From an uncultured virus (IMG/VR IMGVR_UViG_3300047157_000165) (taxonomy: Duplodnaviria > Heunggongvirae > Uroviricota > Caudoviricetes), in IMG/VR virus record IMGVR_UViG_3300047157_000165: a stretch of DNA of 64,000 bases; one strand, given 5' to 3'. A program made the translations under genes and the position numbers. The notes beneath the pieces were generated by a model that was not told where the DNA came from, made no database searches, and saw nothing but the letters and a program-made list of their open reading frames with translations. Numbering within the stretch: the first letter of the stretch is position 1; every line of letters starts with the position of its first letter. Positions 1 to 64,000 of this stretch are shown piece after piece.

Positions 1-562
1 GCGTATTAGAAGCATTCCAAGAAGGAGTGTTAGGTATTTTAATATAATGTATATTAACGTTCCCAGTTAAAGTACTAGGAAGTAACTTAACTGCGTCATC
101 TAAATTTGAACCATCTGTTATTTGTTGTCTGTAGTATATAGGATAAGAACTACTAGGTGAGATAAGTTTAGAAGATAAAACATAAGGAAGTTCTGATATT
201 TTTATTTCTTCAAACTGTGTTAAATTGTCACTTTTATATATAGATATTAATCTATAAAGATCAGTAACATTATCTGTTAAATTTATTAAATCATTTGTTG
301 TATCTATAGCAACAGCTTTTAATTTTAAAAAATGATCTATTTTTTCTTTTATATTATTTGCTAAATCGCCATAATCGTCATTAGAACCAATAACATTTGA
401 TTTTGATAAAACTCTATTATAATCATAAAAAGTTTTTTCTAATATTTCTAGTTGAGCCTGCTGAGCTAATTTATTAAATTGGCCAGGTGTTAACTGTCCT
501 CTCTGTTCTCTATTTAAAATTGTAAGTACAGTTTTGTATATTTTATCTACACTTATAGCCAT
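1..562 (-). CDS. Virion structural protein (tail ring/adaptor-like), truncated by window edge
   Basis: Manual translation from ATG at 562: MAISVDKIYKTVLTILNREQRGQLTPGQFNKLAQQAQLEI..., open to position 1; lies downstream of the capsid block. Confidence 0.6.
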   Translation of the reverse strand, partial: MAISVDKIYKTVLTILNREQRGQLTPGQFNKLAQQAQLEILEKTFYDYNRVLSKSNVIGSNDDYGDLANNIKEKIDHFLKLKAVAIDTTNDLINLTDNVTDLYRLISIYKSDNLTQFEEIKISELPYVLSSKLISPSSSYPIYYRQQITDGSNLDDAVKLLPSTLTGNVNIHYIKIPNTPSWNASNT

Positions 563-583
563 ATTTTGTTTTTTTTTATAATA

Positions 584-608
584 GTTAGGCCACATAAAGC
601 GGCCTAAC
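584..608 (-). terminator. Hairpin, possible terminator or processing stem
   Basis: GTTAGGCC...GGCCTAAC inverted repeat just after ORF 621-1358; weak U tract. Confidence 0.45.
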
Positions 609-620
609 CGTTATACGTGA

Positions 621-1358
621 CTATTTTAATCTTTTTTCCAATGTTTGGAAAACTTCAACTCCTTCATCTGTTTTGAACCAAGCTGCAAGTGCAGAGTATG
701 GATTTTCATCAAAAGGTACAGTCATTAATTTTCTACCATTACTAACCCACTGAAAAGTTCTTTGGTCATTTGATAGTTTTATTATGTTTGCTTCAACGCC
801 TTTCAAGCCTATGTTTCTTAAGTTTACATTTTCATCAGCGGCTAGTTCTAAAAATAATTCTGGATCATTACTAGCAAAAACTAATAAATCTCTTTTTATT
901 TCTTTAGATGTCATGTTAGCAACAGAAGATCCTACGTTTACTCTTACTATTGCTTCTGCTTCATCTATATTTAAATTTTTAGCTGCATTTAAAGCTTCTA
1001 TTCTTTGTTCAAGCTCTACTAAATCATCTTTAGCTTCTTCTTGTGGATCATATTCAAAGTATAATTTATTTAATCCAGGGTGATATAAAGATAATAATTT
1101 TTGTAGTGTTTGTTTTTGTTTTGGTACCATCAACATACCATCTTCGAATACAATGTGAGCTAGTCTAGCATCACCCTTGAAATCATCTACAAATGGAGTT
1201 TTTTGGTTAACAGTATATTTTAATTCTCTTTCAAAACCTTGTTCTTCATCAAACCAAAATATATTTTTACTTTTCATTGTAAAGGTTAATGGAGAAAGTT
1301 CATTTTTAAGTATGTATGTTCTATCCTTGATAGACCATTTATTTTTTGTTTTTGTCAT
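621..1358 (-). CDS. Hypothetical protein downstream of major capsid, probably virion-associated
   Basis: 245-aa ORF in the head module. Confidence 0.6.
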   Translation of the reverse strand: MTKTKNKWSIKDRTYILKNELSPLTFTMKSKNIFWFDEEQGFERELKYTVNQKTPFVDDFKGDARLAHIVFEDGMLMVPKQKQTLQKLLSLYHPGLNKLYFEYDPQEEAKDDLVELEQRIEALNAAKNLNIDEAEAIVRVNVGSSVANMTSKEIKRDLLVFASNDPELFLELAADENVNLRNIGLKGVEANIIKLSNDQRTFQWVSNGRKLMTVPFDENPYSALAAWFKTDEGVEVFQTLEKRLK

Positions 1359-1384
1359 GATATAATATAATAAAAATTAATAAA

Positions 1385-1422
1385 AGTAATAATTACCCCC
1401 GTTAATAAAACGAGGGTAAAAA
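1385..1422 (-). terminator. Probable intrinsic terminator after major capsid gene
   Basis: Minus strand TTACCCTCGTT-loop-AACGGGGGTAA followed by TTATTACTTTT. Confidence 0.55.
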
Positions 1423-1434
1423 TTACGTTAAGTA

Positions 1435-2830
1435 TTATGCAAAGTTACCAAACAGTACGAAGTTATTCGCAGCTTGTGTAACTAAACATCTTTCTGATAG
1501 GTAATGTACCTCCATCGCATCAAGATCGCTAGTAGATGCTCCACCAACAGATCCTGTGATCCAAGATTTTAATTTTCTATCATCAGATTGTGAAGCTCTG
1601 TATCTTACGTGTAAGAAAGGTCTTTTGATGTTTTTACCAAGAATTTGGTCATAAACAGATGAAGTACCCGCTGGTACTAATATACCTGTAACATCAGAAG
1701 CAATTTCTCCTCTAGTAGATGCATCGTTTAAGTATTTCCAATCAGTTTTGTAGAAGTCATAAGAACCTCTTCTAAAACCAGAAAAACCTAAGTTGATTGC
1801 CATATCTTCAGAATTATTAAATAATCCCCAAGAAGTACCACCAGAACCATAAGAGTTTTGAGCAGCTAACATATCATCAATATTTAAAGATAAATCTCTA
1901 TTTAAAAATAATACATTTTCCTCAATAGCTCCTTGCTTATCTAATTTCTTAAGCATGTTATCAAAATCAGCTAAATCATCAGCAGCAGAAGTTTCCATCA
2001 ATACCATCTTCATGGATGTGACCTCTATCTTTTACCGCAGCAAATAAACCTTCAGTTCCTGCGATGTCTACTAAATTTGTATTAACGTTTTTCTCTGATT
2101 CAATCATAGCCATTTCTAAGTAATCTTCGAATCTCTTTCTAGTATCACCTTCAGCTTTGATATACCATAAGTAACCTGACTGACCAGCTTCACCTGTAAC
2201 TTCAACCCATCCAATTTGAGAAGCATCAGATCCAGAGATCTCATATTTATCTTTTAAGATAATTGGGTTGTTAGTGTAAGACTGGAAACTTGGCTTAACC
2301 GCTTCATTCATACCAGTGTCAGCTTTTTTGAATTCAGAACCGTATACGAAAAGCTTTATAACACCACTTCCTGTTGCAATACCAGCGGCAACACAACCCG
2401 TAGAGTTCGTGTAACATTTAACTGTTATTTGTGCAGCACCAACTGCTGATACATAAGCTTTAACAACATCTGTTCCGTCGCTCACTACCACTGTTTGCCC
2501 TACTCTAATAGCATGACTAGTAAGTCCTGAAATAACGTTTGCACCACCTGAATCAGCAGCACAAGTACCACCTGAATAAGATAGGTGTAATCTTCCTTGT
2601 TCTGACCAAATGATTTGATCTGAACTCATAGGCATCTCTGCGCCTACCATTTTTAAAAACCCACCAACAGATCTATCACCGAACTTTTCGATCTCTGCTT
2701 CATATAAGTCTGGAAGATATTGTTGTGCCCAGCCTTTTGTTGCAGAAGATGTGAAGTCAATGTAATTTGTTGATAAGGCTTGTTTAACTGGAGCTGGAGT
2801 TGTAGTTCCGCTCCCTAATGTAATTGCCAT
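1435..2830 (-). CDS. Major capsid protein, split by one frameshift near 1992-1994
   Basis: ORFs 1979-2830 and 1435-2013 join as ...HEDGIDG-TSAADDLADF... if one A is removed from GGAAAC; follows scaffold and portal; capsid-like C-terminus EVHYLSERCLVTQAANNFVLF. Confidence 0.8.
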
Positions 2831-2848
2831 AATTTGTTTTTTTTAAAG

Positions 2849-4033
2849 TTATTTTTTAATTTTAATTCTTAATTTTGAACTATCATCGCCGCTTATAGCT
2901 CTCACTTTCATTCCACCAGCATCTATATTTTGACCAATCCTTCTAGGATCCATATTAATATTTTTTGCTTCTGAAGACATTTGCTTTATAGCATCTGACT
3001 TTCCTTGTTCATAAAAATGATTTGCTATTGAATCAGCATTTCTAGCAGCATAAAGTGCTTTATGATAACCATTAGCATCTTTCAACATGTTTTTGTCATC
3101 TAAGAACGTCTCAAATGCACTTAATATGTTACTTTGTGCTTCTTTAGTTGTCTGAACATCTTTAACGTTATATCTAAATTTATTTTCACCGACTTTAAAC
3201 TCAAAACCTTTGAATTTATCACTGAAAACACTATTAGTTTTATTTATAAAGTTTTCGTTAGACTCTTGCTGCTGAGCAGTTAGTTCGTTCTGCTCTTTTT
3301 TATAATTATCATAAAAATTTACAGCTTCTTTAATTTCCGTAGAAAAATTAGAACCAGATTTTATGTCATTATAGTATTTACTTTTTGCGTTAGCTAAATA
3401 TGTTTTTGCGCTAGCGACTTCTTCTTTGTAGTTTAATTTTTTTCTTTTAATATCTCTTTCTTTATCTATTTCATCATCATAAGAAAATTTATCTTCTAAC
3501 AAGAAATTTATTTCCTCACTATTTAAATGAGGTTTTGTTGATTTATAGTACTCTAGCAATAAGTCATCATCACCTAGTGATTCTACATCAACGTTTAATT
3601 TTACATAATCCTGTAATGTTCCTCCAGTTTCACTCATAAAATCCATGAGTTTCTTAACATCTTCAGGATATTCTAGTTTTACTTCTTCTTGTAAGACTTG
3701 ACTTTCTTCGGGCTGCTTTTCTTGTATTTGCCCTTGCTCTTGCACTTGTACGCCATCTTTTTCTTCTTTAATTAATGTTATTACTTCTTCTTGTTCTTGA
3801 GGTTCAACTTGTTTTTCTTCCTCTTTAATCTGTTCAACTGGTTCCTCTTGTTTTTTAGCTTCTTCCACTTGTTCGGCAGGAGGTTGTTCAACGGTTTTTT
3901 CTTCTGTTTGTTTAGTTAAATCAACTTTGTAAACACCATCTTCTTGTTGTCCACTAGTTTTATCAACTAAATCTTGTTCTTTTTCAGCTGTAGACATATT
4001 GTCTTCAACTGATTTCATTTTGATTTCTGACAT
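2849..4033 (-). CDS. Putative capsid scaffolding protein
   Basis: E/Q-rich, acidic, helical 394-aa ORF between portal and capsid. Confidence 0.6.
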   Translation of the reverse strand: MSEIKMKSVEDNMSTAEKEQDLVDKTSGQQEDGVYKVDLTKQTEEKTVEQPPAEQVEEAKKQEEPVEQIKEEEKQVEPQEQEEVITLIKEEKDGVQVQEQGQIQEKQPEESQVLQEEVKLEYPEDVKKLMDFMSETGGTLQDYVKLNVDVESLGDDDLLLEYYKSTKPHLNSEEINFLLEDKFSYDDEIDKERDIKRKKLNYKEEVASAKTYLANAKSKYYNDIKSGSNFSTEIKEAVNFYDNYKKEQNELTAQQQESNENFINKTNSVFSDKFKGFEFKVGENKFRYNVKDVQTTKEAQSNILSAFETFLDDKNMLKDANGYHKALYAARNADSIANHFYEQGKSDAIKQMSSEAKNINMDPRRIGQNIDAGGMKVRAISGDDSSKLRIKIKK

Positions 4034-4059
4034 AATAAAATATTATAAAATTTAAAAAA

Positions 4060-6479
4060 TTATCTTGGATCAAATTGCTCTAATCCAAATCCACCTAAGT
4101 TATCAAATCCTGCAGATTCAAAATCTTTTAGGTGGTTTTCCAGTTTGTCGCTGGTTTATAAGCTCACTTTGTTGTGTAGCTTGTATTTTTGTTCTTTTGT
4201 CTTTTCTATTTTCTTTGTATTCTTCTTTAGTATTTATCACCTGTGTTTCAGCTTGTTTAAGTTGCATGTTAAGTTGAAATTCGTGAAACATTAATTCTTT
4301 TTTAATTTCAGCTTCTCTTTCAAGCTTCTGTATTTCAAATTGATGTTCAATTTCTGACATCTTAGCTTTACCTTGCATTATTACCTGCTCTTTTTGAGCT
4401 TCACTCTGAGCAGCAGCTTGTGCAGCTTGTGCGTTTGATCTACTTTGAGCTTCGATATTTTCCATTTGAAGTTGTCTATCTTTTTCTTGTTTTTTTCTTT
4501 CTTCTTAGTTTAAGTAATTGGTTAGCTAATTTTAAATTCTTAACCTCTCTAGCATCAATAGCATCTTCTATTTCTATTTGTTTTTGTTGTAATGCCATTT
4601 GAATATTATTTTCAAGAATTTGTTTTTGTTCTTCGTCTGGAGCTAATTCCAAAAATATACCAAAATCATGTAAGTGAAGAGTTTGTATTTCTCTTAAACT
4701 AGCTACATTAAATTTACCAACACCATTTACAAATGCTTGAGTTGTATTTCCATATTGCAATACATCAGATACTCTTAGTGATATTGCTTCTGCTGTCTTT
4801 AAAGTTAAATATAATCCAGCTTGTAATACGTGTCTAGTAGCAACATTTGAATTAGCAGCAGCTAACTTTTGTAAGCCTACTAAAGCATTTTTATCAGGCA
4901 TACTACCATCTCTTGCTTCATTTAATCCAGTAACATCTCTAATCATTTGTAGATAATAATTATAAGATTGAATTAAACTAGCTATCTTTTGTCCACCAGA
5001 AGATGATTGTAATTCTTGAACTGGCATACGACTATGATTATATTCACCATCACCAGTCATAGATCTACCTATAACAGAACCAGTTTGAAAATACATATTT
5101 AATGCTTCTTGTGGGTTATAATTAGTTCCATTTCCTAAGTCTATTTCAGCTATACCATCAGCATCTAAATAAACACCATCTGGAACCATTCTAGATAATA
5201 CTTGTTGTAATTTTAAATGAGTCAATTGAACCATATCCGCAAAAGTTGTCATACGACCTACTAAAGATTCTATCTTACCTTTATAAATTCTAGGAGCAAC
5301 AATGCTATAGGATAGTTGAGCTTTTGTTATATCAGAATATGGTCTTGTCATATTTTCGGCTAACTTCCATTTAAGTAATTTATTTGATCCAATTATTTTA
5401 GCACCTTCATAAATAACCTCTATTGATCTATTTACTTTTTGAAACCTATTTTCTGAATCTTTAGGTGGATTAAATTCATCTGTTTTCTTTATAGATTTTT
5501 GAGAACCAGTTGAAGTTTCTTTTATTTTATAAACTTGATTATTAAATGTTTTATATTCAAAGTATAAAATATAAACATAATTGTTATCCGGTGAATCAGA
5601 TGAAGAATAAGATTTATTATATAACATAGAACTATTACTAGATCCTTCTATTTCTTCAATGTCTTCACTAGTTAATTCAGGATATTGTTTTTTCAAATCA
5701 ATTAAACTGACTCTTTTAACTTCACCTACATAATATATGTCATCAAAGTATGGTGATTCAGTATATGAGTAAACTAAATCTGCAGGATCAACATAATCTA
5801 TTTTTATACCTTCAGATGTATTAAAACTATTTTTTACAGCTCCAATACCTACAACAGCTAAATCATAATCTAATCTCTTTTTTAATAAATCATATTTGTT
5901 GTAATCAAAAACATTATTTATTGCTTCTTCTTCAGCTATTTCTATTGATTGTTTATAATCAAGTTGCATATGTAGCTCTAACTCCTCTTGTGTTTCTGGT
6001 AGAGTTTCTTTATCATTATTATACATGTTAATAGAAAAAGAATTTTCTAACTCATCAAATAATGATTTGTTTTTCATATCTCTTACAATAGAATCAACAT
6101 AACTTGTTCTAGTATCTATAGAAGCTTGATCTTGAGAATAAGCTTTTATATCATACATTCTTTCTGATATACCATTAACTACAATGTCAACAAATTTTGG
6201 AATAATAGGTACTGGCTTCCAGTCTAAATTTAAATAAGACAAATCACCATTTATAGATAATTCATCTTTATATTTTTGTATACTTTGCTCCCCTCTAGCG
6301 TAAAGTCTTAATCTATGAAATTGGTCTCTGTTAGCGTAGTATCTAACGGATCCTGAGTCCCTTTTAAACCATTCAGCTTCTATAGCTTTTGCAATCTCTA
6401 ATCCATAAGGAGATGAAGATTTTTCACCGTCACTAGCTGATTGACTAGGAAATTGTCCTTTTGTTATTTGTTTTGACAT
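4060..6479 (-). CDS. Portal protein, split by two homopolymer frameshifts (4490-4496 and 4126-4129)
   Basis: Directly after terL; removing one A at each site joins 4476-6479, 4118-4465 and a tail ...PPKDFESAGFDNLGGFGLEQFDPR*. Confidence 0.8.
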
Positions 6480-6482
6480 TAA

Positions 6483-8687
6483 TTATATTATTTTTGAAGA
6501 AAATCCTCTGTTATCGTATTTTTTAAATTCAAAATCTAATGTTTTTACTATTTTATCTGCTCTTGGAGTATATAAATGTCTATTGCAAGCCATTATAGCT
6601 AATCCAGAACTTATAGTAGCATCAAATTTTGTTCTGTTGTTTATATCAAACTTCGACCAGTCATTTAACGTTCTATTAAAATACATGGAACCGTATGATC
6701 CGTCTGGTTTTATTCCTACATGTTGCTGTATATATGTTTCTATTGCAGCAGCATGAGCTTGTTTAATATCTTCACCTGTATTAGGTATACCACCAACTTC
6801 TTTTTCGGTTGTTGATAATCTGTTATATGTTTTATCAGGTCTATTCATAGAATAACCTCTATAACCTCTTCTTTTTAAATAATAAAGTAAACGAGGTTTG
6901 TTATTCTCTGCTAATAATGGCATTCCATAAAAAATTAAAGACATAAGCACATCTTCAAAAAATATTTCTGCCGTTTGTGGTCTAGCAACATATTCTAAAA
7001 AAAACGTATTTACTGGTGAATCTTCCATGCTAAACTTAGTTAAACCGTGTAAAGAACCTTTAGAACCTCTTCTGTCAACAGTACCTGATATATCATAAGA
7101 GTCACAACCAAAAGCACCAATATGTTCATTGCCTGGTTTTTTAAAACCATTTTTCATTACAACATTATTTTGTAGGTTTAATGGAGGAATCCATGAAATA
7201 TAAAACCTACCTTTAATATCAGGATAAAAATTTACTTCAGTATCTTTAACTCCATTTTTCCACTGAAAATTACCTCTTGTAACTATGCCACTACTTTTTA
7301 AATCTTCATTATAATCTATTTGCTCATATAACTTAACTAGGTTAAATATACTATTTTTTGTTTCATCTCTAAAAGCATGCTCTTCAGTTCTAGGAAACTG
7401 TCTATAAAACTCATTTAAAGCGTCATGGTTACTTTTTAAACCTTCTGCTTCATTCTCCCAGTGTTCAACGACACCGATGTCGATAGCTTCACCATGAGGT
7501 CCAATAGCGGCTTCTTTTGGGGTGTCGAATACAGGTAGTCCATAAGTATCAATGAATCCTTCGTAATTCCATTCCATAGGTATGAACAAACTATATAATC
7601 CAGAACGAGTCTGTCCATTTTTATTTCTTTTTGTGACATCTGAATCATAATATAATTGTTTAAAATTATTTCCACCTTTGTCAAGAGAATTACTCGTTGA
7701 CCCCATCATACATTTACCTATTATTCTCGAACCGAGCCTGAGGGTGGTTTTTGTGACACGCCAGTTATTGAGGATGTTTTCCGGACGCTCCCATTTTCCA
7801 GCTTCATCATGGACGAGAAGTGCGAGCTTCTCTCCATCATAGGAATTATCTCCGGTATTTTTCCAATCAATGGTGGTGTCCAATCCTTCCAACTCTTGGG
7901 GTTTATCCTTCGACTCGAGTCTTTTACGTGTAAATTTCGAAGCGGGTACTCTGTACGCAAGTTCTGTCTTGGGGCGATCCATACCGTCCTGTATGGGTCT
8001 GAAAAAGAATGGATAATTGATCGATATTGGTACCACTTTATCTGTGAACATTTTTTTCGCATCGGCTCCAGATTTGGACAGTATTCCGTACCGTGCATCG
8101 GAAGATATGGTAGCGAGGTTAACTGTCTCCCCGGATGCCATAAACGAAAAACCGCTACGTCTATTCTTGAGATAGCACATTCCGTAACACCTTGTATCTG
8201 CTTTACACGCTTCCCAATAAATAAAGAATAATCGATTGGCTTCTCGAAAGTCTGGCTTCCCAACATCAATCTTGGTCCACTGCAAGTACATGTAGTGAGT
8301 GCCAGTAACATAAGTAGAGTTACCTTTGTTATTGAACCAATAACCTTCTTCACGTCTTGTAAATTCTCTATCAATGTATTCATGCCATTTTTGTTTAAAT
8401 TCATCTGGTAATTCTTTCCAATCAAATATGCTTTTTATTCTTTTAAGCTCTTTAGGATATTCGTGTGGTTTCCATTTATTGTTTTCATTAGAAACTTTTT
8501 GTGTTTTAGGTAAAGCTATTTTTAAATTCTGTATGCTATACACATCTCCAATTTGCCCTGTTTTACTTACAACAACAATATCATATTCTTTATTATAACC
8601 ATACTTCCATTTTTTAGATTTGTTTAATCTATTAATAGTAGTTTTTTTAATAGGTTCTATTATTTTATATAAACTTTGTTCGTACAT
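6483..8687 (-). CDS. terL: Terminase large subunit
   Basis: Walker A-like KNRRSGFS, Walker B LLVHDEAGK, nuclease motif FGCDSYD. Confidence 0.9.
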   Translation of the reverse strand: MYEQSLYKIIEPIKKTTINRLNKSKKWKYGYNKEYDIVVVSKTGQIGDVYSIQNLKIALPKTQKVSNENNKWKPHEYPKELKRIKSIFDWKELPDEFKQKWHEYIDREFTRREEGYWFNNKGNSTYVTGTHYMYLQWTKIDVGKPDFREANRLFFIYWEACKADTRCYGMCYLKNRRSGFSFMASGETVNLATISSDARYGILSKSGADAKKMFTDKVVPISINYPFFFRPIQDGMDRPKTELAYRVPASKFTRKRLESKDKPQELEGLDTTIDWKNTGDNSYDGEKLALLVHDEAGKWERPENILNNWRVTKTTLRLGSRIIGKCMMGSTSNSLDKGGNNFKQLYYDSDVTKRNKNGQTRSGLYSLFIPMEWNYEGFIDTYGLPVFDTPKEAAIGPHGEAIDIGVVEHWENEAEGLKSNHDALNEFYRQFPRTEEHAFRDETKNSIFNLVKLYEQIDYNEDLKSSGIVTRGNFQWKNGVKDTEVNFYPDIKGRFYISWIPPLNLQNNVVMKNGFKKPGNEHIGAFGCDSYDISGTVDRRGSKGSLHGLTKFSMEDSPVNTFFLEYVARPQTAEIFFEDVLMSLIFYGMPLLAENNKPRLLYYLKRRGYRGYSMNRPDKTYNRLSTTEKEVGGIPNTGEDIKQAHAAAIETYIQQHVGIKPDGSYGSMYFNRTLNDWSKFDINNRTKFDATISSGLAIMACNRHLYTPRADKIVKTLDFEFKKYDNRGFSSKII
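7721..8383 (-). CDS. Candidate overprinted gene inside terL (alternate frame)
   Basis: Stop-free alternate frame of over 220 codons that coincides with atypical GC-rich terL codons; N-terminal hydrophobic stretch ending LALTTC. Confidence 0.4.
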   Translation of the reverse strand: MNTLIENLQDVKKVIGSITKVTLLMLLALTTCTCSGPRLMLGSQTFEKPIDYSLFIGKRVKQIQGVTECAISRIDVAVFRLWHPGRQLTSLPYLPMHGTEYCPNLEPMRKKCSQIKWYQYRSIIHSFSDPYRTVWIAPRQNLRTEYPLRNLHVKDSSRRINPKSWKDWTPPLIGKIPEIIPMMERSSHFSSMMKLENGSVRKTSSITGVSQKPPSGSVRE

Positions 8688-8959
8688 TATCTAGATCTTC
8701 TTTCAGCAAAACCTTTAAAACTCTGTTCCTTTACTTCTATAGGTTTATTTTGTAACAAACTTTCTTCTTCTTGTATTCTATTTAAAATCTCAAAAGCATC
8801 AAATATAGCTAGTTTTTTTGTAGCTGCAGCATTTTTCAATCTATCAGCAGATATATCATCATCAGAATCAACAATAGGTTCTTTAGCAACTTTTATTAAT
8901 TCTTCTACAGCTTTATGTCCAGCTTGGATTATATTCTTTTTCGTGTCCTTGACGTTCAT
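8687..8959 (-). CDS. Possible terminase small subunit
   Basis: 90-aa helical ORF abutting the terL start; positional inference. Confidence 0.4.
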   Translation of the reverse strand: MNVKDTKKNIIQAGHKAVEELIKVAKEPIVDSDDDISADRLKNAAATKKLAIFDAFEILNRIQEEESLLQNKPIEVKEQSFKGFAERRSR

Positions 8960-9500
8960 ATTTTATACAAATTGATTTAATTGGAACTCTATATAGCCTT
9001 TCATTGTCTATAATAAATTCATATTCACTATTTGGAGTAAAACCAATTAGTGTATTTTTTTTAATTAATTTATTGTTTTCTATGTATTTTACAACACCAG
9101 TTAATTCAATTTCTTTTTCTTGAGAAAAAATATCATTGTTTTCAATAGGTTTAACAAAACAAAATTCATCAATAGATTTCCATCTTTTATCTTGCTTGTA
9201 CATAAAAATTTGATCTAAATAAATAAAATACTTATTTTCTTTAAAGTAAGATGAGCTATCTACCTCTTCACCTCTCATATTACTATATCTTCTAAAAATA
9301 TTGTGATGAACTATAACTTCATCTCCTATTTTTATATTTGTTTTAACATTTTTAGGTGTAGATATTACAACAGCATTTCTATTCACATATCTATGATCTT
9401 GTATTTCAGTGTTTAATATTAAATTATTTTCACCTATTTTTTTTGTATTATTATATCTTGATTTAATAGGTTCAACAATAAAAGCATATAAACTCTGCAT
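8913..9500 (-). CDS. GroES-like protein with two apparent GroES-type repeats
   Basis: FIVEP...AVVIST...IKIGDEVIV, then FCFVKP...GVVKY...IGF...EFIIDNERLYRV. Confidence 0.55.
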   Translation of the reverse strand: MQSLYAFIVEPIKSRYNNTKKIGENNLILNTEIQDHRYVNRNAVVISTPKNVKTNIKIGDEVIVHHNIFRRYSNMRGEEVDSSSYFKENKYFIYLDQIFMYKQDKRWKSIDEFCFVKPIENNDIFSQEKEIELTGVVKYIENNKLIKKNTLIGFTPNSEYEFIIDNERLYRVPIKSICIKYERQGHEKEYNPSWT

Positions 9501-9718
9501 TAATATTGTAAATTGTATTCTACGCTAACAGCCATATTTTTATTAAAATCTTTCCAAGGTAGTATTTCACCTTGTTTTTTTATAAATATACTAAATTTTT
9601 CTTCTTTTTCTACAATATCACATATAATATGGCCACCATATACTTCTTGACCAACCGCATAATGCATTGCAGAGTCTTTATAGTCTCTACCTACACTTAT
9701 TTTTCTAATTAAATTCAT
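9500..9718 (-). CDS. Hypothetical protein
   Basis: 72-aa ORF coupled to neighbours. Confidence 0.6.
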   Translation of the reverse strand: MNLIRKISVGRDYKDSAMHYAVGQEVYGGHIICDIVEKEEKFSIFIKKQGEILPWKDFNKNMAVSVEYNLQY

Positions 9719-9721
9719 ATT

Positions 9722-10183
9722 TTATTTTTTAAATATACTCGCTGCTTTTTCTCCACTTCGTCCTCCAAAATAGGCTAATACAACTGACATCATAACTTTT
9801 TCAAAAGTATCGTTCCATGTTTCACCTATATGGAATGGTATTGATTCTACACTATCTAATATTCCGGCTAATGAAAATATAACAATACACCACACTAAAA
9901 CTAGCGGGCGTACATTTTTAGAAAGCCATGAATCTGACATAGAATCTGCTTGCCATCTTGAAGTGATGCTTTCCATTTCTTTATTTTGTTGTTCAAATAT
10001 AAGCTGTTGTAATTTTATTTTATCGTCATTACTTACGTCAGATTTACCTATTGCTGCTATAGCTTCTGCCGGTGTTGAAGCTCCACTAATTAAATTACCT
10101 AAAGTAGGGTTTACTAACGATGCAGCACCGAATAAAAGTTTACCTACAGTAGTTTGTGCAAATTTCTTTTTTTTATCACTCAT
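9722..10183 (-). CDS. Holin-like membrane protein (3TM/GTA holin type)
   Basis: RWQADSMSDSWLSKNVRP, two hydrophobic helices, YFGGRS. Confidence 0.65.
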   Translation of the reverse strand: MSDKKKKFAQTTVGKLLFGAASLVNPTLGNLISGASTPAEAIAAIGKSDVSNDDKIKLQQLIFEQQNKEMESITSRWQADSMSDSWLSKNVRPLVLVWCIVIFSLAGILDSVESIPFHIGETWNDTFEKVMMSVVLAYFGGRSGEKAASIFKK

Positions 10184-10189
10184 TTTATT

Positions 10190-10342
10190 TTATTTATATG
10201 GAAACATTTCATTTAAACGTTTTTTTCTACCTTCACAACCACATGGTATATTCAAACCTTTAGAAACTTTATCTACAATAGTTTTAATACCACTGGCTTT
10301 TGTTATTTTTTCTACAGTATCTCCTAAACCTTTTGATTTCAT
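10190..10342 (-). CDS. Small hypothetical protein with CGC motif
   Basis: Manual: MKSKGLGDTVEKITKASGIKTIVDKVSKGLNIPCGCEGRKKRLNEMFPYK; fills the gap. Confidence 0.65.
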   Translation of the reverse strand: MKSKGLGDTVEKITKASGIKTIVDKVSKGLNIPCGCEGRKKRLNEMFPYK

Positions 10343-10345
10343 GTT

Positions 10346-11761
10346 TTAATCTAATATTGATTGTAAAAAATTAATTCTATTTCTTTTAGCTAATCCTGGA
10401 TCTTCTTTTTTATTTTCTTTTTTGAAATTTATACCTGAAAAAAGCGCATCACCACTAAATTCACCTTCATCTTTTGATTGTAATAATTGTTGTTCAAACC
10501 ATGCACCAAACTCCATATTTTGGTTTTTATAAGGATTAGGACCTTTTATTTTAAGTTCTTGTTTATATGCTAAACCTAAAATAGCATCTAAACCAGAAAG
10601 GTGAGTTGGGTTTGTAGGTGATTCTTGACCAAAACCAGATATACTTCCTGGTAATGTTGTTTTTATTTTACCATAAGGGTACTCTGATCCATGTAAACCT
10701 TCGTGTAACGATAATTCCTCTACATTTTTTATAGGTACTGTCGGTATAAAATAACCACCCTGAGAACGATTTTGACCATAATGTTTACCTATATATATAT
10801 TTTTAGGTCCTAATAGATATGTAGCCTTTTTGCTAAGACCAGTATGTTTTCCTTTTTCATCATATAAAGAAGGCCTTGATAAACCAAAATTTAACTGTTC
10901 TTCTAAATTGTATCTATTGAAATCTCTGGCATGGTAAGAATACTTATCTGTGTTATACTTTCCTCTAGATTTATCTAATTCATTTACTTTTATAAAATCT
11001 TTATCCTTTGTGTCTAAAACGGTTCTATAAATATTTTCTGGATAATATTTATTATAATATTTATCATAACCATAATATCGTTCCATGTTATTACTTTGTA
11101 TTTGGTATCGATTTTCATGTTCTTCGCTACCCTCAAAATAATATTTTTCACCAACACTTGAAACTGAATCCTTTAATTTCATTTTGTTTCTAATGTTAAT
11201 ATAATTATCTGTTTTGTCACGTATAAAACCATCTTGAGAATAAGTTGATAATGAACTATATGTATCAAAATTTACATTTTTATTTATTAAATTAACAAGC
11301 TTTTTATTTCTTTGTTCAGAAAATCTTTTTATTAATGCATTATTTTTTAATTCACCTAAATTAAAATAAGTTTTTATGTATTTACCATATTCATCATATC
11401 CTTGATTCTTATTGAAAATAACGAAATTCTCTCTTTCTATGCTATCACTTTTTTCTATACCTTCTTTATTAAAAAAATCTCTATATCTCAATGCTAATTT
11501 TAATCTATTAGATTCTTTTATATTTATATTATCAGTTTTATCATTTGTATCAAAAAATGTTTTATAATTCTCATATTCTTCTTGTGTAGGTGCTTTATCA
11601 AAATCTATATTATCAGAAAAATATTTTGTTTTGTCTTTATATTTAGGTAATTTGTTTTCATTAATCTTACGTGTTAGTAATGAATTGACAGACCTTTCTA
11701 ACCTTGGTTTGGCTTTAAATTTTTTTAATAATTTAAGTATGTTAGGATCTAGTTCTTCCAT
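10346..11761 (-). CDS. Hypothetical protein with HExxH motif
   Basis: 471 aa; SLHEGLHGSE near C-terminus. Confidence 0.55.
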   Translation of the reverse strand: MEELDPNILKLLKKFKAKPRLERSVNSLLTRKINENKLPKYKDKTKYFSDNIDFDKAPTQEEYENYKTFFDTNDKTDNINIKESNRLKLALRYRDFFNKEGIEKSDSIERENFVIFNKNQGYDEYGKYIKTYFNLGELKNNALIKRFSEQRNKKLVNLINKNVNFDTYSSLSTYSQDGFIRDKTDNYINIRNKMKLKDSVSSVGEKYYFEGSEEHENRYQIQSNNMERYYGYDKYYNKYYPENIYRTVLDTKDKDFIKVNELDKSRGKYNTDKYSYHARDFNRYNLEEQLNFGLSRPSLYDEKGKHTGLSKKATYLLGPKNIYIGKHYGQNRSQGGYFIPTVPIKNVEELSLHEGLHGSEYPYGKIKTTLPGSISGFGQESPTNPTHLSGLDAILGLAYKQELKIKGPNPYKNQNMEFGAWFEQQLLQSKDEGEFSGDALFSGINFKKENKKEDPGLAKRNRINFLQSILD

Positions 11762-12571
11762 TTATTTTTTTGATAATTTGTACTTACCTTTTTCTTCTTT
11801 TATGTATCTTCTATCATATATTTCAAACTCATCTACTATACTTTCTAATGGTCCTTTAAAATCATACTTATCATATATAGCTATATATTTTTCTTTTCTA
11901 TCTTCATCATATCCAACACTAACTTGAAAATTTTGTAGTGGATCTATTCCTTCAAATTTATCAGAATCCATAAAACCTTCACGTATATAAGGAGTAAGTC
12001 CCTCTATACTCACGGTATCACCTACTTTTTTGTTTTCTATTTTTTTTAATAATTTTTCATAATCAATAACATCATCACTTAAAGCATAATATTTAGCATT
12101 AGGGTTTTTTGATTTAGTAGGTTTAAATTTAGTTTGCTTAATAATATATTTATTTTTAGTTTCTAAACCTAAAGACATAGCCCAAGCTTCATCACCTATT
12201 GTATAATCACCATCTTTATCTAAAGAAGGAGGAGTTGTGTTATTTATTCCTAATTTTTTACCCATTAAACTAATCATTGTAGTTGTCATAGTAGTAATGT
12301 TTGGATAACTCAAGGGTCTTACATTATCAAATATAAACTGTTTATTCTCTTTTGATATATCAGAAAAATCTGTGTATTGAGACATTTTATCCATTATAAA
12401 ATCGCTAACATTGTCCACTGCTTTAGCACCACGCTTTAATGCTGGAAAAACAATATCATCATCTAAAACATTACCACCTCTTCCTGAATTAGAAAATTGT
12501 ATAATTTTAACATTTCCATCTACGTCTAGCGGCTTTACCTCTTTCACCAGTCCAACCTTTTGATCTAGCAC
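11762..12571 (-). CDS. Hypothetical protein, start uncertain
   Basis: Long ORF; 5' end overlaps the upstream basic-protein gene. Confidence 0.55.
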   Translation of the reverse strand: MLDQKVGLVKEVKPLDVDGNVKIIQFSNSGRGGNVLDDDIVFPALKRGAKAVDNVSDFIMDKMSQYTDFSDISKENKQFIFDNVRPLSYPNITTMTTTMISLMGKKLGINNTTPPSLDKDGDYTIGDEAWAMSLGLETKNKYIIKQTKFKPTKSKNPNAKYYALSDDVIDYEKLLKKIENKKVGDTVSIEGLTPYIREGFMDSDKFEGIDPLQNFQVSVGYDEDRKEKYIAIYDKYDFKGPLESIVDEFEIYDRRYIKEEKGKYKLSKK

Positions 12572-12780
12572 AAAAAGATTTTCTACGTTTAGCAGCTTTA
12601 CTACCAGGTTTTACTTTACCTGTTACAGCTGTTTTTAATTTACTACCAGGGTTTTTTTTCTATATTCTTTACACCCTTTAGCTGTCATACCAGCACCTTC
12701 TTTAGTTGTTCTAAAGTTTCTTACTTTTTTACCCTTTAGTAGTTTTTCTTAGATAATTTTGATTTTTTTCCGTAAGGCAT
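12507..12780 (-). pseudogene. Small very basic protein disrupted by several homopolymer indels, probably sequencing error
   Basis: Fragments RNFRTTKEGAGMTAKG and PGSKLKTAVTGKVKPGSKAAKRRKSFCARSKGWTGERGKAARRRWKC* lie in shifted frames. Confidence 0.6.
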
Positions 12781-12797
12781 AATTTTAATTTTAAGGG

Positions 12798-13238
12798 TTA
12801 ACGTTCTTTATCTTTTATCATATCATCTAAAGCTTTATTAAAAACTTTATCAGTATATGATTTATTTTTATAAAAAATATTTTTTCTAGTTACAGGAACA
12901 TCTTCGTCACCCAATAATATCCTGTAAACTCTACTAATTAATTGTTTTGTTTTAAAAGAAACACAATATATACTATACTTTATAGTTGTTCTATTTCTAT
13001 TTCTCCATACATCTATCCAACCTTCATCACGTAATCTTTCCCAACGATGTTTATCCCAACTGTAAGTGTAAACACCATCTTTAAAATCTTTTATAGAAAA
13101 TCTATTTAAACAATCTAAATATATAAGAAGTTCTAAGTCTGCTTCTTTTATTTTATATGTTTTACAAGCCCACTTTCTAACTATTCTATAATATTTTAAT
13201 ATTTGTAATTCTTTTAAATCACTTGAAGAGAGTTTCAT
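12798..13238 (-). CDS. Hypothetical protein, possibly winged-helix
   Basis: 146 aa; ADLELLIYL...RLRDEGWI pattern. Confidence 0.5.
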   Translation of the reverse strand: MKLSSSDLKELQILKYYRIVRKWACKTYKIKEADLELLIYLDCLNRFSIKDFKDGVYTYSWDKHRWERLRDEGWIDVWRNRNRTTIKYSIYCVSFKTKQLISRVYRILLGDEDVPVTRKNIFYKNKSYTDKVFNKALDDMIKDKER

Positions 13239-13495
13239 ATAACAATAACAACGTCTTGTTGTCTAATAACATAATATGTTTTATTATTATATTCAACCAT
13301 ATGGCCAGCATGTTTATCATAATAAATTTTATCATTTGTTTTTAAACCATCTGTTTGGTTGCCAACACTTATTATGTGACCTTTTAAATAACGTATATCT
13401 TTTTTATCATTATTAGTTAATATTAGTCCATTAACTTTTTTTGATTCTTCTTTTATTTTTTCTATTATTATGTAATTATTTATCGCCTGCATCAA
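13235..13495 (-). CDS. groES: Co-chaperonin GroES
   Basis: NNYIII...GLIL...GHIISVG...DKIYYDKHAG...VIRQQDVV; adjacent to groEL. Confidence 0.85.
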   Translation of the reverse strand: MMQAINNYIIIEKIKEESKKVNGLILTNNDKKDIRYLKGHIISVGNQTDGLKTNDKIYYDKHAGHMVEYNNKTYYVIRQQDVVIVI

Positions 13496-15035
13496 TTCTC
13501 ATATTAGAAATTACACAATCTGCAGATATTATAGTGCTAACAACACTGACTGCGTTTTTTAAAGCTGTTTTTGTAACTAATACAGGATCTATTATTCCAG
13601 CCTTTAACATATTAGTTTCTTTACCATTTACAACATTTATTCCAAATCCTTTTTTATTACTCTCTACGTATGGTAAACCAGCATTTTCTATTATAACAGA
13701 ATAAGGATATTTTATTGAGCTTAACAATATTTCTTCTCCTATATTTTCAGCTTTAATTTTTTGTGATGCATTTAAAAGTGCAACTCCACCTCCTGGAACA
13801 ATACCTTCTTGTAGCGCTGCTTTAGTTGCATATATTGCATCTTCTACTCTGTCTTTTTTTTCTTTTAACTCTACTTTTGAATCAGCACCAACTTTTATAA
13901 TAGCAACAGAACCTGTCAACATCGCTATTCTTTGTTCTAATTTATTTTTTATAAAAGCATTAGTTTCTATTTCTATTTTGCTATACACACTTTTTATTCT
14001 TTCTTTAGCTTCTTCATTAACTTCTTCTATAGTAAGAACAGTGTTTTTATCATCTGTAATGGACTTTAAGCATTCACCTAATACATCAGGTTGGATTAAA
14101 TCTAAATCATCTCCTAATTGCTCATCTATTATTTTAGCTCCGGTTAAACAAGCTAAATCTTCTATTGTATCTCTTTTTGTAGAAGCAAAACCAGGAAGAT
14201 CAACAACATTGACTTTAATATTACCTTTAACTTTGTTAGTTAACAACGCAGACATAGGCTGCTGATCTACAGAGGCTACAATTAGTAAGCTTCTTTTTGT
14301 TTTAATTATATGCTCTAAAACTGCTTGTATTTTTCTAATGTTAGTTATTGGAGAAGCTACTATTAACACATAAGGATTTTCTAAAACAGATTTATCTTTA
14401 TTTTCATTAGTAGTCAAATGATTAGATTTTAAACCAGAGTCAAACTGTATACCTTCTACATTTTCGTAGTAAGTTTTTTCAGTCTCCGACTCTTCCATTA
14501 ATACAACTCCATTTTTTCCAACTTTATTATAAGCATCCGCAATTATAGAACCTAAAATATTATCATTGTTAGCTGATATAGTACTCACATCCTTGAGCTT
14601 ATCATGTTTAACATCAATAGAGATTTTATCTAGATAATTGTTTATTTTAAATAAACCAGTTTGTAAACCTAATTTTATATCTCTTATATTATATTTTTCT
14701 TTTTTACAATTTTTTAAAAGTGAGTAAGCAAGGACGGTTGCCGTAGTGGTACCGTCTCCTGCTTCTTTCACTGTGTTTTTAGCAGCTTCTTTTAAAAGTG
14801 TTGCTCCTATGTTTTCTAAAGGATCAAATAATATTACTGATTCAGCTACAGTTACACCATCTTTAGTTATAACTGGTTTGCCTAATGAATCTTCATATAT
14901 TACACATTTTCCTGAAGCTCCTAGTGTAGACTTAACAGCTTGTGTTAATTTTTCTACACCTATCATTATCTTATTGTTAGCATCTGCCCCGAAAGACAAA
15001 TCTTTAACTATCTCACTTGGGTTATTATATTCCAT
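13476..15035 (-). CDS. groEL: Chaperonin GroEL
   Basis: ITKDGVTVA, AGDGTTTA, EKKDRVEDA, GIVPGGG, GIIDP motifs. Confidence 0.95.
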   Translation of the reverse strand: MEYNNPSEIVKDLSFGADANNKIMIGVEKLTQAVKSTLGASGKCVIYEDSLGKPVITKDGVTVAESVILFDPLENIGATLLKEAAKNTVKEAGDGTTTATVLAYSLLKNCKKEKYNIRDIKLGLQTGLFKINNYLDKISIDVKHDKLKDVSTISANNDNILGSIIADAYNKVGKNGVVLMEESETEKTYYENVEGIQFDSGLKSNHLTTNENKDKSVLENPYVLIVASPITNIRKIQAVLEHIIKTKRSLLIVASVDQQPMSALLTNKVKGNIKVNVVDLPGFASTKRDTIEDLACLTGAKIIDEQLGDDLDLIQPDVLGECLKSITDDKNTVLTIEEVNEEAKERIKSVYSKIEIETNAFIKNKLEQRIAMLTGSVAIIKVGADSKVELKEKKDRVEDAIYATKAALQEGIVPGGGVALLNASQKIKAENIGEEILLSSIKYPYSVIIENAGLPYVESNKKGFGINVVNGKETNMLKAGIIDPVLVTKTALKNAVSVVSTIISADCVISNMRIDAGDK

Positions 15036-15062
15036 TTAATTTTATTTTATTGGTAAGTGGTT

Positions 15063-15359
15063 TTATTTAAAGCTCTTTACTACTTTAGGTCCTTTTAAAA
15101 ACTCTATTTTTTTTAGATAATGTTCAATACTTTCATCAATAGCAGTTTCGCAGCTATCAACTGTTTCACGTCTTGTAACATCTATCCATTTGTTTTCATC
15201 ATTCAGATCTTTGTGTTCTGCTTGAAAAAACCCATTAGGTAGTTCAACTATACGCCAGTTTTTTTTCTCAACAACATGTTCCCAAAGCTTTCTGGTTGCT
15301 TCGGTTATTCCTTGGGTACTATTGTTCCCCCAGGAATAGGTTTTATAAAAATAGGTCAT
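15063..15359 (-). CDS. Hypothetical protein
   Basis: 98-aa ORF in operon. Confidence 0.6.
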   Translation of the reverse strand: MTYFYKTYSWGNNSTQGITEATRKLWEHVVEKKNWRIVELPNGFFQAEHKDLNDENKWIDVTRRETVDSCETAIDESIEHYLKKIEFLKGPKVVKSFK

Positions 15360-15389
15360 GGTTAATGGTTAATATAGGTTTTGTCTATA

Positions 15390-15674
15390 TTATGCTTTTT
15401 TTAATACTTCTGGTCCTACAATTTCTTCTTCACCTTTTTCTTCAACAGGTTCGTAGTTACCAGTTTGAATATCAATTTTTATTTTACCGTACTTTTCTTC
15501 TAGCTTAGCTTGCAACTTATTCAAGTCTTGTTGAACTTCTGCTGCAGCGTGATTAAGCTGGTGTTTTTGTAACTCTAGGTTTCCAATTTGAGAAGCAGCT
15601 TGGTTAAGCTTTCCTACAAGTCCCTGTAGTTCTTCTAATTGTTCTTGGCTAATTTTGTTTTCTTGGTTTTCCAT
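15390..15674 (-). CDS. Coiled-coil hypothetical protein
   Basis: Heptad L/Q pattern. Confidence 0.6.
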   Translation of the reverse strand: MENQENKISQEQLEELQGLVGKLNQAASQIGNLELQKHQLNHAAAEVQQDLNKLQAKLEEKYGKIKIDIQTGNYEPVEEKGEEEIVGPEVLKKA

Positions 15675-15716
15675 AATTTTAATGTAATTTTAATTTAATT
15701 TAATTGAATTTAATTA

Positions 15717-16058
15717 TTACGCCCACGGCATTTCCGAGACGTCTTCGTTTGTTGGTATTTTTTGTTCGCTAATATTTTTGGTTATAACTTCTTGCATGTG
15801 ATCGACTGGGTGATTAGCTTTTGCCCATTCAATAACATCTTCTTCTGTAACTGAAGACAAAGCAGTAAAACTTTCAGAGTTAGGTGCACCAATAGGGCAC
15901 GCTCCTGAGAATTCTGCAGTGTAAGGATTCCCTTCGGAATCATTTTCATCATCAGTTCCTACGTATTTAAAATTTACGTGTGTAATCACATCCGACAAAC
16001 CGTCGAGACTGGGTGCTTTTTTCATAGCCGTGATAGCCCATGTGTAAGTAATTGCCAT
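15717..16058 (-). CDS. Tail-fibre-associated small protein, paralogue of 20323-20655
   Basis: MAITYTWAI...F..L..VTEEDVIEW resembles MANTYKWTI...FTEYDSLKESDVIAW. Confidence 0.6.
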   Translation of the reverse strand: MAITYTWAITAMKKAPSLDGLSDVITHVNFKYVGTDDENDSEGNPYTAEFSGACPIGAPNSESFTALSSVTEEDVIEWAKANHPVDHMQEVITKNISEQKIPTNEDVSEMPWA

Positions 16059-16136
16059 AATTTATTGTTTTTTTTGTTAATTTTAACTATTTATTATTAT
16101 CACTTGTTTTTACAAGTATCTAATTTAGTGAATATA

Positions 16137-19100
16137 CTAATTATTTTCTAAAGTTTCGAGTCTTGACTTAAGATCATCTATAATTGTTTGTTGTTCTTTT
16201 ATTGCGTTTACTAAAACCGCTGTAAGTTCTCCATAAGCAACTGATTTTAATCCTGAATCAGGCGCTTCAACTATCAACTCTGGTAATACTGCCTCTACCT
16301 CTTGTGCTAACACTCCGACTTTAGTTACACCTGTATTAAAATCTGTTCTATTGTAATAAACACCTTTCAGGGCTTTTACCTTGTCAATAGCGTTAGGTAT
16401 TTCAACTATATTTTCTTTTACTCTTTCATCCGAGTTCTGCGTCAATGAACCATTTATAGTCATATTAGCTGATGTCATATAAAACGTAAACCTTGTACTT
16501 GATCCTTGTCTCCAATGTATATCACCAACATTTGCATCGAAATACGTATGTGAGTTATTTGTATGAAACCTAAAATAGTTTCCAGAAACCCCTCCCATAT
16601 ATATATTAGATGTACCGCTTGATCCCACCGTGTGGCTTCCTGCTGTTTGTAGGGCACCCGCCATTGTCAAACCGTTAATAACACTAGTTGATGTAGGATT
16701 TGTATAATAATTAGTATTATCTGAATCGTAATATATAGGCGCTCTTGCGTCTGGTGCACCGATTAATCTACCGCTATTATCAATATAAGATACATCACCA
16801 CCGTCTCTTCTGAATTGAACAATTCTGTTTGATGAAGAATCTGCAACTATATACCATCTATTTGAATGGTATTGTATTTTACCTGCACCACCTGGATTAC
16901 CTGTCCAAGATGATGATGCTGAAGATAATATAGAAGAATTTGTAATATTTATTGCGCCATGACCAGCATTACAATCAATTACACCAGCAGCTGTTATTGA
17001 ACCTCTTATATTTATAGTATTACCACTCTCACCAATAAACATTTCTTGACTACCAGTATCACCATACCAATGTTGCGCTTGCAACACGTAAAAAGCTGTA
17101 TCCCATCTTGGCGCCGCTTGTTTTGAACTACTTTGTATTTTAAGAAAATTACTGGTACCATTAGGGTTAACATAATAACCTGTATCATCTCTATCATAAA
17201 ACACAGGTGCTCTATAAGAGGCGCCTGCGTATCCTATGCTACCAGTATAAACATCATTAGTATCTAGTTGAACATACCAGGGCCAAACACCACTTATTTG
17301 TGCATAAGTAGTAGAATCAACTGGTGCACCAAGTACATAGAATCTATTTGAATTATTATGTAACGCTACTGACCTATGGTTTGTGTCCCTCATATATATT
17401 GTAGGGTCGCCACTTCTTAAGACTAATGTCCCCGCTTGCAAATAACTGTTTGTATCACTTGAATTATAGAAAATAGGCGCTCGCATGGAACTAGAAGATT
17501 GAATCAGCCCCATATAATGATCAGACCAGTTAGATGAAGAGCCAGCTCTCCATTTCCATGTGGTAGGAGTGTGGCCAGATACACCTCCATTACAAGTTCT
17601 ATAATTAATATTAATCTCCCAACTTTGAGCACCTATCATAAACTCAGCACCATAGCCTTTCAGTTCCATTGTATCGTAAGCATGGTTTCTACCAATTTCA
17701 GAACCAGCGCCTGTACCACTTACACTTCCATTAAAATGAATAGTACTCAAGAAAGATTTACTAGCAGGATCTACATAATAACCCGTATCATTTACATCGT
17801 AAAATATTCCTGCTCGAATATCGTTTGTATTTATTAAACTCCCGCCATTTAATTGTATTTGTTGGTTAAAATAAAAATTTGATCTATCTGTGTATATATG
17901 AGCGTGACTTGTGTTTGCTGGTCCGAAAAGTATGTAACCAGAATCAGTTTGAAGTTTTACTCCCCATGTATCCCCGAAAAATCTACCATTATTAGTAGAA
18001 CCTACAAATTCCATTGTATTTACTTGGCTTGTACTAGCGGGATTTAAATAATAAGTTGTATCGTTTGAATCATAAAATATTGGTGCTCTTAACGAGGTAT
18101 TTCCAGTTATGTACTCATGAACAAAACCAACCCCATTTGAATCTACATAAAAAGTGTTTGTACCTGAAGCATTTCTAAAGTGAACATAACCTGCTGCTTG
18201 TAAATACCAGTGATTACCATGGTATTGCATTTTACCCCCTACTTCACCAGACCAACCATCAGAAGTTTGTCGCCAATCACCAATAGTTTTAAGTGCATTC
18301 CCTCCAGATGAAGAGGGATTTAAAAAGTATGTGGTATCATTTGAATCATAGAATACAGTTCCTCTAACATCACTGTTTACAACAAGATTGCTTCTCGTAA
18401 TATTAACTTGCCCATTGTGTAATATATTCATTGCTGTTTTAGAACCTGTAGCATAACTATCAGTAGTAGCAAAATACATTTTAGTCCCATAACTACCATC
18501 TGATCTTATATATATACCCGCATCTGCAGATTGACCATTATTATGATCAGAAGCTCCAAATGTTATTGCAGCTCCAGCGTGATCAGTTGCACTATTAGGA
18601 TCTAAATGTAATGCGCCTTTAGATGTACCTTGTGTAGTAGCATCCCAAACCGTTCCCGCATTTAAATCTAAAGTAAATAAGTTACTGCCGCTAGCAGGAT
18701 TTAAATAATACGTGGTATCATTTGAATCATAAAATAAAGGTGCTCTTGCATCTTGTGTCACTTCTAAAATAGCATTACCACCATCAAGTTGCATTACTTT
18801 TAATGTATTAGCGGCTGTTGCTCTTATACCTGTTAAGTTACCATAAGTAGAGTTAAATGAGCCAAAAAATCCATTTGCACTTTCATAAGCCATATAGTGT
18901 CCGTCTACTAAAACAGAACCTTGACCATTTTTAGATAAAACTACAAATTCTGAACCTCCTGTCATTCCCAATCCAAGTTCACGAGTATAACTATGGCTCC
19001 CTAGATCACCATACCAAGAACCACTTTTAACCCAGTAGTTTGCACTAGCGTGATTGCCCCAGCCATATGCTGTGTTCCAGTTTGAATCATTATAGCCTGA

Positions 19101-20312
19101 GGCTGCAATAGTTCCTGCGACGGTTACAGTAGATCCATCATCAGTTATTATGGAATCATCTAATTGTGTTCCGTTAAATTTAACAACTTTGTTTGTTACA
19201 ATGTTTGTAGGTCTAAACTGTGTTGCAGAAACATGCCCTGCAAAAGTTGCGTTACCACTAGAAAGCCTTAATGTATTTGTATTACTTTCCCTTAATAATA
19301 TATCTCCAGAAGAATTAAAAGATTCTAGTCTAAATGTTTTATCATTATCTTGTCCTATAAAAACATAATCACTACCACTAAAATCACCATTAGAAGCGTC
19401 CATATAAACACCAGCAGAACCAGTTCCGGTGCTAGCAACATGGATCGTTGAGGTGCCACTAGCAGTTACTAGTAATCCAGGATCTCCTGATGCAGTTACT
19501 GTTCCTGTAAACGTTGGTGAAGCTAATGGTGCTTTTAAAGCAATACTATTTGTAACTGTTGTACTAAAGCTAGCATCATCACCTAAAGCGGCTGCTAATT
19601 CATTTAATGTATCTAATGTGCTTGGTGCACTATCAACTATACCTGCGACTTGATTGTCTACATATAATTTATTAGCTGCGTCTGTGTTTGCTGAAACTGT
19701 ATCAATACCTTGTATTCTACCGGTACCCCCTAAAGTAATATTGCCGCCTATAACCGCTAAGTCATCATCAACTGTTAAACCATCAGCAATTCTTACATCG
19801 GCGTTTGACCCATCATTTAAAATAGATCCTCTAAATACGGCGGTATTTTGCACATACATTGATACCCCAGGTCCACTTGCATAAAAATAATTTGCTTGCG
19901 TTACAACTTCACCTGTATTTTGTACTCTTAGCGCGGTTGTGCCGTCACTACCTCTTGTTACATTAAGAGCATTACCACTAGATCCACTACCATTAATTAT
20001 AACATTACCTGAAAATGTTGGTGACTCCTCAAAGTTAGATGTTATAACACCTGTACTTGAATTATAACTTAAAGCATTACCTGATACACTAATTGCACCT
20101 CTAGCTCTTGCATCAGTATAATATAGATTAGTACCCTCTGATAAATCAGAAGAACTTAAACTACCTATTCTTGAATCAACTCTGGCGTTAGTAAAGTATA
20201 GATTACTACCTTCACTAATATGTGCTGTAGTGATACCGTGACTAGTATGTAAATGTGCCTGGGTTAATACCCCGTCTTTTATAAAATCACCTGTTACTTT
20301 AGTTAATGCCAT
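16137..20312 (-). CDS. Tail fibre with C-terminal intramolecular chaperone (peptidase S74-like)
   Basis: Repeats RAPIFYDSNDTTYYLNPAS; SDERVKENI...GVLAQEVEAVLPE...AIKEQQ. Confidence 0.85.
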   Translation of the reverse strand: MALTKVTGDFIKDGVLTQAHLHTSHGITTAHISEGSNLYFTNARVDSRIGSLSSSDLSEGTNLYYTDARARGAISVSGNALSYNSSTGVITSNFEESPTFSGNVIINGSGSSGNALNVTRGSDGTTALRVQNTGEVVTQANYFYASGPGVSMYVQNTAVFRGSILNDGSNADVRIADGLTVDDDLAVIGGNITLGGTGRIQGIDTVSANTDAANKLYVDNQVAGIVDSAPSTLDTLNELAAALGDDASFSTTVTNSIALKAPLASPTFTGTVTASGDPGLLVTASGTSTIHVASTGTGSAGVYMDASNGDFSGSDYVFIGQDNDKTFRLESFNSSGDILLRESNTNTLRLSSGNATFAGHVSATQFRPTNIVTNKVVKFNGTQLDDSIITDDGSTVTVAGTIAASGYNDSNWNTAYGWGNHASANYWVKSGSWYGDLGSHSYTRELGLGMTGGSEFVVLSKNGQGSVLVDGHYMAYESANGFFGSFNSTYGNLTGIRATAANTLKVMQLDGGNAILEVTQDARAPLFYDSNDTTYYLNPASGSNLFTLDLNAGTVWDATTQGTSKGALHLDPNSATDHAGAAITFGASDHNNGQSADAGIYIRSDGSYGTKMYFATTDSYATGSKTAMNILHNGQVNITRSNLVVNSDVRGTVFYDSNDTTYFLNPSSSGGNALKTIGDWRQTSDGWSGEVGGKMQYHGNHWYLQAAGYVHFRNASGTNTFYVDSNGVGFVHEYITGNTSLRAPIFYDSNDTTYYLNPASTSQVNTMEFVGSTNNGRFFGDTWGVKLQTDSGYILFGPANTSHAHIYTDRSNFYFNQQIQLNGGSLINTNDIRAGIFYDVNDTGYYVDPASKSFLSTIHFNGSVSGTGAGSEIGRNHAYDTMELKGYGAEFMIGAQSWEININYRTCNGGVSGHTPTTWKWRAGSSSNWSDHYMGLIQSSSSMRAPIFYNSSDTNSYLQAGTLVLRSGDPTIYMRDTNHRSVALHNNSNRFYVLGAPVDSTTYAQISGVWPWYVQLDTNDVYTGSIGYAGASYRAPVFYDRDDTGYYVNPNGTSNFLKIQSSSKQAAPRWDTAFYVLQAQHWYGDTGSQEMFIGESGNTINIRGSITAAGVIDCNAGHGAINITNSSILSSASSSWTGNPGGAGKIQYHSNRWYIVADSSSNRIVQFRRDGGDVSYIDNSGRLIGAPDARAPIYYDSDNTNYYTNPTSTSVINGLTMAGALQTAGSHTVGSSGTSNIYMGGVSGNYFRFHTNNSHTYFDANVGDIHWRQGSSTRFTFYMTSANMTINGSLTQNSDERVKENIVEIPNAIDKVKALKGVYYNRTDFNTGVTKVGVLAQEVEAVLPELIVEAPDSGLKSVAYGELTAVLVNAIKEQQTIIDDLKSRLETLENN

Positions 20313-20322
20313 AATTTAATTT

Positions 20323-20655
20323 TTATTCTACTGGTGAGAAAGGATCGTGAAATGTTTTGTTTACTGGAACTTTTAGTGATGCAATTTGTGCATCTAGACC
20401 AGCTTTCATGCCGTTAACATCTAGCCCATCTTCTAGCCAAGCTATTACATCACTTTCTTTTAAACTGTCGTATTCAGTAAAGTTATCTGCGTCGTATTCT
20501 ACAGAATGAGTTCCTATAGATGAGGCTATTTTTGTAGCATCATCATTGTCTACTGCGGAATATCCCCAGTGAATTGTGTTGATAACATTATCTTTGCTAT
20601 CGTGGGAAATTTTTGCGTCTAACGCATTAATTGTCCATTTGTAAGTGTTTGCCAT
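20323..20655 (-). CDS. Tail-fibre-associated small protein
   Basis: Paralogue of 15717-16058; each follows a fibre gene. Confidence 0.6.
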   Translation of the reverse strand: MANTYKWTINALDAKISHDSKDNVINTIHWGYSAVDNDDATKIASSIGTHSVEYDADNFTEYDSLKESDVIAWLEDGLDVNGMKAGLDAQIASLKVPVNKTFHDPFSPVE

Positions 20656-20680
20656 TTGTTTTATTTATTTATTTTATAAT

Positions 20681-23600
20681 TTAGTTTAAAGCTATTCCAC
20701 TTGGTATTATTGATTTGCTTAAAGAATTAGTCATATACTCTATTGTAACATATACCCCGCCATAACTTGCACCAGTTTGACTTTGTATATAGTTATTAGT
20801 AAAATTAATTTGTATTTCTCCATTTGTTCCCCCTGTTGTTGATGTTTGAGTTACTGAACTTACATTCCCTGAAGAACTTAAAGTTGTTAAACCGTAAATT
20901 AATGCTAAAGAACCAAAAGTAAAATCTACAGTAAAAGATCTATTTGTGTAGTTATTAGATCTGTTAAATACAGCACTATGGCCCCACATTCTTACCATAG
21001 TTGTACTGTTTAAATTTGCTTGACTTTGAACTGGAATTAATAATTTTGTTCCTAAAGACGTTACTGGATACCATTTTGTAATAGTCATTTTTTGAGGTGC
21101 TCCTTGATTATTACCAGAACCATAATTTTTTTGAACGTGATCTTCGCTGCCTTGATTTACTTCAAGCTTAGCACTAGGTGATGTCGTTCCAATTCCTAAA
21201 TTACCACCACTTATATACGAATTAGCCCCCGCAGAGCTAATAAGAGATGGGTTTTGACCTGAACTACCAGTAACAAACAATTGACCGTGATTTGATGAGT
21301 TTAAACCAACATAACATCTATTAGCAGTTGTTCCTACACCTATAACATTAATACCATTATTGTTTGTGCCTTGTACAGATAAAGTTGATGAAGGCGAAGT
21401 TGTTCCAATTCCTACGTTACCTCCAGAAGGTTGAAAAATTATATTACCTGCGTTTGCAACACCAGATTCAATTGTTTGAAATATCCATTTTCTATCTGAA
21501 GCAGAAGCTCCACCTTTTACTTCACAAGTTAGAGTTGCATAATTTGACGCTTCATTTGATGTTCCAAATCTTGCGAACTCCACACCAGAAGTAACAGTTT
21601 TAGCCTGACCACTAGCAACTTCTAATTTAGCATTAGGCGAAGTTGTTCCAATTCCTACTTTTCCTGAGCTTCCTATATATAATCTTGAAGTGCCTGTCGT
21701 AGCAAATTGAATTTCAGTATCTCCAAAAACAGCTAATCTATTAGTAGAAGTAATATCATATAAACTTAAAACTTGTGAATTTCCTCCATTAGTTTTAAAA
21801 CCATAAGTATTACCAGTTCCTAAAGTTCCTGTTAATTTTAAAAAATAATTACTTTCGGCTTGCTCGCTAATATGTAATTTAGCGCTAGGAGAAGTCGTTC
21901 CAATACCTAAATTTCCATCTGATTTTAAATATAATGGCACTGAACTTCCTTGTCTTATTCTAAAATTACTTGTTGAAGCTAAATCTAAAGCAAATAAATT
22001 TGATGTCATACCAAAAACCCCACTACCATTATCATTTCTTATTTGTAATATATCAGAAGAAGCTCCACCATCAAAAATACCTCTTCCTTCTACGTGTAAT
22101 TTTTGTTCAGGGGAAGCCGTGCCGATCCCGACACTTCCGTTACCCATTACCGCTAAAGCATTGCTATCACCAGCTGTATTTACTCTTAATCCATAAGTCA
22201 ATATATTATTACTACTTGTTTGAACGTTTAATCCGTTTGCAGAATTATGAGTAGCAGAGTTATATAAATAAGCAAGATATACACCGTTTGCTGGAGCACC
22301 TTCAACTTGAAATTTAGATGTTGGCCCAGTCGTTCCGATTCCTACTTTTCCATTTCTTAAAATGGTCATTAAATTTGTTCCAAATCTACTAAAAGTAAAA
22401 CCACTTGTGGTTAATGTAGAAAAATCTGTATTATCACCTTCCCTAATATTGAAATCCATTCCATTTGGTGCGCCATCATCAGTGGCTGCTACTAACGTCA
22501 TACCAGCACCAGTTGCATTACTTTTTGAAACCAAAGATGGATAAGAGTTAGCGCCAGAACCATTTGCAAATGACCAAGTCCCTACTGGTAATGTAGTTAT
22601 ATTGTTAGTATAACCACTTGCTCCAACAAAAATATCTGTTTTACCTATTGGCGAAGTCGTCCCTATTCCTACTTTTCCAGAAGCACCATCAACAACTAAT
22701 CTTGAATTTGTATTATGTGTTAAATGAAATACAGCGCCTCTATTTTCTAATCCAATAGGAGTATCTCTTGAATCGTTTAATATTACTCCAACACTACCAC
22801 CGTGTTCAATTTCTAAAACTTTATCTAATGAGTTTGGATTATCAACATTTGTGTTTCCAATAATTACGTTACCGTCTTTATCTATCCTCATTCTTTCAGA
22901 ATTGGAAGAACCATCATAAGTTTTAAATGATAAATCCCTACCACTACCATTATTATTTATAACAATATTGGCATCACCATTGTTAAATGTTAGATAACTA
23001 CCATCACCACCTTGGACATTTATATTACCAGCAACATCTAATTTGTTAATATTCATAGTAGTTCCGATTCCTATGTTACCCGAACTATTAATACGAATTC
23101 TTTCAGAAGCATTACTATAAAGTGATAAATCAGTATTTGTATCTGTACCAATTCTTGCATCATTACTTTGTATTGCTTGTGCAAATAAAATATTGTCATT
23201 GTTACCTGACCTTATTTTCATTGTTGTATGAGTAGAATCTTGTATTTCTAATTTTACCACTTGGTTTGTTAAACCAATTCCTACGTTTCCAGCACTGTCT
23301 ATCCTTATCCTTTCTGTTGGTGAACCACCACTTGTTGTCCAAAAAGCTAAATCAGTTGGATTATTACTTGCAGCAGTATTTATAGCTTGTATTCCAGCAC
23401 CACCTTTAAATTCAGGATCTCCTCCTAAACTTGTGGATATTGCTCCAAAAGATATACCTGTTTTTTTAGGGTAAGAACCTCCTGTTCCAGTATTTACATT
23501 AATTGAAACATCATCTGTTGCGTGATATAAACTTAATTTAGCAGAAGGTGATGTAGTTCCTATTCCTACGTTTCCTGCAAAAATTGCTGTTGTTGAATTT

Positions 23601-24478
23601 AAAGTTAATTCAGTAGTGCCAGATACTTTAAATTGCATATTAGGTGCGCCTCCAGTATTAGCATTTGAATCTACATTAAAAATTAAAACATCACCTAATG
23701 AATTTATATTTGATGCTATTGAATCTGTACCTAAAGTTAAATCCCCATCCCCTGCAAAAGTTGCGTTGGCAACAAATTCTACATCATTATTAGTTTTAAG
23801 TCTAATTTGATGAGTATTGTTTGCACCTAAATAAAGTTCATCTCCAACGGCTGCAAATACTAAACCTGCATTTGTTCCCGCAGTACCAATTCTTATACTT
23901 GAAGTTGCGTTGGGATTTACAGTTAATTGACCATTAAAAGTTGCAGTTGTTCCCGTCAATCCTCCAGTTAATGTACCACCTGCTAATGGCAGATGCCCAA
24001 CTTGTGAATACGTATAAGCTGTATTCCAGTTTGAAGAATTATTTGTAGTTATGCTATACACACCCGACCCGTTAGTTGTCATTAAACCAGCGGACGAAAA
24101 GTCGTTGTCATATAAAATATCATCAGCGGCTGTAACGCTACTAAAAGATATAACTTCTATGTCTGTTGTGTTTGGTGGAGCTGTACTAAAGGTAAGAGTT
24201 GTACCGCTTAAAGAAAATGTATCCTTGTGTTGGTATACACCATCTATATATACTTGTGTTTTATTTTCGTTATCTATACTATTGGCTAAAGTAAAAGCAG
24301 TTGTGCTGCCATCGCCAGTAAAACCATCTTGGTATATAACACTTGCAGAAGTAGTAGTATTTATCCAGTTGACACCAGATCCAGTTGAAGACAAAACTTG
24401 TCCACTGTTTCCTATGTCTCCACTAGAATCATATACTCCTGCGGCTATTTTTATATCGGTTAAAAACTTTTTAGCCAT
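20681..24478 (-). CDS. Tail fibre protein
   Basis: Many GNVGIGTTSP-type repeats; N-terminal FTGDGSTTAFTL...VYIDGVYQ module. Confidence 0.85.
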   Translation of the reverse strand: MAKKFLTDIKIAAGVYDSSGDIGNSGQVLSSTGSGVNWINTTTSASVIYQDGFTGDGSTTAFTLANSIDNENKTQVYIDGVYQHKDTFSLSGTTLTFSTAPPNTTDIEVISFSSVTAADDILYDNDFSSAGLMTTNGSGVYSITTNNSSNWNTAYTYSQVGHLPLAGGTLTGGLTGTTATFNGQLTVNPNATSSIRIGTAGTNAGLVFAAVGDELYLGANNTHQIRLKTNNDVEFVANATFAGDGDLTLGTDSIASNINSLGDVLIFNVDSNANTGGAPNMQFKVSGTTELTLNSTTAIFAGNVGIGTTSPSAKLSLYHATDDVSINVNTGTGGSYPKKTGISFGAISTSLGGDPEFKGGAGIQAINTAASNNPTDLAFWTTSGGSPTERIRIDSAGNVGIGLTNQVVKLEIQDSTHTTMKIRSGNNDNILFAQAIQSNDARIGTDTNTDLSLYSNASERIRINSSGNIGIGTTMNINKLDVAGNINVQGGDGSYLTFNNGDANIVINNNGSGRDLSFKTYDGSSNSERMRIDKDGNVIIGNTNVDNPNSLDKVLEIEHGGSVGVILNDSRDTPIGLENRGAVFHLTHNTNSRLVVDGASGKVGIGTTSPIGKTDIFVGASGYTNNITTLPVGTWSFANGSGANSYPSLVSKSNATGAGMTLVAATDDGAPNGMDFNIREGDNTDFSTLTTSGFTFSRFGTNLMTILRNGKVGIGTTGPTSKFQVEGAPANGVYLAYLYNSATHNSANGLNVQTSSNNILTYGLRVNTAGDSNALAVMGNGSVGIGTASPEQKLHVEGRGIFDGGASSDILQIRNDNGSGVFGMTSNLFALDLASTSNFRIRQGSSVPLYLKSDGNLGIGTTSPSAKLHISEQAESNYFLKLTGTLGTGNTYGFKTNGGNSQVLSLYDITSTNRLAVFGDTEIQFATTGTSRLYIGSSGKVGIGTTSPNAKLEVASGQAKTVTSGVEFARFGTSNEASNYATLTCEVKGGASASDRKWIFQTIESGVANAGNIIFQPSGGNVGIGTTSPSSTLSVQGTNNNGINVIGVGTTANRCYVGLNSSNHGQLFVTGSSGQNPSLISSAGANSYISGGNLGIGTTSPSAKLEVNQGSEDHVQKNYGSGNNQGAPQKMTITKWYPVTSLGTKLLIPVQSQANLNSTTMVRMWGHSAVFNRSNNYTNRSFTVDFTFGSLALIYGLTTLSSSGNVSSVTQTSTTGGTNGEIQINFTNNYIQSQTGASYGGVYVTIEYMTNSLSKSIIPSGIALN

Positions 24479-24492
24479 GTATTTTATTTAAA

Positions 24493-25494
24493 TTATCCTA
24501 TTTTACTAACAAGAACTCTCATGTCAGTTGATGCTGGTGCCGAGGCAAAACTAATTGTAACTTGATTAACTGTATTTCTTGTAACGTCTGCAAAAACAGT
24601 TTCGTTATTTGTTAGATCATATATTTGTACAATAACGTCTTTAGTATTAAAACCGTGTGTTAATGGAAAAGATGTTGCAGATCCATCACCTATCGTAAAT
24701 GCTTTTGTACTGTTTTCTACTACTTGTATTTTTTTATACGTTGAACCATCTTCTGTGATTTGCCATATATTATTAGCTTCATTCCATCTTAGTGCAACAT
24801 TTGTTTCATCTCCTCTTTCTATCTCTATACCTGCATTTTCAGTAGCTGTAGAACCAGTAAAATTACTATTTAAAGTAATTATATTATCAGCTAAATTAAT
24901 TGTTTCTGAATTTACAGTGGTTGTGGTTCCTGACACTGTTAAATCTCCTGTAACTACAAGGTCATTACCTATTGTAACATCATTGGGTAAACCTATAGTT
25001 ACTTTATTATTAGAAACTAATGTTGTTACTTCATTAGCAGTTCCTTGAAAAACTAATGTATCACTTCCTACAGATACTACATCTGTATTAGGCGTCCCTT
25101 CAGCATCACTTATTGTTAAGTCTGTACTTATTGAAGCTGTACCAGCAGCTGTTAACCTACCTTGATCATCTACTGTGAAAGTTGGTATTGCAGTTGCTGA
25201 GCCATATGAACCAGCGGTAACTGATGTGTCAGCTAAATTAATTGTTTGAGTGTGTTGTCCTGAAGTTGTGATTTGATTACCTGTTAATCCGGTACCAGCA
25301 GTTATATCAACTCCTGTTATATCACCAGTTAGATCTATCCAGTTTGAACCATTTGAAACAAAAAGCTTGCTAGATCCAGTATTAAAATATACTTGACCAG
25401 CTGATGGGCTTGAAGGAGCAGAACTATTAGGATGAAGTGTAGCATTTTGTAATTGATTATTTGCTAAATCAATATTACTTAAATATTTTGCCAT
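24493..25494 (-). CDS. Tail/fibre-associated structural protein
   Basis: VTAGSYGSATAIPTFTVDDQGRLTAA fibre motif; T/S-rich. Confidence 0.65.
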   Translation of the reverse strand: MAKYLSNIDLANNQLQNATLHPNSSAPSSPSAGQVYFNTGSSKLFVSNGSNWIDLTGDITGVDITAGTGLTGNQITTSGQHTQTINLADTSVTAGSYGSATAIPTFTVDDQGRLTAAGTASISTDLTISDAEGTPNTDVVSVGSDTLVFQGTANEVTTLVSNNKVTIGLPNDVTIGNDLVVTGDLTVSGTTTTVNSETINLADNIITLNSNFTGSTATENAGIEIERGDETNVALRWNEANNIWQITEDGSTYKKIQVVENSTKAFTIGDGSATSFPLTHGFNTKDVIVQIYDLTNNETVFADVTRNTVNQVTISFASAPASTDMRVLVSKIG

Positions 25495-25503
25495 AGTTTT
25501 ATT

Positions 25504-26202
25504 TTAGTTTAAATATGCAGTACCTGAAGTGTCTGCACTAAATGTTATTGTTAAATTACTTAAAGAAGTGTATTGTACATCACCATAAACAAGATTATTA
25601 CCAGTGTCTACAACACTTACACTTGGATATTTATTTAATGAATGATTTATATTCCAAACAGTTTGAGCTGATATTTGTTTAACAGCTGTTTTATCAGAAT
25701 TTTGAAACATTGCAGTCATATTAGCTTGATCACCACCTGTTAAAGTACCATTGCTAGCTAACGAGTCTACAGTTAATTGTATTACATCGTTTGTTAAAAA
25801 ATTAATCGTTTGAACCCTATAAACTCCAAAACTCAATGTGTCACTAGAATTATATATAGTTAAAACACCATCTTTAGACCTTATTTCTTCTATATATGTT
25901 TGTACATTACCATTCTCAGCATTTATTTTATTTAAATAAACTGTAGTTACAGCTGAAAAAGGTGTATTTGTAGTGCTATTATTATTAAAAGAAATTAATC
26001 CTTGACCTAGATTAGAATAACTTTGATTTTGATCATATTTATAAACAAATATATTACCTAATATATTAGATTGTTTTGCTAAATAATTGTTTATAGTTTC
26101 TATTGAAAAATTTCTAGTAGCTTTTGATGTAAAATCAGTTCCTAGTAAAGAATCATCTTTTATGATTTCATTGTCTTGTGTGTATTTACTTATTCTTGCC
26201 AT
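25504..26202 (-). CDS. Structural protein (tail hub-associated)
   Basis: N-terminus MARISKY shared with 26593-30783; C-terminal WNINHSLNKYPSVSVVD. Confidence 0.55.
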   Translation of the reverse strand: MARISKYTQDNEIIKDDSLLGTDFTSKATRNFSIETINNYLAKQSNILGNIFVYKYDQNQSYSNLGQGLISFNNNSTTNTPFSAVTTVYLNKINAENGNVQTYIEEIRSKDGVLTIYNSSDTLSFGVYRVQTINFLTNDVIQLTVDSLASNGTLTGGDQANMTAMFQNSDKTAVKQISAQTVWNINHSLNKYPSVSVVDTGNNLVYGDVQYTSLSNLTITFSADTSGTAYLN

Positions 26203-26582
26203 TAAATTGGTTTTTGTGGATACGTTATATTATTTATGTCTACAGTTGAAGGTAAATCTCTTAACTGTTGTCTATACGTTAACCATTCTTGTTTTTTATC
26301 ATTACTTAATTGAGCATCAGAAATCTGTGTCCAATCACATGATTTTAATAAATTATTTCTTTCGGATCTCAATATAGCGTATTTTTTGTTATTTATCTCA
26401 GTGTTTGTGAAAGGAACTTCAGTATGAATACCATCTATAACCTTACATCTAACACTATTAGCTTTTTCCCACTGTTGTTCTGTTAAAACAATATTTGGTG
26501 TAGGTATATTGTCACCATGTATTTCTAAAGTATAGAAACCAGTGTAATCACCATTGTTATCATATGTTGCATAATAATTCAT
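26202..26582 (-). CDS. Tail fibre assembly chaperone
   Basis: LRSERNNLLKSCDWTQISD...WLTYRQQLRDLP motif. Confidence 0.8.
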   Translation of the reverse strand: MNYYATYDNNGDYTGFYTLEIHGDNIPTPNIVLTEQQWEKANSVRCKVIDGIHTEVPFTNTEINNKKYAILRSERNNLLKSCDWTQISDAQLSNDKKQEWLTYRQQLRDLPSTVDINNITYPQKPI

Positions 26583-26592
26583 AAATTATATT

Positions 26593-29500
26593 TTAATCTC
26601 CAAAAGCTATCCACCAAAAATCATTAGGACTATCTGTTACAGCTACAAAATTATTTTTATTTACACTGTAGGCATAGTTTGCACCATCTCCGGATCTACT
26701 ATTTCTATTACACGTAACACTAACAGAATTACATCTAGTAGGAAAAGCTGTAGGAAAAGTTACTGTTACATCTTCAACACTACCTGTTTGATAACCCCAC
26801 TTCATAAAAGTACCTGATGGTAGTTTTTGAGAATGTTTTTGGTAAGTGGTGCTACTTGTGCTGCTTGTGCTTGCTGTTTTTGCAAAATCCCAAGATTGAC
26901 CATCAACCTCTAAACCACCTTTTACTTCAACATAATCACCTGTTACATCTGTTCTATCTATTTTAAAGTAATATTGAGCACTACTAGCTACTTGTATTCC
27001 TTGATCTGTTATTTCTGTTTGGTTTGCTGTTTTAGCAAAAGCTACATTTGTTTCATTTATATCAAAAGAAGATCCAGGAAAAATAACATAACCAGAACTT
27101 AAAAAACCAACTCTTTTCCAATAAAATCTTAAATAAAGATTATCAGAAGATCCAGTTACATTAAAGGTGAAAGTTACAGCTCTTTGTGCAAAACTTAAAT
27201 CTGATCCAGCCCCACTGTCTGATGCGCTATTTAAAAACTTATCTGCTATTATTTCTGTAAATGATGTATTTGTAGATATTTGAGCTCTTAATTCTATATA
27301 TATTAAACCAGAAAAATTAGCACTTGTAGATGCAAAAGCATTTAGAGCGTTTGTTGTTATAGTCCCTGTATATGTACCTGTTCTATCACCAGTACCAAAA
27401 CTAGCTTGTTTATATAAAGTACTAGATGTTTTAAATAAAGAATCCGTTATATTACCTATTGTAGTATAATTTGATCCCCAACAAGCAAACTGTAAGTCAT
27501 TCATTGAACTAAATGTTGCACTAACTAAAGAAGTTAATGCAGATAAATTACCTTGTCTAACTTGTAGTTTAGGTGTACCACTAGTATCATTTATTATTAA
27601 ACCTTGATCTGGATCTAATTCTACTCTATCAGAAGAAGATTTTATTTTATCTGTATTTATTGTCCAACCACCTATGTTACCAGAACCAGCACTAAGTTCA
27701 CCAGAGAAACTTCCAGTAACACCGTTTAGCGGAACATTCAGTTTTAATTGATTGTTATCTAATACAAATGGCGTTGCTGTAGTTGTGCTAGATTTTATAA
27801 TAAACTTGTCTGTTTGAAAAGTTACTGATGATACATCTGTTGTTGTTCCATTAGTAGCTAATATAGACATGCCAGTTACTACGTTTCCAGCTGTTGCTTG
27901 TAATGAATACCTAGATTCTGCAAAACCTTCTACCGTAGATATGCTACTCGTATTAGCTATAATATCTGCTCTAAGTCCAGAGTTTGCATCACCACCTACT
28001 AGCGCACTAAGTGTTGTAACCGAAGATGCTGAAGCAAAATCAGAATTAGTTGTGGTTGTAAAAACGTCATTAGCAAAAGCTTCGCTTACACTAACTGCAG
28101 TAAAAGTTCCATCAGCATTATCATACCCTGTAAAAAAGTTTGCAGCTAGACTATCTACTTTAGTTGCTGAAGCACTCTCCGCGTCTGATTGTGCTGTATT
28201 TATAACTGTATTTAAAGTGTCCGCAACACCTGTTATTGCATTACTTGAATTAAATGTAAACTGTGTTTTTAATTCTGTGACATCCGATGCTGAAGCTAGA
28301 CTTGCATTTGTTATTGCATCTCCAGCGTGTGTAGTTACTGCTGTTGATAAAGCACCTGTTATATCATCAACATCATTGTTAGAATCAAAACTAAAAACCG
28401 CTTCTAATTTATCTAATGAATTAGCTGTAGCTTGAACAGCACTTGATGCTGCATTATTTATAGATGTGTTTAATGCACCAGATACACCGCTAACATTATC
28501 ATTAGCATCAAAAGTGAAAACAGCATTTAATTTAGTAACATCAGATGCTGTAGAGCTTATATCACTTGTATTAGCACTTATATCATCAACTGCATCTGAT
28601 AAACCTTGTACAGTACTACCTGTTCTAGGGTCTACAGTTAATGTCCAAACATTAGGTGTTCCAGAAACAAGTATATATGGTTTGTTGTCATCATTTGCAT
28701 CATACCAAACCGAACTAACTGGCTCTGTAACGGCTGGAGCTGAATTTTGCCTAAAAATTTTAGGTTTTAAACCTATGGCTGTTGTGTTATTACCTATAGC
28801 AGTTGCATTGGTTGATGCGGCTGAAGCATTTACCGCTATTCCGCCATCTTGGCTAGCAACCCACGTGTTTGTTCCACTAACATCTTTTAATAAATAAGGT
28901 TTATTACCATCATTAGTATCATACCATATTGAACTTAGTGGGTTTGTAACAGCTGGAGCATCATCTTGAGAAAAAACCTTAGGTCTTAGATTAGCAGTTG
29001 CTTGAGCGGTTGCAATGGTTGAATCTATAGTTGCTGTCCATGTATTGGTTCCACTAACATCTTTAAGCATATAAAGCTTATTACCGTCGTTCGTATCATA
29101 CCACAATGAATTTATTGGCACTGTTATAGCAGGAGCATCATCTTGCCTAAAAATTTGTGGAATTGCATCTTGTGCTGTTTTATTAGACGTTACTGTAGAA
29201 CTTAAACTAGTTATAGAAGAAGCATTAGCTGTATTTGCTGTTGAATTTGCTGTTATAGCTGTTTCTGCATTACTTATAGACTGTGTATTGGTTGCTATTC
29301 TACCATCAAATGTTGCTGTCCAAACTTTTGGAGTGCCCGCTACTAATATATATATCTTATTATCATCATTACTATCAAACCATATTGAACCAGTCGGGTT
29401 ATTAGCTGATGGCTCCGCATCTTGTCTAAACGTTAAAGGTTTATTATTTACCGCAGTTGTTAATGTAGTTACATCACTTGAAGTTGCAAAATCAGTATTA

Positions 29501-30783
29501 GTGGTAGTTGTAAATATATCGTTAGCAAAAGCCTCTGTTAAAGTACCAGCTCCTGTTGCATTATTATAATTTGTGAAAAATTTAGCTCCTAATGTATCAA
29601 CTTTTGCAGCAGAAGCAGACTCTGCATCACTTCTAGCTGTATCTATAGCTGTATTTAGTGACTCTGAACCGTTTACACCTGATATATTGTTGCCTGTGTA
29701 TGTAAATTGAGATTGAAGTTCTGTAATTTTAGCCGCTTCAGAAGAAATAGACGTAGAATTTGTTGTAATAGCTGTATTTGCTGATGCTAAAGAGCTAATA
29801 TTTAAAGCTATTCTTCCATCTGTAGATTCTGTCCACACATTTGGGCTGCCCGACACCAAAACATATACTTTATTATCGTCATTTGTGTCAAACCATATAG
29901 ATCCAACCGCTTCGGTTACACTTGGAGCATCATTTTGCCTAAAAATATCAGGTTTTAGGTTAAGATTTGATGTTAATGTTGTTACTGAAGCTGCAGAAGC
30001 TAGTGATGCGTTAGTAATTGCAGTATTTGCGCTAGTATTTACAGCCGTTGCAAGACTTCCGCCTGGTGTCATACCATCTACATCACCATTACTATCAAAA
30101 CTGAACACAGCTTCAAGTTTATCTAAGTCACTAGCGACTGCTCCGGTAGCAGAAGTAACAGTGCTACTAACACTTGTTGATAAAGCACCAGCAATTCCTG
30201 TAATATCTGCGCCTGAAAACGTAAATTGTGACTCTAATTCTGTTACCTTGCTAGCACTTGAGCCTATATTTGTAGCATTTGTACTTATTCCACTGTTTGC
30301 GGTAGCTATAGCTGAAGTATTCTGTGTTAAAGTGCCACCTTGTGTATTGACAATACTTGTTAAAGACGTAAGCTGTGCCGCCGAGGCATAATCTGTAGAT
30401 GCCGATGTGTTTAATATTGAATCAGCAAATGATTGAGATAAACTCGTTAGGTTTCCACTACTGTCAAATGTACCAAAAGTAGAAGCTAGATTAACAGCAT
30501 ATGTAGCTGTAGCAGATATACTATTAGCGTTGGTAGTTATACTAACATTAGCCGTAGCTAGTGCATTAGTATTTGTAGTAATACTAGAAGACATGCTATT
30601 TAAATTATAATTAACCTCACCTATAGTAAATGTGTTGTTAAGGTAATTAGATAACTCGTCTAACGTTATATTATTCGTTATGTATATAGAACCATATTGA
30701 CCTTCGCCCTCGTAAGAGGAGATCACTAGCTGATCCTCTGCCCTTAATAGTTCGTCTCTATTGTAACTGCTTATTCTGGCCAT
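26593..30783 (-). CDS. Long tail fibre protein
   Basis: Five IFRQxDAP...WYDTNDxNK-type repeats, S/T/A coiled segments, C-terminal KLPSGTFMKWG...VTFPTAFP...WIAFG tip. Confidence 0.8.
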   Translation of the reverse strand: MARISSYNRDELLRAEDQLVISSYEGEGQYGSIYITNNITLDELSNYLNNTFTIGEVNYNLNSMSSSITTNTNALATANVSITTNANSISATATYAVNLASTFGTFDSSGNLTSLSQSFADSILNTSASTDYASAAQLTSLTSIVNTQGGTLTQNTSAIATANSGISTNATNIGSSASKVTELESQFTFSGADITGIAGALSTSVSSTVTSATGAVASDLDKLEAVFSFDSNGDVDGMTPGGSLATAVNTSANTAITNASLASAASVTTLTSNLNLKPDIFRQNDAPSVTEAVGSIWFDTNDDNKVYVLVSGSPNVWTESTDGRIALNISSLASANTAITTNSTSISSEAAKITELQSQFTYTGNNISGVNGSESLNTAIDTARSDAESASAAKVDTLGAKFFTNYNNATGAGTLTEAFANDIFTTTTNTDFATSSDVTTLTTAVNNKPLTFRQDAEPSANNPTGSIWFDSNDDNKIYILVAGTPKVWTATFDGRIATNTQSISNAETAITANSTANTANASSITSLSSTVTSNKTAQDAIPQIFRQDDAPAITVPINSLWYDTNDGNKLYMLKDVSGTNTWTATIDSTIATAQATANLRPKVFSQDDAPAVTNPLSSIWYDTNDGNKPYLLKDVSGTNTWVASQDGGIAVNASAASTNATAIGNNTTAIGLKPKIFRQNSAPAVTEPVSSVWYDANDDNKPYILVSGTPNVWTLTVDPRTGSTVQGLSDAVDDISANTSDISSTASDVTKLNAVFTFDANDNVSGVSGALNTSINNAASSAVQATANSLDKLEAVFSFDSNNDVDDITGALSTAVTTHAGDAITNASLASASDVTELKTQFTFNSSNAITGVADTLNTVINTAQSDAESASATKVDSLAANFFTGYDNADGTFTAVSVSEAFANDVFTTTTNSDFASASSVTTLSALVGGDANSGLRADIIANTSSISTVEGFAESRYSLQATAGNVVTGMSILATNGTTTDVSSVTFQTDKFIIKSSTTTATPFVLDNNQLKLNVPLNGVTGSFSGELSAGSGNIGGWTINTDKIKSSSDRVELDPDQGLIINDTSGTPKLQVRQGNLSALTSLVSATFSSMNDLQFACWGSNYTTIGNITDSLFKTSSTLYKQASFGTGDRTGTYTGTITTNALNAFASTSANFSGLIYIELRAQISTNTSFTEIIADKFLNSASDSGAGSDLSFAQRAVTFTFNVTGSSDNLYLRFYWKRVGFLSSGYVIFPGSSFDINETNVAFAKTANQTEITDQGIQVASSAQYYFKIDRTDVTGDYVEVKGGLEVDGQSWDFAKTASTSSTSSTTYQKHSQKLPSGTFMKWGYQTGSVEDVTVTFPTAFPTRCNSVSVTCNRNSRSGDGANYAYSVNKNNFVAVTDSPNDFWWIAFGD

Positions 30784-31025
30784 TATTTTGTGTTGTATTT
30801 TTTTGTACCTTTTCCGTGTCCACTTCTGTTTTTCTTTCTAGATATGAATTTCTTTGCATTGTGATCATAATCTAGCCCATCTAAGTTTCTACCTTTCTTC
30901 TTAGCAGCGCGTCTAAGTCTTTGGTTTTCGGCCTTCATTCTTCTTCTACGAGGAGTTTTTGCTGTAGCCAAATCTCGTTTAGCTTTAGCCAGTCTTGCTT
31001 TCTTACTAAGTTTCTGTTTTGCCAT
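30783..31025 (-). CDS. Small basic protein, degenerate HNH-like
   Basis: K/R-rich; GLDYDH...KKNRS. Confidence 0.5.
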   Translation of the reverse strand: MAKQKLSKKARLAKAKRDLATAKTPRRRRMKAENQRLRRAAKKKGRNLDGLDYDHNAKKFISRKKNRSGHGKGTKKYNTK

Positions 31026-31210
31026 AACTCTTATATCACCTATTTTTAGGAGGTTTTAAACATAGGGGTTTTGTATAATACCTATACTTTACGGTACAGC
31101 TATCAATACCAAAACGACTTGTAAAAGGCCCACGGGCCGTTGTTTACCTCCATTTTGTCTAGAACTTTTAGCTTTTGCCTAGGGCTTGTTATTAGTCCTT
31201 ATGCTATACA

Positions 31211-31252
31211 CAGACGAGTCACGAGCAGAGTAGAGCAGACGAGTCACGAGCA
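31211..31252 (+). repeat. 17-bp direct repeat, period 25
   Basis: CAGACGAGTCACGAGCA at 31211-31227 and 31236-31252. Confidence 0.9.
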
Positions 31253-31264
31253 TCTTTGTATAAT
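31236..31264 (+). promoter_or_regulatory. Early promoter-like motif, copy 1
   Basis: CAGAC-gagtc-ACGA-gcatctttg-TATAAT. Confidence 0.7.
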
Positions 31265-31299
31265 ATATATAATTAATAAATAAATCTAAATAAATAATT

Positions 31300-31557
31300 A
31301 TGAAAAAAGAATCAAGTAATCCAAGTGTTAAACAAACTAAACTAACTACTAAAAGGTTTGTGATCAGAAAGAATCTAATCGGTAAGAATGTAACGATTGA
31401 ATTCAAAACAAAAGAAGGTAAGACATTCAAGTATAATCATGACAAAGTATATAGTAGTAACAAGAAAAGGTTTGAAGGTATGAACTGTTTCAAGAAGTAT
31501 AAGTCATATACTGCAACAAACAATGTACCAACATTCGCAAGAGACTTCCTACTGTAG
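31300..31557 (+). CDS. Early hypothetical protein, paralogue A
   Basis: TKRFVIRKNLIGKN...KYKSYTATNNVPTFARD. Confidence 0.75.
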   Translation: MKKESSNPSVKQTKLTTKRFVIRKNLIGKNVTIEFKTKEGKTFKYNHDKVYSSNKKRFEGMNCFKKYKSYTATNNVPTFARDFLL

Positions 31558-31609
31558 GGAGTTTCTTTTGGGTAAAGCGAAGCAAAGGGGAGTGTAATGC
31601 TCCTCTTTG
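31545..31609 (+). terminator. Two tandem hairpins, probable terminator
   Basis: CTTCCT-actgt-AGGGAG-TTTCTTTT, then CAAAGGGGAG-tgtaatg-CTCCTCTTTG. Confidence 0.6.
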
Positions 31610-31645
31610 TGTGTATAGCACAGACAGGTCACGAGCGAAGAATAA

Positions 31646-31674
31646 CAGACACAATACGAGCAAGTGACTATAAT
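31646..31674 (+). promoter_or_regulatory. Early promoter-like motif, copy 2
   Basis: CAGAC-acaat-ACGA-gcaagtgac-TATAAT; an extra CAGAC..ACGAGC unit lies 25 bp upstream. Confidence 0.7.
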
Positions 31675-31709
31675 ATAAATGTAACTAATTAATACTAAAT
31701 ATATATACT

Positions 31710-31943
31710 ATGAAAAATTCTATTATTAAAACAAAAAGATTTGTAATCAGAAAATCTTTACTTGGCAAGAACTCAATTATCCAATTTACTAACAAAGAAG
31801 GTAAGTCTTTCAAGTACAATCATGATGAAGTGTACAAAGTAAACAAAAAGCATTTTGATTCTATGAAGTGTTTTGAAAAGTACAAATCATACACTGCTAC
31901 TAATAACATGCCAACCTTTGCTAGAGATCTAGTAATCAAATAG
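31710..31943 (+). CDS. Early hypothetical protein, paralogue B
   Basis: TKRFVIRKSLLGKN...KYKSYTATNNMPTFARD. Confidence 0.75.
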   Translation: MKNSIIKTKRFVIRKSLLGKNSIIQFTNKEGKSFKYNHDEVYKVNKKHFDSMKCFEKYKSYTATNNMPTFARDLVIK

Positions 31944-32012
31944 CAATAGTAACTGTACTGCTCCGCTTTGCGGAGTATGTATAGCAAAACGGCAGAGCGA
32001 AGCAAAGAATAG

Positions 32013-32058
32013 TGTGACACTAGCCACTAATATACCTTATTATACTGCCTTATGTCAC
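32013..32058. promoter_or_regulatory. Spaced inverted repeat site A
   Basis: TGTGACA...TGTCAC; related site at 38441-38490. Confidence 0.5.
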
Positions 32059-32142
32059 CTTTTTTCAATAATCTCACATCATCAGGCGGAGCTTTATACC
32101 TCCTAATACCTCTACTACACTTAAATAAACAATCCACCTTTG

Positions 32143-32171
32143 CAGACATAATACACAGGTAATCATATAAT
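32143..32171 (+). promoter_or_regulatory. Early promoter-like motif, copy 3
   Basis: CAGAC-ataat-ACAC-aggtaatca-TATAAT. Confidence 0.65.
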
Positions 32172-32199
32172 ATATATAACTAATCTTAATTAACATACT

Positions 32200-32412
32200 A
32201 TGATAATAAAAAAGTCCAGTAAATCTAAAAAACCATTCATTAAATTCAATCACACTCGTCACTTTGGTTTCCAAATTGGTAAGTTACCTAAAAGACTATG
32301 TGATGCGGAGTCTAACAACCCTATTCACTCGTGGTTTAATTATAAAGGCCTCACGTTTATCAGTGAACAGAACTTTATTAATCCTATTACTAACAAGTTA
32401 ACAATAGAATAA
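32200..32412 (+). CDS. Early hypothetical protein
   Basis: ORF directly after promoter motif. Confidence 0.6.
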   Translation: MIIKKSSKSKKPFIKFNHTRHFGFQIGKLPKRLCDAESNNPIHSWFNYKGLTFISEQNFINPITNKLTIE

Positions 32413-32680
32413 TACTATGATAAATCCATTAATAGAACGAGAAATAATTAGAGTTAAAGCATTTTCTAAATTTATAAGTGCTCATGAACTAACTGAAGAA
32501 CAGTTAAAAGACAAAGAATATATAAATGACTTATATAATAACTTCAAAGAAAACTTAATACCATGAAATATATATCACCAATTACAGGTAAAGAAGTATC
32601 AAAGAAACAATACTTTGAGATAATGTTTGGTAAAGATTTTATACAAAGTAATAATAAAGGAACTTTAATAGAATATAATT

Positions 32681-32899
32681 ATGAGAAATGAAATTAAATT
32701 ATTAAGAGAAATAAAAGAAACTGTATCAGTGGATCCAGTAACTTATACTGAATTCTACGATTTATCAGGTAATGAATTTATATATGAGGATGGTGTCTTA
32801 AAAGATATATTAATAGGTGAAAAACACATACATATCTTTCACGAAGGTGATATAGAAATAGATGAATCTAATAAAGATTTGACTGTTGTAAGAGTATAA
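32681..32899 (+). CDS. Early hypothetical protein
   Basis: 72-aa ORF in a dense run of small genes. Confidence 0.55.
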   Translation: MRNEIKLLREIKETVSVDPVTYTEFYDLSGNEFIYEDGVLKDILIGEKHIHIFHEGDIEIDESNKDLTVVRV

Positions 32900-32904
32900 A
32901 ATTA

Positions 32905-32933
32905 CAGACATATAACAAGAGTAATAATATAAT
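32905..32933 (+). promoter_or_regulatory. Early promoter-like motif, copy 4
   Basis: CAGAC-atata-ACAA-gagtaataa-TATAAT. Confidence 0.65.
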
Positions 32934-32950
32934 AAATAAAAATAATAATT

Positions 32951-33136
32951 ATGTTAATCAAGAAAAAAATAGTAAATGAGTGTACAGATACTATAATCGA
33001 TAGTATTTATGAGAATCTAACTGAGTACATGTTTCAGTATGGTAATTATTCAGAAACTGATGACAAGTTTTCAAAAGACCATAGTAATTATATGAAAGCA
33101 GTTATCAAAGAGTTATATAAAAGAATAAAAAAATGA
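32951..33136 (+). CDS. Early hypothetical protein
   Basis: ORF after promoter motif. Confidence 0.55.
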   Translation: MLIKKKIVNECTDTIIDSIYENLTEYMFQYGNYSETDDKFSKDHSNYMKAVIKELYKRIKK

Positions 33137-33254
33137 AAGAATTATTAGAAGAAATATACTTTCATATTAAAATGTTACAAGATGGTAATATAGATAATGA
33201 TGATTTTAGTAATGCAATAGAACAAGTGTGGGAACACTATTATTATAATAAATT

Positions 33255-33422
33255 ATGAAATATAAAATGAGTGACTATAAATTAGTAGATATAATACTAA
33301 AGATAGTTTTAATAGGTTTAGCGATAATGTGGGTGTTAGGTGTGGTTCAGTTATTTTACCACCTTATAACTAATCCATCAGCTCTAGATAATGCAACGTT
33401 TGGAATCTTTGATACAATATAA
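33255..33422 (+). CDS. Small membrane protein
   Basis: Manual: MKYKMSDYKLVDIILKIVLIGLAIMWVLGVVQLFYHLITNPSALDNATFGIFDTI. Confidence 0.55.
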   Translation: MKYKMSDYKLVDIILKIVLIGLAIMWVLGVVQLFYHLITNPSALDNATFGIFDTI

Positions 33423-33423
33423 T

Positions 33424-33543
33424 ATGGAAAAATGTAAATTCTGTGGTGGTTATGATTTAACTTATCATCAATACTTTATAATGGATTCTGTTTGCTCTGA
33501 ATGTGGCGAGTGGCAGGACGGTAATACAATACAATATGAATAG
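33424..33543 (+). CDS. Zn-ribbon microprotein
   Basis: Manual: MEKCKFCGGYDL...CSECGEWQD. Confidence 0.55.
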   Translation: MEKCKFCGGYDLTYHQYFIMDSVCSECGEWQDGNTIQYE

Positions 33544-33769
33544 TTGTGGATTTTGTGGTGGCTATGAATTAATTTATAGTTGTCCAGAGTGTGGAGATCT
33601 TAAAAAACAAGATGTGTTTTCATTAGATTGCTCTTATTTTAATAAAAACTTTACATCTATTGCTGATCTTATAGAGTATATAACAGTTAATGGTATGGAT
33701 CCAAACTATGAAATAACTAAAAATGGTAAACACACATATCAAAAAGCAATAAACTTAATACAATTTTAA
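33536..33769 (+). CDS. Hypothetical protein with N-terminal Zn ribbon
   Basis: MNSCGFCGGYELIYSCPECG. Confidence 0.55.
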   Translation: MNSCGFCGGYELIYSCPECGDLKKQDVFSLDCSYFNKNFTSIADLIEYITVNGMDPNYEITKNGKHTYQKAINLIQF

Positions 33770-34051
33770 ATGGAAGAGTATACTAAAAAACACGAGCATA
33801 GGGGCATAGATTTTTATTATTTAGAGTGGAAAACTTGGAATGATAAAGACGCTAATGGTTACATATGTAAAAATGAAAGGTTGTTAAGTGGTTTAAACTT
33901 AGTACAGTTTGGCATGCCTACAAAATACTTAATGAAACAAAAGATTAATGACTTACTTGATTACAAGCATAAGTATTTAGAAGATCAAGAGCAATATGAT
34001 AAAGCAGCTGAAGAATATATGAGTAAAATAGGTACTAAAGGTGATGGTTAA
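33770..34051 (+). CDS. Early hypothetical protein
   Basis: 93-aa ORF abutting upstream stop. Confidence 0.6.
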   Translation: MEEYTKKHEHRGIDFYYLEWKTWNDKDANGYICKNERLLSGLNLVQFGMPTKYLMKQKINDLLDYKHKYLEDQEQYDKAAEEYMSKIGTKGDG

Positions 34052-34053
34052 TA

Positions 34054-34082
34054 CAAACACAAAACGACACTACAAATATAAT
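34054..34082 (+). promoter_or_regulatory. Early promoter-like motif, copy 5
   Basis: CAAAC-acaaa-ACGA-cactacaaa-TATAAT. Confidence 0.65.
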
Positions 34083-34116
34083 ATAATAAATTGTTTAACT
34101 TAAATATAATACTATT

Positions 34117-34416
34117 ATGACTAAATCAGAATTACAAATTTCGCATTACAGAGAAGTTCAAGACATTATAGATCGTTTTCAAAACGGCAACTTTAACCTA
34201 TACTCATTAGAGTGGAAGTTAGATGATTTATATCTTGAAGCTTTAAAAAACAACATAGCACTGCAAGATGTAGATGTTATTGTAGAGGTTTATAAAATTA
34301 AATCTTTAGCAAACGCTAGAAACAAACTAGAAGAAACTACAGAAGAAATAGTTGATGATACTATTACTGATGCTTTATTAACTAATACAATAGATATAAT
34401 ATCTGGTACGGAATGA
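34117..34416 (+). CDS. Early hypothetical protein
   Basis: ORF after promoter motif. Confidence 0.6.
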   Translation: MTKSELQISHYREVQDIIDRFQNGNFNLYSLEWKLDDLYLEALKNNIALQDVDVIVEVYKIKSLANARNKLEETTEEIVDDTITDALLTNTIDIISGTE

Positions 34417-34637
34417 AGCTAATAAATGTAACAACACACGGTAGTTTACAGTTTAGACTAGATGACAATAGAATAGCTGTATCATGTAATAGTGGGTATA
34501 TAAGAATAAATACCCACCATCACAATATGTTTAATGGTTTAAAAGTTTTCTATCAAATGAGAAAACAAAAAATAATGTGTCCAAGAAAAAGATACAAGTT
34601 TATAAAAGATTTTAATTCTAGGATATGTACAAAGTAA
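34413..34637 (+). CDS. Early hypothetical protein
   Basis: ATGA overlap with upstream ORF. Confidence 0.55.
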   Translation: MKLINVTTHGSLQFRLDDNRIAVSCNSGYIRINTHHHNMFNGLKVFYQMRKQKIMCPRKRYKFIKDFNSRICTK

Positions 34638-34783
34638 GAACAGTAGACATATATAAATGTGAAATGTGCAAGGGAGGTATGACATCAGAAGAATATTTCT
34701 TTTGTGATATATGCCCTGAATGTTTAGATTATGATGAGTACGAAGAAACAAACGAAAGTGTGTATAGCAACGGCGGACAATAA
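34625..34783 (+). CDS. Zn-finger microprotein
   Basis: Manual: MYKVRTVDIYKCEMCKGGMTSEEYFFCDICPECLDY... Confidence 0.5.
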   Translation: MYKVRTVDIYKCEMCKGGMTSEEYFFCDICPECLDYDEYEETNESVYSNGGQ

Positions 34784-34785
34784 TA

Positions 34786-34814
34786 CAGACAGACAACAAA
34801 CAAGTAAGTATAAT
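34786..34814 (+). promoter_or_regulatory. Early promoter-like motif, copy 6
   Basis: CAGAC-agaca-ACAA-acaagtaag-TATAAT. Confidence 0.65.
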
Positions 34815-34830
34815 ATAATAAATAAAAAAT

Positions 34831-35220
34831 ATGAAATTAAAAGTTCTAAAAAATGGCGACGAATTTTATATCGGCGGCACACACAAGTTAGCATCTCTTT
34901 ACAATGTACGTTATATTGATTTAGTTGATGCATTAGGTGAACCTACATTACCTAACAAAACACCAGATAATAAAACGCAAGTTTGTTGGGTGTTAGAGTA
35001 TGACAACAACCTGTATACTATTTATGATTACAGAATGAGTGACAGAGAGTTTGTGTTAAAACATAATAAAATGTGGTCTATTGGTGGTAGAAAAAGATTA
35101 CCACTTGAGGTTGAAGATAAATTAATAAATAAAATTAAAAAAGGTCAAATTGGCGGTTTATTTATGCATCACGATTTAAAATGGTATGCACAAGATTTAC
35201 AAAGCCAAAAAGTAACATAG
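34831..35220 (+). CDS. Early hypothetical protein
   Basis: 129 aa; LVDALGEP...KTQVCW...TIYDY...WSIGG. Confidence 0.65.
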   Translation: MKLKVLKNGDEFYIGGTHKLASLYNVRYIDLVDALGEPTLPNKTPDNKTQVCWVLEYDNNLYTIYDYRMSDREFVLKHNKMWSIGGRKRLPLEVEDKLINKIKKGQIGGLFMHHDLKWYAQDLQSQKVT

Positions 35221-35320
35221 TCAGACGAGTAGCTTAATTAGGTTCATTGAAGGTTTGGGATAGACGTTTTACGAAATCTCCTATAGAATAAAACTATGAA
35301 TACATAAGTGAATAGCTGGC

Positions 35321-35675
<355 letters not shown>

Positions 35676-35693
35676 AACATTAAACAATTAAAT

Positions 35694-35906
35694 ATGGCAA
35701 ATATGAGTTACTGCAGGTTTGAAAACACTGCAAAAGCATTACAAGACTGTGTAAACGCTATACAGGATAGAGAGATAGATAATTTAAGTGCTTACGAAGT
35801 AAGTGGCTTAGCGGAAATACAACTGCTTGCTATGGATATAGTAGCTTTACAAGACGAAATAGGTGAAATAATAGATAGTAATAAAGAAAGATATATTACA
35901 GATTAA
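35694..35906 (+). CDS. Hypothetical protein
   Basis: MANMSYCRFENTAKALQDC; ATG after AT-rich leader preferred over the track start at 35598. Confidence 0.65.
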   Translation: MANMSYCRFENTAKALQDCVNAIQDREIDNLSAYEVSGLAEIQLLAMDIVALQDEIGEIIDSNKERYITD

Positions 35907-35927
35907 TAACTTTAGTAAACATATAAT
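35899..35927 (+). promoter_or_regulatory. Early promoter-like motif, copy 7 (degenerate)
   Basis: CAGAT-taata-ACTT-tagtaaaca-TATAAT. Confidence 0.5.
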
Positions 35928-35933
35928 ATATAT

Positions 35934-36419
35934 ATGAATATATTTTATCTACATAATGACCCAGCAGAAGCGGCTAAACTACAATACAATAAACATGTAG
36001 TCAAAATGATTTTAGAATCAGCACAAATGTTATGTACAACACATCACGCACTTGGCAATGGACACAACGCGCCTTATAAGAAGGCTCACTTAAACCACCC
36101 GTCAACTATTTGGGTTAGAGAAAATGCTTTGCATTATGATTGGCTTTGGAACCATATGGTTGCTTTAGGCCGAGAGTATACTAAACGTTACGGTAAACAC
36201 CATTTGTCAATACAAAAAATGATAGACTATGAGATGTGGTCATATCCATATAATATACCTTATAAATCATTCGAAGAACCTCCTCAGTGTATGCCTGATC
36301 AGTACAAACACAAAAGTGCTATACACGCTTATTGGCAGTATTATATTGCAGAAAAAAGTAATATAGCCCACGAATCAGAAAATGTATATGAAAGTATACC
36401 AAGCTTTATACAGACATAA
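35934..36419 (+). CDS. Pyrimidine-dimer DNA glycosylase-like protein
   Basis: MNIFYL...KHVVKMILESAQML...HLNHPSTIW...EYTKRYGKHH. Confidence 0.75.
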   Translation: MNIFYLHNDPAEAAKLQYNKHVVKMILESAQMLCTTHHALGNGHNAPYKKAHLNHPSTIWVRENALHYDWLWNHMVALGREYTKRYGKHHLSIQKMIDYEMWSYPYNIPYKSFEEPPQCMPDQYKHKSAIHAYWQYYIAEKSNIAHESENVYESIPSFIQT

Positions 36420-36439
36420 AACAAACAAAGACATATAAT
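36411..36439 (+). promoter_or_regulatory. Early promoter-like motif, copy 8
   Basis: CAGAC-ataaa-ACAA-acaaagaca-TATAAT. Confidence 0.65.
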
Positions 36440-36445
36440 AACATT

Positions 36446-36634
36446 ATGAATATTGAACCAATAGATGCTGAAAGTATCAGACGAGCTTTTTTAGAAGTTA
36501 ATACAACTTCGGAGTATATTTTTAACGAATATATATCGAGTGGTGTTAGTGACAAAAGGCTGTTAAACTATCTTGAATTAACATGTGATAACTTACAAGA
36601 GTTATTATTTACAATACAGAAAAAATATGAATAA
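36446..36634 (+). CDS. Hypothetical protein
   Basis: ORF after promoter motif. Confidence 0.55.
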   Translation: MNIEPIDAESIRRAFLEVNTTSEYIFNEYISSGVSDKRLLNYLELTCDNLQELLFTIQKKYE

Positions 36635-36977
36635 TAAAGACAAAGTATTAAAACATTATGGTGCAAACATTACAGATGTTTGGAATAATGTAGATCATGT
36701 AGACATGGTATTTGAATCTGTGTACACTGCAGATAGTTATAATGTTTACTGGATGCACGAGCCTAGTGACATGGCTTTTAACCCTGAAAGTATATTTTAT
36801 TATGCAAGTAGTTGTTCTGATGATATAAAAAACTGTATTAAAGATGGTTTAAGCTTATTTGTTGATTCAGAAATATATGATGAGTGTTACTTTGATGATG
36901 AATTCGAAGATATGTGGGACGATATAAAAAACGAACGTGATTCATCATTTGTTTCATATCACGAAAACAAAAAATAA
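36627..36977 (+). CDS. Acidic hypothetical protein
   Basis: MNNKDKVLKHYG...; ATG overlapping upstream gene end. Confidence 0.55.
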   Translation: MNNKDKVLKHYGANITDVWNNVDHVDMVFESVYTADSYNVYWMHEPSDMAFNPESIFYYASSCSDDIKNCIKDGLSLFVDSEIYDECYFDDEFEDMWDDIKNERDSSFVSYHENKK

Positions 36978-37115
36978 TGTTGTTAGATGCAAAAAAATAT
37001 CAAATAGATCTGTTAATCAAAACAACTGAAATTGATCAAATCTGGGCCATGTATAAAGACCTAGGAGACCGAGAGTCGGTCGAATATATTGAAAATAAAT
37101 ATAAAATTAATTAAT

Positions 37116-37319
37116 ATGAGAAAATTTAGTAGGTACAAACAAAACTTATCAAGAGTTGGTAATAAAATATACTCTTACAGTACAAACGTAGCAACCGTTG
37201 AATACCCAAATTTAGTACAACACGGTTGGTGGAGTGTAACAACACAAAAACATATAAATTTCGTAGCAAGAGAATTAAACTTAAATATAACTAAAGATTA
37301 TGGACATCAAAACGATTAA
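37116..37319 (+). CDS. Hypothetical protein
   Basis: MRKFSRYKQNL...YSYSTNVA...WSVTTQKHIN. Confidence 0.6.
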   Translation: MRKFSRYKQNLSRVGNKIYSYSTNVATVEYPNLVQHGWWSVTTQKHINFVARELNLNITKDYGHQND

Positions 37320-37524
37320 AAACTTAACTCAAGAGACACAACCTTATTTTTTCGATGAAAAAACTATGCAATTTTTTAATCAAAAATTATCTGATTTTAC
37401 TATCGAACAACTAACATCAACAACATATTTAATATCTGCACCAACTTATTGGGACGGTCATTTGATGGGTTATACAAAAAGAGTATTTAATACGGAGACT
37501 AACGATTTAGAACAAACAGATTAA
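37300..37524 (+). CDS. Hypothetical protein
   Basis: 74-aa ORF with YFFDEKTMQFF. Confidence 0.6.
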   Translation: MDIKTIKNLTQETQPYFFDEKTMQFFNQKLSDFTIEQLTSTTYLISAPTYWDGHLMGYTKRVFNTETNDLEQTD

Positions 37525-37525
37525 A

Positions 37526-37711
37526 ATGGATTTAACATTAGAAGAACAAGATTATTATAAGTTATTAGATGAACTTCGTTTTGTTATAAGTGAAGTTAAA
37601 GACGAACAAATAACAAAAGATGAATTTATAGATACAATTGAAGATATTTATAAAGAAAATTATTATACAAATTATTTAAAGCTTGCTAAAAAAATACATA
37701 AAAATGTTTAA
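37526..37711 (+). CDS. Hypothetical protein
   Basis: 61-aa ORF in operon. Confidence 0.5.
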   Translation: MDLTLEEQDYYKLLDELRFVISEVKDEQITKDEFIDTIEDIYKENYYTNYLKLAKKIHKNV

Positions 37712-38054
37712 AGCTCTCTATATAGTACTGATAATCAGTGAGTTAGTTACAGCAACTATATATCACGCTGTACCAGGTCAAACTGATGACACACCTTTTG
37801 TTACAGCTAGTAACTCTAAAATAAATCCTGAAAATCCACAGGGCCATAGGTGGATAGCTGTTTCAAGAGATCTTGAAGCTTTAGGTTACACGTTTGGAAC
37901 AAAGGTTTGTATTGAAGGCACAGGCGTTTTTGATGGTGATTGGACTGTTCAAGACCGTATGAATAAGAGGTGGAAAAAACGTATTGATTTTTTAGTAAAT
38001 GAAGAAATAAAATATGGTAAATGGCAAAATGTAATAATAGAAATAGTATATTAG
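37704..38054 (+). CDS. 3D-domain (MltA-like) protein
   Basis: ATIYH...TAS...IAVSRDL...FGTKV...VQDRM...RIDFL; hydrophobic N-terminus. Confidence 0.7.
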   Translation: MFKALYIVLIISELVTATIYHAVPGQTDDTPFVTASNSKINPENPQGHRWIAVSRDLEALGYTFGTKVCIEGTGVFDGDWTVQDRMNKRWKKRIDFLVNEEIKYGKWQNVIIEIVY

Positions 38055-38074
38055 CGTGTATAGCAAACGCGATA

Positions 38075-38103
38075 CAGACTAAAAACGACACATTTTGGAT
38101 AAT
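38075..38103 (+). promoter_or_regulatory. Early promoter-like motif, copy 9
   Basis: CAGAC-taaaa-ACGA-cacattttg-GATAAT. Confidence 0.6.
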
Positions 38104-38343
38104 ATAAATGATGATAAATTAGATAAATTAGCTGAACTAATAATTAGTAAATTATTTGAAAAACAAAACCAATGGTATTTGATTGCTGAAAGAGAAGATC
38201 AATTATTAGGTGAGTTAGCTAGGTTACATACTATTATGGCTATTCATGAAGAAAATGAAGAATATATGAAGGCTGCGGTAATTAAAAATAAAATCGATAT
38301 TTTAGAATATCGTATTGATAAGTTAAACGGAATCAAAGATTGA
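38095..38343 (+). CDS. Hypothetical protein with UvrB/C-like coiled motif
   Basis: ENEEYMKAAVIKNKI; start uncertain. Confidence 0.45.
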   Translation: MDNINDDKLDKLAELIISKLFEKQNQWYLIAEREDQLLGELARLHTIMAIHEENEEYMKAAVIKNKIDILEYRIDKLNGIKD

Positions 38344-38440
38344 TATAATTTTTTCATAGGGATTATATTTTAGATTAGTTGTTTAGTTTTGGTTATACAC
38401 GTATTGAGGGTTTCAAAATCTTTGACTCAATACAAACCAA

Positions 38441-38490
38441 AATGTGACAATAGGGAATAAGATAATAATAATACAGGCTAATGTCACATT
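38441..38490. promoter_or_regulatory. Spaced inverted repeat site B overlapping HTH gene start
   Basis: AATGTGACA...TGTCACATT perfect 9-bp arms. Confidence 0.55.
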
Positions 38491-39125
38491 TGAGAATGAA
38501 TTTTTTGTTTTCAAACAGAGTAATTACTAGAAGGTATCCTGTTTTTGATAAACCATCACATGTATTTGATTGGGGTTGGTTTTATGAAAAAGGTACATAC
38601 GAGTACTATTCTTTGTTTTCGTATGAAAAATCTATTATAAGAAGTTATAGATCATTAAAATGGCATTTGTTAGTTATAAAGTATTTAAATGAAGACATGA
38701 ATAATAAATTATTTGAAAAAATAGCAAAATATGTTTCAACTAAAAAAAATGGTTTTACAACATTTGATATTGACAAAAGTAGTTTTAATAGAATAATGAA
38801 TGAAATTTTAAATCATGATTATGAGTTTGCTCCTAAAAATAAAAGACGTAAAGTTATTTTTAAAGATGGTTGCGGTTTAACAAAAAATCAAAAATTAAGC
38901 ATAACAGGAAAATTAATAGGAAGAAAAAATAGTGTCAATAATAGTGACCTATATGAAATAATGTTATATATTCATGATACAAGTGAAAAAATAACAATTA
39001 AAAAGCTTGCAAAAGCTTTAAATGTTTCTTCAAGAACAATACATAGAAATATGGATTTAAACTTGAAAACAGAAAAAAACCTATTAAATGAAGAACTACA
39101 GCGTAGAAAATTATGTACGTTATAA
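38481..39125 (+). CDS. DNA-binding protein with C-terminal HTH
   Basis: ITIKKLAKALNVSSRTIHRN. Confidence 0.7.
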   Translation: MSHLRMNFLFSNRVITRRYPVFDKPSHVFDWGWFYEKGTYEYYSLFSYEKSIIRSYRSLKWHLLVIKYLNEDMNNKLFEKIAKYVSTKKNGFTTFDIDKSSFNRIMNEILNHDYEFAPKNKRRKVIFKDGCGLTKNQKLSITGKLIGRKNSVNNSDLYEIMLYIHDTSEKITIKKLAKALNVSSRTIHRNMDLNLKTEKNLLNEELQRRKLCTL

Positions 39126-39846
39126 AAAAGATTATAGCGTATGTGAATTAGAAGATAAACCTTGGATACAATATACAAGAGACGAATTAATTATAATACT
39201 TATGCCATACGCAGAAAAATTATGCAGACAGTTTTCAACAGCAGATAGAGCTTCGGGTGTAATGAGTATGTTAGATATTATGCAAGAAGCTTTTTATGGT
39301 TTAACTGCCGCTGTAGATAGAATTGATTGGTCTTTAATTATTAATAAAGATGTAGAAGAAGATGTTAGAAAACAAATTAAAGGTTTTGTTAAAAAAAGAA
39401 TTTTAGGCTCTGCAAGAAGGAATATAGATATGAATAGAGGTGATATTAGAATACCTGAACATAAATTAAATGAAATGAGACGTTCAGATGGTAGAGATAA
39501 AAAAATGATACAGATGTTTTTTAATTCAGTTTTTTTAAGCATGGATGATGACAATGATAAAAGAACAACAAATGATTTTGAAGACAAATCTATTTTGTAT
39601 AATATTAATATTCTTAATAAATATATATTATCTTTGATGAAACAACATTTAAACGATAAGGAGTATGATGTGTTACGCATGAGCTTCGGATTAGATTGTG
39701 ATAAAGTTCCTGCTAAAAAAATAGCTGAAGTTTTAGAAATAAAAGGTGTTGCTGATTTTGTTAGAGTTTCACAAATTAAAAGAGAAGCTATAGATAAGCT
39801 TATAGATAACATAGACCCTGATCAAATAATAGATTTTTTAAATTAA
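39088..39846 (+). CDS. Phage sigma70-family factor
   Basis: DIMQEAFYGLTAAVDR (region 2), DIRIP, LNDKEYDVLRMSFGL...IAEVL...RVSQIKREAIDKL (region 4). Confidence 0.8.
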   Translation: MKNYSVENYVRYKKDYSVCELEDKPWIQYTRDELIIILMPYAEKLCRQFSTADRASGVMSMLDIMQEAFYGLTAAVDRIDWSLIINKDVEEDVRKQIKGFVKKRILGSARRNIDMNRGDIRIPEHKLNEMRRSDGRDKKMIQMFFNSVFLSMDDDNDKRTTNDFEDKSILYNINILNKYILSLMKQHLNDKEYDVLRMSFGLDCDKVPAKKIAEVLEIKGVADFVRVSQIKREAIDKLIDNIDPDQIIDFLN

Positions 39847-39860
39847 TTAAATACTTATAT

Positions 39861-40304
39861 ATGAATACCCAAAAAACCAAACCCCAAATTTTAAATGAGT
39901 TATATAAAAAATATAACTTACACGACCAAGACACTTTTAAATCCCCTCAAGGTTGGACAATAATAACTAGGTCAGGAATAGACAAAATACAAGCTGTCGC
40001 AGACATAGATATTACATATAAACTTGAGGAATATACCCCAGGTAAATCCGCAGCAGTGTTAGCACACTCAGTGTGGAACAATAGAACTCTCGAAACTTTT
40101 GGCGAGGCTAATGAAAAAAATTGTAGACAAAGCTATGTTTTAGCTATGGCTGAAAAAAGAGCTATGTCACGTATTGTATTAAAACTTACTGGTTTTTATG
40201 CATTAGGTATTTTTGGCCAAGATGAATCTGAAGATTTTATTGACTCGTCAAAATATAAAAAAGTAGATGATAAAAAGTCTTATGTAAATAGAAACACATT
40301 ATGA
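39861..40304 (+). CDS. Putative ssDNA-annealing/recombination protein
   Basis: AMAEKRAMSRIVLKLTG; next to exonuclease. Confidence 0.45.
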   Translation: MNTQKTKPQILNELYKKYNLHDQDTFKSPQGWTIITRSGIDKIQAVADIDITYKLEEYTPGKSAAVLAHSVWNNRTLETFGEANEKNCRQSYVLAMAEKRAMSRIVLKLTGFYALGIFGQDESEDFIDSSKYKKVDDKKSYVNRNTL

Positions 40305-41056
40305 ATAAAAAACAACATAAAGAATGGTGTGAGCTTCTAAGAGAAGATAAATATTATTATGGAGATTTTGGTCAAAAGTTTTTAAGTTACAGTAAAATTG
40401 GTACGCTTTTAACTAACCCTAATAAATTTAACGAAACAACAGAAAAAAATGTAAATATGCTTATTGGAGGCTATTTACATACTGTTATACTAGAACCTGA
40501 AAAAGTTAAAAACTTTAAAATAATAGATGCATCAACTCGAAATAATAAATCATACAAAGAAATATCTGGAGGTGAACTTTGTTTATTACAACACGAAGCC
40601 GACAAAGTAGAATTATTAAGAGATGTTATGATGAGTAATGATGTATGTAAAGATCTTATACATGGTACAGGAAAAAATTCTAAAAACATTATTTATGAAG
40701 AACCAGGTATAGGAGAAATAAATGGCAACCTTTGGAAAGGTAAAGCCGATATATTAAATAAAAACGAAAAGCTTATCATTGATATTAAAACTACTTCCGA
40801 TATAGAAGGTTTTAAATATAGCGCTCGTAAATTCAATTACGACGCTCAAGCTTACATATATAGAATATTATTTGGTTATGATATGATGTTCTTAGCAATA
40901 GATAAAACAACATATAAAATTGGTATATTTGAATGTTCAGAAGATTTTTATAAATTTGGAGAAGACAAAGTTTTAAAAGCTACTGATATGTATAACTTAT
41001 TTTATAAAACAGAAGGATTTGATCCTTCACAATATTTCGAAACAAAAACCCTTTAA
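40301..41056 (+). CDS. PD-(D/E)XK RecE-like exonuclease
   Basis: GGYLHTVILEP, KGKADIL, IIDIKTT, YDAQAYIY. Confidence 0.8.
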   Translation: MNKKQHKEWCELLREDKYYYGDFGQKFLSYSKIGTLLTNPNKFNETTEKNVNMLIGGYLHTVILEPEKVKNFKIIDASTRNNKSYKEISGGELCLLQHEADKVELLRDVMMSNDVCKDLIHGTGKNSKNIIYEEPGIGEINGNLWKGKADILNKNEKLIIDIKTTSDIEGFKYSARKFNYDAQAYIYRILFGYDMMFLAIDKTTYKIGIFECSEDFYKFGEDKVLKATDMYNLFYKTEGFDPSQYFETKTL

Positions 41057-41066
41057 AATTTAAATT

Positions 41067-41372
41067 ATGGCAAGTATAATTAACTCAAGCATTAATCTTA
41101 GTGAAATACCTAAAGAAAAAATCATTAACGGAAAAAAAGGTAAGTATTTACCAATTACAATTACACTAAATGATGAACAAGATAAATTTGGAAATGATGG
41201 TCCTATAATTGTTCAACAAACAAAAGAAGAAAGAGAATCAAAAGTTGAAAAGAAATACTTAGGTAATGTAAAAGTAGTTTGGAGTAATGGATCAAACGTC
41301 GAGCCTAAAAGAGAAACAACTGCACCTCAGCAAGTAACTAACAATAATCAAGGAGACGATTTACCATTTTAA
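41067..41372 (+). CDS. Putative single-stranded DNA-binding protein
   Basis: Acidic DDLPF tail; between exonuclease and primase. Confidence 0.6.
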   Translation: MASIINSSINLSEIPKEKIINGKKGKYLPITITLNDEQDKFGNDGPIIVQQTKEERESKVEKKYLGNVKVVWSNGSNVEPKRETTAPQQVTNNNQGDDLPF

Positions 41373-41385
41373 AAAATAAAAATAC

Positions 41386-43110
41386 ATGCACGTTAATGAC
41401 GTAGAAATCAATGGATTTTCAATTGATAATTTTAATCAATATGATTTGGAAGTTGGCAAGACACAAGGTGTTTGCCCTAACTGTTCGCACAACAGAAAAC
41501 CAAAAAATAGAAAAAATAAATGTGCTTCATATGATTGGGAAAGAGGTTTAGGCACCTGTCACAATTGTAATACTACTTTTCAATTACATACATACCTTAG
41601 AAAAGGAGATACAGAAAAAGTGTACGTTAGACCTGATGCTATAGATGTCGTTGATCCTGAGGAATTAGGCTCAAAAGTATATCAATGGTTCAAGACAAGA
41701 GGAATATCTCAGCAAACCCTTAATGACTTAAACATCACTGAGGGTTCTGAGTATATGCCACAAACAGGCAAGCACGAAAACACAATACAGTTCAATTACA
41801 TAATGGGTAATGAACTAATTAATATAAAATATAGAGATGGTCACAAAAATTTTAAGCTTTATAAAGGAGCTGAAAAAATCTTTTATAACATTAATAGTGT
41901 TGTTGGATTTGATCAGGTATATATTGTTGAAGGAGAAATGGATGTTCTTTCGTTCCACGAGGCGGGCATATTCAATGTGGTTAGTGTACCTAACGGTGCT
42001 ACGATCAACAATAATAATCTTGATTATCTTGACAATTGCATTGATTATTTTTTAGATAAAGAAAAAATTATAATAGCTGTTGATCAAGACGAAGCTGGTG
42101 AAGCTTTACAACAAGAATTAATTAGAAGACTTGGAGCTGAAATATGCTACATTATTAACTTTCAAGACGTTAAAGACGCAAATGAATACTTATTAAAATA
42201 TGGAAAAGAAAAATTACGAGAAACCGCATCTAACTCAAAACCAGTACCTCTTGAAAATGTTACAACTTTTAAGGACATTGAAAACGAAGTTGCTGATTTT
42301 GTTAAAAATGGTTTTAAACCTGGTTATCAAATTGGTATACGTAATTTTGATGATATTTTTAGTACTTACACTAGCCAGTTTATCACTGTTACTGGCATAC
42401 CATCTAGCGGAAAATCTGACTTCGTTGATCAGATGGTAGTTGGTTATAATATTAATTATAATTGGAAAACAGCTTTCGCATCACCAGAAAATGCCCCAAC
42501 TTATTTACATGCACATAAACTATTAAGAAAGTTTTGGCAAGGTATGCCAACTAGGCATGATATTAATGGGGAAAAATGGAATAAATTATCACAACACGTA
42601 GATGATAATTTCTTTTTTATTGATATGGAGCGTTATACTTTAGAATCTGTATTAAGAAAAGGAGCTGAATTAGTAAAACGTAAAGGCATTAAATGTTTAG
42701 TAATTGACCCTTTTAATAAAATAAGAGATACAGAAACTAAAACAGAAGATGTAAATAGGTATACTATGGAATATTTAACTAAAATAGAGACTTTTTGTAA
42801 AAAATATGATACATTAGTATTTATAATAGCGCATCCTACAAAAATGTATAGAGATAAAGAAGGCAATATTGAAGAACCAACAATGTATAATATAAAAGGT
42901 GGTGGTGAATGGTATGATGCTTCTTATCATGGAATACTAGTTCACAGAGATTATGAAAATAAAACTGTAAAAGCAAAAATACTTAAAGTCAAGTTTCAAA
43001 ACTTAGGAGAAAATGGTGCTGAAGCACATTTTAGATGGGAGCCAAAATCAGGAAGCTTTATTCCATTAATAACAGATCAGTTAAATGAGAAAGAATTACC
43101 GTGGGAATAA
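41386..43110 (+). CDS. Primase-helicase (T7 gp4/Twinkle-like)
   Basis: Zn finger CPNC...CHNC, TOPRIM IVEGEMD and DQDEAG, Walker A TGIPSSGKS, LVIDP. Confidence 0.9.
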   Translation: MHVNDVEINGFSIDNFNQYDLEVGKTQGVCPNCSHNRKPKNRKNKCASYDWERGLGTCHNCNTTFQLHTYLRKGDTEKVYVRPDAIDVVDPEELGSKVYQWFKTRGISQQTLNDLNITEGSEYMPQTGKHENTIQFNYIMGNELINIKYRDGHKNFKLYKGAEKIFYNINSVVGFDQVYIVEGEMDVLSFHEAGIFNVVSVPNGATINNNNLDYLDNCIDYFLDKEKIIIAVDQDEAGEALQQELIRRLGAEICYIINFQDVKDANEYLLKYGKEKLRETASNSKPVPLENVTTFKDIENEVADFVKNGFKPGYQIGIRNFDDIFSTYTSQFITVTGIPSSGKSDFVDQMVVGYNINYNWKTAFASPENAPTYLHAHKLLRKFWQGMPTRHDINGEKWNKLSQHVDDNFFFIDMERYTLESVLRKGAELVKRKGIKCLVIDPFNKIRDTETKTEDVNRYTMEYLTKIETFCKKYDTLVFIIAHPTKMYRDKEGNIEEPTMYNIKGGGEWYDASYHGILVHRDYENKTVKAKILKVKFQNLGENGAEAHFRWEPKSGSFIPLITDQLNEKELPWE

Positions 43111-43354
43111 TGGTTATGTTGTTAGATATGGAAAATATACTCCTACAGCAAACGAACATAAAGCGTATAGATGGTGTATAGCAAATGGAATTGTAATATG
43201 GCCTGAGTCAAAAATGGCAGATGAATGGAGAATTGAAATTAAGTTAAATAAAAAAAAATATTATTCACCACAGGCTTATAAAAAAATAGAGGTCTGGGAA
43301 AAAATGTTTGAATACTACGAATATTACTATAATAAATATGAAAAAAAAATATAA
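43085..43354 (+). CDS. Hypothetical protein
   Basis: 89-aa ORF in operon. Confidence 0.55.
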   Translation: MRKNYRGNNGYVVRYGKYTPTANEHKAYRWCIANGIVIWPESKMADEWRIEIKLNKKKYYSPQAYKKIEVWEKMFEYYEYYYNKYEKKI

Positions 43355-43979
43355 AAATGCTAATGAAGCTTACGAATATTTGTTAGATGAAATTATAATT
43401 AACGGAGTTGATTTTGATGATACAAAGGCAATTTTCAATTGTGGTTTCTATATAACAAACCCTCTTGATAATCACATAACAAATAAAGAAAGAAAATGGA
43501 AGTTAGATTATGCAGAGGCTGAATGGCAATGGTATTTATCAGGAGATCCTAATATAAAAACTCTAGGTAAAATATATGGTAAAATACCTCCTATATGGAA
43601 GCGTATGGCTGATAGTGAAGGAAATGTTAATAGTAATTATGGTTGGCAATGGCAACGTAATTACCAACTAGATTATGTTGTTGCAAAACTAAAAGATAAT
43701 CATAAGACAAGACACGCTGCTTTAACTATATATGATTGTAAAGAATTTGAACAATATAGAAACGACACGCCTTGTACTTATGCAGTTCAGTTTACAATAT
43801 TAGATAATAAATTAAATATGTCTGTCTACATGCGTTCTAATGACATCTGGTATGGCTTTTGCAATGATCAATATCAATTTTCATCGTTACAAAAACTAGT
43901 TGCAGATAGAGTTAAGATAAACGTTGGTTGGTATTATCACCACGCACACAATTTACACTTATATAACAATAAACTTTAA
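43338..43979 (+). CDS. Thymidylate synthase superfamily enzyme, dCMP (hydroxy)methylase-like
   Basis: Catalytic PC, MRSNDIWYGFCND, NLHLY. Confidence 0.8.
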   Translation: MKKKYKNANEAYEYLLDEIIINGVDFDDTKAIFNCGFYITNPLDNHITNKERKWKLDYAEAEWQWYLSGDPNIKTLGKIYGKIPPIWKRMADSEGNVNSNYGWQWQRNYQLDYVVAKLKDNHKTRHAALTIYDCKEFEQYRNDTPCTYAVQFTILDNKLNMSVYMRSNDIWYGFCNDQYQFSSLQKLVADRVKINVGWYYHHAHNLHLYNNKL

Positions 43980-43984
43980 AAAAA

Positions 43985-44761
43985 ATGTATTATATTTATC
44001 ATATTCCAAAGAAAAAAATAGGAGTTACTTCTAACCCTAAAATAAGAGTAGAAAAAATACAAGGTTATAAACCTAGAGAATATGAAATACTATTAAAAAC
44101 AGAAGATATAGATGAAGCTTCAAAAAAAGAAATAGAATTACAAAAACAATATGGGTATAAAATTGACACTCGATTATATAAGAATCTTAAATTTAATAAA
44201 AAAATGAAAATAAACATTACAGAGCAAACAACAACTTTTCCATTACCAACTAATAAATTAAAAGGTCGTTTAATGGATCATCTTGGATTAACATGGCAAC
44301 ACCCTGAGTTTGGAACTTTTAAATTAACTACAGAGAATATACCTTGGATCGAGAAAAATGCTCTGTCGTCTCAATATAGTAAAGACAGATGTTATATTTA
44401 TAATAAAGCTTTTTATGAAGCTTTTCAAGATGAAGGTCCTTTTAAAACAACTTCTGAAACACCTAATAGAGATATATTTCCTTTGATAAGAGATTGGGCT
44501 AGAGAAAGAGGAATATTTGACAAAGGTAATTCTCATACTCAATATGTTAAATTAATGGAAGAATCTGGCGAATTAGCTCAATCTTTATTAAAAAAAGATA
44601 AAGAAGGAATAAAAGATGCTATAGGTGATATGATTGTTGTTTTAACAAATTTATCGGAATTAGAAGGTATGTATATTGAAGATTGTATACAGTTTGCTTA
44701 TAACGAAATAAAAGATAGAAAAGGTAAAATGTCTAATGGAACTTTTGTAAAAAAATTATAA
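43985..44761 (+). CDS. GIY-YIG-like N-terminus fused to MazG-like NTP pyrophosphatase
   Basis: YYIY...KIGVT...R...E; KLMEESGELA...DAIGD. Confidence 0.7.
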   Translation: MYYIYHIPKKKIGVTSNPKIRVEKIQGYKPREYEILLKTEDIDEASKKEIELQKQYGYKIDTRLYKNLKFNKKMKINITEQTTTFPLPTNKLKGRLMDHLGLTWQHPEFGTFKLTTENIPWIEKNALSSQYSKDRCYIYNKAFYEAFQDEGPFKTTSETPNRDIFPLIRDWARERGIFDKGNSHTQYVKLMEESGELAQSLLKKDKEGIKDAIGDMIVVLTNLSELEGMYIEDCIQFAYNEIKDRKGKMSNGTFVKKL

Positions 44762-44762
44762 C

Positions 44763-45005
44763 ATGAATAAAAAAGAAATTAATTTTAGAGACCCTGTCGT
44801 TGAACGTGTAGTTGAAAAGTTTGTTGAAAGATCAAACGTTGGTTTTAAAAAATACGGCGCAACTTTAGAAACAGAAAGATTATCTAAAGTAAAAAGTTTA
44901 AAAGATTATTTAAATGATGTTCAAGAAGAACTAATGGATGCAATACTTTATATACAAGCTGCGCGCGAAGACATTGATGATATATTAAATAAAAAAAATG
45001 ATTAA
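44763..45005 (+). CDS. Small all-alpha NTP-pyrophosphatase-like protein
   Basis: RSNVGFKKYG...QEELMDAILY. Confidence 0.5.
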   Translation: MNKKEINFRDPVVERVVEKFVERSNVGFKKYGATLETERLSKVKSLKDYLNDVQEELMDAILYIQAAREDIDDILNKKND

Positions 45006-45456
45006 ACGTTATAAGAAAAAAAGCAAAAAAAAAGGTCCTGTTCAGGCTAAAAAAAGCAAATATGATGGGATAATGTTTGCCTCCGGCCTTGAGAAATATA
45101 TGTATAAGGCTTTAAAACAAGCTAAAATAAAATGTAAATATGAGGGAGAAACTTTTGTTTTAAATAATGGTTTTTATTTTGAAAATGAATGTTACGAGAG
45201 AATGTCTAATGGTAAGGGTGAATTTAAAGATAGGGGAAGAAAAAGAATATTACCTATAAAATATACGCCCGATTTCATAGGCAAAGATTATATTATAGAG
45301 TGTAAAGGAAGGGCTAACGAATCTTTTCCAATGAGATGGAAAATGTTTAAGCTTTTAGTTAGTATACAGTTTCCAAATTACAAATTGTTTAAACCACAAA
45401 ATCAAAATGAATGCGATCAGGTAGTAAAAATAATATTAGAAACTATAAAAGTTTAG
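44998..45456 (+). CDS. T7 endonuclease I-like resolvase
   Basis: FASGLE...YE...YTPDF...IIECKG. Confidence 0.8.
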   Translation: MIKRYKKKSKKKGPVQAKKSKYDGIMFASGLEKYMYKALKQAKIKCKYEGETFVLNNGFYFENECYERMSNGKGEFKDRGRKRILPIKYTPDFIGKDYIIECKGRANESFPMRWKMFKLLVSIQFPNYKLFKPQNQNECDQVVKIILETIKV

Positions 45457-45614
45457 CAAGAACAAAATATGCGGAAAGAAAAATTGATAAGTATATAAAC
45501 TGGTCAATTAAAACTAAAGGTTATATTAAATATTCTGATATAAGAAAAATACATGATAAATATAACATAAAGTGTTACGTATTATCAAACATAAAAAAAC
45601 ATAAATTTTAAAAT

Positions 45615-45767
45615 ATGAAAAAAGAAAAACAAAAAACTCAATGGGAAATTAGTTTTGGTACTTATGAAGGTGTATTGATAGGTTATAGAAATTATGACGA
45701 TGAAGATTTAATAAATCATGTTTTTTACTTGCCATTTATAGACATTTGTTTAACTATAGAAAAATAA
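45615..45767 (+). CDS. Small hypothetical protein
   Basis: Manual: MKKEKQKTQWEISFGTYEGVLIGYRNY...; ends just before nrdB. Confidence 0.55.
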   Translation: MKKEKQKTQWEISFGTYEGVLIGYRNYDDEDLINHVFYLPFIDICLTIEK

Positions 45768-45768
45768 T

Positions 45769-46746
45769 ATGAAAGCACCTATATTTACAGAAAGAATACC
45801 CTATAAACCTTTTGAATACCCTGAGTATTATACAGAGGGTTGGTTAAAGCAAGCACAAGCGTTTTGGTTACACACTGAGATACCTATGTCAGGTGATTTA
45901 AAAGACTGGAACGAAAAGTTAAATGATAAAGAAAAAAACTTAGTCGGTAATATATTACTAGGTTTTGCTCAAACCGAATGTGCAGTGTCAGATTACTGGA
46001 CACAAAAAGTTGTTGGTTGGTTTCCTAAGCATGAAATACAACAAATGGCAATGATGTTTGGTTCACAAGAAACTATACATGCTGTAGCTTATAGCTATCT
46101 AAACGAAACTTTAGGTCTTGAAGACTATGAAGCTTTTTTGCATGAACCAGCAACTGCTGAAAGATTTGAAAACCTTGTTGCCTATACTGGTAACGATCCT
46201 ATAGGTATTGGTAAATCATTAGCTACATTTTCTGCTTTTGCAGAAGGTGTTAGTTTATATTCTGCATTTGCAGTTTTATATAGTTTTCAAATGAGAAATA
46301 TGTTGAAGGGTATAGGTCAGCAAATGAAATGGTCTGTAAGAGATGAATCATTGCATAGTAAAATGGGTTGTCAATTATTTAGGCATATGTGTTCTCAAAT
46401 ACCTGGTTTAAAAGAGGAATGTAAAGAACACGTGTATGATGCAGCATTAACTATGCATAATGCAGAAATGACTTACATAAGTAAGTTATTTGAAATGGGT
46501 GATATTGAAGGAATAACAGAATATGATCTTAAACACTTTATTAAAAAACGCACGGGTGATAAAATTAAAGAACTGGGCTATAAAGCAGAAGGAAAATTTA
46601 AATTTGAATATGACCAAAAGTCAATTGACAAAATGGCTTGGTTCGACCATCTTACTGGGGGTCACACTCACACTGATTTTTTCGCTATTAGGCCGACTGA
46701 CTATAGTAAAGCTAATGAAGGCGAGGATTTTGAAGATGTTTGGTAA
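45769..46746 (+). CDS. nrdB: Ribonucleotide reductase class Ia beta subunit
   Basis: FW...E, ETIHAVAY, EGVSLYSAF, RDESLH, DFF. Confidence 0.92.
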   Translation: MKAPIFTERIPYKPFEYPEYYTEGWLKQAQAFWLHTEIPMSGDLKDWNEKLNDKEKNLVGNILLGFAQTECAVSDYWTQKVVGWFPKHEIQQMAMMFGSQETIHAVAYSYLNETLGLEDYEAFLHEPATAERFENLVAYTGNDPIGIGKSLATFSAFAEGVSLYSAFAVLYSFQMRNMLKGIGQQMKWSVRDESLHSKMGCQLFRHMCSQIPGLKEECKEHVYDAALTMHNAEMTYISKLFEMGDIEGITEYDLKHFIKKRTGDKIKELGYKAEGKFKFEYDQKSIDKMAWFDHLTGGHTHTDFFAIRPTDYSKANEGEDFEDVW

Positions 46747-46756
46747 AAAATAATAT

Positions 46757-48481
46757 ATGTGGAATAATAATTGGAAAAAAGGTGTTGATTACCCAAGCTG
46801 GGGAGACACCGATGTGTACAAAAAAACAATTGGCGGAGGCTACTTGTTAAAAGGTGAAACACCTTGGGATGCGTATAAAAGAGTTTGTAATACCGTTGCT
46901 AGACGTTTAGAACGTCCTGAAATGGCTGATAAATTTTTTGAATACATTTGGTCGGGTTGGTTGTGTCTTGCATCTCCTGTGTTGTCTAACACGGGTACAG
47001 ACAGAGGTTTACCTATCAGTTGTTTTGGTATAGATGTCGCTGACAGTATATACGATATAGGTAGTAAAAACCTAGAAATGATGTTACTCGCAAAGCACGG
47101 CGGTGGAGTAGGTATCGGAATAAATCAAATCAGACCCGCTAGTGCAAAAATTAAAGGAAATGGAACAAGTGACGGAGTTGTGCCTTTTTGTAAGATATAT
47201 GATTCAACAATACTTGCCACTAATCAAGGATCTGTCAGAAGAGGAGCTGCATCAGTTAATATCAATATTGAGCATTCCGACTTTGAAGAATGGCTTGAAA
47301 TTAGAGAGCCTAAAGGAGACGTTAATCGTCAATCCCTCAACCTTCACCAGTGCGCTGTGGTCGGCGACAAGTTCATGCGAAGAGTTGAAAGTGGAGATGT
47401 TGAAGCTAGAAAAAAATGGGGAAAGCTTTTACAAAAGCGTAAAGCAACTGGAGAACCTTATATATTATTTAAGGGAAATACAAACAAAAATAACCCAACA
47501 GCTTATAAAAAACACGGGTTAAAGGTTCATATGACTAATATATGTAGTGAAATAACTCTACATACAGATGAATCACATAGTTTCGTTTGTTGTTTATCTA
47601 GTTTAAACATAGCTAGATATGATGAATGGAAAGGAACTAATTTAATACACGATGCCACTTGGTTTTTAGATGGTGTACTAGAAGAGTTTATACAGAGATC
47701 CAAAGGTAAAGTTGGTTTTCATAATTCTGTGAGATCTGCTGAAAAAGGTAGAGCTTTAGGATTAGGCGTTTTAGGTTGGCACACGTACTTACAAGAAAAA
47801 GGGCTACCATTTGAAGGTTTATTAGCACAATATGAAACTAGAAAAATATTTTCACAAATTAAAATTGAATCTGAACGAGCTAGCATGGCTCTTGCTGAGA
47901 CTTTTGGCGAGCCTCTGTGGTGTGTTGGTACTGGTATGCGCAACACTCACTTGCGTGCTATTGCTCCCACTGTATCTAACAGCAAACTTAGCGGCAATGT
48001 ATCACCAGGAATAGAGCCTTGGGCTGCTAATGTGTTTACAGAACAATCAGCAAAAGGTACGTTTATACGTAAAAACCCTACATTAGTTAAACTTCTTAGA
48101 AAACTTAAAATAAACAATGAAACTATTTGGTCGAAAATATTAAAAGATGGAGGATCTGTGCAAGGATTAAAAGAACTCAACAAGGTAATGTTAGGTCCTT
48201 ATAATGATATACCTGCTAAAGATGTGTTTAAAACTTTTAAAGAAATTAATCAATTAGAATTAATTAACCAAGCCGGGATAAGACAACAATATATAGATCA
48301 AAGTGTAAGTTTAAACTTAGCTTTTCCTAGTGTTGCAACACCTAAGTGGATAAACAAAGTTCATTTTGAAGCTTGGAAAAAAGGTATTAAAACCCTATAT
48401 TATACTAGAACAGAGTCAGTTTTACGTGGGGATATTGCAGAACAAGCAATGGATGAAAATTGCTTAGCTTGTGACGGATAA
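46757..48481 (+). CDS. nrdA: Ribonucleotide reductase class Ia alpha subunit (short, no obvious ATP cone)
   Basis: PISCF, RRGA, TNICSEI, AIAPTVS, KTLYY, C-terminal CLAC. Confidence 0.92.
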   Translation: MWNNNWKKGVDYPSWGDTDVYKKTIGGGYLLKGETPWDAYKRVCNTVARRLERPEMADKFFEYIWSGWLCLASPVLSNTGTDRGLPISCFGIDVADSIYDIGSKNLEMMLLAKHGGGVGIGINQIRPASAKIKGNGTSDGVVPFCKIYDSTILATNQGSVRRGAASVNINIEHSDFEEWLEIREPKGDVNRQSLNLHQCAVVGDKFMRRVESGDVEARKKWGKLLQKRKATGEPYILFKGNTNKNNPTAYKKHGLKVHMTNICSEITLHTDESHSFVCCLSSLNIARYDEWKGTNLIHDATWFLDGVLEEFIQRSKGKVGFHNSVRSAEKGRALGLGVLGWHTYLQEKGLPFEGLLAQYETRKIFSQIKIESERASMALAETFGEPLWCVGTGMRNTHLRAIAPTVSNSKLSGNVSPGIEPWAANVFTEQSAKGTFIRKNPTLVKLLRKLKINNETIWSKILKDGGSVQGLKELNKVMLGPYNDIPAKDVFKTFKEINQLELINQAGIRQQYIDQSVSLNLAFPSVATPKWINKVHFEAWKKGIKTLYYTRTESVLRGDIAEQAMDENCLACDG

Positions 48482-48535
48482 AATTTGGAAAAAGCGCGCG
48501 TGAGGAAATGAGTGGTTGGTGGGATCCAAATAATT

Positions 48536-48563
48536 AAGGGGCTTTTTTAAGGCCCCTTTTTTT
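48536..48563 (+). terminator. Intrinsic terminator between convergent nrdA and endolysin
   Basis: AAGGGGC...GCCCCTT followed by T run. Confidence 0.75.
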
Positions 48564-49020
48564 ATATTTCTTTATAACAAGTTTTATTGTTGTCATCTTT
48601 ATAAGCTTGTAAACAGCGCCTCCTATTAGAATCACCGTCAACATAACTCACATGAACCCAATCAGGGTTTTGATCTGTACCGAACTCCCAAATCATCTGA
48701 TCGAAATCTAGGTTGTTTTTTATATAATTATACATGTCTTTATTAGACATATAACCATATGTGTCGTCTAAATCCATTGCACGCCCTTGACAATGTTGTG
48801 ACCTACTACTTCCACCTATTGCTTTATTTAATTTTTCAGAACGAAAGAATGAGTTAATTTTAATTGGTCCATTAACAGCTTTTCTTAATGGTTCAAATAC
48901 TTTTACAGCAATAAGTTCCATGTTTTGTAATTCATACTCGCCTGGTATATTATCTATACCTTTTCTTGATGCTGTAGCGCTGAATGTTGCTTCTTTTTTA
49001 CTAATGTGTTCACTAATCAT
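48562..49020 (-). CDS. Peptidase M15 endolysin
   Basis: INSFFRS...SQHCQGRAMD...WVHVS. Confidence 0.85.
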   Translation of the reverse strand: MISEHISKKEATFSATASRKGIDNIPGEYELQNMELIAVKVFEPLRKAVNGPIKINSFFRSEKLNKAIGGSSRSQHCQGRAMDLDDTYGYMSNKDMYNYIKNNLDFDQMIWEFGTDQNPDWVHVSYVDGDSNRRRCLQAYKDDNNKTCYKEI

Positions 49021-49022
49021 TT

Positions 49023-50444
49023 TTATAATTTAAATTTACCGCCAATTGTTATTGAATATGTTAATGGAAATGCATCTGTGCTTTTAGCTACATTAAAACC
49101 TAAATTCATTCTAAATGTTTTAGTTATAGCAAAATCAAAGTTTGCACCTCCTACAAATAATGCATGTTCGTTAAAAACAAAACCATTATCTAATGTACTG
49201 TAGCTCACGGGTGTTAAAGCGGTGGCTAACATAGGTGATACAGTAAAACGTTTAAAGGGAAATGGTTTAGTACCAAAAAATATAAATGCCGGCATTATAT
49301 TCCAATCACTTTGACTATATAGTACGTTTGCAGAGGCAGATATACCGCCAACAAACCCTTTCCATTTGTTTTCTTTTTGTCCAATATATACATTACTAAT
49401 ACCAAAAGAAGCATTATAAACACCATACATATACATTAATCCAGCGGATAATGTTTGTACGTTGGCAATACTACCTTTATCATAATAATGACCAAACACA
49501 TACTCTTTACCATCTTCTTTAATTATCACAGGTACTTTTTTATCGTATCTATGAAATGTGTGACCTCTGGATCCACTTAAACTTATTTGTTTTAAATTGT
49601 CCCAAACCATCATATTTGCTGAATAATTATATTCACCATTCATAGATGATTGTGCAAATCCCAAGCCTATTACTTGGTTAGCTGCACCATCCAACCCAGA
49701 CATTCTCATTAAATTAGCTGATATTATTATTGGGTTTGTGTTTTTCTTTTTCTTTTCTTTCTCTTCCTCTTCTTCTTCCTCCTCAGATTCTTCTTCGGAT
49801 TCCTCTTCTTCTTCCTCTTCCTCCTCTTTCTCCTCTTCTTTTTCTTCTTCCTCTTGCTCTTCTTCTTGTTCCTCTTCTGAATCATCAGAATCATCACTAT
49901 CATCAGAATCATCAGAGTCATCACCACCATCATCATCATCTCCACCGCCGTCGTCGTCACCATCACCTCCGCCATCATCATCACTGTCACCGCCTCCATC
50001 ATCACTATCGCCACCGCCGTCATCTGAATCACCTCCTCCGTCGTCACCACCACCACCATCTGAATCTCCACCAGAGTCTCCACCATTATCTCCGCCAGTA
50101 TCACCACCAGTATCACCGCCTGAATCTCCTCCTCCAGAATCAGATCCGCTATTACTATTTGAGGTGGAAGTTTGTGTTGTTGTTTGTGTTGTTTGTGCCG
50201 TAGAGCAAGCTGATAATGCATACCACCAAGCATATGTCTGCTCCATCCAAGTTCTTAATGCACCACTATAGAAATCATTTGCAGTAAATGTTTTTGTTCT
50301 ATTATAAAAAGAAACTACAGTATAACCTTCTGTATTAACAGCTACGCTTTTTAGCTCTCCCGTGCATCTATCCGAAAATATTTGTACTAATGTTTGAGAA
50401 TATATACTTGAGGAAAATAATAACAGAATTATTATTTTTTTCAT
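49023..50444 (-). CDS. Exported protein with acidic linker and probable outer-membrane beta-barrel
   Basis: Signal peptide MKKIIILLLFSSSIYSQ; alternating beta strands; terminal YSITIGGKFKL. Confidence 0.6.
   Translation of the reverse strand: MKKIIILLLFSSSIYSQTLVQIFSDRCTGELKSVAVNTEGYTVVSFYNRTKTFTANDFYSGALRTWMEQTYAWWYALSACSTAQTTQTTTQTSTSNSNSGSDSGGGDSGGDTGGDTGGDNGGDSGGDSDGGGGDDGGGDSDDGGGDSDDGGGDSDDDGGGDGDDDGGGDDDDGGDDSDDSDDSDDSDDSEEEQEEEQEEEEKEEEKEEEEEEEEESEEESEEEEEEEEKEKKKKNTNPIIISANLMRMSGLDGAANQVIGLGFAQSSMNGEYNYSANMMVWDNLKQISLSGSRGHTFHRYDKKVPVIIKEDGKEYVFGHYYDKGSIANVQTLSAGLMYMYGVYNASFGISNVYIGQKENKWKGFVGGISASANVLYSQSDWNIMPAFIFFGTKPFPFKRFTVSPMLATALTPVSYSTLDNGFVFNEHALFVGGANFDFAITKTFRMNLGFNVAKSTDAFPLTYSITIGGKFKL
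49740..50140 (-). repeat. Low-complexity coding tract (GGD, DDS, poly-E, poly-K)
   Basis: Short codon repeats inside 49023-50444. Confidence 0.85.
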
Positions 50445-51163
50445 TAATGATCAAATATCTTTTTTCTTATCATTCGTTTAACAACTTTAGCAACCGCAGT
50501 CTCTAAAGCTTTCTTAGTTGATGTGCCAATCGATGATTGATTAAACTTAACATCTTCTAAATTATCGTTATTTAATAAAGTCAATTCTCTTGTTGTTGTT
50601 GCTTTGCCTAAGCCAGATCCTGTCATATATAATCCAGATTCTGAGTCAACGAGTTTAACCTGTAATCCTAATCTAGTTACAAGTTTGTTTTTAATACCAT
50701 CTTTAAGGTTAATAGTTTCATCTTCTGATATACTAAAGTCATAGACTTCTATATAACAAAAGTATTTAGCTAAAACTATTTTACCAATAGGATTTATAAC
50801 ATTAGCTGTGAAACCTTTTTCGCTTGCTTTAAATTGTTTAATCATTCTATCTTTTATTTCATCTTTTGTTTCTACAAACTCAAAGCGAAATGTTTCATCT
50901 AAGAATGCCACAGTTATATTAGTTAAACCTAATCCTACTCTATAGTCACCTAATTCAGGATACTGGTTTAATATCTCTTCAGTAACGCCAATGTTAAGCA
51001 GAGCTACAGATACAGGATCACCATTATATTCTGGTACACTCCATATAGATTCTCTTGATTCAAAGCTACCGACATAATCTTCGGTGGTTGTTTTTCCAAT
51101 TACTTGGCTATGAGCAGAAGCCACAGCCGATACAAATATCGCACATAGTATAAATTTTTTCAT
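50444..51163 (-). CDS. CsgG-like exported protein
   Basis: Signal peptide; FLDETFRFEFVE, LGLQVKLVDSESG...GSG, IGTSTKKALETAV. Confidence 0.6.
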   Translation of the reverse strand: MKKFILCAIFVSAVASAHSQVIGKTTTEDYVGSFESRESIWSVPEYNGDPVSVALLNIGVTEEILNQYPELGDYRVGLGLTNITVAFLDETFRFEFVETKDEIKDRMIKQFKASEKGFTANVINPIGKIVLAKYFCYIEVYDFSISEDETINLKDGIKNKLVTRLGLQVKLVDSESGLYMTGSGLGKATTTRELTLLNNDNLEDVKFNQSSIGTSTKKALETAVAKVVKRMIRKKIFDH

Positions 51164-51164
51164 G

Positions 51165-51395
51165 TTACCAATCTATTTCTCTTTTTTCTTCTTTAGGTTT
51201 TTGAATAACTGTTTTAGTTATAACCAAAGTATCTTTAACAACGCCCGGAGGTATTGATATAGTTTGTTCCATTGAAGGTGGAGGAGAATCGATCTCAGGG
51301 CTAAACCAAGCTTCCATGTTTGAAACTACTAAAGCAGCGCCTGCAGTTATTATTAATCCTATTGCAGTAATTATTTGAGTTTTTATTTCCTTCAT
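51165..51395 (-). CDS. Small membrane-anchored protein
   Basis: IITAIGLIITAGAALVV followed by Pro-rich linker. Confidence 0.6.
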   Translation of the reverse strand: MKEIKTQIITAIGLIITAGAALVVSNMEAWFSPEIDSPPPSMEQTISIPPGVVKDTLVITKTVIQKPKEEKREIDW

Positions 51396-51396
51396 A

Positions 51397-51756
51397 TTAT
51401 TTCATTGAGAACGTTTGTCTACCTATAAAATCATTAGTATTAGTATACAATTCCACGGTATAAGAACTTACTGGCATTGAATTTACATATATATTTAATA
51501 TATTGTCTCCTTCTTTTCCAGTTATTATTTCTTGATTTATTATTGTATTAGAAAAATCTAATATTTTAATTCTATATTTACCATCTTTTGGTAGCTTAGT
51601 ATTAATCCTAACTTTATCTTTAACAATATAACTTTCAAGTTTTAAACCTATAGCCTGCGACATAAATAAAGTCTCAGGAACTTCCTGTATAGGTCTTTCT
51701 ATATAAATTGTATCTGAACAACTTATAAATAAAAATAGTAGAATTAGTTTTTTCAT
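51397..51756 (-). CDS. Lipoprotein with Ig-like/T9SS-CTD-like domain
   Basis: MKKLILLFLFISC lipobox; GDNILNIYVNSMPVSSYTVEL. Confidence 0.55.
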   Translation of the reverse strand: MKKLILLFLFISCSDTIYIERPIQEVPETLFMSQAIGLKLESYIVKDKVRINTKLPKDGKYRIKILDFSNTIINQEIITGKEGDNILNIYVNSMPVSSYTVELYTNTNDFIGRQTFSMK

Positions 51757-53378
51757 TATTGTATTTTTAAAATTACTTTAGTTCCTTCCGCTGTTACAGC
51801 ATCTGTTGTTTGAAAATAAATTAAACCAGATGTATTTGTTATTGTTTGTTTAGGATTAAATATAATTTTGTATGGTTTGCCTGGTCTTATACTTTCTTGA
51901 TTCTCTACACTTATGCTACCAAAATATAATTTATTACCACGCTCTGTTGCGAAGTTAGTTAATAAGTTACCTGTATTGAATTGAACTTCTTCAAATTCTA
52001 ATAAAGCATCGTCAAATTGAATAACAAACTGCATACCCGCTAAATCTTCTTTTTCGAGTTCAACAATTAATTCAACTTTATCGTTAACTAAACTTGTGGA
52101 AATATCTAAATCTAAATTTTCAACAGCACCTTGAACTAAGGGTTGCTTAACAACACCGCCATCATCTTGCACTATAGGTTCAAATGAATGTGAAAAATCA
52201 ACATCACCAATAAGGCCATGCCCAAAATCAAACACCTTGTTCGCGTCAGTAGGTGTAAACACTTTTTTCTGTCCAAAGTAATAATCATTAGTTGAATAAC
52301 CATATTGGTTTTTTTCTCCCCAAACATTTTTAGCACCGTTTGTAGAGCTTGTAAACCATTCACTTACGTTCTCATCCATTATATGACTAAGTAAAACATA
52401 CGAATCATCAAAATCAACATTACCGCTATTGTTTACTTCCCCTAATAAAAATTGTATACCATGTGTAAACGTATTTGTAGACCCGCCTGGATTACTACCG
52501 GCTTTTATAGCTTCTTTAAATACAAGAAAAACATCTGTAACAGTTGCTACATCATCTAACCAATCGGAAGCTAATTCATCATCAACAGATATGTTAACAG
52601 TATATTCAATATTATTTTCTAGTCCAGTTACAATAGCTTGTGAGTTAGCATCAAAATAACCATTTGTTACGCTATTATTATTACTCAATATGTCATACTT
52701 ATAATGCGTTGGTTTGTCGTTTTCAGTTAAAAGATTTAAAGTAACGCTACCAGCATTTCCGCCTTCCACATCAGCTAACGTTATAGCTTGCTGCATTGCA
52801 TCAACATCATAAGCGGTGTCTGTTGAATTATCATGAGCTTTCATCCAGTTAAGATGAGTGACATTACTATAATTTGAATAATTAGTATTAATTTTATCTT
52901 TAATTTTAAAATCAACTTCAATCAAAGTATTGTTATATGTGATCCCAACACCATCCTGTATTGTTATTCTTTCTACAGACCAATCATCACTTGAAGGGTA
53001 AGAATTAGTATTACCTGTTACTTGCGTTCTATTCTGCCAACCGTTTAAATACTGTGCGGATAAATCATCTTCATCGTAAGTATCTAGTATGCTAAATTTA
53101 AATCCGTCCCAATGTGTTAACGACACTTGTGCATTTGTATTTTCTTCATTATCAGTAACTTTAAACCTGTGGGTTATTTTTTGCAAAAGCTTGTTGTTAT
53201 ATTCGTAGTCAAACATGTACAGGTTTGGATCAGCACCCTCTGTAACCTGTATTGTATTAAACTTTATAGTTATAGTATCACCCACCTTAAAATCAGCTTC
53301 ATTAATATAACTGTGATCAAGTTTTAAATCTTGCGCTAAGCAGAATAATGGTAGTAACAAAAACAACAGTTTTCTCAT
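51756..53378 (-). CDS. Exported protein with cohesin-like and dockerin-like segments
   Basis: Signal peptide; VGDTITIKF; GEVNNSGNVDFDDSYVLL; LAGMQFVIQFDDALLEFEEV. Confidence 0.55.
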   Translation of the reverse strand: MRKLLFLLLPLFCLAQDLKLDHSYINEADFKVGDTITIKFNTIQVTEGADPNLYMFDYEYNNKLLQKITHRFKVTDNEENTNAQVSLTHWDGFKFSILDTYDEDDLSAQYLNGWQNRTQVTGNTNSYPSSDDWSVERITIQDGVGITYNNTLIEVDFKIKDKINTNYSNYSNVTHLNWMKAHDNSTDTAYDVDAMQQAITLADVEGGNAGSVTLNLLTENDKPTHYKYDILSNNNSVTNGYFDANSQAIVTGLENNIEYTVNISVDDELASDWLDDVATVTDVFLVFKEAIKAGSNPGGSTNTFTHGIQFLLGEVNNSGNVDFDDSYVLLSHIMDENVSEWFTSSTNGAKNVWGEKNQYGYSTNDYYFGQKKVFTPTDANKVFDFGHGLIGDVDFSHSFEPIVQDDGGVVKQPLVQGAVENLDLDISTSLVNDKVELIVELEKEDLAGMQFVIQFDDALLEFEEVQFNTGNLLTNFATERGNKLYFGSISVENQESIRPGKPYKIIFNPKQTITNTSGLIYFQTTDAVTAEGTKVILKIQ

Positions 53379-53839
53379 AATTTTAATTTCTTAATAATGT
53401 TTTCAGATAATTTTTTTAATGCAACGCTAACACTGTTTTGTGTAAACTTTCCTTGTTCATTTAATAAAATTAAAGATGTAGTTATATCTTTTGACGTACC
53501 CTTTACTTTTACTTTTTTCTTTTTGTATTTAGCTACGGCAATTATTTCAGTTTGACTTGATGATTTGCTATACAACGCAATACTTGATTGAGTTCTTTTT
53601 ACATCAAAATAAATTAGCTCAACAACCAACACATTATTACTTTTGTCATTTAAGTTATAATCGTAGTCTTGAACCAATTCTTCTAATATGTTCTTCATAC
53701 CAAACCCTACATTGCGGTTTCCTACTAAAGGTCCGGTTTGTATAGAGTTTTTTATATCTTGTATTTTTATTTCTTGAGCTGTGGATATAACACAAAACAA
53801 TAAGCTACTTATTAGCTTTATTTTTTTTATGTATGTCAT
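53375..53839 (-). CDS. Exported protein, possible second CsgG/TolB-N-like fold
   Basis: Signal-like LISSLLFCVISTAQ; GFGMKNILEEL, SVALKKLSE echo 50444-51163. Confidence 0.5.
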   Translation of the reverse strand: MTYIKKIKLISSLLFCVISTAQEIKIQDIKNSIQTGPLVGNRNVGFGMKNILEELVQDYDYNLNDKSNNVLVVELIYFDVKRTQSSIALYSKSSSQTEIIAVAKYKKKKVKVKGTSKDITTSLILLNEQGKFTQNSVSVALKKLSENIIKKLKL

Positions 53840-53969
53840 ACCATCGTGCTATTGTAAAACCTATAGAAACTAACAACAGTACTATTTTTAATATTGTTTC
53901 CATCTCTGTCATGGAAAGTGTTAGTGTTGTGCCATTAAAGGCCATTAGTTTAATATCTTGCCATTCCAT
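53805..53969 (-). CDS. Small holin-like membrane protein
   Basis: Manual: MEWQDIKLMAFNGTTLTLSMTEMETILKIVLLLVSIGFTIARWYDIHKKNKANK. Confidence 0.5.
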   Translation of the reverse strand: MEWQDIKLMAFNGTTLTLSMTEMETILKIVLLLVSIGFTIARWYDIHKKNKANK

Positions 53970-53971
53970 AG

Positions 53972-56900
53972 TTAATTATATTTTTTTCTTTTTGAATATC
54001 TGCTTGATGCAGAATTATTTTGTCTAATTTTTTTTGATTTTCTTTTACCTTTTGATTTTACAGAGTAATAACTATCATCTGGTTCAAAGTTTATAGTCCA
54101 CCTGTTCCAACCAGATAATAATGCTATTTTTTGCCATGTTTCTGTTTTAACATCTAAAGCATCTTTAACGTTTCTAGCTTTTGAAACAACCCTGTCTAAA
54201 GGCACATTAAAAAATGAAGCAGAGCTACCTACCATATCTAATACAGGATTTTCTATAGATATACCCATTTTTTCAAAAGATTTTCTTTTATACTTAAAAT
54301 CTTTTAAAGCATCAAATATATCTCTAGTTTTAATACTTATTGCAGGGCCAACCGTAAAGAATTCTGCTAATATAGCAGCTATATCAAATTGTCCTTTTCC
54401 TTCCTCAACTTTTTTGTTTTCTTCATATATTTTTTTACTAACATTTTTTACCGTAGAAAAAACAGCACCTGTAATACCTGTGCCTCTAACTAATGTATCT
54501 ACCATGTTGTTTGCTATATAACCTATTTTTCTTTCATTTCTTTTTGTTTCTTCATCTTCATTTTCTCCTGGAAATAACATACTAAATAAACCTTGTTGTA
54601 ATACAGAAAACATCATGTTTTGTAAAAACGAATAATATAATATTTTACTTATTTTTTCTTTTGGATTACCTCTACCATTTATTAAATCTAAACCAGCTTT
54701 TTCTATTAATCTAGTATACTGCATTGGTGTGTTTTGAAATGCTAATAACCATTTACCAGCGGTGCTAGTCTGTTCCATTGATAATCTATCAGCTCTAGCA
54801 GACTGTTGTGTTTCTTCAGTAACCTCTTGAAAGTCTATAAAAGCTTTTCTTTCTGCTTCTACCTTTGAAAAACCTTTTGTTGTGTATGTATTTATTCTAT
54901 TTCTGTAAAAACTAGCTCCGCCTGCAGCAATAGCGAAAGCATCACCAGCTTTAGTGAAAACAAAACCTTTTTGTAAAACTAAACCTAAAACACCTTTAAA
55001 TCCTTTATTTCTCTTAATTGCGTCCGCAATTTCAGCTTCGTTAACATCAGTTCTTAAACCTCCTCTTCTTTCTTTTAACAAATCAGAATTCATTATGTAT
55101 TTAAAATCTTTTGCCCATTGTGTAGGGTTTCCTACTAAAGCCTTACCAAAATTATATACATTGTTATCTGACCAATTAATATAATTAAAAGTAGATAATG
55201 TTTGTAGTACCGCTGTTCTTGTGTTTAAAAACATTGTAGATGCAACAGAACCTCTTACCCAATTCAATGCTCCATTCATGAAACGATCATTTGTGTTTGA
55301 GAGTTTTCCAGTTTCCATTCTACTTAAAATATTCTGTAATGGATCTAAAAACTTTTGACCATAAGTTGCTCTAATTTTATTTATATTGTTTTCACTAAAA
55401 ATAGCATTTTTATTCTCAATAAAAGGTCCTAAGAATTTTTTTCTTGAAAGTTGATCTATTGATCTAAGTATATCTTGTCTAATAGTATCAGTTTGCCACG
55501 AATTTATATCTGGATCTATCCAATATGAATCTTGTCTCATTACACTAGATAAACTACTAGCATATTTTAACATTTTATTACCAGGATATGTTATTATTTT
55601 TCCTTTTACTTTTTGTAGTGTTGCATCATTAACACCAGGAACTTTAGAACCATTTTTAGTATAGAGGTATATTCTTAATGCTTGATCATAGTTAAAACCA
55701 GAAATTCCAGTTTCTTGTTCCATGTCTTTGTTAAAATTAGGATTATCTTTTAAAAACTGTTTATATTTTTTGCTAGATAATTGTCTTGCTATATCTAATG
55801 ACATTACTGCTTTACTAAAAGGTTTTATTAAGTTATCAGTAAAAAATTCTAATTGTTTTTCTCCTTTTTTTCCTTTACCAAGAAAACCATAAAGAAGACC
55901 AGCTAAATCATTTGCAGAGTGATCCATTATTCTCCACATTTTTTTTCTATTAACAGCTAGATTTTTTGAAGTTGCAACATCAATTACATCATCTAAAGAA
56001 TATCTTTTATCTTTTGCCGATAACATTAAACCCATTTGTGATTCTAATTGTAATGTTTTTACTTCATCATTAAAATTAACTTGACTTAATTGTTCGTTTT
56101 TATCGGTTTTATTTTTAATAATCTTTATTGATTGTTCTTGACTAAGTTTTGGAGTTTGTTCTAATATACTTGTAGGTACTATACCTGACTTAAAATTATT
56201 AGTGCTAACAACAGGTTCTTTACCTGACATTATATCAAATAAAATTTGTTTAGTTATTTTACTACTTGAGTCGTAGTTTTGTATAGAATATCTTTCAGTA
56301 CCTTTTTTAAGTACAGACAAATCTAAAGAAGATAAATTATTTAAACCATCAATAGAAGAATTTTCAAAAGCCAAGCTTTGAGTAATAAACATTAGCCTTT
56401 CTTTTATTTCATTTTTGTTTTTTCCAGATTTAACAAAAGCAAGCCTATATTGATTCATTAAATTATATACACCATTTCTTGTTTCATTTGCTTTTGATGA
56501 CTTGAAATCAAGTATAGCTGTTTTCTTTGTATCTTGTAATAGTGTTGGATCGTTTAGTAATTTTTTTAAAGTATATAATGTATTTATTTTTTTATTGTTA
56601 TTTTTTATATGATCGTTTAAATCATTTATAAAACTAACATCATTTTTGGATAAATTTTTATTTGATTTTAAATTTTTAGTAGATATGTTTTTATTTATTT
56701 CTTGATCAAAAACGGTTATTTTTTCTATTCTATCATCTCTTATTATATTATTGTTTTTGTCTACAAGAACTTTACTTTCTGATGTGTAAAGATCTAGCGT
56801 GTTATTAAATAAAGAATTGAAACCATTGAATCCAGCAACTGATCTTGCTAAAGAACTTTCTCTTTTAAACAAATCAGGCATTGAGTTTAAAAACTCAAAT

Positions 56901-59900
56901 TGATATTTTTTTAATTTTAAAAGTTTTTCATAATCCCATTTTTGTACATTGTTTTCATATTTATATAAGGATATATTTTTTACATCTTCTTTATTTAAAT
57001 CAATATCATATATCTTGCTTGTTTCTTCTAAAAACTCAGGGTTTTCATATAAACTTCTAGTGTATTTAACATATTCATGCTTATTAAATATCATGTTAGT
57101 TAACTCTGGAATAACAATATCATTATCAGGTTGTTGACTAAATTGAAATTCAGATTTACCAGCAGCAACATTATTTATAACATTAGGATTTATGCCAGCT
57201 TTTAACATTTGTATTCTTAACTCAGTATTTGTTGTAAGTTTAGACAATAAAGCTAGGGCACCTTTTACTCTTTGTGATTCAGGACTTCTACCGTCTAAAA
57301 TCTCTCCTCTAACATCTGTTATTAAAGCTCCACCTTCTGAGTCCATACCAAAAGTTTTTAAAACTCTTTCTTTATACTCGTTAGATAAAAAATTATTAGG
57401 AAGTTTAAACTGTGGGTTACCCTGTGCACCCTTAACTCTTTTGTCGGCTGGTTCATAAAGATCTAAATTAAACTTTTCATCATTAATTAATTTAGTTGCT
57501 ATTTGAACTGATTTACCTTCTGCATTTTGATCAGTTACTTCTTTATTTGAAGTAAGTGGTGGTAAAAGTTTTATAAAATCATCTATATGTTTATATAAAA
57601 ACTTTTGTGCTTTTTTAAATTCTCCTGATCCTAGATTTTTTTTAGGATCTGTTATTTTACTAACTGGTACACCTGCTTTTTCAGCAATATGTGGAGATGC
57701 AATCAATGGAACACTACCAAAAGTCATTTGATCTAGTGTTAACATTGGAAATAGATTTTTAACAGAATTTTTAACATCAGATTCTATACCAAAAACTTTA
57801 GAAGGTATTATTTTATTTTCAGTATTTTCATCAAAACTTTCTTTTGTGTCAAACTCTGAAAAATCTTCATTTACACCAGGTTCAGCAACAGATCCAACTT
57901 CTCCAGCTACAACGTCTAAACTTTTAGATTTAGATTGTGCATATTGTTTAAGAACTTTACTTTTTACCCATGTTTGTAATTGTCCATTTAAATAACCTGA
58001 AAATGAATCGTTTTGTTCAGGATCAAATTTTATTATTAAATCTGTTAATTCCTTTTTAACGTCTTCAACAAAATTATCTTTAGATTTACCAGAAACAGTA
58101 TTACCTTGTATACCACGAAGAATAAGTGGATCCATCAAGTTACCCTCTATAATTTTGTTATATGCGTCAGCCATATAACCATCTTCTTCATATTGTTTTT
58201 TAGAAATACCATAACCTTCTTCTCTAGTATTTGGTCCAGCTAAATCATCAATTATAGAATTTTTTTCTGCTTGAGAAAATTGTCTAGATTTACTTTCTAA
58301 TTCTTTGTTCAATTTAACTTTGTCTATAACTTCTAAGACTTTTTTTGAAACTTTGTTTTCTTTAGCAGATTTATTAAACTCACTTAAGAAATTATATACC
58401 TGGTCAGCATTTTCAAAACCAACTTCCATATCATATTTTTTAAATAAATTTTTAAAAAACTGAGCTATTCTTTCTAATATTGTTTTGTCTAAAGAAAGTT
58501 CATTTTTAGCAAGTGCATCTGACATTACATTTAAGTATTCTGTATCATATTTACCTGTATCAGGACCGTACCCTCTGCTTTCCATTATGGCGTCAAGTTC
58601 ACTTACTTGTCTAGATGTTAATCTTTCTTTAACACCTTGTACTATTTTTGCTTGTTGTTTTCTATCACCTATTTGAGAGTTTAAAATAGGGTGGAGTATT
58701 TCGTGAGCTCCAATATTTATTTGAAATGTTTTACTAGCCGCATCTTTATTAAAGTATATTTTACCGTTTATATATGCGCCTCCTATATTACTTGCTTCTG
58801 ATTCTGTTTTTCCTATAGCATTAGCAAATTCTTTGTTTGTTTCATAGCTTTTAGCTTTTATATTTAAAGCTTCTGCCATTTTCAATCCAAAACTAGTGCT
58901 TTTGTTTACTAAAGAGTTTATACCTCTATTTTTAGCTAAAACTCCATTTATTCTTAATACACTTATATTATAATCTTTTTTTACCTTATCTAAATAAGTT
59001 AAATATTCTTTTTTATTTATTTTATTATTATCTAATTTTTCTTTTAAATCTTTAAGTTTAGATACTTGTTTTTCTGTTTCAACATTAATATCATATATTT
59101 TTTTCTGAGATTCTTCATCTAAATCTTTTATTTTGTCATTAGATATTTCTATTAACCTTTTAACATTTGATTTAGCTATTTCTATATTAGCTTCAGCACT
59201 TGCCTTGACATCATCATCTTTTGTTTCTGCACTAACTTTTTTATTGTATACAATAGCATTTATATTCTTTTGTATTTCATTTGAATCTTTTGTAGATCTA
59301 ACAGAATAAGAAGCTTTTAATGCATATCTACCACCTCTAATTCCAGCCCCACCAAATCCACCACGCAACATTGACTCATATGCATCCTTTTCTGTTAACA
59401 TTCTATATAAAGATCCCTGCAGCGCTTCTGTTTTACTTTTACCATCACCTAAAAGCTTATTAAACTCTCCTAAACCATACTGTGTCCACTCTGTACCTGC
59501 TTCAACACCTCCGGCAAACGCAATATCTAAAGCATATTTAGTTATTTTGTTTCTACCTTTCTTTAATACTTTTCCTAATATTTTACCTAAACCTAAATTT
59601 TCCACACCGGCTTGTCCTGCGGCTATTGAAAAAGGAATTATTGTTTCCTCTTCATTATCAGATATTAACTGTTTTAAACTTTTATTTTTTCTTTTTGCTA
59701 ATCTTTCGTTATATTCTATGTAATTTTCAGCAGCATATTCGTATCCATAACCCGTAAATCCTGTACCTACACCATAAGCAACTGATGCTATAGCGTTTGC
59801 TACCGTTCCAAGAACACCAACAGCAAACTTAGCTGGATCTTTTTCTGTAATAGCATCTGCTAAAGCAAAAACAGGTCTATTGCTTGCTTGTTTTTCTTTG

Positions 59901-60403
59901 ACATCTTTTATTAAATCTTCAACAGTTTCAAACTGTAAATATCTTTCCTTAGCATTGAAAGAATCTCTTCCAGCATTTAATAGTGTTTTCATACCTTTTC
60001 TTCCATACAACTCTTCATTCATAGTTGTCAAAGCTAATTGTACGGAAGGATCATCACCTTTCCAAAAATTATCTATTAAACCTAATCTATCCCCAGCATT
60101 TTTAAACTCATTTAAAAGACCTTGACCTAAAGTTAATTCTTCAGAATCTTCTTCTGTTTTATTTTTTACTTTTATTTCTTCTGGAGTTGGAAGTTTGAAT
60201 TCCAAAAAACCAGCTGCCAAGTTTGATTCCGTATTGGGTGTTACATTTTCCGGAACAGGCACACCCTTTTCTGTTCCTTTTGTCTTTGCTAAATCTGTTT
60301 GTTCATTTTTTAATTTAGCTCCTGGATATTTTAGCAGAAAATCTTGTTTTCTGTCTGGTGAAACTTCAAATAGTTTCCCGTCTACTATGTAAAATTCATT
60401 CAT
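53972..60403 (-). CDS. Very large internal virion/ejection protein with HExxH motif
   Basis: 2143 aa; Gly/Ala hydrophobic patches; IGAHEILHPIL; largest of three cargo-like genes. Confidence 0.65.
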   Translation of the reverse strand: MNEFYIVDGKLFEVSPDRKQDFLLKYPGAKLKNEQTDLAKTKGTEKGVPVPENVTPNTESNLAAGFLEFKLPTPEEIKVKNKTEEDSEELTLGQGLLNEFKNAGDRLGLIDNFWKGDDPSVQLALTTMNEELYGRKGMKTLLNAGRDSFNAKERYLQFETVEDLIKDVKEKQASNRPVFALADAITEKDPAKFAVGVLGTVANAIASVAYGVGTGFTGYGYEYAAENYIEYNERLAKRKNKSLKQLISDNEEETIIPFSIAAGQAGVENLGLGKILGKVLKKGRNKITKYALDIAFAGGVEAGTEWTQYGLGEFNKLLGDGKSKTEALQGSLYRMLTEKDAYESMLRGGFGGAGIRGGRYALKASYSVRSTKDSNEIQKNINAIVYNKKVSAETKDDDVKASAEANIEIAKSNVKRLIEISNDKIKDLDEESQKKIYDINVETEKQVSKLKDLKEKLDNNKINKKEYLTYLDKVKKDYNISVLRINGVLAKNRGINSLVNKSTSFGLKMAEALNIKAKSYETNKEFANAIGKTESEASNIGGAYINGKIYFNKDAASKTFQINIGAHEILHPILNSQIGDRKQQAKIVQGVKERLTSRQVSELDAIMESRGYGPDTGKYDTEYLNVMSDALAKNELSLDKTILERIAQFFKNLFKKYDMEVGFENADQVYNFLSEFNKSAKENKVSKKVLEVIDKVKLNKELESKSRQFSQAEKNSIIDDLAGPNTREEGYGISKKQYEEDGYMADAYNKIIEGNLMDPLILRGIQGNTVSGKSKDNFVEDVKKELTDLIIKFDPEQNDSFSGYLNGQLQTWVKSKVLKQYAQSKSKSLDVVAGEVGSVAEPGVNEDFSEFDTKESFDENTENKIIPSKVFGIESDVKNSVKNLFPMLTLDQMTFGSVPLIASPHIAEKAGVPVSKITDPKKNLGSGEFKKAQKFLYKHIDDFIKLLPPLTSNKEVTDQNAEGKSVQIATKLINDEKFNLDLYEPADKRVKGAQGNPQFKLPNNFLSNEYKERVLKTFGMDSEGGALITDVRGEILDGRSPESQRVKGALALLSKLTTNTELRIQMLKAGINPNVINNVAAGKSEFQFSQQPDNDIVIPELTNMIFNKHEYVKYTRSLYENPEFLEETSKIYDIDLNKEDVKNISLYKYENNVQKWDYEKLLKLKKYQFEFLNSMPDLFKRESSLARSVAGFNGFNSLFNNTLDLYTSESKVLVDKNNNIIRDDRIEKITVFDQEINKNISTKNLKSNKNLSKNDVSFINDLNDHIKNNNKKINTLYTLKKLLNDPTLLQDTKKTAILDFKSSKANETRNGVYNLMNQYRLAFVKSGKNKNEIKERLMFITQSLAFENSSIDGLNNLSSLDLSVLKKGTERYSIQNYDSSSKITKQILFDIMSGKEPVVSTNNFKSGIVPTSILEQTPKLSQEQSIKIIKNKTDKNEQLSQVNFNDEVKTLQLESQMGLMLSAKDKRYSLDDVIDVATSKNLAVNRKKMWRIMDHSANDLAGLLYGFLGKGKKGEKQLEFFTDNLIKPFSKAVMSLDIARQLSSKKYKQFLKDNPNFNKDMEQETGISGFNYDQALRIYLYTKNGSKVPGVNDATLQKVKGKIITYPGNKMLKYASSLSSVMRQDSYWIDPDINSWQTDTIRQDILRSIDQLSRKKFLGPFIENKNAIFSENNINKIRATYGQKFLDPLQNILSRMETGKLSNTNDRFMNGALNWVRGSVASTMFLNTRTAVLQTLSTFNYINWSDNNVYNFGKALVGNPTQWAKDFKYIMNSDLLKERRGGLRTDVNEAEIADAIKRNKGFKGVLGLVLQKGFVFTKAGDAFAIAAGGASFYRNRINTYTTKGFSKVEAERKAFIDFQEVTEETQQSARADRLSMEQTSTAGKWLLAFQNTPMQYTRLIEKAGLDLINGRGNPKEKISKILYYSFLQNMMFSVLQQGLFSMLFPGENEDEETKRNERKIGYIANNMVDTLVRGTGITGAVFSTVKNVSKKIYEENKKVEEGKGQFDIAAILAEFFTVGPAISIKTRDIFDALKDFKYKRKSFEKMGISIENPVLDMVGSSASFFNVPLDRVVSKARNVKDALDVKTETWQKIALLSGWNRWTINFEPDDSYYSVKSKGKRKSKKIRQNNSASSRYSKRKKYN

Positions 60404-60407
60404 AATA

Positions 60408-61931
60408 CTAATTATTACTATTAAATTCTTGACTTGCGTTTTGGTTTCTAATATTACTTATGTCGTTGATTTTTTGGAACAACTTTTCTTTTATTGTATC
60501 TAGTTCTTTTCCTGTATAATTTTTACCTTCTAAACTAAAAGTTCCATCAATATTCATTTTAAGTTTATTTAATTTATCTAAAGTAGCTTTATGATTATTT
60601 AATTGCTTATCTAATTCAGCCACTGGTATTTTACTTAAAACTTCTTTTTCTGCATCTTCTTTTACTTTTTCTTCTTTCAATAAATTAACATATAAATTAC
60701 TTATTTTTCTGTTTATATAACTGTCGTTTTTACCAGTGTATAAACCTTGTTTTTGAATTATTCTCTTAACAAGATTAATTTTTCCAGCAGCAGTATTCAT
60801 ATCATAAACAGCATCTTCAAAATCATCACCAACACTAAAACCATCTGTTATAGTTAATATACCATTTTCAATTTTATATTCTTGATCTTCAATTATTTTT
60901 AAATATTCAGAAAGTTGACTACTTGCTGGACCATCTACAATATCAAAAACATTATTTAAAGACTCATCAACATCCATTCTTTCTAACTCAGCTCTTGAAG
61001 GATCATCAACTTCTTCTTCTTTTTCTTTTTCATAAATAAATTTATTTCTAACAGCTGATTGATTACGTATAGTATTTTCTATATATTCTTTTATAGCAAG
61101 ATCTTGTATTTCTAAAAAATCAAACTGTTCATCTTTACTAATATCACTCGGTGAGTCGTTATAGTTAAATTCTTCTCCAGTTTTATCTTTTAACATTTTT
61201 TTAAAAATAGCTGCTCTAGATTGATAATCCATATTACCAAAAATTTTATTTGCAGCGCTTTCAAATCCTTTTTCCATTTCGCCTTCTATTTGACTATAAT
61301 CTTCTGCTCTTTGGTATGCATAATCAACAATTCTAACAGCATCATTTATACTTTTATCATAATCACCAAATATTTCAGTGTTTTTTCTTATAGTAGGCAT
61401 TTTGTCAGGCACATCATTTGGAGTTAAAAAATGATCTTTTTCTCCATCATTAAATTTAAATGCTAAACCATTATCTTTAGTAACAACTTCAAAACCATTT
61501 TGTTTATTTTCTAAAAAAGATCTAAAAACAGGTGTTTTATTAAATAAGTTTAAATCGACATCGGTTGGATCTAATGCAACTGCTTTGTTCATGTTATCAA
61601 GAGGTGCCATTATATTAACACCTATGTCAGATAAAATTTTAGCTTGATCTTGCACACTTGAACTAGCAAAAACACCAGAGTCTACATATTTTTCATTTAT
61701 AATGTTTTTTACTTGAGAAGCAACTTGAGGATTATAATTTTTAGCTATATCAGGATAATTTAATTCGCTTTCAAATTTAGCTAATCTTATATCTAAATCT
61801 CTTTCTTTTCGTTCTTCTTTTTCAGCTTGTTGTTGGAAATACGAACTATACTTTTCAACACCACCTAAAAAAGCTTTTAAAAAAGCATTAGGATCTCCTA
61901 TGTTTAAATTTCCAGGATTTCTATAACTCAT
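60408..61931 (-). CDS. Putative internal virion protein
   Basis: 507-aa helical ORF in cargo cluster. Confidence 0.55.
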   Translation of the reverse strand: MSYRNPGNLNIGDPNAFLKAFLGGVEKYSSYFQQQAEKEERKERDLDIRLAKFESELNYPDIAKNYNPQVASQVKNIINEKYVDSGVFASSSVQDQAKILSDIGVNIMAPLDNMNKAVALDPTDVDLNLFNKTPVFRSFLENKQNGFEVVTKDNGLAFKFNDGEKDHFLTPNDVPDKMPTIRKNTEIFGDYDKSINDAVRIVDYAYQRAEDYSQIEGEMEKGFESAANKIFGNMDYQSRAAIFKKMLKDKTGEEFNYNDSPSDISKDEQFDFLEIQDLAIKEYIENTIRNQSAVRNKFIYEKEKEEEVDDPSRAELERMDVDESLNNVFDIVDGPASSQLSEYLKIIEDQEYKIENGILTITDGFSVGDDFEDAVYDMNTAAGKINLVKRIIQKQGLYTGKNDSYINRKISNLYVNLLKEEKVKEDAEKEVLSKIPVAELDKQLNNHKATLDKLNKLKMNIDGTFSLEGKNYTGKELDTIKEKLFQKINDISNIRNQNASQEFNSNN

Positions 61932-61959
61932 TTTTTATTTTTTATTATTATTATATTTT

Positions 61960-62649
61960 TTATTTAAACAAACCAGGATTTTTCTTTCTAAACTGGTTTT
62001 GATATATACCCATACCCATACCTGCTATATCACTAAATGCGCTACCTAATGCACTTGATTGTGCTGACCTATATTGATTGGCCATGTTAGCATATCTATC
62101 ACCCATGCCTTGTAGTCTATCTAAGTTAGCAACTTGTCTTTGTTCTCTTACTCCAAACATAAACTGTTGTCCTGCTACATCCGCTGATTGTAATCTCATT
62201 GCTTCTTTCATTCTCATTTGTTGAGCAGCTTGTTCACCCCTTGCTCTTTGCATACTAATAGCTGTTTCTTGTTGTTGTATGTTTCCAGATATTTGTAATT
62301 TAGATCTATTAGCTTGTTGTGCTAATGCAGTTGCCATACCTGCACCTCCTCCTGATTCTCTTAAACCTTCTAGTGTAGTAGCTAGTGACATATCAGTTTC
62401 TTCAGCAGCTAATTCAGCAGATCTAGTTGCAACCTGCATATCACGAGCTGGATTTGTAATCATAGAACTTAAATCAGTTATACCTTTATAAGGATTAATA
62501 ATTTCTTGTCTATCTTCTTCAGCTTTTCTTAATTCGCCTCTATAATAATTAGCTTGACTTTCAGCTCTTCTAGCTCGTCTTCCAGAGCCAAAACTACTAA
62601 AAATACTACCTAATGCTCCTACGCCCGCCATTGCTATACCTATACCCAT
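61960..62649 (-). CDS. Putative ejection/pilot protein
   Basis: MGIGIAMAGVGALGSIFS N-terminus; A/Q-rich helices. Confidence 0.6.
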   Translation of the reverse strand: MGIGIAMAGVGALGSIFSSFGSGRRARRAESQANYYRGELRKAEEDRQEIINPYKGITDLSSMITNPARDMQVATRSAELAAEETDMSLATTLEGLRESGGGAGMATALAQQANRSKLQISGNIQQQETAISMQRARGEQAAQQMRMKEAMRLQSADVAGQQFMFGVREQRQVANLDRLQGMGDRYANMANQYRSAQSSALGSAFSDIAGMGMGIYQNQFRKKNPGLFK

Positions 62650-62662
62650 AATTTTTATTTTT

Positions 62663-63958
62663 TTATATTAATACATTATTAAATACCGTATTAGTACTAA
62701 ACAACTCCTGTTTTTTATTATTAGAAGTTGTAGAAAAAGTAGCTTTTACGAAATTACCTTTTATACCCGTTACATCTAAGTTATTGTCTACATCATATAT
62801 TTCTCCATACGCTATTGGTGAACTGTTTTGCAATTCAGCATAGTACCTATTATTTCTTTTGGTGAATACAGATGCACCTATATAACCTATTACAGTAGAA
62901 GTTTCAGAATTAGCAATGTTGTTTGCTTTATCTAAAAATTCTTCTGTTCCTGACAATACTCTATCATCTGTATTAGTTTTAATATCATTTAATTCCCATA
63001 AAGAAGTTCCTTCATAAGATATACTATAAAATACATTTTCTTGTACAGCGTTAGAATTTACAACAAAAGTTACAGTTGAAGGTACTACACTAGCACCGTA
63101 GTATTTACCATAATCAACAGTTGATCTATCATAATGATTCCATAAGTCACTATTGTTAAATGTATAAAATTTATTACTTAAACTAAAGCCTTGAGAAGGT
63201 TTATAATCATGTCTACTTGTCCAACCGTTTATAGCATCACTAAAACTTATCGTTTCATAACTTCCATTATCCTTTTGCAATGAAATTATAAAACTTTTGT
63301 GGTAGTTATCAAACATACCTACTACTTTAGAACTATTTTTTAAATTATCTCTAAAAAAACTTCTCATACCATACTCTGATATTGGAGTTAATCCATCTCC
63401 ACCACCTTGACCAGATGATAATCTTAATATTAATCCTCTGTTTTTATCTGCAAAATATTTTCTATTTCCAAATGACGCAAAGCTTTCTGGATTTTTAGAT
63501 ATACCATACTTTCCTACAAAAGGTATTATTTGACCTATAACAAGTTTAGAAGAAGTAACTGTTCCACCACCTTCAGCTGAAAATATAGCATCTTTGTTTA
63601 TTAAAGCCCTACTAACTTTATCTTCTTGTAATATTATTAAATTTGTTTCTTCTGCAAAAAGTTTTTGTATACTTCCGTTTGCAGAATTTACTGACTTTGT
63701 TATTGCTTCTGCTGGTGAAAATTGATTTGTATTATTTATACCTGTTCTAGAGTTAAAAACACCAGAATATATTAAAGCATTTTTTCTTCTTTCCTCAGTA
63801 AAATCTTCATCTATAATATACGCTCTAACACCTATATCTACTTGAACAGCGTTAAAATCTCCTTTTATTCTACTTTCTTCAATATGCCAATTATCATTAG
63901 CATCACTACTTTTTATGTAAAAGGAATTAAAAAAACTTACATCTATTGTTGTTGCCAT
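62663..63958 (-). CDS. Tail nozzle/stabilisation protein
   Basis: GSIQKLF...LIILQEDKVS...YGISKNPESFA...YFAD beta-propeller-like pattern. Confidence 0.65.
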   Translation of the reverse strand: MATTIDVSFFNSFYIKSSDANDNWHIEESRIKGDFNAVQVDIGVRAYIIDEDFTEERRKNALIYSGVFNSRTGINNTNQFSPAEAITKSVNSANGSIQKLFAEETNLIILQEDKVSRALINKDAIFSAEGGGTVTSSKLVIGQIIPFVGKYGISKNPESFASFGNRKYFADKNRGLILRLSSGQGGGDGLTPISEYGMRSFFRDNLKNSSKVVGMFDNYHKSFIISLQKDNGSYETISFSDAINGWTSRHDYKPSQGFSLSNKFYTFNNSDLWNHYDRSTVDYGKYYGASVVPSTVTFVVNSNAVQENVFYSISYEGTSLWELNDIKTNTDDRVLSGTEEFLDKANNIANSETSTVIGYIGASVFTKRNNRYYAELQNSSPIAYGEIYDVDNNLDVTGIKGNFVKATFSTTSNNKKQELFSTNTVFNNVLI

Positions 63959-64000
63959 ATTAAGAATATTGCGTTGTTGTTATATTATTTCTTTTTATAA

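Follow-up and report, generated by a model that had tools for sequence, protein, structure and literature searches.

The lysis gene E of phage PhiX174 is embedded in the +1 frame of the scaffold gene D, and Rz1, the outer-membrane spanin of phage lambda, is embedded in the +1 frame of Rz. T4 holin T, a class III holin of about 220 amino acids, spans the membrane by one helix, with a short N-terminus in the cytoplasm and a large part C-terminal to the helix. In T7, genes 19.2 and 19.3 sit inside gene 19, which encodes the large terminase subunit; we know of no established function for either, or of established translation. A published study describes gp19.2 as a conserved T7-like protein (PMC4038870), and another reports embedded out-of-frame ORFs, detected by mass spectrometry, in mycobacteriophage Patience (PMC4324244).

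Here we describe an ORF lying inside the terminase large subunit gene (terL) of an uncultured virus; positions 7721-8425 probably make up a genuine overprinted gene whose product would be secreted or anchored by its N-terminus, and whose translation we infer from patterns in terL and its relatives. Literature searches (full text, judged by abstracts) found no gene embedded in the terL of these phages, and the four GenBank records of relatives that we examined list no CDS overlapping terL. The window, i.e. the whole stretch of DNA analysed, is 64,000 nucleotides of a member of the Caudoviricetes (IMG/VR record IMGVR_UViG_3300047157_000165), and terL, the host gene of the overlap, occupies 6483..8687 on its minus strand (734 aa). 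Comparison with PHROG places terL in phrog_6681 (E 2.9e-165, residues 25-731 matched), and its tblastn matches are annotated terminase large subunits of Flavobacterium, Cellulophaga, Tenacibaculum and Maribacter phages; searches of Pfam and of PDB sequences matched nothing. The embedded ORF (7721..8425, minus strand) runs for 234 codons from a TTG at 8425 to a TAA at 7721-7723 in the +1 frame of terL, such that position 1 of its codons is position 2 of those of terL; the long open alternate frame of the original prediction is thus real. Inside its span terL carries the motifs KNRRSGFS (terL aa 174-181) and LLVHDEAG (aa 290-297), which we take to be Walker A-like and Walker B-like, respectively. 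Candidate ATG starts, read from the sequence, are found on the minus strand at 8404-8402 and 8383-8381, with TTG/GTG codons at 8425, 8374 and 8353 as other possible starts, and the peptide from the ATG at 8383 reads exactly as first given. The farthest possible 3' end is set by a +1-frame TGA (7706..7708, minus strand) five codons past the TAA; this stop is forced by a Met-Met pair in terL (ATG ATG), of which, in the alignment of relatives, M229 is invariant and M228 at least 90% conserved.

Comparison was made with 136 terL regions from relatives, termed ‘carriers’ where the +1 frame, followed from His131, runs on without a stop for 92 codons or more, and ‘non-carriers’ where it closes within 60. 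The distribution is bimodal, with 63/136 in the first class and 73/136 in the second, and because it is bimodal and tracks other signatures (described below) we read the split as presence or absence of a gene, not as noise. As third positions differ by about 0.46 between carriers, the open frame has been maintained repeatedly rather than inherited once; in a tree, carriers are spread over the deep, diverse half of the family, with 7 non-carriers nested among them. The open run begins variably, 26 to 76 codons before His131 (many carriers having a +1 stop 26 codons before it and an ATG directly after), and in carriers the C-terminal end of the ORF varies from 112 to 191 codons past this residue; non-carriers have stops at 4 codons ahead of His131 and at 9-11 past it. 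MW202828, elemoF, phi13:2 and phi38:1, which are cultured or more distant phages (62-36% identity), have no +1 run of at least 60 codons here, which, taken together with the spread of carriers across the deep half, fits birth of the gene within the group. Frequent stops in this frame among close homologues, named in the original prediction as evidence against dual coding, are a feature of about half of the relatives. On this reading, about half of the members of this group of uncultured marine podophages of Flavobacteriia type carry the gene, and it has decayed in, or is absent from, the others; with 73 of the 136 relatives lacking it, it is dispensable.

The length of the open run was compared with two nulls. 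Whole-gene shuffling of synonymous codons, applied to 35 window genes in 5 alternative frames (175 tests, N=300 each), puts the terL +1 run in first place of the 175: its 237 stop-free codons compare with 64 on average, and 122 at most, under the null (z=10.1). With shuffling confined to the GC3-rich patch, and the patch's own codon usage retained, the longest run is 201 codons versus 87 expected (P about 0.001) and the +1 stops number 3 versus 6.7±1.5 expected, the +2 frame of the patch showing no such depletion (16 versus 15.3 expected). The embedded ORF is not due to chance. Within it, terL does avoid NTA before purines, as had been proposed: NTN codons end in A in 0/29 cases before a purine and in 9/20 before a pyrimidine, and over 16 carriers the corresponding figures are 0/402 and 0.39 of 328, whilst non-carriers, and sequence outside the ORF, show A3 before purine at 0.40-0.45; a zero is bound to occur within any ORF, and the evidential weight of these figures lies in the size of the contrast. 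Of 18 carriers tested by shuffling, 17 give P of 0.05 or less for stop depletion, amongst them L117, with 0 stops versus 6.2 expected (P<0.0005) at a GC3 of only 0.26, and L114, L159 and L106 are likewise stop-free despite low GC3 (0.26-0.33 for these carriers). Selection keeps the +1 frame stop-free, and dual coding of 7721-8425 is supported both by this context-dependent avoidance and by a frame that is open in so many diverged relatives.

An 82-codon ORF in the same +1 frame (7436..7684, minus strand, TTG start) had been put forward alongside the longer one. It exists, but we judge it a chance ORF and reject it as a gene, the stop counts in relatives being near the null: carriers have 3.96 +1 stops over this interval versus 4.65 expected, non-carriers 5.47 versus 5.09, and its 3' third is broken by stops in 11/11 relatives displayed. 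The window taken alone has 1 stop versus 3.1 (P 0.04).

The second frame leaves a trace in terL over the N-terminal part of its product. Here a hydrophobic segment and Cys motif (VIGSITKVTLLMLLALTTCTCSG; 8276..8344, minus strand) overlie the terL motif THYMYLQW and coincide with a peak of synonymous conservation specific to carriers (8250..8342, minus strand; terL codons 116-145). Carriers spell this part of terL as CCT ACT TAT ATT ACT GGY ACT CAT TAC ATG TAC TTG CAG TGG, and this conserved run of T-ending codons, read in the +1 frame, gives CTCSG and a hydrophobic helix. Carriers have a T3 of 0.77 and an A3 of 0.01 over the segment that encodes the helix, versus 0.37 and 0.39 in non-carriers, and Kyte-Doolittle (KD) hydropathy over 10 residues is 2.91 versus 0.29; synonymous-codon identity is 0.69-0.77 versus 0.45-0.56, and the corrected third-position distance, relative to the flank, 0.63 versus 1.29. 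The second Cys, which requires the rare Leu codons TTG/CTG, is present in 93% of carriers, with Tyr in its place in 71% of non-carriers, and the n-region bears a net charge of +2.1 in carriers versus +0.2 in non-carriers. Selection holds the helix hydrophobic through T-ending terL codons, and the suggestion of a membrane anchor fits both this constraint and the hydropathy of the window product (KD 19-residue maximum 1.83). Start codons do not discriminate: an ATG follows the upstream +1 stop and precedes the helix in 58/59 non-redundant carriers and, with stops ignored, in 58/68 non-carriers, such ATGs being largely forced by terL residues.

The remainder of the product, a ‘body’ of about 170-190 residues, is hydrophilic and basic, with 5% Pro. 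Over this part of terL, T3 and C3 are 0.27 and 0.23 in carriers versus 0.42 and 0.11 in non-carriers, and KD hydropathy of the product is -0.48 versus +0.36; selection lowers the hydrophobicity of the body by replacing T-ending terL codons with C- and G-ending ones, and it is this replacement that gives rise to the GC-rich patch. The synonymous suppression expected of a dual-coding terL is seen at the helix segment but not over the body, where synonymous-codon identity among carriers (0.37-0.53) is at or below that of non-carriers and corrected third-position divergence, relative to the flanks, is 1.49 in carriers versus 1.07 in non-carriers; with no suppression and a 1.49-fold divergence, the body is not under ordinary purifying selection on its sequence. 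Searches with the +1 product returned only sub-threshold matches in Pfam (Ectatomin, 14.6 bits, and Spo7_2_N, 14 bits; cut-off 25), 0 PHROGs families, 0 PDB profile matches and no usable match in the protein atlas. A protein database gave 58 matches, all gene-finder copies of the embedded ORF, unnamed or labelled ‘hypothetical protein’, which do not amount to independent evidence of a gene. An AlphaFold2 model built from a 27-sequence alignment has a mean pLDDT of 46.2, with only helix 2-34 confident; as an equally shallow control (the ATPase region of terL, residues 100-430, 31 sequences) reached just 37.8 for a domain that must fold, the model cannot tell disorder from fold.

A by-product of composition would be the simplest alternative, in which a GC-rich tract, received for instance from a higher-GC relative through recombination, is poor in stops and goes untranslated. 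The tract in question (7698..8327, minus strand), equivalent to the body of the embedded ORF, has a GC content of 0.441 (remainder of terL: 0.311 and 0.256) and a GC3 of 0.45 versus 0.17 in its flanks (0.33-0.53 at gene nt 361-990, and 0.03-0.37, mostly at most 0.20, elsewhere); the GC counts on which attention had first been drawn to it (29/60 at 7921-7980, 15/60 at 7201-7260) are exact, and the codons ATC, CTC, GTC and TCG, flagged as atypical, do occur in terL across the ORF. Non-NTN codons are also raised in GC3 (0.42 versus 0.19), which stop avoidance alone would not need; in the window the antisense frame is also long, at 176 codons; and, amongst relatives, GC3 level and +1 openness correlate, with GC3 dropping past each sequence's own +1 stop, as it would under either direction of causation. 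Higher-GC relatives exist (L031, L034 and L038; locus GC 0.39-0.42), and recombination does move the tract, at least between the window and L088, the third positions of which differ by 0.107 in the patch and by 0.33-0.39 in the flanks. A donor was nevertheless not found: the nearest patch amongst 74 IMG/VR relatives differs by 0.42 at third positions, and the only closer one is that of L088, itself a carrier. Moreover, patch shuffles that preserve codon usage give 2-3 times more stops and runs under half as long, the +2 frame is not depleted, NTA codons occur as often as in the background where they do the +1 frame no harm, and carriers with GC3 of 0.26-0.33 remain stop-free. The helix segment shifts toward T, not GC, and since T3 moves in opposite directions in helix and body, a GC-rich recombinant tract cannot account for the pattern; this outcome, together with the low-GC3 carriers and the context-specific stop avoidance, disposes of the objection that the original prediction had raised against itself. 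We regard the compositional explanation as largely refuted, and very unlikely to be correct. It is unlikely, too, that the frame is read by ribosomes yet amounts to no independent gene, either as a fusion of the TerL N-terminus to the +1 sequence by a programmed +1 frameshift, or through unavoidable internal initiation with selection keeping the by-product harmless, in the sense of hydrophilic and not prone to aggregate. The body, variable in length and with no constraint on its sequence, would suit such a reading, as would the varying start of the open run and the ATGs that terL itself dictates. A harmful product could, however, be removed by one stop, as non-carriers demonstrate; the +1 stop and following ATG of many carriers leave a short stretch for a frameshift site, and this is without raised synonymous conservation; and the selected helix, second Cys and positive n-region are features of positive design.

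That the tract serves as a nucleic-acid element (RNA structure, or a packaging/regulatory DNA site), with the open frame incidental, is suggested by about 90 nt at 8236-8323 that are nearly invariant among carriers, and by the piling up of community contigs at this point, with a depth of 391-4665 in 3/4 runs (28-45 in the fourth) against tens nearby, although these four runs are of contigs only, carrying no RNA ends, strand or expression level, and the parts they leave uncovered are meaningless. The conserved positions are, however, strictly 3-nt periodic (terL third positions = T) and place hydrophobic residues in one frame, the RNA folding of the segment is no better than that of shuffles (z -1.28, 19/200 shuffles as good), and such an element leaves phase-specific stop avoidance over 600 nt unexplained, all of which makes this account highly improbable. 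Equally improbable, in our estimation, is the original proposal of a lipoprotein that acts as a spanin-like lysis factor. An embedded +1-frame gene within a late gene does recall Rz1 in Rz, the N-terminus has the charged n-region and hydrophobic h-region before a Cys that are typical of lipoproteins, and 1.3 kb upstream, on the same strand, the phage encodes a homologue of holins (phrog_3427, E 3.8e-17). The canonical lipobox, in its PROSITE-type form [LVI][ASTVI][GAS]C, is nonetheless matched in 0/59 carriers, the four residues ending at the Cys being LITC in 24, LTIC in 14, LIIC in 14, LTTC in 6 and PITC in 1, with the T or I before the Cys dictated by terL His-Tyr-Met-Tyr. A second hydrophobic segment (KD19 of at least 1.6) is found in 0/59 carriers, and the product, lacking a C-terminal membrane segment, is not a unimolecular spanin of the T1 gp11 type; the host gene is terL, neither containing nor adjoining an inner-membrane spanin gene that could supply a partner; and a mature part of about 175-190 residues with 5% Pro is unlike the short, Pro-rich outer-membrane spanins.

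Returning to the overprinted gene, we propose a model for its expression and product. The window stretch is found in 20 sequencing runs from 16 studies, 6 of the runs being RNA libraries, and identical contigs of it occur in the RNA libraries of two studies; these are compatible with transcription, and are not frame-specific. No Bacteroidetes-type -7 promoter motif (TAnnTTTG) is present on the coding strand at 8380-8700, an observation of little weight given that the window as a whole shows no enrichment for it (93 matches versus 113 expected). We suggest that the +1 frame, from about 8404/8383 to 7721, is translated off the late terL mRNA via internal initiation, to give a product with a short, positively charged N-terminus, then one predicted hydrophobic helix followed by Cys-Thr-Cys-Ser-Gly, and lastly the body, which is hydrophilic and basic, is about 170-190 residues long and lacks any recognisable fold or relatives. 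Such a product would most likely take the form of a bitopic (N-in, C-out) or secreted envelope protein and, by way of a guess, could act late and at the envelope, for instance in controlling lysis or excluding other phages; here we infer translation, start codon, membrane insertion and biological role alike. A body that is kept stop-free and hydrophilic, and yet changes faster than neighbouring silent sites, might reflect diversifying selection. More tentatively still, and as a possibility that we would not call likely, this gene, born inside the ATPase domain of terL in a widespread phage group, may combine a conserved anchor with an exposed body of roughly 180 residues that changes about 1.5x faster than neighbouring silent sites, as part of an envelope ‘arms race’; were this so, its role would be the exclusion of rival phages or evasion of host defence, and its presence/absence among close relatives would record gene birth and repeated death in a single alignment.

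For tailed phages, terL is the most used marker gene, and it is taken to encode one protein only. A second gene of 660-700 nt within its ATPase domain, if true, would mean that overprinting can make sizeable genes in large dsDNA phages and over highly conserved enzymes, and that these escape standard annotation, as the four GenBank records and the 58 unnamed or ‘hypothetical protein’ copies would illustrate. It would also mean that a local GC3 anomaly may mark a second reading frame, and not necessarily horizontal transfer. In this group, codons 88-322 bias any analysis of terL that relies on codons or GC, and the division into carriers and non-carriers provides a natural experiment on how an overprinted gene is born and lost.

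Amongst the systems outlined at the start, T4 holin T resembles the +1 product in layout alone, there being no family match and no conserved body sequence in the latter. T7 genes 19.2 and 19.3 share with the terL ORF the property of being small ORFs in another frame of a terminase large subunit gene, but are unrelated to it in sequence. Rz1 and the terL ORF are both embedded +1-frame late genes with an N-terminal export signal and a Cys; the terL ORF differs in having no canonical lipobox, in its host gene, in being much longer and in not being Pro-rich. It shares an overall plan with PhiX174 E, in that each lies entirely within an essential late gene in another frame, and that in both the N-terminal membrane helix is the conserved part (in E, the functional one), followed by a basic, loosely constrained C-terminal part. 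There is, however, no sequence similarity between the two, the terL ORF encoding about 220 aa, not 91, and belonging to a dsDNA podophage of roughly 60 kb in which a holin homologue is already present; MraY inhibition or a lytic activity would be no more than a possibility for its product. The embedded ORFs of Patience are like the terL ORF in lying on the same strand as, and in a different frame within, annotated genes of a dsDNA phage (PMC4324244). According to the same report, those ORFs are seen as peptides and are generally not conserved (PMC4324244), whereas the terL ORF, recognised from sequence, is kept in dozens of diverged relatives.

We suggest that the 234-codon ORF at 7721-8425 (minus strand), which lies in the +1 frame of the terminase large subunit gene terL (6483-8687, minus strand; phrog_6681 match, E 2.9e-165), is probably an overprinted gene; the dual coding originally predicted for this region is thus supported. 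The ORF itself is present as described, as is an 82-codon ORF in the same +1 frame (7436-7684, minus strand), and the GC counts given for 7921-7980 and 7201-7260 (29/60 and 15/60) proved exact on recount. The window is a phage genome segment of low GC content (0.31), and the GC3 of terL reaches 0.33-0.53 at gene nucleotides 361-990 (window 8327-7698) as against 0.03-0.37, mostly ≤0.20, elsewhere in the gene. When synonymous codons were shuffled across whole genes (175 tests from 35 window genes and five alternative frames, with N=300 per test, scored by the longest stop-free run), the terL +1 frame ranked top: its run spans 237 codons, whereas the null averages 64 and never exceeds 122. With shuffling restricted to the GC3-rich patch, and its own codon usage retained, the window still had 3 stops in +1 versus 6.7±1.5 and a run of 201 codons versus 87 (P about 0.001), with no stop depletion in the +2 frame (16 versus 15.3).

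Relatives were collected by an IMG/VR scan (80 loci with terL at 73-81% identity, of which 74 were full-length and codon-aligned with the window, the 6 incomplete ones being dropped) and a metagenome scan with terL residues 1-362 (80 further loci at 75-100% identity, leaving out 11 that lacked the exact anchor motif). For the 136 of 144 sequences that were usable (enough flank, no N), the +1 run past His131 of the invariant THYMY motif fell into two classes with almost nothing between them: 9-60 codons in 73 and 92-191 codons in 63. Removal of sequences >92% identical left 59 ‘carriers’ of the long open frame (at least 112 codons), 68 ‘non-carriers’ in which it closes early (≤60 codons) and one intermediate. 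Carriers, the window included, occupy the deep and diverse half of the terL tree; a large shallower clade is without the ORF, 7 non-carriers are nested among carriers, and about half of the family has no embedded gene. Third positions differ by ~0.46 between carriers, so the stop-free state has been maintained many times over, rather than inherited once; in individual shuffle tests, 17 of 18 carriers fell below the null in stops (P ≤0.05), the exception being one relative, L123 (P 0.39). The more distant MW202828, elemo phage, phi13:2 and phi38:1 have neither a 60-codon +1 run nor an annotated overlapping CDS in this region.

It could be argued that composition, not coding, accounts for the open frame: GC3 correlates with openness across relatives and falls past each sequence’s own +1 stop, observations that are expected under either direction of causation. 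However, carriers of low GC3 are stop-free too (relative L117, at GC3 0.26, has 0 stops versus 6.2 expected, with L114, L159 and L106 similar), and stop avoidance depends on context. Among terL NTN codons in the ORF, A-ending forms account for 0/29 before a purine-starting codon, where they would give TAA or TAG in +1, and 9/20 before a pyrimidine-starting one (0.45 before purines in the rest of terL); the 0/29 holds by definition within any ORF, and the informative part is that NTA codons stay in use where they form no +1 stop. This contrast is the clearest single-sequence signal.

Also against a compositional origin, third-position T is raised in one part of the carrier ORF and lowered in the other, relative to non-carriers. 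Because terL position 3 is +1 codon position 2, a T there yields hydrophobic residues: over the ten codons that overlap the hydrophobic segment, T3 and A3 are 0.77 and 0.01 in carriers versus 0.37 and 0.39 in non-carriers (+1 hydropathy 2.91 versus 0.29), whereas in the downstream body T3 and C3 are 0.27 and 0.23 versus 0.42 and 0.11 (hydropathy -0.48 versus +0.36). Such a pattern would be expected if selection acted on a +1 product that combines a hydrophobic anchor with a hydrophilic body, and this selection would also explain why GC3 is raised at codons never able to form a +1 stop (0.42 versus 0.19). Opposite the GC-rich tract, an antisense 140-aa ORF (7809-8231, plus strand) sits within a 176-codon stop-free run (shuffle z=5.9); it is long in the window only (2 stops versus 5-21 in relatives) and probably arises as a by-product of the tract.

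Constraint is concentrated at the helix. The codons common to carriers, CCT ACT TAT ATT ACT GGY ACT CAT TAC ATG TAC TTG CAG TGG, read LLILL(A/V)LITCTCSG in +1, whereas non-carriers choose A-ending codons at the same positions and read QHI*QVH. A peak in synonymous-codon identity over terL codons 116-145 is confined to carriers (0.69-0.77 versus 0.45-0.56), and the second Cys, which needs the rare Leu codons TTG/CTG, is present in 93% of carriers, with Tyr in 71% of non-carriers. Relative to the flanks, composition-corrected third-position distance is 0.63 in the helix segment of carriers (1.29 in non-carriers) and 1.49 in the body (1.07). The body shows no synonymous suppression among carriers (identity 0.37-0.53), and it thus appears to be kept open and hydrophilic with its sequence free, or even accelerated. 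The 3′ end varies in position between 112 and 191 codons beyond His131, the longest forms ending five codons before a TGA imposed by a conserved terL Met-Met. This loose body, the variable 3′ end and absence from about half of the family are points against a normal gene.

Against metagenome locus L088, the window differs at 0.107 of third positions within the ORF and at 0.33-0.39 of those in the flanks; the corresponding values for relative L087 are 0.456 and 0.34-0.38. The patch is therefore mosaic in at least one comparison (L088), which suggests that the tract has been exchanged between terL lineages by recombination. A second stretch of high synonymous identity, at terL codons about 351-385 (7532-7637, minus strand; 0.68-0.84 in carriers, with non-carriers also raised at 0.51-0.69), spans the conserved terL motif MEWNYEGF without +1 stop depletion, and 7532-7619 is covered by a pile-up of contigs from many members of the community.

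From ATG 8383 the predicted product is 220 aa long, with 32 K+R versus 16 D+E and one predicted membrane helix at residues 14-32 (KD19 maximum 1.83). An ATG upstream of the helix occurs in 58/59 carriers but also in 58/68 non-carriers, since terL residues largely force such codons; n-region charge is +2.1 versus +0.2. The suggestion of a lipobox is not supported: none of the 59 carriers has a canonical one, the residue preceding Cys being T or I because terL His-Tyr-Met-Tyr permits no other. Nor is there a second membrane helix (KD19 0.92 in the window; 0/59 carriers reach 1.6). The features tested place the product in no spanin or lipoprotein family, and the proposed spanin-like role is not supported. 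Family, structure and atlas searches with the +1 product gave no match. An AlphaFold2 model showed the N-terminal helix alone, and a control of equal depth, run on the ATPase region of terL, failed too; the model therefore cannot be used to judge whether the body folds.

By tblastn, the relatives of the host gene are annotated terL of Flavobacterium, Cellulophaga, Tenacibaculum and Maribacter phages (32-62% identity). The portal gene is next after terL, and 1.3 kb upstream of it, on the same strand, is a holin homologue (9722-10183, minus strand; phrog_3427, E 3.8e-17), adjoined by a 471-aa protein (10346-11761, minus strand) that contains an HEGLH motif and matches no PHROG. A GroEL homologue (13476-15035; phrog_5725, E 1.5e-129) and two GroES-like proteins (13235-13495 and 8913-9500) are encoded on the minus strand, one GroES-like gene sitting two genes upstream of terL, as in Cellulophaga and Flavobacterium relatives. 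The portal profile phrog_6547 is split between consecutive minus-strand ORFs at 4118-4465 and 4476-6479 (profile positions 5-691 in one, 697-814 in the next), as is virion protein profile phrog_13704 (16-267 and 268-446; 1435-2013 and 1979-2830); these apparent splits could be real, or reflect recoding or assembly errors. The stretch is present in 20 runs from 16 studies, 6 of them RNA libraries, with window-identical contigs in two RNA libraries of different studies; these contigs, which carry no frame information and may derive from DNA carry-over, are compatible with late operon transcription.

The smaller ORF at 7436-7684 is treated as chance: +1 stops match the null in carriers (3.96 versus 4.65) and non-carriers (5.47 versus 5.09), and the 3′ third of the frame is stop-interrupted in all 11 relatives inspected; taken by itself, the window has 1 stop versus 3.1 (P 0.04). 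The second strongest outlier of the whole-gene shuffle was a 132-codon stop-free +1 run (null mean 52, maximum 78, z=9.3) in a 574-aa gene (46757-48481, plus strand) whose sequence looks like that of a ribonucleotide reductase large subunit; its inner ORF (47142-47522, plus strand, 126 aa from GTG) could be another overprinted ORF or a local composition effect.

For these phages, our literature search found no account of a gene nested within terL. Out-of-frame genes embedded in other genes are a familiar phenomenon among phages, examples being E within D of PhiX174 and Rz1 within Rz of lambda. In the dsDNA mycobacteriophage Patience, two embedded out-of-frame ORFs were found by mass spectrometry and are described by the authors as generally not conserved (PMC4324244). 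The closest analogy in layout is PhiX174 E, with its conserved N-terminal helix and loosely constrained basic tail, within an essential late gene.
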